A DNA stretch of 64,000 nt from Octopus sinensis (Eukaryota): NCBI RefSeq assembly GCF_006345805.1, contig NC_043010.1:27714001-27778000 (forward strand), read 5' to 3'. This document shows, piece after piece, positions 1-64,000 of this stretch. The notes beneath the pieces were generated by a model. That model ran no database searches, was not told the origin of the DNA, and saw only the letters and a list, made by a program, of their open reading frames with translations. The position numbers were made by a program, and so were the translations under genes. Each line of letters begins with the position of its first letter. Position 1 is the stretch's first letter.

Positions 1-866
1 AGAATCTCACCTCTCCAGATTGATTCATTTAATTAACCACATGTCATGTTGGAATAAATATATATATATATGTGTATATATATATATATATATTTATTTA
101 TATATATATATATATATATTTTATAATTATCCACCCCGACTGGCCTCGTGCCGGTGGCACGTAAAAAGCACCATCCGTTCGTGGCTGTTGCCAGCCTCGC
201 CTAGCCCCGTGCCGGTGGCACGTAAAAAGGACCCACTACACTCACGGAGTGGTTGGCGTTAGGAAGGGCATCCAGCTGTAGAAACACTGCCAGATCAGAC
301 TGGGCCTGATGCAGCCTTCTGGCTTCACAGACCCCAGTTGAACCGTCCAACCCATGCTAGCATGGAAAGCGGACACTAAATGATGATGATGATAATGAAA
401 CATAATTATAATTTGGGTTCAGCTAATTATTCACCATATACTGAATTTAGAAATAGGAGTTAAAATTCCTTTTCTACTACTGTAAGAATCTCCATGACGG
501 TAACATACTTTTTTACGAAGCCAAAGAAAAAAAACAATGAATCAACACAACCAGGATTAACTATATATGCGTTTTGAGATTAAAGTGGTTTAAATTTTAC
601 TTACTTCTTTCTTCAGTATAGTAATTCCAATTATAAAATGTGCTAGAGTTAAATATGCACATGATCGAGCGACATCATGTAATAGATATCCAACCAACAC
701 TTCCAAAATTTACAGTGGTGAAGCAATTAGCTGAACCCTAATTATAATAATGTTTATAATTATAAAATATTTGTATAATTTTACCTATAAAGGTTATTTT
801 AACGTACCGATCTACTTGGTGAAATTATTAATTAATTAATAAATTTTACCCTTTTATTATTAATTT

Positions 867-915
<49 letters not shown>

Positions 916-1202
916 ATATAATATATATATATATATCATCATTATATCATTATCATCATCATTTAATGGCCATTTCACATGCTGGCATGGGTTGGATGGA
1001 TTGATAGTATCCAATAAGCTGCAGGGCTGTGCCCCACACCAGGAAAGACACTGAAGCTAAGCAGAGTCCATTAGTTCATTGAATCCTGTCAGATAATCCG
1101 ACTGATATCTGCATGGAAAGCAAACATTAAACAATGAGGGTGATGATGTGCATGTGTTGTACATGACCAGTTCCATTATTTACTTATTTACATATTTTTC
1201 AG

Positions 1203-1319
1203 CTCTATGGCGGAGAAGTAGCTGCAAACCTCCTCACATGCTTTGGCCGACTTTTCACTTCCTTCTTACAAAGAGATGGATTTTCATTGGGAATTAAAGA
1301 TATTCTCATGACAAAACAG
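1203..1319 (+). CDS. POLR1A: RNA polymerase I largest subunit, internal exon 1 of 18 in window (gene starts upstream)
   Basis: ttttcag|...|gtcagt; encodes LYGGEVAANLLTCFGRLFTSFLQRDGFSLGIKDILMTKQ, matching the RPA1 motif LYGG..LTC.RLFT..LQ..GF.LG..DIL; 117 nt, phase 0/0. Confidence 0.9.
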
Positions 1320-2636
1320 GTCAGTTTCCCACCACAGTTTCTTTTTTCTCGGTCCATTTTGTGTCTGCATTATTACATGTCCAGCTGCTTTTATAACCTC
1401 GTTACTGTCCGAAGAAAATTAGATAGGTTTACTTGCCACATTTTCTTTGTATAATTAAAACAGCAAATAAGGATAGGTTGGGTATAGGGCTGGCAGAGTT
1501 TCGGTGACATACATAGATATACTTATATTAGCATTATCATATTAAGGATTGCCACAGGTGTACACAAGTTGCTCCTTTACATTGCTATTTTCCAGAAGCC
1601 CCCCCTCCTCATTTAAATAATATCTTTTTCTTCTGAAACTTCCTTCACAGAACTGCATTCTTTTGATGCTTCCTCTATGATCACTAGAGTGGAGCAAAAA
1701 ATGCAACTTTCAAAATTGGTAACCACGAATCGATATTTTGTTGCGAACTACGGTTTAAAGAAAGTTGTGTAAAGAACTTTGTGATTAAATGTATTTTCAG
1801 GCTCAGCAATGGAATTGAAAATTTTAAAAATTGCTATTTTTGGTCGAATTTTGGATTTCATGGATTATAAGTCATGCTGAATACATATTTCTACACAGCA
1901 GAATGCAGAACAGTCAATATAGTATCCTTAAGAGTTTGCTTACCAAGTTTCAATACAATTGACTAATATCTTGAGGTTCCGCATTGACTATTAAGAGAAC
2001 AGGAGTGTGAATGTGTCTCCAGTGCCGCTGCAACAGTCGTTGCATGTGGACGTACATTGCACATGTGTGAAGTTCACTACTTTGTACCTTGACTTGAGGC
2101 CGTTGTGTTGAAATTAACGATCGTGTTAAATTTAGCGTTGTTTACATTTAGTGATGACTCAAAAGCCAATAACGCATCATGATACTGAATGCCCAATAGT
2201 TGGTACTCCGTGTAATCTAAGCGAACGAGTTTTGCCAACTAACAAGGATGTACTAAAATGTGTTTTATTTGAACGAGTAAAAGAAAAGAATGTGGTTAAG
2301 AAATATCCTTCAATTAAGCATATTGTCAAGATTGTAGCAGAAACGATAATTCTTTGGCAAAATGCATCCATCCCTTGTGTTATGACTGAGTCGGTTAAAC
2401 TGAAAATCTTTAACTTTTATCAAAAGTACCAAGGATTACTAAAATCTGTGAAAAATAGAAAAAATGTGCCATTGTTTCAAACAAAGTGTAATGTGTAGTA
2501 AAGATTGTTTGCCAACATAACATGGCAGTCCTGGTTTAGGACTAATGTTGCTGTAATTTAGTCCCAGTAATGTGCTTAAAAACAATGCAACAAAAGATTT
2601 ATTTGACATTTCCTGTTGCAAGTGCAACTCCTTTAA

Positions 2637-3721
2637 CCCTTTCGTTACCAAACCGCCCAAAGCCGCCCGAAAAAAATTTTGGTTAATGTGACCAAACCGC
2701 CCAAAGCCGCCCGAATTTACCTATTCATATTTAAATGAGAATATCAGAGCAAATCTCTTCAGTACATTCGTGAAAACACGTATTATACTTCGTAAACAGT
2801 TCAACTACAGTTTTGTACAATAATCGAAGTGTAATTTTAATTCCGTGAATTTTGGGAGATTTTTTTCCGAAATTTGTTCCTATTGTGTTTTCAAAATTTG
2901 TAATTCTGACAAAAAATGGATACGAATTTCATTATATCAAGCAGCGAGTCAGAATTCGAAGGATTTTCTACTGAAGACCTTCATAAATCTAACTCTATGA
3001 CTGAAAAAAAAAAGCACGTGGTATTTGATAATGAATCTGATGTTTTGTTTTCCGAAAGTGAAAACAGTGAATCCGAGAGCTCCGACAGCGATAAAGAAAA
3101 TGAATTGGCACCTGAATGGAGTGAAAATTTAAAAACTGTTTCTTTCGGTGATTTTTCTGAAGAAACTGGACCAAGCCACAGACTTTCCCAGAAGAGTAAA
3201 GCCTTAGACTATTTCTATTTACTTTTTCGAATGAGCCTATTTGAAATCATTACGGCGAAAACGAACAGTTACGCTAAACGTAAACAAAGCGAGAGAAACG
3301 ATAGTTTGTGGTTTCCCACAACCTTAAATGAAATTAAGACTATTTTGCCGTAAATATTATTATGGGTATCAGAAAGTTACCCAGAATAACAAATTCTATC
3401 GTAAAATTTTGTTGTATACCCAATTGAATATTAGCTAATAACCCATTTTCTATAGCGATGTTTGAACAAAATTTTAATAATTTTATATTTTGTGGAATTT
3501 ACCTGTATCTACCTGCAATTAGAGTCACTTTGTGACAAAAATTATAGTATAGAATTGGTTGAGAATATTTCATTAAATTATCTTCCAAAATCAGATTAAT
3601 ATATCGATAAATAAAAAAGTTATAGTTGTTTAATGAAACCAGACTAAATTTATGATTACGTTAGAAATTAATTGAAACACATAAGGGGTGTAATTTGGTC
3701 AGAAATATAGTAACGAAAGGG
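2637..3721 (+). mobile_element. Internally deleted piggyBac element
   Basis: TTAA|CCCTTTCGTTAC ... GTAACGAAAGGG|TTAA; ORF 2916-3353 has an acidic N-terminus and LDYFYLLF..TNSYA..WFPTTLNEIK typical of PGBD transposases; catalytic DDD region is absent. Confidence 0.9.
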
Positions 3722-3819
3722 TTAAAAACTGGAATTATTTTGAACTTGAAATGTTAATTATTTTTATCACCAAAATGTGTCAAGAATCAAAAATTGGTTT
3801 ACACATAATTTTATTTTAA

Positions 3820-4039
3820 CCCTTTCCTTGCTGTATTTCTGTTGAGATGCTCTCTGTTTCTTTCAATTGCTTTAAATATAACAAAGAATTTAGTAAAATA
3901 ACTTAGTTATCATTCAGCCAGTGTTAGGAACATAAATTGTGACTAAGGTTTGGTGGAAGATTTTAATTCAAAACAGATGAAATCAAGACATTTGTACTCA
4001 GAGCCAGAAGTGGTTTCAGTCAGGTTAGTAATGAAACGG
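3820..4039 (-). mobile_element. piggyBac-type MITE (family A)
   Basis: Flanked by TTAA; reverse-complement homolog of 8028-8239; degenerate CCCTTTC TIR. Confidence 0.8.
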
Positions 4040-5022
4040 TTAATGTAACATATATGTCCGGTGACTTAGTTTTAAAAATAATAAAGAAAACAAAGTCAAA
4101 GTCTATTTATTTCACATAATTTCAAAATTTCAAGTTCGTTGCGGAGCCTGAAGATATAAATTTTAGAGCTTCAGATTTTAACACAGTTGTTTTTAAAGGA
4201 TTCTTCAAAAGAAAATCAATTCATAACAATGAAAGTAAAAAATAAAATGAGGAACAGCAAATGTGTTATAAATTGATTTTTTTGCCCATTATTCAAAATT
4301 TCATGTGGGCTGCAGAGCCTGGAAAAGTAAATTTAAGACCTTCAGATTTTAACACGGTTGTTTTTAAAGGATTTCGCAATAAAATATATATTCTTGACTA
4401 CATATTTCAAAAATTTGTGTAAAAAAGTATCTTTTTTGCTCCTCTCTCTCTATAAAGTACCTTTTTTTGCTCATATCTCCCCTATAAATATTCACCTACC
4501 ATATATCCTTGAAGAACATTGAACCTTACAAAGCCCCTCTTCCTCCACTGCCACCCCAATCCATTCAATCTCTGACACTTGATATAAAAGAGAAGAAAAA
4601 CAAGCCACTACACTACATTTGCTTATTCAGTTACTGTCTGGTGTTTGTTTCCTGAATAACTTCCTATAGAAAGTGGCTGTAACTTAGATATAACTTTCAC
4701 TTCAATTGAAAAACCCTTCAGTAAAAAATATATTGAATGAGCTGATAATTAGTAAATGTCATCATCATCATAATTCTGGTGCTGGTGTCATAAAAAGCAT
4801 CTTGTACACTCTGTAAAGCAGTTGGTGTTAGAAAGGGCATCCAGCCATAGAAACTGTGCCAAAACAGACAATTTGAACCTGCTGCAGCCCTTGGTCTTAC
4901 CGGCTTTGGTCAAACCATCCAATCCATGCCAGCATGGGAAATAGAGATTAAATGATGATGATAATGTGTGTGTATGTATTTATATGTGTCATCTCACGAA
5001 CATTGCTTATTGACTTTTTTAG

Positions 5023-5222
5023 GCTGATCAGGAACGCAAGAAATTTATTGATTACATCAAAAGCTACGATATTGATAGATCAAGAGAAGAACTGCAAGTA
5101 GTGGTTGGTGAAAGCACCAAGTCTGTTTCTGAAATTGTCTTTGGAAACAATCCGATGCTTGTTGCAGAATTGGACAAGAAGGTGAAGAAAATAACCAACG
5201 AGGTGCAGAACAACTTATTGCG
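5023..5222 (+). CDS. POLR1A: POLR1A exon 2 (funnel region)
   Basis: ttttttag|GCT..CG|gtaaat; ADQERKKFIDY...LVAELDKKVKKITNEVQNNLL; open frame continuous with neighbouring exons. Confidence 0.85.
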
Positions 5223-5338
5223 GTAAATCTTTCCTTTCATTGCAGAATGTTAGGATAAAATTTGTATAAAGCTGTAAGAAATTGTACTTAACTGTTCTCT
5301 CTAATTCTTAACTCTTTCTAAATTCCTTCTCACTTCAG

Positions 5339-5423
5339 AGCCATTATGCCATCTGGTCTGCTTGTCAAATTCCCTGACAATAATCTTCAGTTGATGGTCA
5401 ACGCCGGTGCAAAAGGATCTTCG
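5339..5423 (+). CDS. POLR1A: POLR1A exon 3
   Basis: cttcag|...|gtaagt; (R)AIMPSGLLVKFPDNNLQLMVNAGAKGSS, contains the conserved FP.NN.Q.M...GAKGS motif. Confidence 0.93.
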
Positions 5424-5496
5424 GTAAGTGTCAAATAATGATTGTCACAAAATTGTTAAACCTATATTTCTCTTTTTGACTCTGAAGCTGTTCCCA

Positions 5497-5715
5497 ACAT
5501 TTAGCATTCATTTTATTCTATCAACTGTATTGTTTATTTCACATTGTTTTGAATTGATCATCCATTATTTCATAGCTTTGAGATTTTGTTGATGCAACTG
5601 TTTATCCTTAGAATAACATTGTAGCGTAGGGATGAGAGGCTGGATCTGACCTATTTGCATATGAAACTGATAGGATATTTGGACCAGATATAGCCAGTTT
5701 AAATGTTAAAGGGTT
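5497..5715. mobile_element. piggyBac-type MITE (family B); shorter inverted copy at 22924-23096
   Basis: Ends in aatgttaaagggtta; internal atagctttgagattt and gagaggctggatctgacc are reverse-complement matches to 22924-23096, which is flanked by TTAA. Confidence 0.6.
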
Positions 5716-5869
5716 ACATCGATTTTTTTTCCTTCTAATACGTCTTTCACAGAACTGCAGCCTTGTGTGTGTCTTGTAAGTTCATTTAATGATTCACTGC
5801 ATTCCCATCTATCACCATCTGCCACTTTCCTTTCACATTCTCAGACCTAACCATCCAATGAAGTTTGGA

Positions 5870-6300
5870 CCACCTGAAGAGATATGCTTTATACTTGGAT
5901 TGCAAGAGAATGGTGTCCAGTAGAGTACAACATAGTCAGAATCTTCTATTTTCTGTATCCCAAAACACCAAGAATCTTTGACTTCCTTTCACCGTTCTGT
6001 TAAAACACTGTGAACCATCAAATCTACTTCATCTTTGAGTCAAGTATCATGATGATCTTGCTGAAGATTTCAAGCATCAAGCTCCTCATCATATTTTCCA
6101 TAGCATGAAAATAGGGTGCACAGATGAAATTCATAATGCAGCCTTCATTGACAGACCGATAGATATAAATGGCCAAGGACATCAAAAGTATCCCCACCCC
6201 ACTCCTAACCATATTGAGGTCAATAATTTAGCAACAGAAATTATGGAAGATACATCATATGTTGTCAACATTTTGACTGCATATGCTAATGGCAAATTCA
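5870..6300 (+). pseudogene. Degenerate Helitron Rep-helicase linker fragment
   Basis: LLKHCEPSN..DDLAEDFKHQA then CTDEIHNAAFID..NNLATEIMEDTSY, which aligns with ISNEIYNKTLID..NSLPTAVIRETTY of the Helitron at 15688-16215; stops and frameshifts present. Confidence 0.7.
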
Positions 6301-7580
6301 TTGTGGGAGGCATGGGTTTTTCTATGGTGATAACAATGGAAACATCATTATAGTAAATTGTAGCGTAAAGCAATACATTCTGCTCCTGATCTTAATATTT
6401 GAAGTTATACTCAAAGAAATTTGACCTCCTGCTTAAATTGGGAAAAACAGTTGATAATCAATTTGTAGCTCATGTACATAATTAGAGAAAGAGAGAAATA
6501 AAAAGCCGAAACTCCAGGTAACAAAGCTTTTCAATAATGAATAGGAAGAAGTAGGGCATAATGGATTTAAACAAGATTCGGCATTGTGGTGGCAGCTGAG
6601 AATATCTGATGATAACCACATTCAAAAGAGAGAGTAGAAGGAGATGGTGGACTTATAGACACACATACACACAGCCTCTTTCCATTGGTTATTTCATCAT
6701 GGTGAACCTTTAATCTCTGTACATTTTTTTCTTCATTTTTTTTTCATTCTCTCTCCGTTTTTTCCATTTAACCGTTTCTGTTGAAGAGCTTAAGCTTGAA
6801 ACGTAAAAGAATTCTCCATTCTTCCCAAGCATTAAACTAATACACCAGTTTGTTATTCCTACACCTGTTCCCGTCTTTCATTTTCTGTAAATTTGAATTA
6901 TATATATATATATGTATGTATGTGTGTGTGTACTGGGCTTACAAAAGAATAAGTCCCGGGGTTGAGTTGCTCGATTAAAGGTGGTGCTCCAGCATGGCTG
7001 CAGTCAAATGACTGAAACAAGTAAAAGAGAGAGAGAGTAAAGAGTATATATATAGGGAAAATTCACAAAAAAAGACAAAGACTGATGGTTTAGAGAGCAA
7101 ACAGATGTATTAGTTTAACGTTTGGGAAGTGAAAAAGCCTATAATGTTTTGAGCCTACGTTTTTCCACAGAAAGAAACAGGAAGAGAAAATAAAGATATA
7201 TATACTTATATATATGTTTGTGTGTCTGTGTTTGTCCTTGCAACATTGCCTGACAAGTGATGCTGGTGTGTATATGTCCCCGTAACTTGGCAGTTCAGCA
7301 AAAAGACTGATAGAATAAGTACTAGGCTTACAAAGAATAAGTCCTGGGGTTGGTTTGCTCGACTAAAGGCGGTGTTCCAGCATGGCCACTGTCGAATAAC
7401 TGAAACAAATAAAAGAACAAAAGAAATATATATATATATATACATGCACACAGTTTGTATATATATTTAGTTTGTATTCCTGGTTGTGCTTATTTCAATT
7501 TGCTTACGCCGTTAACTCCTATGGTACCTACTATTCCATTTGCTTTCCTCTCTTATCTTAATATAATTTCATCTTTTCAG

Positions 7581-7781
7581 GTGAACGCTATGCAAATGTC
7601 CTGTCTTCTGGGCCAGATTGAATTGGAAGGACGAAGACCACCAATGATGCCAAGTGGACGTTTCTTGCCATCATTTCTACAGTATGACATTTCTCCCAAG
7701 GCTGGTGGCTTCATTACTGGCCGTTTCACAACAGGAATTTCACCTCAGGAATACTTTGTCCATTGTATGGCCGGCAGAGAG
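7581..7781 (+). CDS. POLR1A: POLR1A exon 4
   Basis: tttcag|...|gtgagt; [21 protein letters not shown]...[25 protein letters not shown], Pol I-type [10 protein letters not shown] motif. Confidence 0.96.
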
Positions 7782-8027
7782 GTGAGTGTAAAAGAGCCAG
7801 TGTAATCACTAATGTAATCATCATCATCAAACGTCTGTTTTCCATGCTGCCATGGGTTGGACAGGCTGACGGATGCTGGCAAGCTGGAGAGCTGCACCAG
7901 ACTCCAGTCTGATTTGGCATGGCTTCTCCATCTAGATGCCCTTCCTAATGCCAACCACCTTATAAGAGTGTCCTTGGTGCTTTTTACATCATAAATTAGC
8001 AAGGATTAAAAAAAGGAAAATGCTTAA

Positions 8028-8239
8028 CCCTTTCGTTACCAACCCAGCTGAAACCACCTCTGGCTCTGGGTACAAATGTCTTGTTTTCAAAAGTCCTGAA
8101 TTAAAATCTTCCACCAAACCTTAGTCGTAATTTATGTTCCTAACACTAGTTTAATGATAACTAAGTTATTTTACTAAATTCTTTGTTATTGAAGTAATTG
8201 AACACAGAGCATCTCAAAATAAATACAGTAACGAAAGGG
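8028..8239 (+). mobile_element. piggyBac-type MITE (family A)
   Basis: TTAA|CCCTTTCGTTAC ... GTAACGAAAGGG|TTAA, same TIR as the 2637-3721 element; a partial copy lies near 62430-62570. Confidence 0.88.
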
Positions 8240-8338
8240 TTAAATAAATTTGACTTTTCTTTGTAAATTGTAATTTCTCTTCGTGTGTGTGTGTTACTTC
8301 TGTCAAGCCATGTGTTCCTTCCATTTTCTCTTCCTTAG

Positions 8339-8467
8339 GGTCTCATTGACACCACTGTAAAAACCAGTCATTCGGGATACCTTCAACGTTGCTTAGTTAA
8401 GCATTTAGAGAGCCTCATCGTTAATTATGACCTCACAGTCAGAGACAGTGACGGCAGTGTTATTCAG
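8339..8467 (+). CDS. POLR1A: POLR1A exon 5 (bridge helix)
   Basis: ccttag|...|gtaaga; [43 protein letters not shown], equivalent to the Pol I bridge helix GL.DTAVKTSRSGYLQRC. Confidence 0.96.
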
Positions 8468-9710
8468 GTAAGACTCATTCTATTCTCTGTCTGTTTCACT
8501 CTTGTAGAATTTCTTCTGGGGTAGAGATGGGTGGGAAAAATGTTCAGAAATTAATTTTTATATCTAGTACCCATCTTTCTAGTATTAGATGTTTGTTAGG
8601 TAAGAGCTTGAGCATTGCAGAATGGTTTACTCCCTAATCTTGAGGTTCTGGGTTATATCACATCACATGGCCCTTTCAGCAAGCATTTTCAACTATTGCT
8701 ACTTTGAGTCAACCCAAGCCTGGGAAGAAATTAGGTGGGTAGGAGGCTTGTGGAAATATTTTGCTGCAGATATTGAATCTCTTAACCCATATTTGCCCAT
8801 AAAAAAATGAAGTCTTAAAATTCCACTGTATTTAAATTAAACTTCGAAGTTTCAGCCACCTAAACCATTATTGGAGGATAATGGCTTAGCTGTCTGAAAT
8901 TTCAAAGTCACTGTGTGTTTTCCCAGTTTGCAGGAAAATGGCTAAAAATTTGCCCTGTTTATAATTATACCATATGTTACATATTTATTATATCATACTT
9001 TGATACTGTTTGGACTAAGATCCCCATTGACAAGCTGCTGGTGTTTATAGAGTGTTAAACACTTGGTATGCAAATTAGGGACACTTTCATAGAGTAACTG
9101 CTGCATTTGCTGGGTATATAAACAGTTTGGCTGCTTGTCTCTTTGGAGATTGTGAAAGTGATGTGTACGCCAATAATGAGAACCCAATATGGTTCGAAAA
9201 TCGATGAAGGTTGTTCATCATTTTTTAAGTCTGCAGAGAAATGGCTAAAATTTGCCCTGTTTACAATTATATCATAGGTTACGTATTCTTTTACTTGTTT
9301 CAGTCATTTGACTGTGACCATGCTGGAGCACCGCCTTTAGTCGAGCAAATTGACCCCAGAGCCTATTCTTTGTAAGCCTAGTACTTATTCTATCGATCTC
9401 TTTTGCCAAACCCTCTAAAGATACGGGGACATAAACACACCAGCATCGGTTGTCAAGCGATGTTGGGGGGGGGGACAAACACAGACACACAAACATATAC
9501 ACACACATATATATATATACATATATGATGGGCTTCTTCCAGTTTCTTTCTACCAAATCCACTCACAAGGATTTGGTCGGCCCGAGGCTATAGTAGAAGA
9601 CACTTGCCCAAGGTGACACGCAGTGGGACTAAACCCATGACCATGTGGTTGGTAAGCAAGCTCCTTACCACACAGCTACTCCCCTGATGCCCTTCGTTAT
9701 GCCAACCACT

Positions 9711-9755
<45 letters not shown>

Positions 9756-10069
9756 TGTGCACACGCATGCACACACACACACATTGAGAGAAAGGGCTGC
9801 TGTTTTACACAAGCACACTAACTGTATATACATCAGCTTGTTTTGCACAAACATTAATGACATAAAAACTGACTGACACAACCACATTATACATAGACTA
9901 ATTGCTTTACCCTAACGCACTCTCAGTCTAGACCTGATGTATTTGCAAATATGGCAAGAAGTGTTCATTATTGATTCTGAGGCCAACAATGCAAGAAATT
10001 CTAATGTTATCAACCCTGCCTGACATATTTGTTTAGACCTGGTATCTGATTTGATCTCACTTTCTTCAG

Positions 10070-10228
10070 TTTTATTATGGTGAAGACAGCCTGGATGTAA
10101 CCAAGACTCAGTTTATTAATGAGAATCACTTCCCAATGTTGATCAAGAACCGTGCTTCCATCTTAAACCAAAAGATGCCTCTTAAAGAAGCTGACAGCAA
10201 CTTCAACTGTCGTCAGATACAAAACAAA
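10070..10228 (+). CDS. POLR1A: POLR1A exon 6
   Basis: cttcag|...|gtaaga; FYYGEDSLDVTKTQF...QIQNK (F.YGEDGLD..KTQF motif). Confidence 0.92.
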
Positions 10229-11354
10229 GTAAGATTTATTTTTTGTGTTTGGATTTGTTTTATTATGTTTGATTTTTTTTTATTCTGAATGTGCTTGCAG
10301 CATTTATCAGGTCCAGTCATCATCATCATCATACGTCTGTTTTCCATGCTGGCATGGGTTGGACAGTTTGACTGAGGTCTGGAGAGCCAGCGGCTGCACC
10401 AGGTTCCAGTTTGATCTGGCAATGTTTCTACAGCTGGATGCCCTTCGTAATGCCAACTACTCCAAGAGTGTAGTGGGTGCTTTTTACGTGCCACTGGCAC
10501 AGGAACCAGTCAGGTTGGCCTGGCATCAATCATGTTCAGAGAGTGCTTTTTATGTGCCACCAGCATGGGGGCCAGTCAGTGGGTACTGTCATCAGCCACG
10601 TTCAGTTGGTGCTTTTTATGTACCAGCATAATAATGCTGTAAAAAAAACCAATATGTTCTGTAAAGTAGTTGGCTTTAAGAAGGGGTTCTGGCTGTAGAA
10701 ACTCTCCCAAAGCAGGCATCAGAGTGTGACAGTCCTTTGGTTTATTGGAAACAGTGACACTGTCTAATTCATGCCTGCATGGAAAATGGATGTTAAACAA
10801 TAATGATGATATGAGTGCAGGCATGGTTTTGTAGCCACGAAGGTTGCTTCCAAACCACTTGGCTTCACGTTCTGTCCCTCTTCATGGCACTTTGAGCTAG
10901 TGTCTTCTACTACAGCTCCAACCTGACCAAAGCCTTGTGAGTGGATTTGGTACTCAGAAACTGAAAGAAGCCTCTTTGTGTGTGTGTGTGTGTGTATTGA
11001 CATGCATGGAAGTTTGTAATGTTTATTTCTCTACACCTTTTTCCTGACACTTTTAGGGCAACAGAAATGTTGTGTACATGTGCAAACACTTTATCTTACA
11101 GTTTGGCAATTTCAACATTTAATTGCTTGTGGAATGAAAAAGAATTCACATTGTTTGGAAAATGTGTTGGCAACAGGAAGGGTACCCCATCTTAGAATAC
11201 TACCTCATCAAGTCTTGTTCAACCCATGACAGCAAGGAAAAGAACAAACAAGTGTAAAAGCAATGATAATAGCATGCTTTAAATATCCTCCCGCCATTTC
11301 TCATCTGTCATTGTTGTTATGTTAAAAATATTTATTGTTGTTCTTTTTCTTCAG

Positions 11355-11548
11355 ATTTATAAATCCAGGCAAGAGTCTGGCTCCGTCCCAAAGTATTCGG
11401 CTGACAGAAGTGCATTCTTGAGATTCTGCAAGAAAAAACAGGAAGACCTTGAAGTGCCAGACAACATTTCTTGTATGACTGGACGTTCTTTGAAAAGCAC
11501 CTACCTGTGCAGTCTGTGGCACAACATGAGTGAGAAACGGCGCCAAAA
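11355..11548 (+). CDS. POLR1A: POLR1A exon 7
   Basis: cttcag|...|gtaagt; IYKSRQ...RSAFLRFC...GRS...LCSLWHNMSEKRRQ; phase 2 end matches the next exon. Confidence 0.85.
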
Positions 11549-12015
11549 GTAAGTAGATGCTATCACTGGCCCCATGCACTCACTAAGTACAAAATAGCAA
11601 CATCAGCACCAAGCAGTGATGAAGAATAAATGAACTTTGGGTTAGTCAAATTGTGTTTGTGAGATATTTTAACTTCTGAAGGCAGATTTACTGCAGTGGA
11701 GAAAAAATTCTCCTTTATGGTAAAAGGTACACTATTTGCCCAGTGCTTCCCTCTAGCAGATTCACAGACAAGCATTTCTGGTTCTTTAGCCTTTCCTCAC
11801 TGGGAAATACCAAAGTGATAACACTGGGCAAATTCAAAGCCATACCTTTTAACTAAAACACAGCCCACATTGGTGACTCAGTTGCGCTATTGGACCTCCA
11901 GATAAAAATAGCAGCACCAGTGCCAAGCAGCAAGGAAGGGTTTTTACACCTTTTATCATAAAAGAGAATTTTCTTTCTCCATAGTAACTGAAGTAAATTT
12001 GCCTTCAGAATTTTA

Positions 12016-12400
12016 AATCGTGGCACTCCATCGGTTATGATGATGAGGGTTCCAGTTGATCCAATCAACGGAACAGCCTACTTGTGAAATTAACGTGCAA
12101 GTGGCTGAGCAATCCACAAACAAGTGTACCTTTAACTTAGTTCTCTGGAGAGATTCAGCATGACATAGAGTGTGACAAGGCTGACCCCTTTGAAATACAG
12201 GTACAACAGAAACAAGAAGAAAGAGTGAGGTAAATTTGTGAAAGAGTACAGCAGGGTTTGCCATCACCACCCTGCCGGAGCCTCGTTGAGCTTTAGGTGT
12301 TTTCACTCGGTAAACACTCACAACACCCGGTCTGGGAATCGAAACCTCAATCTACAACCACGAGTCTGCTGCCCTAACCACTGGGCCATTGCACCTCCAC
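12016..12400 (-). mobile_element. tRNA-derived SINE family 4
   Basis: Minus strand GTGGAGG.GCAATGGCCCAGTGG (A box)...GTTTCGATTCC (B box); a copy with the same head and a different tail at 31472-31782(-). Confidence 0.78.
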
Positions 12401-12877
12401 AGAAGTTGAAATATGTCACAGACATATCTTAACTAACCTAAAGCTCATAAATACAAAATAGTGCACTGCCCCCCCCCCAATCCTCCTCCTCCTCTGTAAT
12501 CAATCCAAATACAACACTTCAGAAACCACAGCATGATGTTTACTTTATTATTATTGTTGTTGGTGGTGGTGGTGGTAGTGGTACTGCTTAACTGCAGTTC
12601 ATTTCTGATTAAAGGGCTTCCAACAATGACCTATACTCTCATGCTTTATGTGTTTGGCAATATATATTAACCTATTCATGCCAATCGTCTGTTTAATAAT
12701 AATTTTATATATGCACTAAATCTTGCACTAGATATTGCACTAAATATTGCACTAAATCTTATTCTCTTATGTTATATCCTATGTATTATTATATAGTCTA
12801 GTAGCTTATGTGATGTTACTGTTGTGCAGTGTACTTAATTTATGACTATCTCATATTATTTCATTCTTCTTTGTCAG

Positions 12878-13007
12878 GTATCAGAAGAAGGTTATATCTT
12901 GTCCAGATCCTGTTTTGTCTAAGACTTGGCCATATACTCAGCAAGGTGCCATCTCTGAAGAAATATACAAAATGGCAAAGAATTTCTGTTCCAAGTCTGA
13001 AAATTCA
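12878..13007 (+). CDS. POLR1A: POLR1A exon 8
   Basis: tgtcag|G..TCA|gttagt; (K)YQKKVISCPDPVLSKTWPY..GAISE (KYQKK...CPDP motif); donor chosen by phase. Confidence 0.82.
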
Positions 13008-13260
13008 GTTAGTATAGTGAAAGTCTATTATCACTTCACTTTTTTAATATTTTCCAGTGTTGCAGTCCTTAGCAATTATTGGCTGAAAATTTATGTGCAC
13101 ACATATATATTATGGAATTTCCTGAGCGTTAAACTAATAGACCTGTTTGTTGTTTATACACCTTTTGTTTTTGTGTAAATTCCAACTTATATATATTATA
13201 TATATATATTTCTGTATCTCTATGTGTGTGTGTATGTGTGATAATGATGATATATATATA

Positions 13261-13827
13261 TTGGGTTGTCCAGAAAGTTTGTGCTGATTTATAGTAGCTT
13301 ACCTTTTGACTTATTTTAGAATATGGTTGAGTCCATAAGATAGGATTTGACTACACTTCCATTTAGAACATATTTCAAGCTATCTTTTCCTGGAAGAAGG
13401 TTTATGTTCCTATAACCTGTGTTAATTCCGTTACGCTTTAAAATGGAAGATAAGAAAGTTCATTTTCGGCACTTGATGCTTTGGGAACCAGACAAAAAAT
13501 TGCTGCAGCTCGGTTGGGATGTGTTACTCCACTCTCCATATTCACCAGATATTGCCCCTTCGGATTTCCACTTATTCAGGTCTCTGCAGAATAGTCTTAG
13601 TGGTAAAAATTTCAATTCCTTGGATGACGTAAAAAGATACCTTGATGAATTCTTTGCCATGAATCCACTTCAATTCTGGGAAGAAGGTATTTTCAAGTTA
13701 AGGGAAAGGTGGAAACGCATTGTGCAACAAAATTGTTCATATTTGGTTGATTAGAAATGTTATGCCAAGTATTTATTAACCTTTTTCTTTCCTTTAAAAA
13801 TTGGCACAACCTTTCTGGACAACCCAG
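13261..13827 (+). mobile_element. Internally deleted mariner (Tc1/mariner) element
   Basis: TA|TTGGGTTGTCCAGAAAG ... CTTTCTGGACAACCCAG|TA; ORF 13419-13754 fuses the N-terminus (MEDKKVHFRHLMLWE) to the C-terminus with LLHSPYSPDIAPSDFHLFRSLQN. Confidence 0.93.
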
Positions 13828-14661
13828 TATATATGTGTGTGTGTGTGTATCATAATTATTATCAGCACTTAGCATTTGTTGTCCATGCTGGCATATGTTG
13901 GATGGTTTGACCAGGGCTGGCAAGGTTTCTACAGATGGATGCCCTTCCTAATGCCAACCACTCCGACAGTGTAACGGGTGCCATTCGCAGGACACTGATA
14001 TCTGCCACGGCTGCGATTTTACTTGGTTTCATGGGTCTTCTTTTCAAGCGTGACGTAAGGTCAATGGTCTCACTCATTGCCTCCGTATCCTTTTGCTCTT
14101 TCATCTTTACAATGTAAGCAGTTTACCTCCCCCACCGCCTCCTCCACTCCCTAAAATTGCTAGCCTTGTTCTAAAATTTTAAATATTGCTATTTTACTCT
14201 TGGCTAATTTTCTGATTTTTTACATTCTGTGTTCAAATTCCACCATTATTGATTATAGTTAAGGCGGCGAGCCAGCATAAGCGTTAGCACACCAGGCGAA
14301 ATGCTTAGCAGTTTTTCGTTTGTCTTTATGTTGAGTTCAAATTCTGCTGAGGTTGACTTTGCCTTTCAGGGTCAATAAATTAAGTAACAGTTGTGTACTC
14401 AGATCAATTTAATTGGCTGGCTCCTTCCCCCAAAATTTCGGGCCTTGTGCCTAGAGTAGATAAGAATATTAATTACTAGCAGAGATACCCGGCATTGCCC
14501 GGTTTCATTCAATTGAAGAATTAGACTTTTCTGTTATATATATATATATATGGATACACACACACACACATATATATGTATATTAATATAAATACATGAA
14601 AGTACATAAAGTTTGTTAAAAAAAAGGGGGGGATCATGTACATACCTCCTGGCTGTTGAGA

Positions 14662-16215
14662 TTATAACACCTCGTTGTAAACAATGTTCTTTGTTTTTCC
14701 TTGTGGAGCATATACAAAAAGGTTTCTTTTGGTTCCTACTCTTGGGTAGCCAACATACAGTAGCCCATGTGAGAAGCAGGGCTCTTCCAAGAGAAGACCA
14801 GCTACAGAGAGGGTTTGACCCTGAGATTTGTTAATGGACATGGCAAAGCTGACATGAAGGGGAAATTGCAGTCTTCTGAATGAAAATGGAATTTCTGCTC
14901 CTGATGGAGTAATTCTTGGAATAAAGACGTCATCACCTTTTCCACATCTAGAAAGAATGATCGCCTCGATAACGTATGACATCATTTTCTTTATCACCAG
15001 TCGTGTTCCATTGCAAAGTCTTGGTGGTTCCAGATTGCGGAGTAGCATTACAGGAGTTCCAACTTTAAGTGCTAATATGTGTGGTGGTAGTCCAGGAGGC
15101 TCCAGTGAATTGAGAAATTCAGGAGGATAGTTCACAACTTCATTTGTATCTGGAATTGTATCAACAGACTTGTAAGTGTGTATAGTGCCAGGAAGAGAAT
15201 GCATTAGCTGTTGATTAATTTTGTTAACAGCGACGTTTTTTGGAGCTAATATTGCTCTTTCACACAGCCAATTGTGATTTTGGTAGTTTTGTGTGAAGTT
15301 GGGAAAGACTTTGTTTTTGAGGTCATCTACAGAATTAACAACAGAGGAAAATGACCACACTTCCATTTGTCCTGCAGCATCGAGAGGCATCTTGCCTTCA
15401 CCAAGTGTCAAAATGTCCTGTGCAAACTTTGTGGACATTTTGTCGCCATGTAGCTGAGCTCTCATGTTAGTGGTGAGACTGAGGATTGTAACATGATGCC
15501 ACAGGGTAGAGGACTTTAGGCATGCTTACTTCATCTGCTCTAGTGCCTTTCGGAATGACAGGAAGAGTTTGCCTGAAATCACCTGACAACAGAAGCGTTA
15601 CACCTCCCATGGGAGCCTGACAGTCTCGGATATCAGGGCTCTATCTAATGCTTCCAAAGCTCCCTTATGAGCCATAGTGCACTCATCCTAGACAATTAGA
15701 TGACACATTTTAGGTACTTGTCCCTGATCTGAGCTTTTTTTGATGTTGCATGAAGGCATTTCGGATGCTGCTAAATTAAGAGGGAGTTTAAAAGTTGAGT
15801 GTGCTGTCCTGCCTCCGGGTAACAAAGTAGTTGCAATGCCAGAGGAGGCTACTGCAATGTCCTGATGCTGCCTAAATTCTGCAAGGAGAAGCTTTGTAAT
15901 AAATGTTTTTCCTGCTCCTCCAGGAACATCGAGGAAGAAGATTCGTCCCTCACGTTGGCGTACACTGTTAAGAATAGTTCTGTAGGCCTGCAGCTGGTCC
16001 GGAAGTAATGTAGGCTCATTTTCAACAATGTACTTCAAAAGCGCTTGAGTGTCGTAGGTTGTTTCACGAATGACAGCAGTGGGAAGGCTATTTGACCCTG
16101 ACCTGAATGCTTGTGGCAGGCCATACGTCGACAATTCATTTCCACCCAGTTTAGCAATTCTGTCTTCAATGTCAATGAGTGTTTTGTTATAGATTTCATT
16201 GCTGATACCCTCCAT
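14662..16215 (-). pseudogene. Helitron PIF1-family helicase, frameshifted
   Basis: Walker A (FLDVPGGAGKTF), ASSGIATTLLPGGRTAHSTFKLP, GDFRQTLPV in the frameshifted gap, LLRNL..LCNGTRL, QFP...FAMSINKSQGQT, FSHG.LYV. Confidence 0.93.
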
Positions 16216-17315
16216 GTCAGGATAGAGCAGTTGAGCTTGGCGCTGAAGGGGACAATGTTTTTGAGATTCCGGTTCGAATGTAAGGCAGGTTTGAAAGTGT
16301 TCCCAACAGTTATTAATTGTAGTGGTAGAGTGTTTATGCCGAATATGTATGTATGCATGTATATATATGTATGCTTGTATATATGTACAAAATCCACTGA
16401 GAAGGCTTTTGTTGGTCTGAGGCTACAGCAGAAGACACATGCCAAGTCACCACACAGTGGAACTGAACCCAGGACCATGTGTTTGGAACGTAGTTTGTTA
16501 CCACACAGCCACACCTGCCCCTATGTTTGTGTGTGTGCATATGTGTATATGGGTAGATATATTATGCATGTATATCATCATCGTTTAACGTCCGTTTTCC
16601 GCGCTAGCACGGGTTGGACGGTTTCGACCGGGGTCTGGGGAGCCAGGGGCTGCCCCAGGCTCCAGTCTGGTCTGGCAGTGTTTCTACAGCTGGATGCCCT
16701 TCCTAACGCCAACCACTCCGCGAGTGTAGTGGGTGCTTTTTACGTGCCACCTGCACAGGTGCCAGAGGGGTCTGGCATCGGCCACGGTCAGTTGGTGCTT
16801 TTTATGTGCCACCTGCACAGAAGCCAGTCGGGGCGGTGCTGGCATCGGCCACGCTCGGATGGTGCTTTTTATGTGGGGGGGGGGGGGTGCAGAAATATAG
16901 GGGAGCACCAGTGGGGAGGGGTGTTCGGAGAAACGATGACAGGTTCTAGACAAGTAGAACGTAGGATATCACTAGAGGGGTAATGCATGGTGAAATAGCG
17001 TATTGAAGAGGGGGGTTCGAAGAGTAGACACCTATAATGGTGGTGGGAGAAGCGACATCCGGTATAGATGGAGCAAAAATATAAAGATATCCGGTATTGG
17101 TGGTGGGGGTGGGCAAGGGCGTTTGCACCGCGAATACGCGAAGGTTGAAAGACGAGAGAGTGAGGACTTGGACGGGCAAAATTAATAAAGGGACGGTGGA
17201 GAAATGGAGAAATTATCGGCACATAATGATGAGAGGAATTAGGGAATACAATGACAACTGCTTAAGCGTATTAGTAATTAGTAAGTAGATAAAATAGATA
17301 GATAGATAAAAACAT

Positions 17316-17626
17316 AATCAAGAAATGAGGCACGTTACTTGACGGGCTGGCTTAAAAATGCTCTTAGCAATGGAAGGGGGAGGGCAGACAACGTAAAAGA
17401 GGGAGAGAGAGAAAGGGAATAGTGGAACCCCGTGAAAATCGGCCACCATTGAAAACCCCTGTATGGAGAAACTTAAATATCTATTCTGTATTTAGCGAGA
17501 CACGAGGCCGGAACCGATGGTCAACGATAACTAATAAATTATACATAATATGCAATATGAGGCGAAGCTGAAAATAATAATAATAAACAAATTGACGACT
17601 GGGGATCAAAGGGATAATACTAATAC

Positions 17627-17664
<38 letters not shown>

Positions 17665-17671
17665 CTAATAC

Positions 17672-17708
<37 letters not shown>

Positions 17709-17988
17709 CAGCTTAACCACTAGAGATCAGACAAATTTGCATGAGAATATTACTGGTACAGATTACGGGATGAATTAGATTAGAAAGATTTTCTTATCTT
17801 GGAAACATTTCGTTTTCGGCCTGACACGGCAGAATGGATTTGAAATCAAGAAATGAGGCACGTTACTTGACGGGCTGGCTTTAAAATGCTCTTAGCAATG
17901 GAAGGGGGAGGGCAGACAACGTAAAAGAGGGAGAGAGAGAAAGGGAATAGTGGAACCCCGCGAAAATCAGCCGCCATTGAAAACCCCT
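17316..17988. repeat. ~145-bp direct repeat pair (17316-17460, 17844-17988) inside the Helitron
   Basis: aatcaagaaatgaggcacgttacttgacgggctggc...ccattgaaaacccct occurs twice with few differences. Confidence 0.92.
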
Positions 17989-19160
17989 ATGTGTACATAT
18001 TACATGTACCTCTATATATATACATCTACACATAAAATACAAAATACAAAGTTATATCTTGATATCGCTAGTGATAACAATACTCAAAATATATAAGAGA
18101 CTGGAATTGTAGGCCCGTCTCTTGCAATTTCGATCAATTGGATCTTGTCCTCCCTCTTGTATAGAAGTGTATGGCTGCAGCGAAATTCATTTTTGGACTT
18201 TCTTCTATCGAAGGCATTTTAACAAAAATGCTTCCGTAAAGACGGTAAAAATATTGTCAATTTCCCCAAACAGGGACACAATTCAATTTTTAAACAATAA
18301 CCAAAGCCCCTTCTCCGAAAGGAGGAGGGTTACGGTTTACAATTATTTAACAAATGCAACACAACAACGTTTCCCTGACAAGGAACCAACAAACGTGATT
18401 ACAATAGTCAAACAGTAATAATAATAACAACAAACCTTTTTAATTTATCCCCATTTATGTGAAACCACTTATTCAAGTTCAAGTCATTGATGCAATTTTA
18501 TACGAATTGCTAATACACACACACACACATAATAAGGGTTAAAAATTGAATATTAATTTGATTAATATGAATTGAAAACCAGTGGTGTAGCATATAAGAC
18601 CATAGCAGATCTTTTTCTAGCAAAATGGATGACCACTGTTAATGATTGATCCTGTTATATAATACTTTCACTTTAATAGTTTCAGTATTAAAGTGAAAGT
18701 GTCTGCATTACAATAAAGAGATGTTTTTGTTTCACTTTTAACACGTAATACTGAAATAGTGGAGAAGATATGATATCGCTGTGGGGTCGCCCTAGGGAAA
18801 AAGTTAAGATTTTTTTTGCCGATGACACTCCCCGGACCTTAAGTAAGGCATGTGTAAAATTTGAATGAAATTGGTTGTGTAGTTCTCAAGTTTTAGGGAA
18901 ACACACAGACAGACACACATTCTCAGTTTTATATATAGAGAGATAGCTCTTTGGATAAAATGCTTAATGGTATTTCGCCCATCTTTACATTCTGAGTTCA
19001 AAGTCCCCTGAGGTCAACTTTGCCTTTCATCCTTTCAGGGTCAATAAAATAAGTACCAGTTACACCTTGGGGTCGATATAATCAACTTATCCCATCCCTT
19101 CTGAAATTGCTGGCCTCGTGTCAAAATTTGAAACCATTACTACTACTATTATTATTATTA

Positions 19161-19510
19161 TTACCTCCGCCTTAGCAAAGGCGGTGGTATTATTTTCACT
19201 TGTGTTTGTTTTTTGTCTGTGGTCAAGATGTCTCAAAAACCACTGAATGGATTTGGATGAAACGTTCAGGAATGTTTGGCACGACCCAGTTAGATTTTGG
19301 GATTAATCCAGTACTGGACAAGTATTCTGGATTAATTTTCCTGTATTTTTACTTAATTTTTGCAAACAGTCGGGTTCATTTTTAGTATTCTCGCTTGTGA
19401 GAGCAGTCAAGTTTATTTCAGAAATTTTCATTTTAAAAATCATCTCTGGCTAATTGTTGAGAGGACGTTGGTGTTGCCTTGGCAGAGGTTTGTGCTCTCT
19501 GAGTGGTCTT
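19161..19510 (+). mobile_element. Non-autonomous Helentron-associated (HINE/DINE-like) element
   Basis: Starts TTACCTCCGCC with a short hairpin; core aaaaccactgaatggatttggatgaaac; subterminal inverted GGCAGAGGT followed by GCTCTCTGAGTG hairpin; inserted in (TTA)n. Confidence 0.6.
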
Positions 19511-19773
19511 GTTGTCGTTGTCATCGTCGTCGTCATTATTATTATTATTAAGGTAAAGTACCAGTTATGCACTGGGGTCGATATAATCGACTTAATCTGT
19601 TTGTCTGTCCTTGTTTGTCCTCTCTGTGTTTAGCCCCTTGTGGGTAGTAAAGAAATAGGTATTTCATCTGCCGCTACGTTCTGAGTTCAAATTCCCTCGA
19701 GGTTGACTTTACCTTTCATCCTAGCAGGATAAGTACCAGTTAAACTCTGGGGGTCGATAGCAAAATTTGAAAC

Positions 19774-19816
<43 letters not shown>

Positions 19817-20376
19817 GAGAAAGCAGCACATGCCATCAAAGTGATGCTGGAGTACAAATGTACAAAGCCAAATATAACCATCTTTACTACCCATTTGATA
19901 AGGGTCCACCAGGCAGATGCACTACATGGTAACCTCATATCAAGATAAACAGCACATGAGTTTGCAGGTGAGAGCTAGTTAGAATTTTCTTCTGGTTGAG
20001 TGGCTTCTTCCACAGGTTGTTTGAGGATGATGAACAAAACACCTATGTTTCCAGAGGTGAATTATCCAAACCCCAAAGAATTCCTCTCAACACATGGCTA
20101 TGATGCTCCCCCACTACTTCTGATCGTGATCAAAGATGTACTTATCGTCAGCCACTAAGGGACATGCTCAACTGGTTATGGTTAAGCGACTGACAAGCAA
20201 ATCTGTGGTATTGGAGCGGAATATTTGCACCAAGACATGTTAACATTCCAATCAGTTAAAATCAGAAGCCATGAGAACCACTGGCTGGTACTGCTACATC
20301 GCCATCATCATCATCACCACCACCACCACCATCATTATTATTATAATTATTCTTTTATCATTCTTGTTGTTATTAG

Positions 20377-20511
20377 CACAGGATATGCCCACCAGGACAA
20401 GCTGAGACTAAAGAGACTCTTACGGAAGAAAACTTTGAGAAACTGATAAATTACAAATATCTACAATGTATGGTGGACCCTGGAGAAGCTGTTGGCTTAA
20501 TTTCATCTCAG
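20377..20511 (+). CDS. POLR1A: POLR1A exon 9
   Basis: tattag|...|gtactt; HRICPPG...FEKLINYKYLQCMVDPGEAVGLISSQ (PGEAVG motif preceding the trigger helix). Confidence 0.88.
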
Positions 20512-20974
20512 GTACTTCTTTTGTTTACCTCTTTGTATTGTCGTGGGTCCCCCTTGCCCCGTCTTCCTGAATTTGCTCTTATGAGACAACAGATCCTTCC
20601 AAAATCCTATCGCCTTTGCATACGTTCCCCACCAACTAGTCAATAACCACGTTTTCAATGCTTGCCTGACAGCATTTATAATGAAAGCCACAAAGTACTT
20701 TAATTAACTTTGAAAATAATCAAGAATCTAGAAGGGGTTTATTAGTAGAAGATGCTTGCCCAAGGTGCCACACAGTGGGTTTGAACCTGAAACCAAGTGG
20801 TTACAAAGTGAACTTCTTTCATGGCCACACAGCCTTGCTCATGTTCATCTTAGTTTTCCAAAAATTACCTTATCCTTGTAGGTTCTCATGTGATTTGAAG
20901 GAGATTTAATTGCCATCTTTAGCACATCAAGTAACTTCTATTGTCTCTGAGTGTGGTTTAGTATTATGAATATA

Positions 20975-21322
20975 GGCGCAGGAGTGGCTGTGTGGTAAGT
21001 AGCTTGCTTACCAACCACATGGTTCTGAGTTCAGTCCCACTGCATGGCACCTTGGGCAAGTGTCTTCTACTATAGCCTCGGGCTGACCAAAGCCTTGTGA
21101 GTGGATTTGGTAGATGGAAACTGAAAGAAGCCTGTCATCTATATATATGTGTGTGTGTGTGTACATTTGTATGTCTGTGTTTGTGCCCCAACATCGCTTG
21201 ACAACCAATGCTGGTGTGTTTACGTCCCCGAAACTTAGCAGTTCAGCAAAAGAGACCGATAGAATAAGTCCTGGGGTCGCTTTGTTTGACTAAAGGCAGT
21301 GCTCCAGCATGGCTGCAGTCAA
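20975..21322 (+). mobile_element. tRNA-head SINE family 1 (representative copy)
   Basis: ggagtggctgtgtggtaag (A box)...gttcagtcc (B box)...ccttgggcaagtgtcttctactatagcc...gcagtcaaa; other copies at approximately 9284-9680(-), 21645-22000(-), 23625-23980(-), 28525-28833(-), 38515-38876, 39640-39900, 42560-42920, 43580-43930, 58485-58860(-). Confidence 0.85.
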
Positions 21323-23122
21323 AAGATATTGGTGTGTTTACGCCTTCATAACTTAGTGGTTCAGCAAAAGAGACCCATAGAATAAGTCAAGTTGCTCATC
21401 TAAAAGCGGTGCTCCAGCATGACCACAGTCAAATGAATAAAAGAATATCTATAATCTTCACTGGAAACGGTTATCAGGCGTACAATATGTTCTCCTTGTC
21501 ATTGTTAACAGATTTCTTTTCTACGATCTTCTGCTATTTGTCAGAAAGAACTCAAATGCCATCCAGCTTCTGTCTTTTACTATTTTATTAATGATTAAAG
21601 TCTTTCTCTGCTACTCTTTATGGCTTCATCACTGAGACTCGTCTTTTCTACTCTTTTACTTGTTTCAGTCATTTGACTGTGGCCATGCTGGGGTACTACC
21701 TTTAGTCGAGCAAATTGACCCCAGGACTTATTCTTTTTAAGTCTGGTATTTATTCTATGGGGGCGTAAACACACCACTATTAGTTGTCAGGTGATTTTGG
21801 GGGGACAAACACAGACACACAAACACACACACACACATATATACAACAGGCTTCTTTTGGTTTCCATCTACCAAATCCACTCACAAGGCTTTGATCAGCC
21901 TAAGGCTATAGTAGAAGACACTTGCCCAAGGTTGCATGCAGTGGGACTGAACCTGGAACAATGTGGCTAGTAAGCAAGCTACTTACCACACAGCCACTCC
22001 TACACCACTGTACGCATCATCATCATCATCATCATCAACATCATTGCTTTAACATCCAATTTTGCATATCTGCATGGATCAGATGGATTTTATTGTAGCA
22101 GGTTTTCTATGGTTGGATGCCGTTTGCGTTGCCAAACTTTGCCTGCTGCCAGGTGAGGAGATATTTTCCTATGGCCAGACATAGCATCATGGAAGAATGA
22201 GGGAAAAAAATATTAATGACACTTGTTTCCAATTATCACACACACCATGCTACCATAGAGTTTCATCTTCATCACCGTTTAACGTCCGTTCTCCATGCAG
22301 GCATGGGTTGAACGGTTTGACTGAGGTCTGGAAAGCCAGTTGCTGCAGCAGGCTCCAATCTGATCTGGCAATGTTTCTACAGCTGGATGCCCTTCCTAAT
22401 GCCAACCACTCCGAGAGTATAGTGGATGCTTTTTACAAGCCACCAGCATTGGAGCCAGTCAGGGAAACACTGGCATCGGCCACGTTCAGATGGTACTTTT
22501 TACTTGCCATTGGCACAGGAACCAGTCAGAGTGCACTGGCATTGGCCACATTCGGATGATGCTTTTAACGTGTCACTGGCACAGTAGCCAGTCAGGGAGC
22601 ACTGGCATCGGTCACATTCAGATGGTGATTTTAACGTACCACCAACAAGAGAGCCAGTCAGGCAGACCTAGTATTGATCACGTTCGGGTGGGGGTTAATT
22701 TGCCACTGGCATTGGTCATGTTCAGATGGTACTTTTTACATATCACCAGCACAGGAGCCAGTCAGGGGCACTGGCATCGACCACATTCAGACGATGCAAA
22801 GACATAGGTCTGATCAGGGTGATAGTAGAAGACATTTTCCCAAGATGCCTAGCAATGGGACTGAACCTGAAATGTCTGTATTGTTGGGAAGTAAACTTCC
22901 TAACCAAACAGCCATTCCCATATTTAACCCATGAGCGTTTAAACTGGTCAGATCTGGCCTCTCCCACCTAGTCTACAATGTCAATGTAAAAACTAACAGT
23001 TACCTCGTCAAAATCTCAAAGCTACAAGATAATGCCTCATTAATTTAAAATAATGTAAATAAAGTTTGACAGAGTAATCTGAATACTAAATGGTTAATTA
23101 GCTAATTAATTAATTTTTTCAG

Positions 23123-23344
23123 TCAATTGGTGAGCCATCAACTCAGATGACACTGAACACATTCCACTTTGCTGGTCTTGGAGAGATGAACGTCACTCTG
23201 GGTATTCCTCGTCTCCGTGAGATTCTCTTCGGTTCCAAAAATATGAAGATTCCTACAATGGACATTCCTGTCTTAGACACAAACTTTGCCAGGGCTGAAG
23301 CCAAAAAGCTGCAGATGAAGTTAAACCCTGTTACACTCAGCCAG
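23123..23344 (+). CDS. POLR1A: POLR1A exon 10 (trigger loop)
   Basis: ttttcag|...|gtaaat; [35 protein letters not shown]; the [15 protein letters not shown] form is Pol I type. Confidence 0.97.
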
Positions 23345-24597
23345 GTAAATACGCCTCTCTCTCACTTTCTCTCAGCATCTCCTTTCTATCTCAGTCTCTC
23401 ACTTTCTCTCCCTATCTCAGACTTATCTCTCTCTCTCTCTCCCCCTCTCTCCCCCATGACTTCTGGCCATCTGTTGTAATCTTTTAACAAAAGAGCCTCC
23501 AAGATTTATAAATCTTAGTTCTTCACCAATTCTAAATCCTATGCCTGCCTCTTCCTGCTCCTCCTCTTGCTAGTTTAGAAAAGTGATAATACTCCTGTTG
23601 CTTAAACACACACACACTTTTTATTTTTAATCTGTTTCAGTCATTTGACTGCGGCCCTGCTGGAGCAAAACCTTTAGTCGAACAAATTGACCCCAGAACT
23701 TATTCTTTGAAAGACTAGAACTTATTCTATCGGTCTCTTTTACTGAACCGCTAAGTTACAGGGATATAAACACACCAACACTGGTTGTCAAGTGATGGTG
23801 GGGCGACAAATACAGACTCACGAACACATACACATATACGATGGGCTTCTTTCAGTTTCCGTCTACCAGATCCACTCACAAGGTTTTGGTTGGCCCGAGA
23901 TTATAGTAGAAGACACTTGCCCAAGGTGTCACGCAGTGTGACTGAACCTGGGTCCATGTGGTTAGTAAGCAAGCTACTTACCTCAGAGCCTTATAGTTTT
24001 CTCTCTGTTTCTGTTTACCAAATCCATTCACAAGGCTTTAGTTGGTTCAGTTCTATTGTAGGAGCAGTAGGACTGAACCCAAAATCATATGATTGGGAAG
24101 CAAGCTTCCTAACCATGCAGCCACGTTGTCCCTTCTTAAATGGGGTCGGCTTATCTCTTATTCAATGAACTCAAATAAAACTGGTGGACCGGAATACACC
24201 TGTAGCCTTCAGTTTATCCTTCGCATTGCTGTGCATTGGGCTCTTCACATTCCATGTCTACATCTACAGTTGCAGGTGTGGCTGTGTGGTAAGAAGTTTG
24301 CTTCCTAACCACATAGTTCCCAGGTTCAATCCGACTGCCTGGCACCTTGGGCAAGTGTCTTCTATTATAGTCTCAGACTGACCAAAGCTTGTGAGTGGAT
24401 TTGGTAGATGGAAACTGAAAGAAGCCCGTCATATACATGTGTGTCTGTATTTGTCCTCCCACCCACCACTGCTTGGTTTCGACAACTGGTGTCTAACGGT
24501 GTGAGCTCCACTAAAGGTGCATAAGTGCCAGGTGATGGTTGTGTTATTAAAACAGTTGTTTGATTCATGCTTCTTTTCTAATGTTTCTCTTTTCCAG

Positions 24598-24644
24598 GTG
24601 TTAGAAAAGGTAGATGTTACAGATCGGATTGAGATGTCATCTGG
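24598..24644 (+). CDS. POLR1A: POLR1A exon 11 (47-nt exon)
   Basis: ttccag|...|gtaagt with a strong polypyrimidine tract; VLEKVDVTDRIEMSSG; required for phase continuity. Confidence 0.85.
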
Positions 24645-25230
24645 GTAAGTAAACCAGTATATCTGCAATACAGTTGTCATCCATCACTTTTTCAGTTTGT
24701 GCCAGTCCAGTATGTTGACCAACTCGCTGACTCATGACAGCCAGTGTGACTCAAGTCCGCACGACGTCATATTTGACAGTCAGCCTCGAGTCGCACAAAC
24801 CATCCTTGATTAGATCCATTGGAAAGCAGGGTAGGAGCTCTCTAATCTAAGGGAGATAACTTCACCATCAGTTTGACGGGTATCAACGTTCATCAGCAAA
24901 TAATTTGAGTTCCTTAAATAAGGGCTATAACTCTTGTTAGAGTCATGTGATCCGATGGCATAGCCTTTACTCCACGCATTAATATCTGTTTGCCAAACAT
25001 CAGTGCACATCAGCAAATAAGTTTGTTTACTATTTCTATAAATATGAGCCTTTCGTTTCATTTAGATTCATTGATCTGGGCTAGCTTTGACTGGGGAGAC
25101 ACACAATAAGGTCAAAATACCACAGTATCTGAAAGTCCCTTACTTTCGTCTATAAGTCACAGACATTATGAACACATCATCTACAAGGAGATATTCTTCG
25201 ATGACAAGAAAACAGCAGCTGTCAGTATAT

Positions 25231-27660
25231 ATAATAATAATAAAAACATTGTGTACAGTGCTCAGGTGCACTACAACTCATCTAAAGTGTATGTATAATC
25301 AGATGTAGTTTCGGCGGATTTCGGAAAGCATGAGGACCTTAAAGGATGCGGTGTCATGGCAGTCAACAACTGACGCAGGCAGTTTGTTCCATGCTTCAGC
25401 AACTCTGAGCGTGAAGAAATCTTTCCGAAAGTCATGGGAGCTGTGTTGTTTTCTGACTTCGTAGGCATGTCCACGTGTGTTAGACACATGAAGATCAAAA
25501 AGGTGTTCAGTGTTGTTGTTGGTGAGGTGGTTGATAACTTTGTGGGTGTTTACCAAGTCCATCGCCAGACATCGGACCTTCAGTGAATCCATGCCCAGGG
25601 AAACAAGGCGCTCAGAGTATGGTAGGTGTCTGATGGAGGGTATGCGTTTGGTTGCACGTCTCTGAACAGATTCCAGGAGGTCAATGTTCTGAGCAAGATA
25701 GGGGTTCCAAACTGATGATGCGAATTCCAAGTGTGATCGTACCATAGCTGTATACAGTTTTAAATAGATGGCTGGAGAGTGGCTAACAAAAGTCTTGCTG
25801 AGTGATGCCAAGACACCCTCGGCCTTCTTGACAATTTTAGAGATATGCTTTGTCCAACGCAAATCACTGCTGACAGTGATGCCTAGGTCACGCTCACAAG
25901 AGGATTTCTTGATATCAGTGTTGTTGGGGGAGTATGTGGACACAGGATTTTTTCTCCCGAGATGCATGGTGGTACACATGTCCACAGCCAGTTTCAGTTG
26001 CCAGTCTGTGATCCATTGCTGCATTGTGTCCAGGTCTGATTGCAGGAAAGAGCTGTAGACAACAGGATCTGTCCTCTTGATTTCAAGGTACTGCTTGATG
26101 TCGTCTGCATATTTCAATAGTGTGGCATTCTTTAAATTGGCATCTATGTCATTAATGTATGCCACAAACAAGAGGGGACCAAGGACAGATCCCTGTGGTA
26201 CACCCGATGACATCTCATATGGTGTAGAATGCTCTCCTAGAACTGTGACTACCTCCTTTCGGCTGAGAATGAAGGATTTCAACCAATTAAAAAGATCATC
26301 CCTCACACCCATTGCAGAGAGTTTCACCATAAGCCTTTTGTGTGGCACAGATTTGAAAGCCTTAGCAAAGTCAAGGTAGACATCATCCACTGTCAATGAT
26401 CTGAGTAATGTCCTCAAGGAACTCAACAAGTTGATCACTGCAGCTGGAGTTAGGAACAAATCCATATTGTGAGGGTCGGATGAGACTGTGAGAGCTCCAG
26501 AAGTTCCAAAGTGTTTCTCTGACACACGATTCCATCAGTTTTGCAATACAGCTAGTGAGACTGACTGGGCGATAGTTGACAGGTGATGTGCGGTCACCCT
26601 TTTTGAACAGAGGAATGACACTGGCAGTTTTCCACTGCTCCGGAGTAGCACCATTGTTGAGACAGTACTGGAAAAAAATAGAAAGCTGGTGTAAAAGGAA
26701 GTACCTGCCACGTTTGAGAAGCAGGTATGTAACTCCATCAAGACCAGGGGAGGCATAGTTGCGCTTATTTTGAAGGTGACGTTGCAGCATTGCAGGTGTA
26801 AATTTCATAGTTGTTATGGAATTTGCTGTTAGAGATGGTGAAGATGGTACATTTTGACTTTCAACAGTGAATATGTTTGCATAGCACTCGGCAATGAGTT
26901 CTGCGCATTCCTTGGGATCATCAGTGATCTGGTTTGTGTGAGGGTTGCGAAGAGTGAGGTCTCTGCTTTGAATGCACATATTTCCAGAAAACCTTGCTTT
27001 CAGGATTGGCTGCTATGCACTGTTCAAATTCAAGCACTGCTTTTTTTGTCACTTGCTTGAGATGGTTGGAAGATTTATTCCGCTTTTTCTTGTTGGTGTC
27101 TGACTTATGCAACTTGTATTCCCGTTCAGCAGTCCGACGTTCCTTCCTGGCAAGTCGGACCGCTGAAGTTTCCCAAATTGCACTTTTGGGGTGGTTCTTC
27201 TTTTTCTGTTTACGTGGCACTGATGCTGCACATGCTGCCCATATTGAGTCCAGGATACTCTGGAGTATAGTATTCACATCTCCAGAGTTGTAGAATTCAT
27301 GCCAGTTTGGGTGCTGTAATTCAGTGTGGTACAGGTTCCAATCTGCTCTCTTCCAATCGAAGGAAGCAGATTGGAGATGGTTCAGGTTTTTGTTGTTGCC
27401 CGCAAGAGCCAGATTGGCGATGATCATAGCATGATCGGAGTCGCCTAGAGGTTCCTCCGTAGAACAATTGATAACCGCTTCAGGAGTTGTGGTGAAGAGC
27501 AGGTCCAAAGTGTTGTCGCCTCTTGTTGGAGAGGTGACTACTTGTGACCAGTTTGAGTCCAGCACAAGCTCAATGAAATCGTTTGCACTCTGTGGCCAAT
27601 GGAAGGTTTCCCAGTTGATCTCAAGATGATTGAAATCGCCTGCAATAAAAATGTTAAAAT
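25231..27660 (-). mobile_element. 5'-truncated CR1-clade LINE (APE C-terminus plus RT), frameshifted
   Basis: GDFN, TRG.NTLDL, LGDSDH (APE); NYRPVSLTS, YLDFAKAF, GVPQGSVLGP, YADD (RT); NTRGH..FFTLRVAEAWNKLP C-terminus; (ATT)n 3' tail at ~25231-25245. Confidence 0.93.
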
Positions 27661-29303
27661 CTGCCAGAACATATTGAGAATGAATAGTAACATTATTGTT
27701 TAATCCGTTTCTCTGATATTCATTTTTAACATTTAACCATGTATTGCTGTATTTTTGCAAGGTTTTTTTTTTATTCTCTAGAGTTTTGTTTTTTTTTTTC
27801 TTTTATAATCAAAGCTGTCTTAGTGGGAGAAAATGTCTGCTGATGATTATTTGACTAGATCAATTATTCAGTCATTTAATTGATGAATTAATTGTAGCTA
27901 AGGCTTTGGAGATGAAAAACCAGAGTGATATATCTATTTCCTCTGTATGTACTTGACATCTGACTTTGATCCATTCATTTTACCATGACATCACGTGAAC
28001 AAAATATAAATCTTACCTGAAGAATGGTCATCAAACACTGAACATTTGCCAAATGTTCATCTCAAAATACCTTCAGCAACTTAAAGTAAAGCCTGTTAAG
28101 TACATAGCCACGTTTGCAGAAGGATGGCTGTGGGGTTAAGAAGCTTGCATTTCAACCACATGATTCCAGGTTCAATCCAACTGTGTGGCACCTTGGGCAA
28201 GTGTCTTCTACTATAGCCTCAGATCAACCAAAGCCTTGTGAGTGGATTTAAGAAATGGAAACTGAAAGAAACCTGTGTGTGTGTATGTGTGTACCTGGCA
28301 TTGACATCACCTGATGGCCATGAAACAAGCATTACTATCATACAAGCTATGTTCTTCATCCAGTCTTCTGTGGAAAACATGCCTGGTGGCCCTGGGGGAA
28401 AATAAAATCTGCCCATCGAAAATCGGCCTCCAGAAACTTTGTCTGACTCATGTAGGCAAAGGAAAGTGAGCATTGAAATGATTATGGGAATGACATATAT
28501 ATGTATATGTATTTATATGCATTCTCTTTTCTTTTTGTTTCAGTCATTTGACTGCGGCCATAAAGGAGCACTGCCATTAGTTGATCAAATCAACCCCAGA
28601 GCTTATTCTTTGTAAGCCTAGTACTTAGTCTATCGGTCTCTTGCTGAGCCACTAAGTTAGGGGAACATGGACACACAAACGGGCTTCTTTCAGTTTCCAT
28701 CTACCATATCCACTCACAAGACTTTGGTTGGCCCAAGGCTATAGCAGAAGACACTTGCCCAAGGTGCCATGCAGTAGGACTGAACCCAGACCATGTGGTT
28801 GGTAAGTAAGCTACTTACCACACAGCCACTCCTGTATAATATATATATATATATAAATAAATAAAACCAAAGAACTGCTGTGGTTTTGAACTCCTGGCCT
28901 TTAATATTGTAATTCAGTACCTTATTTACTGCCATTTTGTTGTTACATTTAGTAATGGAGGTTGGTTTTCCACCACATTTCTTAAAATTGTGGTAGGGGC
29001 CTTGGTCTCGAGACCACTCATGTCTAGAAACTAAGGTTGCAGGTAAGCAAGGGCATGTTCCCCGTAGAAAATTCAGCTCCAAAAAAGCCTCATGATAGCA
29101 AAGGAGAATGGGCACCAGTCAGCCCAAATGTTGGGGGTGTGCTGCACTAGCCTACATCAGTTGCTATGGTATTGAGGGCAAAACCCGGATTTAAAACACT
29201 GGATGATGATGATAATAGAGGTGTTGGTAGGGTGCAATTGTAATGACCACATCCTTGGTTATTGTTTTTAATATCTTGTTTCTCTTGTCTCTTTCCCCAT
29301 TAG

Positions 29304-29471
29304 ATTTAACGATCGGTTGTACATAGTCCGTTTACAGTTCCTACCTCAATGCAAATACCAAGACCAGTTGGCAACAAATCCAGACGATATCCTTCGCCAC
29401 GTGGAATTGAAATACATCACTGGTTTGCTGAAATCCATCAAATCAACAATCAAGTTCACACAGGCCTCGTT
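29304..29471 (+). CDS. POLR1A: POLR1A exon 12 (jaw)
   Basis: cattag|...|gtgagt; FNDRLYIVRLQFLP...ILRHVELKYITGLLKSIK; phase 2/2. Confidence 0.85.
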
Positions 29472-30265
29472 GTGAGTATTTGCTTTTCATATCTGTAATA
29501 AAACTGTTTAGTTTGGTCTGGTTGAAACCCAGACTGGTTCTGACTCACTTGATCCAGTATCAAGGACATTCTAGCCAGCCATGAACGGTGAAAGTCAACA
29601 AACTAAACTTGCTTTAGAAGTGTTGAGATGTATTGAAAGACACAGAAATAATTTATTCTCAAACGTATGATAATGCTAATACAATAGCATGAACTGGATA
29701 AACTATGCATATATTGAAGAAAAAATCGTTACCAGCCAGCCATGAGGCTATAATTATAGTTTATCCTGTTCATGCTGTTGTATAAGCATTATCATGCGTT
29801 TGAGAAAAAATTATTTCTGTGTCTTTTATAATTTTTATTCAAACACGGTGTAGCTGTGTGCTTAAGAAGCTTGCTTGTCAGACGTATGGTTTTGGGTTCA
29901 GTCCCTCAGCCCTCAGCATGGCACTTTGGGTGTGTGTGTTCTCTTGTAGCCCCAGCGTGTGGATTTCATAAATGAAAATCAGAGAAAAAAAAACAAAACC
30001 ACACACACACACACATATTTGTGTGTGGTGATGTTCCATCGTTGTAGGTTTTCTACAGCTGGATACCCTTCCTGTTGCCAACCCTCACTTGTTTCCAAGC
30101 AAAGAAATATTTCTTCATCATCATACATGTTTCCCTGGAAGACTGGAAATGAATGACAGTGCCACTCATTTACAACTCTCATGCAATACCAAGACAAAGA
30201 GGCACAAACATACACATTCTTTCTCACCACCCACCCACCCATATACACAAACACACATACATATA

Positions 30266-31077
30266 TGAGGTCAGATCAATAAGTATCTGGACTGTTGCCA
30301 TAGTAACAAAGATTGACGTTCATCTCTGTTGTGCATGCATACTAAGTTTTAACGTTCTAGCTCTCTTCTGCTATTTACAGCAGTGCTTGTAACGAACATG
30401 TGTAGCATGTGATCACCGCATTGACCATGACAGAGAAAGTTGTCATGGCAGTACCTGTTCAGAGGCAATGTTGCAGAAAGTGTGTGGGCAACACACAAGT
30501 GTAAGAATGGTTCAGACGTTTTCAAGACGGCCACAAAAATATCGATATTGATGAATGTTCAGGGAGTCCCGCAACCAGCAGAACTGAGAGAAACATGGCA
30601 AATGTGCAGCTCGAAGAGAAAACCGTAGAATCACCATCCATGTGTTATCAGAGGATGTGCAGATTAGTTACGGTTCAGTCCAGTAGATTATCACTGAAGA
30701 TTTAGGTATAAGACACTTGTCTGCCAAGTTTATGCCAAAACTGCTTTCAGCTGACCAAAAAGCACTCAGGTTTCAGTTGCACAAGATCTTGATTGTGTCA
30801 AGAATGATAGACTCTCTGAGCAGGTGTGGCCAAACTTTTGGCAAAATTTGATGCAGATTCTCTGCTTAACTTTCTCTGTCGTGGTCAATGCGATAATCAC
30901 ACACCACACACCTTCCTTCCAAGCACTGTTGTAAACAGCGGAAGTGAGCTAGAACGTCAAAATTTAGTACGCATGCACATCAGAGATCAAGGTCAATCTA
31001 TGCAGAACGGCTTCAGCTCTGCAGGCTTTAGCTTTGCTACTCTGGCAAAAGACCAGATACTTATTGATCGGATCATG
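30266..31077. mobile_element. Mariner-derived fold-back element with two 5' ends
   Basis: TA-flanked TIR (GATCAATAAGTATCTGG); ~175-bp inverted arms that each reach the transposase start (MTEKV / (T)TEKVKQRICIKFCQK); internal WFRRF..DE.SG.PATS on +. Confidence 0.82.
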
Positions 31078-31079
31078 TA

Positions 31080-31114
<35 letters not shown>

Positions 31115-31441
31115 GAACTGTATTATATAACTAATATTATACCATTTATATATTTTTAAAAAAACACATCGATCTCTATGGATCTTTTAATTGAAACTCT
31201 TAACTGCTCTTAATTTTCGTATAAAAAATATTTCATCAGTTCTCTTTTTCTCACACTTCCCTCCATGTGTCGATATGTATTAATATATGTATGTGCATTT
31301 TAAATCAAATTTATAACTGTATGAATATGATTGTCTAATTTGAGTTTATATCTTAATTCTTATCTTTTGTCTCAGTGCTTTTGTCCCGAGCACTTCTTAA
31401 GCAGTTCTATATTTTTCATAAGAAAGAACAATAACATTATA

Positions 31442-31472
<31 letters not shown>

Positions 31473-33343
31473 CACCATGATCACGTGACCAACCAGGCTA
31501 TCAGATGTTGCGACACATCACTGGTCACAATGCGCTTTGCATTGTTTTAGCCTTCAAATGACGCCACCCCGCTGGCTAAGCGAGCAGGCCAACAGAAGAA
31601 AGAGTGAGAGAAAGTTGTGGTGAAAGAGTACAGCAGGGATCGCCACCACGCCCTGCCGGAGCTTCGTGGAGCTTTAGTTGTTTTCGCTCAATAAGCACTC
31701 ACAACGCCTGATCTGGGAATCAAAACCATGCTCCTACAGCTGTAAGTCCGCTGCCCTATCCACTGGGCCATTGCCCCTCCACTATAGATATATATTTTGA
31801 GAAATTTATCGCTTTCCTCTTCGGAGATTATCCAAAATTTTAACTTCCTACTTTTTCTTGATATATAAAATCTGTACACCACTTCAAACAGTCTATACAC
31901 GTCTGTATGTGTGTATATATGCAGTGTGTTTCTTTTAGTTTCTATTCACCATATTCACTCTCAAGGCTTTGAGTTGGCTCTGAGCTAAAATAGAATACAT
32001 TTGGCCACAATGCCATGCAGTGATGCTCAATCAGAAACCATATTGTTACAAAGTAAAGTTCTCGACCATATACCCATGCCTGCACCGATACACAGATGTA
32101 TGTATGTGCATCTAAGTGTTAATGAACTGAAGACCATCATTAACACTTTGGAGACTGAGAACTTTGGAGATATGCTGTGATTGAGAAGACCCAGCAACTA
32201 ACGTGAGATTGCAGCCATGGCCGATGCCAGTGTTGCATGTCCTGCCCATTTAAAAGTACCCTTGATGCGCCGGGCAGTATAATATGCTTGAGAAGACCAA
32301 AATCGCAGCTGTGGCTAGTGCCCCCTGACTGGTTTCCATACTGGTGGCACGTAGAATGCATCATCCGAACATGGTTGATGTCAGTGTCGCTTGACTGGCT
32401 CCCATTCCGGTGGCACGTAAGATGCATCATCCCAACATGGTCAATGCCAGTGCCTCCTGAATGGCTCCCATGCCATTGGCACGTAAAAAGTACCATGCAA
32501 AAGTGATCGATGCCAGGCCCACCTGACTGGCTCCTGTGCTGGTGGCACATAAAAAGCACCCACTACACTCGCGTGGTTGGCGTTAGGAAGAGCATCCAGC
32601 TGTAGAAACATTGCCAGATCAGATTGGAGCCTGGTGCAGCTGCTGGCTTTCCAGACCTCAGTCAAACCGTCCAACACATGCCAGCATGGAAAATGGACGT
32701 TAAACAACGATGATGACTGTATCTGGAAATTTTATCCTAAGACAAATTCACCATATGGACAGTGATTGAGTGTATTATATTTTCATTTTATTTTAATAAA
32801 ATGAAAAAGAATGATTGAAGTTTTTATAAAAGCATTAACCCATAAAGCGTTGAGATTTGCACTTACATAGCATGAACTGTTGAGCATATTTCATGAAAAT
32901 GAGTCTACCATGGACACATAAAAAACAAAAATAATCAAAATATCTTCTTAGTATATAATGGTAGCAAGTTTTACATCATCTGAAGAGTCATTAGTTGAAC
33001 TATTATTCCTCTTGCATTCTGGGGGATATCTGCGTTTGAGTGACATTAGACCCCAACAAACACCTATAAATTAAATGCATCTATCTGGGTCACGATCATG
33101 GTGTCGACCTATGCCTGACAGCCATGATCGTGGCCTGTTGTGCTTTGTGTTAAATAGCTAAATTTTTATTTAACATCAAGCATTAAAAAAAAAAACGTGG
33201 TGCGGTCATTTAAAATGAAATTTCTTATGGTGAATTTTCCTATGACAAATATATGTTTGACAAAATTTATTGTAACCAAAAAATTCATAGGAATTTCCTC
33301 TTAATTCCCTAATGATTTTCTGTTTCTGTTCTGTCCTTCACAG

Positions 33344-33720
33344 ACGGATTCTTCCCAAGGACATTGTTCATACTATAAAAGTTACGCTGACTGATTCGGC
33401 TGAACCATCTGCTAACAAGGAGCAAGATGGAGAAAGTGTTGGGGAGGAGGAAGAGGAGCCTGCTGCCAATGCCGAGAGGGGAGACGAGTCTGAAGACTCC
33501 ACATCCAGTGGAGAAGACGAGATGGATGCAGTTGATGGCAAACAGAAGAAGCAGACAAGTGATGAACATGACTACAATGATGATGATGACGATGATGATG
33601 ACGACGACGACGATGATGATGACGATGATGATGACAATGATGATGATGAGGACAGTGACAGTGAGACGGAAACAAAGAAGGAGAGTAATACGACCGAAAT
33701 TATGGAAGATGAGGACGAAG
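33344..33720 (+). CDS. POLR1A: POLR1A exon 13 (acidic expander/DNA-mimicking loop region)
   Basis: tcacag|...|gtctgt; acidic segment with EDEMDAVDGKQKKQTSDEHDY followed by 19 consecutive Asp; phase 2/1 fits both neighbours. Confidence 0.82.
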
Positions 33721-34315
33721 GTCTGTTTATTCGTTTGTTTGTTTCTCTATTTTTGTTGTTATCATTGTCAATGTTTTAGAAAGATGAGGATTGAACTATC
33801 AAAACACGGGAAACAATACTTATTTCACATTTTTGAATAGATAAGAGTTTAATTTCTGGCGTAGATATTTGTACAGTATGGGTTATGTCACTTGCCTGTG
33901 GAGTGAGGCCGGCTTCTTTACATTTACTTTTTTGTTTTCTTTCCAGGGTCGATAAAATAAAGTACCAGTCAAATACTAGGGTCAATATATTTTGCTGTTC
34001 TCCTCTCAGTAAATTTCTGCCCTTGTCCCTACGTTAGAAACATTTATCTTCAACCTATAATAAGCATTGAACCTGCGGCATGTAGACCCACATTGCAATC
34101 TCACAAGGCACAAGCATAGCTGTATGGTTAAGAAGTTTGCTTGCCAGTCACATAGTTTCAGGTTCAGTCCTGCTGCATGGTACCTTGGGTTAGTGTCTCT
34201 TGCCCCAGGCCAACCTTGTGAGTAGATTTGGTTGGCAGAAACTGAAAAGAAGCCCATCTTGTATGTGTATGTGTGTTTTTGTATCTCCCTGTCTTGACAA
34301 GTGATTATTACAAAT

Positions 34316-34509
34316 CAGGGGTACTCAACCATTTTTTATCTATGGTTGCTATTATATTCCAGTGTGTCTCATTGTAGTCATTTGATGCTTAAAATCTTGG
34401 CACACATAAACTAAGTAAAAAAGGTTTGAGCAGAAAAGTTAGGGTTTAAATAAATCTAAAGCAAAATTTTTTTTTATGGGTCCCCAGTTTGCTAGTTTGA
34501 GAACCACTA
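34316..34509. mobile_element. hAT/Charlie-type MITE; related opposite-orientation copy at 39382-39635
   Basis: CAGGGGTACTCAACC ... TTGAGAACCACT termini; shared end sequence with 39382-39635 (CAGTGATTCTCAAA ... TGGTTTGAGAAC). Confidence 0.55.
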
Positions 34510-35758
34510 TGGTAAATGAACATCACAGACATACAAGGGATGTTGTTTGTTTCCACTCTTCCAGGAAAGCATGTCTGGCCACAGGAAATATTACTTTGCT
34601 TGGAAACGGTAAGGGCATCAGGCTGTAGAAGAATCTGCCTCAATGAATTCCATCCGATTCATGCTAGCATGGAATTGTCTACGTTAAAAGAAACTATGAA
34701 AGGGAATTCATCAATTTTAATAAGCACATGTACACCATGATTTACTTTATTTCCACAACCTGTATTGGGAAGCAGGTGTTCTTTTTATTTTCATTATATT
34801 TATGTTTACAGTTAATTTATTTTGATACATTGTTAGGAAGAGCATTCAGCTGTGGAAACCATGTCGAATCAGATTGAAACCTAGTGCAGCTTGCCAGTTT
34901 TCAGTCAACCCATGGGAAACAGATGTTAAATGATGATAATGACATCCTCATGTTCTGTAGATGTTTCAAAAGAATAAAGAATACACTTTTCTGTCTTGTG
35001 AGAAAACGATTTTTCCATTTGACTACAATTTTTAAAGAATGCTACCCTTATTTAAAGAACAGTACCCTTCATAAGAATAGCCCTGACATCTTGAAGATTT
35101 AGCTTGATGGCTGGTTTGACTCGACACCTTTCGCATCTTGGGTAGCTTTCAAGAAGTTCACTCTGTTGAAAGCATTCAGACCAATTCTCTGGTCTGGAAA
35201 TAACTTCCTCTCTCTTTCTTCCACTGGTCCCGCAGCCCTTATTAAGGACCGTTGGTACTGTGTTCTCTCATCATCATCATTTAACATCTGTTTTCCATGC
35301 TGGCATGGGTTGGACGGTTTGACACAAGCTGGCAAGCCAGAGGGATGCCCTTCCTAACGTCAACAACTTTGCAGAGTGTTTTGGGTGCTTTTTACATGGT
35401 AGCAGCATATGTGTTTTATGCATAACACCAAGATGGGTGCTTTGTATGTGGCGCTTGCACAGGAGTTTTTCACATGGCACCAGCATATGGTATATAGCTG
35501 TAAAACAATGCCTCTATAATACATTCATCTAACCAGTGCTAACGTGGTGAAAGTGGACGTAAAGATGAACAAACTTCACCCCTGAGACTTGGTTCCGAAT
35601 GCATGCAAAGGCCTGTCCTGGTGTTAATCTGAGCAATGAATTAAGTCTCCAACCTAAATGAATTCAAGGAATTCTTGAAGACAAGTGAAAATGAGTGGAG
35701 CAGACAGTGGGAGCCGTGTCTAAGGTAGTTATGAAAAAATGTTCTCCCTTTTGCACAG

Positions 35759-35844
35759 AGTTCAAGAACGAAGAGGTTGTGGAAGAATATTTTTACCTTG
35801 AAGATGACATGAAGAAAACAAAAAGAGAACCAGCAAAAGGAAAA
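35759..35844 (+). CDS. POLR1A: POLR1A exon 14
   Basis: gcacag|...|gtgagt; (E)FKNEEVVEEYFYLEDDMKKTKREPAKGK; poorly conserved region but phase 1/0 restores the frame. Confidence 0.72.
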
Positions 35845-35990
35845 GTGAGTAATTTTTTTTTTTGCAGGGTGGGGTGGGGGAGGTTATTTTTTCCCTTTCT
35901 TTTCTTTTTGTTGTTTAGTCTCAGGTCAACCTCTGCTGTATATTATCTGTTAGATATTAACATTTTGATAATTTTTTAATATCTTTGCAG

Positions 35991-36071
35991 TACCTAGAGT
36001 CATTCAATGAGGCTATATTGTCATATAGTTACGACGAAGAAAAGAGTCTTTGGTGTGAAGTAGTATTCAAG
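35991..36071 (+). CDS. POLR1A: POLR1A exon 15
   Basis: ttgcag|...|gtaaga; YLESFNEAILSYSYDEEKSLWCEVVFK (Y.YD....LWC.V motif). Confidence 0.88.
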
Positions 36072-37160
36072 GTAAGACAGAGCTAGATTGATGCTGACTT
36101 TATTCACCCATTCAAGTAGACTTACCTTTCGTTCACCAGTCTTTAGTCATCAGCAGGAGACTAACATGTATCCCCTTGTATTCACCCCACCCAAGGTATA
36201 TTGGGGGAGTTGGTGGGTAGGAAGTACCAGTTGAATACTGGGGATCAGTGTAATCAACTTACTCCTTACCTCAAAATTGCTGTGATGGTGGTGGTGGTGG
36301 TGGTGGTGGTGGTGGTGGCAGTGGCAGCGGCAGCAGCAGCAAGCAGGCAGAATTGTTATCATGGCTGGCAAAACACTGAGCAGCATTTTGTCCATTTTCC
36401 ATGTTCTGAGTCCGGATTGCACCAGGGTTGACTTTGGTTTTCATCCCTCCAGATAAAACAAGTGCCACTTTAACACTGGAATGGACATAAACACACAAAC
36501 ATTGGTTGTCAAGCAATGGTGGAGTGACAAACACAGACACACAAATACATACATATGGGCTCCTTCCAGTTTCCATCTACCAAATCCACTCACAAGGCTT
36601 TGGTCAGCCTGAGTTTATAGTAGAAGACACTTGCCCAAGGTGCCACGCAGTAGGACTGAACCCGGAACCATGTGGTTGGGAAACAAGCTTCCTACACACA
36701 GCCATCCCCCCTTTTTTTTTTGTCTTGCAAGTTACTTTGTGACCCTGTCAGTGCAAGTGCCACTTAAAAAGCACCCAGTGGATACTATAAAGTGGTTGAT
36801 ATTTGGAAGGGCATCCAGCTGTAAAAACCTTGTCAAAACTGACCTCACTTTTGCTTGTGCCACATAAGCACTAAGTCCATTCTGCTGAGTGATTGGTGTT
36901 AGGAAGGGCATCCAGCTGTAAAAATCCTGCCAAAACAGTCACAGATGTTTTGTGCAGGCTTCTGCCTGGCCAGCTCCTGTCAAACCGTCCCACCTGTGTC
37001 AGCATGGAAGGTGGACATTAAACGATAATGATTATGACAGATGAATGTAGAAAAGTCTGAAATTTTCAAGAATGGAAGAGGAACACAAGTAAGATTGTAT
37101 TGTCTTGTTGAATTTCCTTATTAAACAATGATTAATTGATAATGTTTAATTATGTTACAG

Positions 37161-37313
37161 TTTAATTTAAGATTAACTAAGGTTGATCTGATGACCATCA
37201 TCAAAAACAATGCTGAGACATCCATTATACATAGAGTGCCTGGAATCAAACGTTCCATCTTAACAAGCGTCAAAAATGAACTCCATCTGCAGACGGAAGG
37301 AATTCACATCAGC
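37161..37313 (+). CDS. POLR1A: POLR1A exon 16
   Basis: ttacag|...|gtaagt; FNLRLTKVDLMTII...IHRVPGIKRSIL...LQTEGIHIS (PGI.R and L.TEG motifs). Confidence 0.9.
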
Positions 37314-38300
37314 GTAAGTTTCTATTCTCACTATTGCCTCACAGAAAAAGAGATGGAAGAGGTTCAGTTTGTTTGCTGTAGGAAGCTCTGCTCTCTCTCT
37401 CTCTCTATTTTTGTCTTTCTCTGTAAGTCTCTCTCCCTTGTTCTCTTTCTCTTCTCTTTGTCATTCTCTCTCTCTTTCCCTCTCCACCTTTATTGTTCTC
37501 TTTATTTGTCTTTCTGCTCTTCTCTCTCTCTCTCTTTTACACTCACACACACATTCTCTCTCTCTCTTTTACACTCACACACACACACACACATTCTCTC
37601 TCTCTCTCTCTCTTTTACACTCACACACACACACACACATTCTCTCTCTCATTCACAAGGTCAGGAGTTCAAATCCTATCGTAGCTGATTTAAGGGTCAA
37701 ATGATTAAATTAGTAAACAGTTTCTAATTCTTAAGCAGTAACTCACCACTTCTGCCGTTGTTACAAGGATTGTCTTATTGAGGTTCCCCACCTTATTCAA
37801 AGAAGATGGTCAGATCTTTCCAAGTAGTCTTGTAATTGCCTCTCTGCTTGCTTCTTCCTTACAAACTGATCACCATCAGCATCCAATATGCTGTTTGCCT
37901 TTATTAGTTGATATTTTTATTTGAATAGAAGCTTGCTTTGCATGGCTCCTGTTTCAGTCCTACCTTGAGCAAGTGCCTCCTACCCTAGCCCCAGTGTCTT
38001 GTGAGTAAATTCCATAAATGGATACTGTGTGTGTGTCTTTGTCCTACATCAGTACCACTTGACAACTGGTGTTAGTTTATTTACATCCCCGTAACCTAGC
38101 AGCTTGGCAAAAAGACACTGATAAAATACCAAACCTAAAGCAAAGTATTGGTGTCAGTTTGCTTCTCTAAAACCCTTCTACGGCCAAGTGCTCCTGTATG
38201 GCCACAGCCCAACGACTGAAATAGTAAATGTTTGTGTGTGTTAAAGAGAGATCTTAAATGTACCATTTTACTGGCATTATTATTCTTTCGTCTTTTGCAG

Positions 38301-38411
38301 TACATTCAGCAGTTTCCTAATATTCTTGACATCAATCGCATCTACTGCAACAGTCCAACAATCATGGCACAGGTCTATGGGATAGAAGCTGGGCTAAAGG
38401 TCATCATCAAG
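38301..38411 (+). CDS. POLR1A: POLR1A exon 17
   Basis: ttgcag|...|gtgagt; YIQQFPNILDINRIYCNSPTIMAQVYGIEAGLKVIIK (LD..R.Y.N...YGIEA motif). Confidence 0.92.
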
Positions 38412-40054
38412 GTGAGTTCTTTTGTCATGCATAAGTTGCAAAACTTGGATATTATCCCTCCATTGAAGGCTAAAAAAAATGACATGTAATAATAATAATA
38501 ATCTTTTCTGGATAGGCGGAGAAGTGGTTGTGTGGTAAGTAGCTTGCTTACCAACCACATGGTTCCGGGTTCAGTCTTGGTCTTCTACTATAGCCTCGGG
38601 CCGACCAAAGCCTTGCAAGTGGATTTGGTAGACAGGAACTGAAAGAAGCCCATCATATATATGTATATATATGTTTGTGTGTCTGTGTTTGTCCCCCCAA
38701 CATTGCTTGATAACCAGTGGTGGTGTGTTTACGTCCCCGTAACTTAGTGGTTCAGCAAAAGAGACTGATAGAATAAGTACTAGGCTTACAAAGAATAAGT
38801 CCTGGGGTCGATTTGTTAGACTAAAGGTGGAGCTCCAGCATGGCTGCAGTCAAATGACTGAAACAAGTAAAAGAGTACTAAAAGCACAAGGCGTGAAATT
38901 TGGGGGAGGGGACTAGTCAGTTATGTAGGCCTCCCAGTGTGTAATTGGTACTTATTTCATTGACCCCGAAAAGATGAAAGTCAAAGTTGATTTTGGTGGA
39001 ATTTGAACTCAGTACTCAACTGGTACTTAATTTATTGACACCGAAAGGATGCAGAACAAAAATTAACCTTGGTGAAATTTGAACTCGGAATCTGAGGACG
39101 GATGAAATACTGCTAAGCAATTTTGCCTGGCATGCTAACAATTCTGCTAGCTCCCTGCCTTGTGAATATAATTATTTCTACTCTTGGCACAAGGCCTTGA
39201 AAATTTGGAAGGAAGGGGACTAGTCAGTTATATAGACACCCCCCCCCCAGTTATTTCATTGACCCCAAAAGGATGAAAGGCAAAGTTGATCTCTGGAATT
39301 TGAACTCAGAGCATAACAACAGATAAATTACGACTAAGCATTTCAGCTGGTTTGCTAACGGTTCTACCAGCCCACCACCTACAGTGATTCTCAAATGGGG
39401 GTCTATATGGCTCTTAGGGATCCAAAGATTTGGTTGTTAAAATTTATGAGAAATTAATTCGTTATATTTCTACCATAAACAAAATATCTAAGCATTTTTT
39501 AAAAATACGATTCCTAATATTTACTTGTAAAAATATAGGAGCTTTTTAGGCATCAAATGGCTCTGAGGGTCTCCCTCCCCTGAGTAAAATAGGAATCAGA
39601 GGGGTCCATAGGCAAGAAATGGTTTGAGAACTTTTGAGTTGGCTGTGTGGTAAGTACCTTGATTACCAACCACATGGTTCTGGGTTCAGTCCCACTGTGT
39701 GGCACCTTGGGCAAGTGTCTTCTACTATAGCCTTGGGCTGACCAAAGCCTTGTCAGTGGATTTGGTGGACGAAAACTGAAAGAAGCCTGTCGTATATGTG
39801 TGTGGGTGTATACTAGGCTTAGAAAGAATAAGTCCTGGGGTCGATTTGCTTGACTAAAGGTGGTGCTTCAGCATGGCCACAGTCAAATGACTGAAACCAG
39901 AGAGAGAGAAAGAGAGTAACCCCCAACTCCCTGCTTTAGTTGGGAAAAGCATCTTGTTGCTAATGGTGTTGTTTTGTTTGATGGTTTGAATAATGAAATC
40001 AAAGAAAGAAAATGTAACAACATTTGGAACTCATTGCTGTAATTTTACTTTCAG

Positions 40055-40357
40055 GAAATCCAATCTGTCTTTGGAGTTTATGGCATCAAAGTGAATTACC
40101 GACATTTGTCTCTCATCGCAGACTATATGGCATTTGAAGGTCAATTGACCTTTTTCAATCAAAAAGGCATGCAAGCGTGTCCGTCCCCATTACAATTGAT
40201 CACTTTTGAGTCAGCTTACCGCGGCATAGCAAATGCTGCATCTCAACATTTGAAAGACTATTTAAATTCTCCTACCTCTCAGTTAGTTACAGGTAAACTA
40301 CCCTCGTTCGGCACTGGACACTTTGACATACTTTTACCCCTGATACCTGTTAAATAA
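40055..40357 (+). CDS. POLR1A: POLR1A terminal coding exon 18
   Basis: tttcag|EIQSVFGVYGIKVNYRHLSLIADYMAFEG...SPLQLITFE...D.L.SP...LV.GK....GTGHFD...stop TAA at 40355-40357. Confidence 0.95.
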   Translation, partial: EIQSVFGVYGIKVNYRHLSLIADYMAFEGQLTFFNQKGMQACPSPLQLITFESAYRGIANAASQHLKDYLNSPTSQLVTGKLPSFGTGHFDILLPLIPVK

Positions 40358-40358
40358 A
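40353..40358 (+). promoter_or_regulatory. Candidate polyadenylation signal overlapping the POLR1A stop codon
   Basis: AATAAA spans the TAA stop and is followed by GU/U-rich sequence (ttgttgggtttttt). Confidence 0.4.
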
Positions 40359-41094
40359 TCATTGTTGGGTTTTTTAAAATTTTTATGTTTTGTTTCGCTT
40401 CATTATTCTTTTATTGGTTTTTAATCATTGAAACTATTTGCTTTTCCCCATCCCTTCCTGTTTACGGTGCAACCAAATCATCAATGGTTCATATATCACA
40501 AAGAAGCAGATTCTTCAAGAAATATTACAAAGTCAGTTAAAACTACTCCCAACTTTGTAGTATATTACTGGTACAAAGGTTAATAGCATGTTCAGATGTT
40601 GGTCTGTTACTCCTAAAAGCCAACAGTTGGTATCCTGTATATATTTCTATGCTACCAAGTGCCATTACTTATCTCAAATTCTTCAAGTGCTTTCTCTATG
40701 TAAATCTCCCAATCCTGTTACAAATTTTGATGGAAATGCCCTCAATCATAGAAATTCCAGATTTTCCATCATGTGAATCAAATTTTCTTGACCAAAATTT
40801 ACAGTCAAAAAAAGGTAGGTTGATTTATGTCCAAAGATGGCTTTGGAGAACCAAAAATCCCATATGAAATGTAACAGGATTTGGAAAGATTGTTTGAATG
40901 TTTACATTTACTTGCTACATCAACTTGTATGCCAGAAAATACAGTATAACAACTGCACGAATTTGGATGAAACTTTCTTGCATGACATAATGATCATTGG
41001 TATACATTGTCAATGTGGCTTTTACCAGTTGCCATGTTACTTTTCTCTGCTCAGGTAAGTTGAATACAAGTGAGTTGATTACTTTTTGATGTTG

Positions 41095-41425
41095 CCAGAG
41101 CAGCTGACTGGCTTCTGTGCCGGTGGCATGTAAAAAGCACCATTCAAGCGAGGTCGTTGCCAGTGCCACTGGACTGGCTCCTGTGCAGGTAGCATGTAAA
41201 AAACACCATTTGAGTGTGGCCGTTGCCAGTACCGCCTAACTGGCCCTTGTAAAAGTACCCACTACACTCACGGAGTGGTTGGCATTAGGAAGGGTATCCA
41301 GCTGTAGAAACTCTGCCAGATCAGATTGGAGCCTGGTGCAGCCATCTGGTTCACCAGACCTCAGTCGAATCGTCCAACCCATGCTAAGCATGGAAAGCGG
41401 ATGTTAAACGATGATGATGATGATG
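41095..41425 (+). mobile_element. SINE/LINE-tail family 3 with an internal ~55-bp tandem array and (GAT)n tail (representative)
   Basis: ggttggcattaggaagggtatccagctgtagaaac...ccaacccatgc...gttaaacgatgatgatg; other copies at approximately 135-395, 7818-7990(-), 10318-10628(-), 16575-16875(-), 22265-22795(-), 32140-32715, 41627-42050(-). Confidence 0.8.
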
Positions 41426-43179
41426 TATCACTTCCTGGTCATTGATTTCCTGTCTCAGAGCTGGATTTATGTTCTGGTAGTCTCTTCAATTTGGAAGCTG
41501 CACAGCTATAATCAGAAAAATCATTCCAAGCTATACCTTCATCTCTTCCATTTATATAATAAAGATAGGCTCAGAATCAATAAATCTGTATAGCGCTTAG
41601 ATTGCTTGTGTGTACAGATGACACAGATCATCATCATTATCGTTTAACGTCCGGTTTCCATGCTAGCATGGGTTGGACGATTTGACTGAGGTCTGGCGAA
41701 CCAGACTCCAATCTGATCTGGCAGAGTTTCTACAGCTGGATGCTCTTCCTAACACCAACCACTCCGAGAGTGTAGTGGGTGCTTTTACATGCCAGGCACG
41801 AGGGCCAGTCAGGCGGTACTGGCAACGGCCACGCTCAAATGGCGTTTTTTTATATGCCACCTGTACAGGAGCCAGTCCAGCGGCACTGGCAACGACCTCA
41901 CTCGAATGTTTTTTCATGTCCCACCAGTACAAGTGCCAGTAAGGCGATGCAGGTAACGATCACGCTTGAATGGTGTTTTTTTTTATGTGCCATCGGCAGG
42001 GAGACCAGCTTGTTGCTCTGGCAATGATCACGCTCATATGGTACTCTTAGCGCTCCACTAAGCAAAGTATTAAAACACCGAGTTTTTTCATGGCTTCTTT
42101 TCTGGTGGAACAGAAAATGCATTTCTATCTATTTGGCTATCATCAGCACCGTGTGCTGCGAGAGAGAGACAATCCCGAAATGATTCTTCGCTCCTTTTAT
42201 TAAAATCAGTATCGAGACGAAAATTGATTACGTGCGACGATGGCCTAAGATAGAACAAAATATACTTTCACGTTGCTCCAATCCACTCAGCTGTGACAGA
42301 CTGGCCTTCTGATCAGGAGAAATGTTGGCCTACTCGCCGAGCCAATAGGATGGCATCATTAGAAAGCAAAAACGATGCGAAATGCATTGTGACCAGCTGT
42401 GTGTAAGAAGATCCGATAGTCTAGTCAATCGTGATATATATATATGGGGGGGGGGGTGAGAATTCACAAAAAAATTAGTTTAACGCTCGGGAAGTGAAAA
42501 AGTCTTTAACGTTTCGAGCCTACGCTCTTCCACAGAAAGAAACAAATATATATATATATAGGAGTGGCTGTGTGGTAAGTACCTTGCTTACTAACCACAT
42601 GGTTCCAGGTTCAGTCCTACTGTGTGGCACCTTGGGCAAGTGTCTTCTACTATAGCCCTGGGCTGACCAAATCCTTGTGAGTGGATTTGGTAGACGGAGA
42701 CTGAAAGAAGCCCGTCGTGTGTGTATATATATATATGTGTGTGTTTGTTCCCCCAACATCGCTTGACAACCAATGCTGGTGTGTTTAAGCCCCGTAACTT
42801 AGCGGTTCGGCAAAAAAAGACTGATAGAATAAGTACTAGGCTTACAAAGAATAATTTGCTCGACTAAAGGCGGTGCTCCAGCATCGCCGCAGCCAAATGA
42901 CTGAAACAAATAAAAGGATAAAAGAATATATATATATATAAACAGCACAAAGACATGAAACTAGGAGTCACGAAAGAAACCGTTGCACACTGAGCAACGC
43001 TTTCATTCATTTTAGACAATTCAACGATCGTATGCAAATGTGTGTGTTGTGTCCACTTCATTATGTAGCGTCACCATCTACTTTCTTAATGCCTCTGCGT
43101 ACACATGTATGTATGCACTTTCCTAAAGATTGTTATAAAACAAAAGTAATACAGTTCTATATTTAAGAGATGAGGAATT

Positions 43180-43368
43180 ATGTACATTATTTACATTAGA
43201 CGGATATTTGTCCTCATCTTTGTTAACACAACATTTCAGCTGACTTACCCTCCAGCCTTTATCAGGTGTCTTGGAGGAATATCGATTTATAAGCCCTAAA
43301 ATTCACTCCACGGGCATATGGCGTAGTGGTTAAGACCCCAAGATTCCGAAGTCTATTCTAGGCAGTAA

Positions 43369-43403
<35 letters not shown>

Positions 43404-43547
43404 TCGAAATATACCTTAGGAATGAGAACCCAGGTTCGAAATTTTCCCAAGACACCTGATGAAGGCTGGAGGGAATATCAGCCGAAACGTTCTGTTAACA
43501 AGAAACAAGATGAGGACAAATATCTGTCAAATGTAAATAATGAACAT
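43180..43547. repeat. Inverted repeat (~105-bp arms), Penelope pseudo-LTR-like, each arm containing a hammerhead motif
   Basis: 43180-43286 is the reverse complement of ~43436-43547; the spacer holds a tRNA-like A-box fragment and (TAA)n. Confidence 0.8.
43451..43496 (+). ncRNA. Minimal type I hammerhead ribozyme motif
   Basis: GACAC-CTGATGA-A-GGCTG(loop)CAGCC-GAAAC-GTT-CTGTT: intact CUGAUGA/GAAA core, 5-bp stem II, palindromic ACGT stem III. Confidence 0.65.
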
Positions 43548-45749
43548 TAAAGTACTTATGAAAAATAATAAAAAAAAGGATTGGCTATGTGGTAAGTAGC
43601 TTGCTTATCAAACACATAGTTCCGAGTTCACTCCCACTGTGTGGCACGTTGGGCCGACCAAAATCTTGTGAGTGGATTTGGTAGACAGAAACTGAAAGAA
43701 GCCTGTCGTATATGTATATATATTTTTGTGTGTCTGTGTTTGTCTCCCCAACATTGCTTGACAACCGATGCTTGTGTGTTTACGTCCCCGTAACTTAGCG
43801 GTTCGGCAAAAGAGAGACCTATAGAATAAGTACTAGGCTTACAAAGAATAAGTCCTGGGGTCGATTTGCTCGACTAAAGGCGGTGCTCCAGCATGGCCGC
43901 AGTCACATGACTGAAACAAGTAAAAGAAAGTAAAAATCGGACTACAGCGGAATTCAGTTGAATAATGTGTGTATGACTTACCGGACCATAAGTGAGGTGT
44001 TTGTGCATTGGAATGAAACACACAACGGGATTAATGATTGCAGAGTAAAGCATTAAACGTGCAGGTGGGTGAGATCTCTGTTGCTATGCAGAAAGAAAGA
44101 CGAACGTCTCTGTTACTTATTCCATACGTGATCAAAGACATGAGAAGTCGAACGACGTGTCACGACTATACGTGATTGCCTCTCCTTTCGTTCATTTTTA
44201 TCCATTGTGTCGTACAAAAATTTTCTGTAGCAATTCTGCGTTTGAATCACCACCTACGTTTAAATGCGTGCGACACTGCCCACTCCATATCTCCTTACTC
44301 CCACAAACGGATTTATATGCACGCGCACGTCTACATATATGCTTGTATGTATCAACAATTATATTGATAAGGATTATCACGAAGTGGCATAACATTACCT
44401 TTAAACGTTTGGAGTAATTCCTTACTATCTTCCAAGGAATCTAATGCTCTTAGCTTAGTTTTTCCTTGAGGCTGGCCAGATTGGAGCAATCTCAAGTATA
44501 ATCAGCCGAAATTGCGAAGATAATCTGGTACTTGACTGAGGAAAGAAAACTTCGAATGACCTGTCCTTGTTTTCTTTGTATCATCTATCTGGATGTTTTG
44601 CGTTCTTGTCCCATTTTGTATTTTATATATATATATATATAACATTAGGGAGTATAACTCCAAACTTACAGGGAAAAATTCAATTTAGTATTAAATCAAA
44701 TTTCCCAATATAAATATATAATATATAAATTAGAGAAAAAAACACTATTATGCAATTCAAACTATGATAGACATAAACCAAATCATAAATAAAATATATT
44801 ATAAAACATAACTAGATCACAAAAAGTATAAAAATGAATAATCAATATATAATAAGTAAAAAGACTACGTGCGTTTCGTGGCTTTTTGTGATCTAGTTAT
44901 ATGTTTTATAAAAATATATTTGGTTTATGTCTATCATTGTTTGAATTGCATAATAGTGGTTTTTTTCTCTAATTTATATTTTGTGTGTGTGTCAGTGGTA
45001 ACTCCGGCACTCGGGTTGTTCGGGCTTAACCCGAGTATAAATTTAGTAAAGTGAACGTGTATTTGCCAGCTGATTTTATTTCTGCCAGCATTGACTGCAA
45101 GTTTGTAATTGCAGCCAATAACTTGGGCTCTTTTTATTGACCCTATTCGTAGTTCATCTATTTTCCTTCAGCGTCTGGCGGTCATCTTAGATGTGCCCTG
45201 TCAAAAACTATCATTCGTAGCGGACGTTCTCTCGACATTGTTCACATGCGCTTGGCTCTGGCTCAGAAGTTACAGCCCGAGTTGTTATCTATAATCGCAA
45301 AAATTAAAAGCAATTCAAATTAATTTTTTTCTTGAAATAATAAATTTCTATCGGGGTTGGGATTTAAATTCTAATCTATGAAAAGTTTCCGTTCTACAAT
45401 ATTCTTAAAAAAACGAAATATTATCCAGCAACTCGGGCTAAAATGAACGAGCCTTGTAGGTGTAGAAAACTAACTGGTATCGCTTGTCAAGAGTTCAGGC
45501 GACAGTCAGATCGCTGATGCTTCTTGTGCACTCTGCTGTCGTTATTTGGTTGGTGTTATTCTGTGTGTAAAGATCAGTTGTTTTGCAGGGTTGCTTTATT
45601 TTTACCCTTAACTTAGAAGTGGAGAAAGAAAAAATAAGCTATTTGGGGTTAGAAACATTGCGGGAAAACGTGGAACGAGCAGGCATGTATCACATGCGAA
45701 ATCTGTGATGAGCTCGAGTGACGCTGCTGACTTGGAGTCGCCTCTGATT

Positions 45750-45818
<69 letters not shown>

Positions 45819-45885
45819 CAATCCCTTCCAGGATCTTATATATATATATATTTAAGGAGCTCTGGTGTGTGTGTGTATATATATA

Positions 45886-46199
45886 TCGTGAATTATATTT
45901 TCCACCTAAATGTGGCTAACTCATAAGGGTCGATGTTACTGAAGGTTGTAGCCCCATGAAGACATCTCCTCCAGCTGGCTATTGACACACTTTCTGTGCC
46001 CTATCAGTATTTACAAAGGGAAGTCATCGTTCCCACGTCAGGTTAGAGATGGGAAGGATGACTTCCCTTTGCACATACTAATAGGGCACAGAAAGTGTGT
46101 CAATAGCCAGCTGGAGGAGATGTCTTCCTGGAGCTACAAGCTACAGTAGCATCCACCCTTAAGGGTTAGCCACATTTAGGTGGAAAATATAATTCACGA
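45886..46199. repeat. Long near-perfect inverted repeat (~150-bp arms, ~14-nt loop)
   Basis: tcgtgaattatattttccacctaaatgtggctaac...ttccca pairs with tgggaa...gttagccacatttaggtggaaaatataattcacga. Confidence 0.92.
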
Positions 46200-46463
46200 C
46201 GTCGTGCTGCTACTGTTTACATTTTGCTCAGAAATTTATTATTGCTTATATATATCTTTTACTTGTCTCAGTCTTTAGTCTGCGGCCATGCTGGGGTTTA
46301 TATATACGAGTTGGTGGACAAACGAAGGAAAGAGACACTCAACACATTTGATAGCAGTTCTATTATTATGTAACCTAATATATATGATCAACATACGAAT
46401 CTTTAAGTTACATGGGGTCAAATGAAGCTGCATTTTTCAAATAATAATAATAATAATAATAAT

Positions 46464-47066
46464 TGGCATATTACCAGCCAATGTACGCCACTAACCCAGA
46501 AGGAATATAAGAGATGCAACGACAAAATAGCCAGGCTTGTCCATTGGACACTTTACAATAAGTATGGACTTGACAGAGCAAAAAATTGGTACGACCACAA
46601 ACTGAAGGCATCGTCGAAAATGGAAATGCAAAGATCCTATGGGATTTTATGATTCAGTGCGACCATGAGATAGAGAATAGGAAGCCAGACATAGTCTTAA
46701 TTGAGAAAGGAAACAAACAATGCTGGATCATAGATATAGCATGCCCAGCTGATAACAAGGTATGCGATAAAGAAGAAAGAAAAGTTGATAGATATGACAG
46801 GTTAGCTTGGGAGGTTAAAGGAGTTGTGGTCGATGAAAAGGTGGTAGAAGTACCAATAATTGTCGGAGCCCTTGGAACAGTGAGCAAAAACCTCGAGAAG
46901 TATGTGGAACAAATAGGGGCTGCAATAAGGGTGGAGCTCTTGCACTGCTTGAAACCGCTCGAATACTCCGGAAGATGCTCGAAAAATAAAGGTTGTTACC
47001 TTAGTTCACTGGTAGTGAACAGCTGACACCGTAGTACATCTCCAGCGTTAGAAACCGTGCAAAGGC
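46464..47066 (+). mobile_element. 3' fragment of an R4/Dong-type non-LTR retrotransposon (restriction-like endonuclease)
   Basis: HITSQC..YKR..D..ARLVHW; KILWDFMIQCDHEIENRKPDIV..IIDIACP..KE..K..Y..VPIIVGALG; flanked on both sides by (TAA)n. Confidence 0.88.
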
Positions 47067-47084
47067 AATAATAATAATGATTAA

Positions 47085-47410
47085 AGAAAGGCATCAGAAG
47101 GGTGGGGAGCATAGCCTGCATGCACACAAGGATAAAATAAAATTTAATTTAATAATCTCAGACGAATCCATATTTCAACAAAATTATATCGAGAGTTATT
47201 TACCTTGCATGTCGTTTATGCATAAGTAACAAAGCAAAAAGAACATTTTGATTTATCAAACGAAAATCTAACGAGTTCGAGTCACTCACCCAGTGAGTAT
47301 TTCGGCCAAATTTGGTGAAAATCTGTTCAGCCGTTTTCCAGTAATTTTGCAAACACACAAAGATGAACGTCTACAATACCCTACTTTCGCTTACGCGCGC
47401 AGGGTAATAA
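47085..47410 (-). mobile_element. HINE/DINE-like non-autonomous element
   Basis: Core ccaaatttggtgaaaatctgttcagccgttt and terminal hairpin ataccct..agggta next to (TAA)n. Confidence 0.45.
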
Positions 47411-47419
47411 TAAGAAGAA

Positions 47420-47982
47420 GAAATCGAGGGAAATATGCAAGCTGCTGAGTTGTAATAAGATGCCAAAGGCAGACGTGGATCGTTTTTATCTCCTCAGAGA
47501 CCAAGGAGATCGAACCTTAATCCAATTTGAACTCTTCCACAAAACCACCACCATTGGACTGGCCATGTATCTTGAAACAACCAACGATTGGATGCTAAAG
47601 CTCAGTGAAAATCACGCGGCATAAGATGGTTCATTCTTTCATAAAGGGGGAAAGAGAAATTTACTGCTGATCTGATGGATGATATCGAAGCTGAACAACC
47701 CGAGGAAGTGCGGCAACTGTTGTTGCAAAGAATGTGATGTTAATAGCCAAGAAAAAAACGCACGACCAATTGGGTGAGAGGTGGCGGGGGCAAATGTAGA
47801 TCAGAAGCACACCCAGCGGCTACAGAGCTATAGGCTGACGGCGGAGAGCGAAGGCATCTTCTTAGTTGCTCAAGGTCAAAACTTATTGGCCCGGAACTAC
47901 AGAGCCAATGTGAAGAAAAATAGAGTAAAACCAAAATGCCAATTCTGCAATGATGTGATTGAAAGAGTGAACCACTTATAAG
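47420..47982 (+). pseudogene. Degenerate R4/Dong-type RT C-terminus and zinc knuckle
   Basis: PKADVDRFYL.RDQG...IGL..YL; LTAESEG...AQ.Q.L..RNY...KCQFC...E..NHL. Confidence 0.75.
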
Positions 47983-48229
47983 CAAAGCCGAAGATAGAGA
48001 GCTGGCAGAATCGTTACCGCATCTGATAAATTGCTTAGCGGCATTTCATCTATTCTTACGTCCTAAGTTCAAATGTTGCCGGGATTGACTTTGCCTTTCA
48101 CTTTTTCGGGGTCGATAAAATAAGTACCAGTTGAGCACCGGGGTTGATGTAATCGACTTGACTCCTGCCCTGAAATTACTAGCCTGGGGTCACAATTTGA
48201 AACTAAAGTAAGCAAAGCCAATGTGGTTT

Positions 48230-49050
48230 GTGTTTATAAAATTACCGCTATTTGAATTAACAATTAGATTTATACATCTTCTATCGTGTGTTTCTTTTTG
48301 TGACACGTGTATGTTGTCTTCGAGTGTTAACATTGCGCTTTGCCATGAGCATTGCTTTCATCACCAATCTACTTTTAGGGAGAATTCTATAGGCTATAAA
48401 TAGTTTGTCCACTAATGTTTGTAGCAACAAATTGTAATATTCCTTGCTGCACATGCAACAAGGAGCATTACAATTGTTCCTTGTTGCATGGTTGTGGTGA
48501 GCTGGTAGGAAAGTATCGTAATTGTGCGACCAATGCAATAGTTAGAGTCGTGAAGTTTACAACTTTCACGTCTGCAATCGGAATTATAAATCACATTGAT
48601 TGTTACTAGCTTGCTCGTAGCTTTATGTGTTTGTGATTCGTTCGTACTCAGAAAGTTTTTAATCTTAATATTGTCGTCGTTTATTATTAATAATAGTACA
48701 TTTTTTTAATGTTTTGTTTTTATAAGTTTCTAATGTGTCCCCGTATTGTTAGCGTGTGTTTCATTTGTGGTCTGTGGATTATTAATAGGCATAATGTCTG
48801 TGGCATTTGTTATGCCGTATTTATGTTTCTAATGCTGTATGGCTTGATTGAATACTTGTTAGAATGACAAGTGTAGATTAGGGTTTTGTTTATTCTGTGA
48901 ATTTCTCCATTTTGTCTTTATCTGGTTTGTGCAGAAGAATCTCAATGATCTGAATAAAAGTAGATAGGAATACATTTGTAGACAGCGTTTTCTTGTTCTG
49001 CAGAATTCTCCACAAAAGTAGACGATTAATAACGGAAGAGATACTCATAA
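48230..49050 (-). pseudogene. Highly decayed Penelope-like RT/GIY-YIG remnant
   Basis: Fragments LSTNVFL..IQII (RT SLFTNVP-like) and IY...C...C...YCIGRT.T.LS.QLT (GIY-YIG-like); many frameshifts. Confidence 0.45.
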
Positions 49051-50484
49051 CAGTAACGCAATGCTGAAATAAACACGCAGGCGACATCATATGTTAGTCA
49101 AAACAAACAGTAAACACAGACTGATGACATATAAGTGTAAAGGTTATAAATTTCAAATCCAGCGTTGATATCTACAGCATGGTTTTTTCAACCTTTTGTG
49201 ACTCAGCACCCCAACTGGCGTTTCAAACGCTCCTCCCAATCATTTACAAAAAGAAAAATAAATAAACCACACACACACACACACTCGAGGTCATTTTAAT
49301 CAAACAGAATTTAACTTTGCGCAGTGGTGCTATTTAGATTTTCTTCTCATTATTCCATACATCATGTTCCTCCTTTGCGACGACTAATGACCTCATGTCA
49401 TAAAAAGTTGAAGGAAATTACTTTAAAAACCAGGCGCGATTATATTGAGCCTTGACCGATCTTAACCTGAGCGGCAGCATCTCTTGCGTCCGTTTGAGGT
49501 CACCATGTTTCTGCTCACTTGTTATATTCTTTTCTACTCTAGGGCACAAGGTAAGAAATTTTGAGGGAGGGGCCCAGTCGATTATATCGACCCCAGTACG
49601 CAACTCGTACTTAATTTATCGAACCCGAAAGGATGAAAGGCAAAGTCGACCTCGGTGGAATTTGAACTCAGAACGTAAAAACATGAAATACCGCTAAGCA
49701 TTTCGCCGGGCGTGCTAACGTTTCTTATTTTTTTATTGCTCACAAGGGGCTAAACATAGAGGGGACAAACAAAGGGATTGAGGTGATTACATCGACTCCA
49801 GTGCGTAACTGGTACTTATTTAATCGACCCCGAAAGGATGAAAAGCAAAGTCGACCTCGGCAGAATTTGAACTCAGAACGTAGTGGCAGACGAAATACTT
49901 ATTTCTTTACTACCCACATGGGGCTAAACACAGAGAGGACAAACAAGGACAGACAGACGGATTAAGTCGATTATATCGACCCGAGTGCGTAACTGGTACT
50001 TAATTTATCGACCCCGAAAGGATGAAAGGCAAAGTCGACCTCGGCGGAATTTGAACTCAGAACGTAACGCCAGACGAAATACCGCTAAGCATTTCGCCCG
50101 GCGTGCTAACGTTTCTGCCAGTTCCTCGCCGTCTTACTCATATTCTAAGTCAGATTAAGATATTTTTGAAATTATGTTTATAATACCAATATCGTACCGG
50201 GTTCAAATAGCGTCCGTTTGCGAGCTCGCAACCTCCTACACATACAAACTTGCACACACGAGACGCTAGCGCCTGGGTTAAGAATCAGTGATTTATGCCG
50301 GTCGCACGGGCCCTTCCTACAATAAAGAAGCCGCAACAAACGCCAGTAACATTTCATCCGGAACATATGACTCCGAAGGGAGCGATGGATTCCGATACCT
50401 CCGTGTCTTACACAATTTGCGACCAACACAAATATGAAAATGGAAAATGAAACGGATCAAACTAAGAGTGGTTCTTTTACTACA

Positions 50485-50486
<2 letters not shown>

Positions 50487-50582
<96 letters not shown>

Positions 50583-50660
50583 TTCTCTTCTCCTCTCTCC
50601 CCTCTCACTCCTTCCTCTCCCCTCCGTATTTCTCTCCTCTCTCTCTCTTCTCTCACTCTC
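50487..50660. repeat. (CT)n microsatellite and pyrimidine tract
   Basis: About 90 nt of pure CT repeat followed by degenerate CT. Confidence 0.95.
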
Positions 50661-51489
50661 CCTGTTTCGGCGTTATACTTGTCTCTTCTGTCAACTTGAT
50701 CAAAGCCCATCGGTTTAAACCGAAGCAGCTATTAGCGTGAAAGAGCCGTTTTAGTCATTTAATAACACCCACTTCATTATTAAATTCACTTCAAGAAGTT
50801 CGCTTCCCATCCACAAGGTCCTGGGTTCGATGCCACTGCATGGCATCTTGGACAAATTCAAGTTTCATTTCCTTTTATCAGCCCGTACCTTAATCACTGA
50901 AATTGAATAGAGGGAAACTATACGGAAGCCCGTTGAGTACGGGTGGACTGAACCTGTAATTCAAAAGGTACAGTATTTGTCATTCTGATTTTGCCTCTGG
51001 ATTACTTCAATGATATATGTATCTGCGGAATACTCAGCTACTTAGACGTTAATTTACTGGGCAGGTAATTCAGTTGAGATCAAACAACTGAATCCACATT
51101 GTCGAACGACGATCTACAATATATGTGTATACATGTGTGTGTGTAAATGTTGTATGTATATGTGTTTGTATGTGTATAAATGCTATATGTATGTGTGTAT
51201 ACATGCTGCGAGCGCATATGTATACCTATGTATGTACGCATAGACACAGATGCATAGGTATAATTCTTGAAAAAATATTCCGAAACGTTTGTGTGTGTGT
51301 GTGTATTTTCTTCTTCCGTCTTCCTTTTCTATTGAACTTTCCTCTGTTTCTGAAGGAAAGCGTCTGCTCGAAACGTAAAACCACTTTTCTTTCCTTCCCT
51401 GAGCGTCTGCTAATACTTTACCACGTCCTCGCGTTGTTTTCTTTTTTTGTGTTTGCTTTTCGTTTTTTTTATTTACTATATATAAATAC

Positions 51490-51569
<80 letters not shown>

Positions 51570-51574
51570 TAACG

Positions 51575-53241
51575 GGAAGCTTTATGAAAATAAACAAAAG
51601 ACGAAGGCAGGTGGAAAACAAACGAACAATTGTATTAGTATGGCGCTCAGGAAATATAAATAAAACAAGTCTTTAACGTTTCGAGCCTACGCTCTTCAAC
51701 AGAAAGAGAAAAACACAGAAAGAAGGAGAGAAAAAAAATGCGTGCAGTAGCTAACGAATCAACATGGCGATCTGATTTCGGCCAGAGGTCAAAGATCAAA
51801 CATGAGACGCGAGAGCGAAATAAGGGGAGATAATAGGGTTGATAAAAGGGTTGAGGGACCAGCTAAAAGTGCGTGGGAGGGGTCTGGATGTGTGTATGTA
51901 TAGGGTTGGTGTATGTATTAGTATGTATAAGGGTGTGTGTGTGTGTGTGTATGAGAGAGTATTAGTGCGTAGGATTGGTCTGGACGTGCGTATGTATGGG
52001 GTTGGTGTATGTATTAGTATGTATTAGTATGTATTAGTACGTATTGGTATGTATAGGTGTGTGTGTGTGTGAGAGAGTATAAGTGCGTATGCGGGGTCTG
52101 GACGTGTGTATGTATAGGGTTGGTGTAAGTATTAGTATGTACTAGTATGTATTAGTACGTATTAGTATGTATTAGTTGGTGTGTGTATTAGTATGGCACA
52201 TCATATGTGATGTGATGTGTAAAGTCATGTGGTGTAGTGAGGAGAAGAGGGGGAGGGGGAGAAGAGGGGTAGAGAAGGGGAGGGGAAGAAGAGGGGGAGG
52301 AGAAGGGGGAAGAGGAGAGGATGGGGGAGAAGGAAGGGGAGAGAGGGAGCAGAGGGAAGGGGAAGAGGGAGGGAGAAAGAGGGAAGAAGGGAAGGGGAGT
52401 AGGGGTGAAAGGATGAAGGACTGAAGAAGTAGGGGTCGGGGGGAGAAAGGATAGGTGAGGAGGGGGGAGGGGGGTTAGATGAGGAGGGGGGAGAGTTGAG
52501 ACCAAATGGCGTATAAGAGCGAAGAGAGAAGATTAATTCCTGTTCACGGCGCAAACGGGAATCCGGATGGCCTCTGTGTAAGGACAAACCGAACACAGAT
52601 AGGTGTTGCAAGGAGTGACCGGTGGAGCGGAAATGGCGTGAGACCGGTGTGTCGTTCGCAAGGTGGATGTCACGAAGGTGTTCCGCGAACCGGTCAGCCA
52701 AGCGGCGTCCCGTTTGTCCGATGTACAAGGAATTGCAGAGAGAGCAAGAGATGCAATAGATAATATTGCTGGAGGTGCAGGTGAAGGAGTGGATGATGGG
52801 ATAGGGTCGATGGTGGGTGCTAGTGAGGCGGGTGGTGTTGGAGAGGTAAGGGCAAGTGCAGCAACGTGGGCGGGAGCAGGGGAACGAGCCGGGTTGGGAG
52901 GTAGGGTCAGGGAAGGAGCTATGGACCAAAAGGTCTCGAAGGTTGTGGGCTCGTTTGAAAGAGGGGAAGGGTCGGTTAGGGAAGAGGTGTGAAGTGGACG
53001 GGTCGGACTGGAGATGACGGAAAGCTCGAAGAATGGTGCGTTGGAGACGTAGGGTCGTGGGGTGGTAAGTGAGGGGAAAAGGGAGGCGGGAGACTACAGG
53101 GCGGGTTCGGGGAGAGAGAGCAGATACACGGTCCACGGACCGTGCTCTGGCAAGGGTGGTGTGGATAGTGGTGAGGGGGTATCCACGTAGGGTGAAGTGG
53201 TGAGCCATACGTTGAGACTGAGTCTCAAAGTCATGGTCGTC
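51575..53241 (-). mobile_element. 5'-truncated Penelope-like retroelement (RT thumb plus GIY-YIG endonuclease plus 3' pseudo-LTR)
   Basis: F..RGYP, PLTYHP, FKRAHNLRDLLVHS, PC.RPRC.TC, FTCTSSNIIYCISCSLC..LYIGQTGRRL.DRF.EH, RE..LI..L....P.GLN; pLTR at ~51575-51830 contains a hammerhead motif; truncated at (TA)n. Confidence 0.92.
51671..51706 (-). ncRNA. Hammerhead-like motif in the Penelope pseudo-LTR (CUGUUGA variant)
   Basis: Minus strand CTTT-CTGTTGA-A-GAGC(GTAG)GCTC-GAAAC-GTT-AAAG; related copies at 6774-6809(+), 7139-7174(-), 42504-42539(-), 51346-51381(+). Confidence 0.55.
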
Positions 53242-53242
53242 A

Positions 53243-53274
<32 letters not shown>

Positions 53275-53929
53275 GCGCGTGAAGGCCTTTTTGTTTGAGT
53301 AGGCAAAACAGGCAGTGGGCACTACCTACCGTGACTAAATCTATAAATATTAATTATCAATTATAGAAAATAAATGATTTTTAATGCATTATAAAAAATG
53401 CTAATTTAATGCATGAAATTCAGTATAGAATTCGGTAAATGACTGCCATTTTGATGTTAGAATGGCACAATTTCCGATGCTTTCATCTTTAATGTTTATA
53501 TTAATGCTAATGAAATTAATCCCACGTGCCACGTTTGAAGACGAAGAAAGGAGTTATCATAGCGTCACGGAGACAGGAATCAAACTATCTCCGCGCTCAG
53601 AGAGAGAGAGAGAGAGAGGGAGAAAGAGAAAGAAAGAGAGAGAGAGAGAGAGAGAGACTGTGTGTGTGTTTGTGTTTTGCATGACGTGTTTGTTTTATCA
53701 GCAATGGTTCAGTTAACTCTAAAGGATATTATTATTGTATGTGTGTATAAAATAGCAATAATGAACGTGTGTGGGTGGGTGGGTAGGTGTCGGGGGGGGG
53801 GGGTATGTCTATGTGTACATAGAATGGTTTATGCAATGCATACATACATGTATATATACAATACAATAATGCTTGTTTGTTTACAAGCGTATGTACAATT
53901 CTTGAAAAACTATTCCGAAACATGTGTTT

Positions 53930-54054
53930 GTATGTATGTATGTATGTCTCTCTCTCTCTCTATATATATATATAATATATGTGGTGTGTGTGTGGTGTGT
54001 GTGTGTGTGTGTATTTATACATGCATATATATATACGCGTGTATATGTGTGTAT

Positions 54055-54144
<90 letters not shown>

Positions 54145-54285
54145 CATATATATATATATGTATATATATGTATGTAATATATACATATATATGTATGTAT
54201 ATATATACATATATATATATATATACGTATATATATGTATGTATATATATACATATATATATATGTATATATATGTATGATATAA

Positions 54286-54340
<55 letters not shown>

Positions 54341-54385
54341 CAAGTAGCTGCGTTGTAAACTATATATATACGTGTGTGTGTGTGT
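53930..54385. repeat. Compound (TA)n/(TG)n microsatellite block
   Basis: Seen directly; source of the YIYI and CVCV ORFs. Confidence 0.95.
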
Positions 54386-54895
54386 ATTCAAATTTATACT
54401 GCAAGAAGATGGAATAAACAGGTTTTAATTACAAATTACAACATTCGTTTCTGTGCAGTAGTAACAGCTGCAAGTTGCTGAGTTTCCCATATGATATTAC
54501 ATAAGTCATCTTATAAATAATTACACAAATACGTATGATCCAACAACAGCTGTACGCCGGCACTTCATTATGTAGGTTGCTTTTAAAACACCCATTGGGA
54601 CAGAGGGTTGAGGGACAGAGAAGAGGAATTGAGAGAGAGAGAGAGTTGTCAGTTTGGCTGAAAAGTTTCGAGCGACTGCTTCAAGAAACTAGAGACGTTT
54701 CATTGTAATCGTTCACACGGTTCGATTCCTCGTCGCTCGTCTTTTGACAATTCTAGCTTCCAGTGTCAGGGTGCCACTTGTGGAATTTAATAAAAAAAAC
54801 ACTTCTAAAACAAGTGCAGACCATCAAAGAACTCCCACACTCACAATTTATACCACCATCGCCACCACAACCACCACCGCCACTACTGCCACTCA

Positions 54896-54937
<42 letters not shown>

Positions 54938-55683
54938 TTAACCACTTCTCCCGCTACCCCACCCACTACACACCCTCTTTTCTTCCTTTTTAATTAATCA
55001 ACACTCGCTATCTAATTGAGAAAATTTCTTCCTTCTGTTTATGCCGTTGACATCTTTGCAAGATCTGAGAGAAAAGGGAATTTAGTGTGAATAGCGCGGA
55101 GGTGGGTGCCGGTGGCAATGGCACTTCAAAGTTCACTTCGTCTTTCTCTTTTTCCTTTCTCTTCTCTTTCTCACCCTCACTCACTCTTACTCTTACCTTT
55201 CCTCTGTTTATTTTTCTCTCTCTCTTTCTCCCTGTGTCTCTCACTTTTTCTTCCCCACTGTCTCTTTATCACTCCTTCTCCTTTCTTTCTGCAACTTTCT
55301 CTCTCTTTCTCTCTCTCCCCCTCTCTATTTCTCTGTGTCTTTCTCACTCTCTCGTAAAGCGATAGAGACGAAGGGGGCGGGGAATATGATTTACGACTTC
55401 CTGTGTCCGTTTCTGGAAACTTCTCAATTAAACAAAAACACGTATTCAACTTCTAAAATATAAGACAAGTTTAACAGAGTGACAACGGCGGCGGCGGAGG
55501 TGATAGTAGTAGCAACAGTAGTAGTAGTAGTAGTAGTAATCGTGCTGGTGCTGGGTTTGGTTGGGGCGAAGAAGCCTTTAAGTCGGTGAACGTAAAAAAA
55601 ATAGCTATGACATTTAATACAAACCCATGTATATGTGTGTGTGTATGTATATATATATGTGTGTGTGTGTGTGTATGTATATG

Positions 55684-55728
<45 letters not shown>

Positions 55729-55814
55729 GTGTGTGTATTTACAGATAGTTAGATAGATATACATACATAAACACTACACATGCATGTGTGTCTATGTGAG
55801 CACTCGCGCGCGTG

Positions 55815-55863
<49 letters not shown>

Positions 55864-56539
55864 ATATATATATGCAGACTTTGCGTACGCGTAACATAAT
55901 TTTGTCTTTTAGTCTGAGACACACATACCGATAAAACAAGCGAGAAGCACACAAACAATAAGTATCATGCACAATCACTGGAACACAAGTAACGTTTCAA
56001 ACATGATGTCCACACAACACACACAGACACATTGACACAAAAAGAGTTGATATTACACATACAAACTTACTCCACAAACGCATGTCCACACCAACATTTG
56101 AACAACTCCCCTTTTTATATTTTGGGTAATTAGTCATCGACTACATACACACATACATCCATCCATACACACGTACATACACATATACACACACATACAT
56201 ATACACACATACACACACATATTTACATACATATACACTCATAGAAATGCATGCATACATACATATACACATACATGCATACATACTTATACACTTTCAT
56301 AGAAATACATGTATGCATACAGACAGACGCATATACACATACATACATATTTACATACATACTTATACACTCAAAAATACATGTATGCATATATAGAGAG
56401 AGACAGACATGCACACACGCACACATACATATATGCATGCATGCATGCAGCATATTGGATATATGCATGCCTACATACTACAGTCATATGTACGTACGTA
56501 TATTACCTACGTACCATCTTACATTACATATACAAGATT

Positions 56540-58020
56540 TACGAGAATGTTGGCGGGAGACGACAATAACCGGTCATCTAATTGCTTTTGAACAGAAACT
56601 GAGGGCGATAAGCGAAAAACTTTATTATCACAAGAAATTCCAAGAATGTAGTACTGTCAATCGTAAGTTTGCAGTAAATTCACAAGAGGTATCAGGGCTG
56701 GTCCCAGGAATTTTTGGAAGGGAGAGCACAACGTCAGAAGGGAATACACTTCCAGGAGAAAAGGGCGTAATAACATGATTTAGAAGGGCGCACTTCTTTT
56801 CTTGAAGGTGTACGTGCTCCTCAGGCCACCCCACTTGTGTCCGCCCCTGGGTATCTTGCCGTATGAAAGGCCATATCAACGTCGTAAAAGCCCCTCTCCA
56901 TAATTATTTTGTTGAGGGAACTGGAATCTGAACAAAACACGCATTTGTAATGCGACGTGATTAAAGGTGCTCGGAAGTGAATCCTGTGAAAAGTCTCTGC
57001 CGTAACAGTATATCATCGGTGAAACCCCAACCCTAACGGTTCTTACAAAACTGCGGAACGGAAAATCGCCTGCGTGAGACCTGAAAGTCAGTTATTAATT
57101 AATACAGGAAGCGCACATTCTACAGGCCAGTTATTCTTTTCCACTCTAGGCAAAAGGCCCGAAATTTTTTTTGTGGTAGGGGGTTGGACAGTCAATTAGA
57201 TCGACCCAGTACGCAACTGGTACTTAATTTATCAACCCCGAAACGATCAAAGGCAAAGTCGATCTCGGCGGAATTTGAACTCAGAACGTAAAAATAGACG
57301 AAATACTGCTAAGCATTTCGTCCGGCGTGCTAACGTTTCTGCCAGCTCGCCCCCTTTTCGAAAGAACAATGAATGCTGAACTCAACGTAGCTAAAAGCCA
57401 AGAGGTGCATCTGACCAGAACCTACAGGTCCATAGTATAGTCGGATGTTATGTATAAGCTATACACAGGTCACTTGACTATATTCCTCCAAGGTCACAGC
57501 GAAACACACAATATGGTGAGTGGTAGGGAGGTGGCAGAAGGAAAGGAGTTTGGGATTGTACCAAACAGCTCCTTATCAACAAACTTATCCTTAAGGAAGC
57601 GAAGCAGCACTGCTGAAGTCTGCTGAATGTATGGTTAAACTATGAGAAGGCGTTTGACTTTGATCTTCGCTCATGGATAACAGAGCCACTATGTCTTGCC
57701 AAGATTCCAACTGTTATAACCGACACCGTTAAGAGACTGACGACAACATAGTCCACAGAATTATCGAGAACTAAAATTATTACTAAAGTCACTAACTGAT
57801 TTTGACTATCAATAGGAATATTACAGAGTGTTAGCATTGAAACTCTTGTCAGCCATGTTATAATATAACGGCTGCATGACGGGATCTGTAGAGGAGAGAA
57901 AAGTTAATGTCCTGCACAGCGGTTTTGTTGATGACCTGAAGCTGACCTTGAGTAATGTTCACGATACCAAGAGACAGAACGGGTCACAACATTAGCAGGA
58001 ATATAGTAATGGAATTTGGT
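56540..58020 (+). pseudogene. Decayed R4/Dong-type RT ORF interrupted by a MITE and a SINE
   Basis: EQKLRA..KL.Y.K..NRKF..N; YR.I...MYKLYT; KGVW.CTKQLLINK; WLNYEKAFD; FVDDLKL. Confidence 0.72.
56693..56849. mobile_element. 157-bp MITE with a 5-bp target-site duplication
   Basis: GGTAT|CAGGGC ... CGCCCCTG|GGTAT; removing it rejoins the LINE coding sequence (QEVS-CRMKG). Confidence 0.72.
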
Positions 58021-58042
58021 CAGGATAACTGGTCGTATTTGA

Positions 58043-58438
58043 CAGAGCTGGCAGAAACGTAAGCACACCGGGTGAAATACTTAGCGGTATTTCGTCTGCC
58101 GCTACGTTCTGAGTTCAAATTCCGCCGAGGTCGACTTTGCCTTTCATCCTTTCGGGGTCGATAAATTAAGTACCAGTTACGCACTGGAGTCGATGTAATC
58201 GACTTAATACCTATGTCTGTCCTTGTTTGTCCCTTCTGTGTTTAGACCCTTGTGGGTAATAAAGAAATAGGTATTTCGTCTGTCTTTACGTTCTGAGTTC
58301 AAATTCTGCCGAGGTCGACTTTGCCTTTCATCCTTTCGGGATCGATAAATTAAGTATCAGTTGCGTACAGGGGTCGGTCGATCTAATCGACTGGCCCCCT
58401 CCCCCAAAATTTCGGGCCTTGTGCCTAGAGCAAAGAAG
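58043..58438 (+). mobile_element. SINE family 2, MetaSINE-like (representative, internally duplicated)
   Basis: gagttcaaattcc B box plus gactttgcctttcatcctttcggggtcgataaa.taagtaccag central domain; other copies at approximately 14262-14468, 18950-19135, 38880-39380(-), 47995-48205, 49530-50130(-), 57133-57352(-), 60225-60560. Confidence 0.8.
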
Positions 58439-60706
58439 ATTTGGCAGTCAAAAAAGGAATGATTGTCGACTAGTGGTCTCTTTTACGTTTCACTCATTTG
58501 ACTGCTGTCATACTGGAGCACCGCATTCAGTCGACCAAATCGACCCCAGGACTTATTCTTTGTAAGCCTAGCACTTATTCTATTGGTCACTTTTGCCGAA
58601 CCGCTAAGTTTCGGGGACACAAACACACCAACAACGGTTGTCAAGCGATGGTGGAAGGACAAACACAGACACAAACGCACACGTGCACACACAAACACTA
58701 CAGGCTTCTTTCAGTTTCCGTCTACCAAATCCACTCACAAGGCTTTGGTCGGCCCGTGGCTATAGTAGAAGACACTCGCCCAAGGTGCCAGCAGTGGGAC
58801 TGAATCCGGAACCATGTGCTTAGTAAGCAAGATTCTTACCATACAGCCACGGCTACGCCTATCTCTCCTATCTCTAATGAAGAATCTCACAAATATCACG
58901 GAATTGACGAGAATCTCGCATAAACTGAGGCTGCGACTACAGAAGATATGAAAATTACAGTTGCTTTGCATTCCATAAACCCATATTCTTGAATGCTTTC
59001 GCGCTGCCATAGCTAATACCAATATTTGGGGTACTCGATTAGATGCTTGAAGTAATCTGCACCTTGGACATCAAGACAAGAACGAATCTTACGTCTATGT
59101 AACTTCCACAATTAACAATGTGAAGACCTGAAAAACGTACTTAGCTCGGGTTGCATAATTCAGTCGTCATGTTCATGAAATACGCGTAAACTGACGTGAT
59201 TAGATCATTTATGAAGAAACGCCATAGCATTGCCTTTTCTTAATGTTCTCTGCGATCTTTCTATTTCTGGAGACCAAAGAAAGGAAACTCGGACTAGAAC
59301 ACGTGACTTCTCTTCTCAGTTTTCTCTTTCGATTTATAAGAATGTGCAGAATTCTAAATAATGGTTAAATTGCCCTATCCACTTATATATACATGTGTGT
59401 GTGACATTTTGTCCTTGACCTTCAATATAATAACACCAACCGCAATCGTCTCTTGCATCTTTTCACTCTGAAGTGTCCAACGGACAGCTGTTTCCTTCGA
59501 CATCAAACATTTTATTTTGATATTTCCTTTCGTAGGATGGAATTTCATCTTATTTGCCTCGGACTGTGTGCGGTGATGGTGGCGGCTGTGACGGAGGCGG
59601 CGGCGGCGGTGGCATGGGCGGTGGAGGTGGTGTAGTCTATTTTTTTGTTTTTCTTTTTGCAGAAAAGTTATGATATATTTACATTTTTCCCCCCATAGAA
59701 ATGTTATGCCATATATTTGGATTTAATTATATTTAATTTCTTTAAATTCATTTACTAATTCTAGAGTGAAAAGTCATTCATATTTTCTTGCTCGTGTCTT
59801 CTCTATAAAGTCTTTTGTAGCAGTAGTTTGTGTCATTTTGTTAGAGCTATGTCTCACCCACAGGAAAACATTTCCCCCCCTGCTGTATATCTTTATATAT
59901 CCCGTATGGACAGCTTTCGTTTTTCTATACATATGGAGAAAGAAGGACTATTGAAACAGAGGGAAACAACAACTATAAACGGAGAAGAAGCCATCGACAA
60001 ATAAAAAAAAATTATTGAGAAAAACGGCGAAAGGGGGAACCCCCAGAAAAACAGAAAACTTTAAAAGACGACGTCATAAGAATTGGAGAATTGTAACGTT
60101 TAGCGAAGGAGTTGGCAGGTTAGGGTTAGGGTAAACCCTTTTGCAAGGAATGCTCCAAGAGAAAATAATAGGCAGCAGTAATTAGTGAGTATTAAGAGAC
60201 AGTATTGCAGGAATTGTTCGAAAATTCTTTTCTACTCTAGGCACAAAGCCCGAAATTTTGGGGGACGAGGATAGTCGATTAGATCGACACCAATACGCAA
60301 TTCGTACTTAATTTATCGACCCCAAAAGGATGAGAGGCAAAGTCGACCTCGGCGGAATTAAGGCAGCAAGATGACGGAAACGTTAATACACCGAGTAGAA
60401 TCTTATGTTTTGAGGTCAAATTCCGCCGACGTCAACTTTGCCTTTCATCCTTTGGTGGTCGGTAAAATAAGTTGATTTTTTTATTTCCCACAAGAGGACA
60501 ACATGAAATAAGTACCAGCTGAGCACTGGGGTCGATGTAATTGACTTATCCACCTCGGGCAAAACTGATGCCGTAATCTCTTTTAGAGAGACTTAGTAAT
60601 TTGAATATTTCTATTATTGAAAACAAGTGGATGTATTCCACCGAAACTAGGTAAATAAAACCTTCGAACAGAGACGATCAGTGGCGACACCTGCTGGGTC
60701 GACTAC

Positions 60707-60749
60707 GCTACATTGACAAAGGGCAAATACCCTGAAACGCGTCTGTAGC
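60707..60749 (+). ncRNA. Decayed minimal type I hammerhead motif
   Basis: GCTACA-TTGACAA-AGGG(CAAATA)CCCT-GAAAC-GC-GTC-TGTAGC: 6-bp stem I, 4-bp stem II, ACGCGT palindrome, GUC triplet; core is two transitions from CTGACGA. Confidence 0.6.
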
Positions 60750-61013
60750 AGTGTGAAGCGGCTGACCTCCCTTGTTCGAAGGTTATAATGGACACAGTTT
60801 GTGTGTCAAATAGCTATCTTAAGGCGATGGCCTCATGGAGCTAATCAGCGACAGCTTTTAGTCTTATATCTATAAGACTGCCATATTAATATGGCGATAA
60901 CAATTAATATATATACTTTATTTAAAGCATATTACTCTACCACTGGTATTTGAGTACTCTTTTTTCCACCTTGTTTCACATTTATGTGTTTACTCCGGTA
61001 TATATATATATAT

Positions 61014-61074
<61 letters not shown>

Positions 61075-63493
61075 ACACACACATACACACTTATGTATGC
61101 ACATAATTAAAATAAAACCAATTTAATGATTTTGTCAAGTGACCAGCGTGTAATAAAACCATACAGGTAACAATTTATACTAATATATAATTATCCAAAT
61201 ATAATTAAAGGTTGCGGATAAAACCCCACCAACACGCCAGAAATAGACGCCATATGGCTCTAAAAACCACATCAACACTGATTGCATAGGTTGTAAGCAA
61301 GCAGATGAATAAATGAGATTTTTTAAAAAAGGGTTAATTATAGATCGACTTCTGGCTTAGGGATGTAAAACACACACACACACACACATCGTGTGTGTGT
61401 GCGCACGAGAGAGAGTGATTCAAACGTACAGTAAACAAAAGGCAGAGACAAGTGAGGGAACAACAAGCAGGTGTAATAGTTTGAAGAATGGAAGGTGAAT
61501 GTATGTATCTATGCATGCACGCACACACATTTATATACATATGTGTATATATGTATATACATACGTACATACATTTATATTTATATGTATGTATATATAT
61601 ATATATGTATATATTTACATATATATATATATGTATATATTTACATATATATACATGTGTGTATGTGTGTATTTGTGTGTGTATGGCTATTGTAATTTTT
61701 CCAGTCAAGTATTTCGGTAATGTGATCAAGTGAAGCAGAGAAAGTAGGCTTAAAGACATCTGTGTGTGGTTTTGGTGGTGGGTTGTATTGTGCTGTTGAG
61801 TCACTTCTCTTTCAATGGCATCCAGCTATCCATCATGCTACCACAGCTGGCCTATTTCTCTTTACAGACATCAGTGTTTAGAATGTCTTGTAATACGGTG
61901 TCATTTTACAAGTCTGCGACATCGTGGAAGAACGACGACAATCTATTACTACTGTGCCCTAAATATGTTTTAATATCCACCCATACAACAACAAGAACAA
62001 AAGGAACAACCGAATCGTTACACATTTGGAATGATTAAAGCAAACAAAAGGTGTGTGTGTGTGTTACAACGGTACACCGTGTAACACTGACATGAAATTT
62101 GAACTCGATGACTCAGAAATCGGATGTATCATTTAACACCTTCAGCTCACCCGAAAGCAGGTTTTATAACAAGATCTAGATCTACTTTGTTGCCATAGAT
62201 TCACAGGATAACTCCCAACATCTTCTCTGCTCCCCAACATCTAGTCTCGAATGCTCTGATAGCAGCCACAGGTGTTGGTTGGTTTTTCTGCTCTACGCCA
62301 TTAAAAATTGGACAAAGGAAAAATGTTTCTCTAACCAAAGACTTCTATTGATGCCAACTCACCTTAGACCGCTCCCGATTCTATGATGCAAAATGTTCCT
62401 GCTATAAAGAGTCCTACAATAAAAGTTTTCACCAAAATTTCGAGTTAATTTATGTCCTAAACATCAGATTAATAATTTAGTTATCTTACTAAATTCTTCA
62501 ATATATTCAAAATTAATTGGAACAGAGGCAATGTATTTCAGTGCAAACATGGGAATAAAATGATTAAATTAGTTTTCCCACGGATCGCTTACTGTTTTGA
62601 AAGATCTGGCCTACTCCATAAATTTTAAATTCAACTCACGTCTCCACCAATGCTACCTTGGTGGATTTTTTTCCCAGTCCTCCAGGGCTTGTAGACGCCA
62701 GACTGGGGATCTCTGAGCTATTGTATTTATTCAGCCATTGTACCCATTCTAATCTTTACCTACTTTAATTTTTAAGGTTTCGGTTATGTCAATAGGTGTT
62801 ATCCTGTAGTGAGCGCTGCGTAGCGAGAAGAGAGTTTCCGGCAAGCCAAACGCCTGTAACAATAAGGAATGGTTAAAATGAACGTGAACGGTAATCTTCA
62901 GGTTTAGTTGATTGACTGTTTTAATGTTACGTATTTATAATGAACACGACTGTTCCAGGAAAAGAAAACCAAGTTAAGCTAACGATTATTGTTCAGGGAG
63001 AAGCTAGAAATAGGTTTGTGGAAGTGGTGAGATGCTAGTCAAATCCTCTTTTACTATGTCCTCAGACCTAATCTCTTTTATTGAGCCCCAAAACAATCTG
63101 GCTTGACAGATATATGATGAGACACATCACTCGAAAATCCGCGATGAGTTTCTTATAATTTGATTGGCCCTATTTTTGCTAACGTCATCTCTAAATTTGA
63201 AAGAACCTGTTTGTTGATGCACATTTCATAGGCAAAGAAAACAGTCGGTTCCAAAACTGAGACAGACAGCTTCTCTCAGTTGGGGAAAATTAATTTATGT
63301 TTAATTTTATAACCGAACTATTTTATAAATCAACTCCCAGTTGATTTGCTGTGTTTCTGATGGTAACATTGACAAGGAAGTATTTGTAGGTTAGCCTCAA
63401 TTTGGGGGAGGGGTGGCAGCGAACTAACAGACTCATTGGAGTGTAGAAGAAAAACACTCCCTGCAGTTTTTGTTCTGAATCCTTATGTTCTAA

Positions 63494-63533
<40 letters not shown>

Positions 63534-63558
63534 ACCACACACACACATACACACACAT

Positions 63559-63603
<45 letters not shown>

Positions 63604-63612
63604 TATGTTTGC

Positions 63613-63663
<51 letters not shown>

Positions 63664-63708
63664 GCGTATGCATATATTAGTACGTATATATATATTTAGA
63701 CACATGCG

Positions 63709-63744
<36 letters not shown>

Positions 63745-64000
63745 ACAATGGATGGTATTCTAAATATTATACTATACATAATAAATTGTTGATATATTTA
63801 AAAATTACTTTTGCTCCCAGAAAAGTAAACGAGCATCTAGTGGTAATTGCAGCGGACTGCGCATAGAAAGAGGAAGCTACCCCCAAGCAACCAATTGAAA
63901 CAATACAGTCAACATTGTCTGTTGTAAGACAATAAACCACAAATCTCCGTCTTATTTTCTACATACAACTATTTAATATACATTATTTACATTTGACTGA

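What the first reader, a model, noticed from the sequence alone, without database searches (positions are those of the whole stretch)
8339..8467. Pol I bridge helix carries three substitutions that A-to-I editing would each reverse
Seen: the exon encodes [25 protein letters not shown]. Established, recalled from yeast and human RPA1: the consensus is DT-A-VKTS-R-SGYLQRC..K.LE-G. The DTA alanine is conserved through Pol II and bacterial beta-prime, and the Arg is the Pol I-specific bridge-helix residue (yeast A190 R1015). All three deviant codons are one A-to-G change from consensus: ACT>GCT (A8354), CAT>CGT (A8370), AGC>GGC (A8411). Coleoid cephalopods recode mRNAs extensively with ADAR. Inference: the genome may encode a non-consensus Pol I active-centre helix that is restored, or tuned by tissue or temperature, through RNA editing. 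That would put rRNA synthesis under editing control. Caveat: two of the three sites are also CpG-deamination products, so these could simply be fixed mutations.
Basis: partly seen in the sequence, partly recalled or inferred. Interest (0 to 1): 0.9.

Follow-up and report, generated by a model that had tools for sequence, protein, structure and literature searches.

The report
Diverged mollusc Pol I bridge helix
The animal's intact gene for the largest RNA polymerase I subunit has two rare amino-acid changes in its active-centre helix; these are most likely ordinary fixed mutations in a fast-changing protein, and repair by RNA editing is neither shown nor ruled out.

Summary
The letters are as described. 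Exon 8339-8467 of an intact POLR1A (RPA1) gene encodes Thr, His and Ser, each one A-to-G from Ala, Arg and Gly. Only two are real anomalies. Among 84 non-redundant RPA1 proteins Ala is 99% and Arg 95% (His none), but Ser at the third site is a natural state (7% there; aphids, a mite, a bug). The gene is fast-evolving: 16 departures in 287 conserved columns, against a median of 4. A-to-G-restorable changes are not enriched (3 of 11 lineage-specific departures; 9 of 59 overall), apart from a mild tilt at the most conserved columns (3 of 5). Both real sites, and a further Arg-to-Gln site at 40161, are former CpGs. No editing-type duplex was found. Published rates of editing at restorable sites in octopus are about 1% or less. 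The Arg position varies in nature and tolerates substitution in archaeal polymerase. The direct RNA test failed for technical reasons, so editing is untested. Verdict: fixed lineage-specific substitutions most likely (0.8); restorative editing about 0.12-0.15.

The parts
8339..8467 (+). POLR1A/RPA1 bridge-helix exon (129 nt, phase 0/0, AG..GT)
   Evidence: best PDB matches are Pol I RPA1, E 8e-18; Pfam RNA_pol_Rpb1_5
8354..8356 (+). ACT Thr at the yeast A190 A1010 position (Ala in 99% of 84 RPA1); ancestral GCT follows a C, so a former CpG
8369..8371 (+). CAT His at the yeast A190 R1015 position (Arg 95% of 84; His 0 of 340); ancestral CGT is a CpG
8411..8413 (+). AGC Ser at a Gly/Ser-variable position; 5' neighbour G; not a true anomaly
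1203..1319 (+). POLR1A exon (first in the window; 14 more exons lie upstream, start codon about 35.3 kb before the window, in L009-L012)
5023..5222 (+). POLR1A exon
5339..5423 (+). POLR1A exon
7581..7781 (+). POLR1A exon just before the bridge helix; carries Phe-to-Val and Ile-to-Met departures shared with P0135 that editing could not restore
10070..10228 (+). POLR1A exon
11355..11548 (+). POLR1A exon
12878..13007 (+). POLR1A exon
20377..20511 (+). POLR1A exon
23123..23344 (+). POLR1A trigger-loop exon; Leu where most RPA1 have Arg (a variable position), Phe for Met at 23228, Ile for Thr at 23249; none A-to-G-restorable
29304..29471 (+). POLR1A exon (phase mismatch with the previous exon: a small exon probably missed)
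33344..33684 (+). POLR1A acidic jaw-insertion (expander-region) exon; 3' boundary uncertain
35991..36071 (+). POLR1A exon
37161..37313 (+). POLR1A exon
38301..38411 (+). POLR1A exon
40055..40357 (+). POLR1A last coding exon with stop; holds CAA Gln at 40160-40162 where 96% have Arg (A-to-G-restorable at 40161, former CpG) and three other departures that are not restorable

Best explanation
Thr, His and Ser are genomically fixed, lineage-specific substitutions in the only host POLR1A copy found, and the enzyme works with them. Shown: the gene is intact and sits on a long-branched mollusc clade; it departs from consensus at many conserved positions by all kinds of change. Inferred: the Ala-to-Thr and Arg-to-His changes arose as G-to-A transitions at methylated CpGs in a housekeeping gene body. 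Also inferred: they were tolerated because the Arg position faces away from the catalytic site and mainly binds the inhibitory DNA-mimicking loop in inactive Pol I, and because nearby trigger-loop and funnel residues had also drifted. Any editing at these adenosines would be low-level background.
For: Intact gene: 30 exons, no internal stop in 1596 codons, catalytic aspartate motif present. One host copy: protein and DNA searches find only this exon, apart from a co-assembled foreign contig. Tree: host plus P0135/P0277 form a long-branch clade inside molluscs, SH-aLRT 100 (quick tree). Divergence: 16 departures in 287 columns of 90% or more conservation, against a median of 4 for the 84 comparison proteins (counted leave-in, so biased low) and 8 for P0135. 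Of the 11 specific to this lineage, 3 are A-to-G-restorable; at 50% or more conservation, 9 of 59. These shares fit mutation alone: P(3 or more of 11) is 0.09-0.77 over five assumed weightings. All three highly conserved restorable sites follow a C, so are former CpGs; coding CpG o/e is 0.52 against GpC 0.87. Octopus gene bodies of constitutive genes are methylated (PMC9476566, passages). No duplex: folding z is 0.13, 0.62 and -0.03, and the best partners within 3 kb (-25.8, -25.2, -24.9) are weaker than the median of 30 control adenosines (-28.25). The Arg position shows N9, K2, T2, V1 among 340 RPA1, Lys in one bivalve. Its archaeal equivalent Q823 points away from the catalytic centre and can be mutated to higher activity (PMC2776397, passages and section 5; the equivalence is my count from the conserved Thr). 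R1015 binds the DNA-mimicking loop in inactive Pol I (PMC5179497, passage), and deleting that loop gives only a mild phenotype (PMC6104688, passage). Published share of restorable sites that are edited in O. bimaculoides: 0.6-1.0% in neural tissue, 0.03-0.2% elsewhere; under 1% of edited restorative sites in octopus exceed 80% (PMC6881472 supplement 1; possibly pre-correction figures). The letters are real: 19 public runs in 7 studies hold 10 of 10 sampled words of the exon (one study may be the source).
Against: No direct RNA measurement at the three sites was obtained. His at this position is unique among 340 RPA1, and Thr is seen in one other cluster only; two such changes five residues apart is unusual. 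At columns of 95% or more conservation, 3 of 5 lineage-specific departures are A-to-G-restorable: P is 0.009 with equal rates, 0.03 with twofold transitions and 0.10-0.21 with GC-to-AT and CpG bias (weights assumed, not measured). Restorative editing is enriched among strong sites in coleoids (PMC8382921, passages), so highly conserved positions have a higher prior than the average rate. Window-wide CpG o/e is also low (0.56), so the depletion is not specific to this gene. The genome encodes adenosine-deaminase-family proteins. No data on the tolerance of Thr at the Ala position were found.
Confidence: 0.8

Rival explanations
1. Partial restorative (harm-permitting) A-to-I editing: ADAR edits 8354 and/or 8370 in some transcripts, mainly in neural tissue, so cells make both forms of RPA1.
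For: The sites are A-to-G-restorable and Ala/Arg are near-invariant. 3 of 5 lineage-specific departures at the most conserved columns are of this type. The closest relatives and 21 named molluscs lack Thr/His. Restorative sites are over-represented among strong edits in coleoids (PMC8382921, PMC8249491). A_deamin-family genes are present.
Against: No gene-wide excess of restorable changes (9 of 59). No duplex beyond shuffles or controls. The 5' neighbours are C, C and G, where ADAR prefers U or A and avoids G (recalled). Published base rate is about 1% or less. His codons CAT are among the less often edited: 270 edited sites against 17262 codons in O. vulgaris, though the two tables may not share a denominator.
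Confidence: 0.12
2. Obligate, near-complete editing restores the consensus helix in all tissues, as for the GluA2 Q/R site, putting rRNA synthesis under ADAR control.
For: It would explain why an essential active-centre helix looks non-consensus.
Against: Pol I is needed in every growing cell, while editing of restorable sites is lowest in ovary, testis, viscera and skin (0.03-0.08%). Under 1% of restorative sites in octopus reach 80%. Eight other lineage-specific departures at conserved columns cannot be restored by editing. There is no duplex. A conditional hint only: 14 of the 19 runs that hold all 10 genomic words are guessed to be RNA, and 10 random words would miss site 8370 with probability 0.02; but their kind is a guess and the list is ranked by best holder.
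Confidence: 0.03
3. The letters are assembly errors, or the locus is a decaying duplicate with a canonical copy elsewhere.
For: Three phase mismatches remain in my exon model; the assembly may be incomplete.
Against: The mismatches lie in variable regions, and there is no internal stop in 1596 codons. No second host copy was found. The exact words occur in runs of 7 studies and 3 organism labels.
Confidence: 0.02
4. Fixed, but co-adapted rather than merely tolerated: Thr and His changed together with trigger-loop and funnel residues and alter Pol I speed or its inactive (expander-bound) state. This is compatible with the best explanation and concerns why the changes were kept.
For: Departures cluster round the active centre: Asn-to-Thr after the catalytic motif and Phe-to-Val before the helix (both shared with P0135), and Met-to-Phe and Thr-to-Ile after the trigger loop. 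Bridge-helix and trigger-loop base substitutions modulate activity in archaeal polymerase.
Against: No functional data. Six of the 84 comparison proteins depart at more conserved columns than this one, so drift on a long branch suffices.
Confidence: 0.25

Closest known systems
RNA polymerase I largest subunit (POLR1A / RPA1 / yeast A190)
   Same: Same gene: exon order, catalytic motif, bridge helix, trigger loop and acidic jaw insertion; best structural matches are Pol I chains.
   Different: Thr at A1010 and His at R1015 (His 0 of 340), plus 14 other departures at conserved columns.
P0135 cluster (10 unnamed proteins from transcript-length Logan contigs, two groups at about 91% identity)
   Same: Sister group in the tree; shares the N-terminus and several derived residues near the active site.
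   Different: All 10 read Ala, Arg, Gly at the three sites. Whether that is their genomic or an edited state cannot be told from contigs; genomic is the simpler reading.
Restorative (harm-permitting) A-to-I recoding in coleoids (Jiang and Zhang 2019; Shoshan et al. 2021)
   Same: The sites meet the definition of potential restorative sites: a genomic A whose editing would give the ancestral residue.
   Different: No editing is shown; only about 1% or fewer of potential sites are edited.
GluA2 Q/R obligate recoding (recalled)
   Same: The model for a genome-encoded defect corrected by near-complete editing.
   Different: It relies on a strong intronic complementary sequence; none was found here within 3 kb.

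Membership tests
POLR1A/RPA1 | Rpb1-type domains, with best similarity to Pol I rather than Pol II or III | tested here: met
   Pfam Rpb1_2, _4, _5; PDB ranks Pol I first; separate Pol II-like and Pol III-like exons lie on C9 and C7
POLR1A/RPA1 | Intact reading frame with catalytic aspartate motif | tested here: met
   30 exons, no internal stop, motif present; 3 phase mismatches in variable regions remain
POLR1A/RPA1 | Pol I-specific bridge-helix Arg (yeast R1015) | tested here: not met
   His here; 14 of 340 other RPA1 proteins also lack the Arg, so it is typical rather than required
Restorative A-to-I recoding site | Genomic A whose change to G restores the ancestral residue | tested here: met
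   8354, 8370, 8411; sister group and molluscs have Ala, Arg, Gly
Restorative A-to-I recoding site | A/G mixture in RNA with pure A in DNA of the same animal | tested here: inconclusive
   Only contigs were on offer and the one lay gave no usable result at the sites
Restorative A-to-I recoding site | Double-stranded RNA round the site | tested here: not met
   Folding z 0.13, 0.62, -0.03; partners within 3 kb weaker than the control median. Imperfect or distant duplexes could be missed.
Restorative A-to-I recoding site | Favourable neighbours (5' U/A, 3' G; recalled) | tested here: not met
   Contexts C-A-C, C-A-T, G-A-G
Restorative A-to-I recoding site | ADAR-type enzyme in the genome | tested here: met
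   A_deamin matches over the cut-off on several contigs, best E 6e-64; ADAR and ADAT not told apart
Restorative A-to-I recoding site | Listed in published coleoid editing-site tables | not testable with these tools
   Site-level tables not held

The most novel reading that the evidence does not exclude
One or both of the bridge-helix adenosines at 8354 and 8370 (and perhaps 40161) are substantially edited in some tissues or temperatures. Pol I would then exist in Thr/His and Ala/Arg forms, and editing would tune the R1015 contact that holds the enzyme in its inactive, expander-bound state.
Probability: 0.12. Interest if true: 0.75.

Novelty: new member of a known kind. Interest (0 to 1): 0.22.

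Why it matters
If fixed (likely), this is a natural Pol I with His at the Pol I-specific Arg and Thr at a near-invariant Ala. That is a modest but useful natural test of how much the bridge helix tolerates and of what R1015 is for. If edited (about 1 in 8), it would be recoding of a core housekeeping polymerase active centre, linking ADAR to ribosome production. One look at existing raw RNA reads would settle it.

Tried and rejected
RNA test: no RNA holder listed on record. I laid contigs of 4 of the 24 listed runs on 4900-9600 at 80% likeness and 1% share. X3, X6 and X20 showed no depth over the bridge-helix exon bins, and X10 showed depth about 1 over 8354-8667, running into the intron. Intronic repeats filled the tables (563 difference rows hidden), and the tool filters human-like contigs. 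This is no evidence either way; a narrower stretch and stricter likeness would have been a better use of the single call.

Octopod relatives: three protein searches and one profile-library search listed no protein from this lineage and no named cephalopod, so the changes could not be dated among octopuses. The Atlas gave only generic Rpb1 domain 5 clusters.

Literature: no paper held 'cephalopod', 'RNA editing' and 'POLR1A' together; 'octopus, RNA polymerase I, RNA editing' and 'cephalopod, RPA1, editing' gave nothing relevant by title or abstract. Supplements searched for RPA1/POLR1A gave 0 hits but held no site-level tables that I could see. The two Cell papers with octopus editing tables (2017, 2023; recalled) were not held. 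Activity values for the archaeal Ala position were not found; 9 of 21 supplementary files were not searched.

Other: missing small exons were not found by tblastn in six gaps. No clear expander motif could be aligned. Earlier scan notes held nothing. Rejected readings: a second canonical paralog (the other hit, C9300, is a foreign compact gene); a pseudogene; the third site as an anomaly. The careful tree did not finish; the quick tree is quoted.

Full report
Observation. The exon at 8339-8467 (+) is bounded by AG and GT. It encodes Thr (ACT, 8354), His (CAT, 8369-8371) and Ser (AGC, 8411), each one A-to-G change from Ala, Arg and Gly. The best solved-structure matches are Pol I largest subunits; by yeast numbering the first two positions are A190 A1010 and R1015. 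R1015 is described as a Pol I-specific arginine that binds the DNA-mimicking loop in inactive Pol I (PMC5179497, passages seen).

How unusual is each residue? In 84 non-redundant full-length RPA1 proteins (kept from 153 candidates) Ala is 99%, Arg 95% and Gly 86%; Thr is 1%, His 0% and Ser 7%. Among the 340 of 403 stored proteins that held the motif, Thr occurs 6 times (one cluster), His never and Ser 64 times; the Arg position also shows Asn 9, Lys 2, Thr 2 and Val 1. These sets were gathered by similarity to the query, which inflates Ser (54 of 119 in the first set). Of 21 named non-cephalopod mollusc proteins, 20 read Ala/Arg/Gly and one Ala/Lys/Gly; six named arthropod proteins, picked as examples, read Ala/Arg/Ser. 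So two sites are real anomalies and the third is an ordinary variant.

The gene. With 100 kb fetched upstream I modelled 30 exons, from a start codon about 35.3 kb before the window to a stop at 40355-40357. There is no internal stop in 1596 codons and the catalytic motif is intact; three phase mismatches in variable regions probably mark missed small exons. Protein and DNA searches found no second host copy. The other RPA1 hit, on C9300, is a compact foreign gene with tiny introns. The closest relative is an unnamed cluster of 10 proteins from transcript-length contigs (P0135), all reading Ala/Arg/Gly. In a quick tree of 29 proteins the host and this cluster form a long-branched clade inside molluscs, beside gastropods plus bivalves. 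That the host is an octopus-type cephalopod is my inference from this placement and the 2.7 Gb genome; no call named it. The exon's letters are real: 19 of 24 listed public runs, in 7 studies and 3 organism labels, hold 10 of 10 sampled words (one study may be the source).

Is the A-to-G pattern special? At 287 columns conserved in 90% or more, the host departs at 16, P0135 at 8 and the median comparison protein at 4 (counted leave-in); six comparison proteins depart at more. At 50% or more conservation, 9 of 59 are restorable. With five assumed mutation weightings the expected G-to-A share is 0.10-0.33, so 3 of 11 (P 0.09-0.77) and 9 of 59 (P 0.13-1.0) are unremarkable. Against my reading: at 95% or more conservation, 3 of 5 lineage-specific departures are restorable (P 0.009 with equal rates, 0.03 with twofold transitions, 0.10-0.21 with GC-to-AT and CpG bias). 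All three follow a C, so each is a former CpG. Coding CpG o/e is 0.52 against GpC 0.87, though the whole window is also low at 0.56. Constitutive gene bodies are methylated in O. bimaculoides (PMC9476566, passages).

Does it look like an ADAR substrate? The pre-mRNA, the spliced context and the exon fold no better than shuffles (z 0.13, 0.62, -0.03). The best partners within 3 kb (-25.8, -25.2, -24.9 kcal/mol) are weaker than the median of 30 control adenosines (-28.25; range -39.0 to -24.1). The long inverted repeats nearby pair intron with intron. The neighbours are C-A-C, C-A-T and G-A-G; ADAR's preference for 5' U/A and avoidance of 5' G is recalled. A_deamin-family genes are present.

Base rates. 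Restorative editing is a known class in coleoids and is over-represented among strong sites (PMC8382921, passages and part 1 of 7 of the supplement; PMC6881472, passages and supplement 1; correction PMC8249491, part 1 of 2). But only 0.6-1.0% of potential restorative sites are edited in neural tissues of O. bimaculoides and 0.03-0.2% in others, and under 1% of edited restorative sites in octopus exceed 80% (these may be pre-correction figures). A near-invariant position deserves a higher prior than the average, but Pol I is needed in all growing tissue.

Can the enzyme tolerate the changes? Counting from the conserved Thr that contacts the incoming nucleotide (yeast T1013, PMC12144180, one passage; archaeal T821), R1015 equals archaeal Q823. 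Q823 points away from the catalytic centre and gives superactive mutants (PMC2776397, passages and section 5; PMC3270539, one passage). Deleting the loop that R1015 binds gives a mild growth phenotype (PMC6104688, passages), and the loop is poorly conserved and weakly bound in human Pol I (PMC8660638, passages). I found no data for Thr at the Ala position; it does occur in one other RPA1 cluster.

What was not settled. No RNA measurement at the sites was obtained, and the site-level editing tables were out of reach (see Tried and rejected). PMC4384741 and PMC9068888 were seen only as search listings and supplement searches; supplements I could not see may list this gene. A claim that this has not been described rests only.

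Verdict. This is an intact, fast-evolving RPA1 with two rare bridge-helix substitutions, most likely fixed CpG transitions (0.8). Partial restorative editing is about 0.12, obligate editing 0.03 and artefact 0.02. Interest is 0.22; it would be about 0.75 if editing were shown, and counting raw RNA reads at four positions would decide.

Noticed in passing
window 40160-40162: A further A-to-G-restorable departure at a near-invariant position: CAA Gln where 96% of 84 RPA1 and P0135 have Arg; also a former CpG. Worth counting in the same RNA test.
   Followed up: partly
window 23123-23344 and 7581-7781; L009 2173-2310: Other active-centre departures that editing cannot restore: Leu in the trigger loop where 194 of 261 stored RPA1 have Arg (Tyr in the P0135 cluster), Met-to-Phe, Thr-to-Ile, Phe-to-Val, and Asn-to-Thr right after the catalytic motif (Asn in all 84).
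   Followed up: partly
G000 C9300 (L002, L004), C9002 (L006), C8318 (L007): Contigs of a co-assembled foreign eukaryote with compact RPA1, RPB1-like and RPC1-like genes and introns of about 24 nt. Tiny introns in a cephalopod assembly suggest a dicyemid parasite (recalled, not tested). Its RPA1 has Gln at the R1015 position. C2502, C8702 and C12622 hold similarly interrupted A_deamin matches.
   Followed up: partly
window 52225-53325 (-): 366-codon open frame with a weak GIY-YIG match (E 0.0036, under the Pfam cut-off); looks like the end of a Penelope-type retroelement (recalled).
   Followed up: partly
window 46574-47026 (+): 150-codon frame resembling the restriction-like endonuclease end of a non-LTR retrotransposon (recalled); no Pfam match.
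   Followed up: no
window 6944-7417 with 9286-9519: Inverted copies of a dispersed repeat (118 nt at 87%, 85 nt at 86%) in the introns on either side of exons 7581-7781 and 8339-8467; they could pair in pre-mRNA across both exons.
   Followed up: no
window 10477-10625, 16732-16875, 22425-22662: Recurring 66-67 nt tandem unit in several introns.
   Followed up: no
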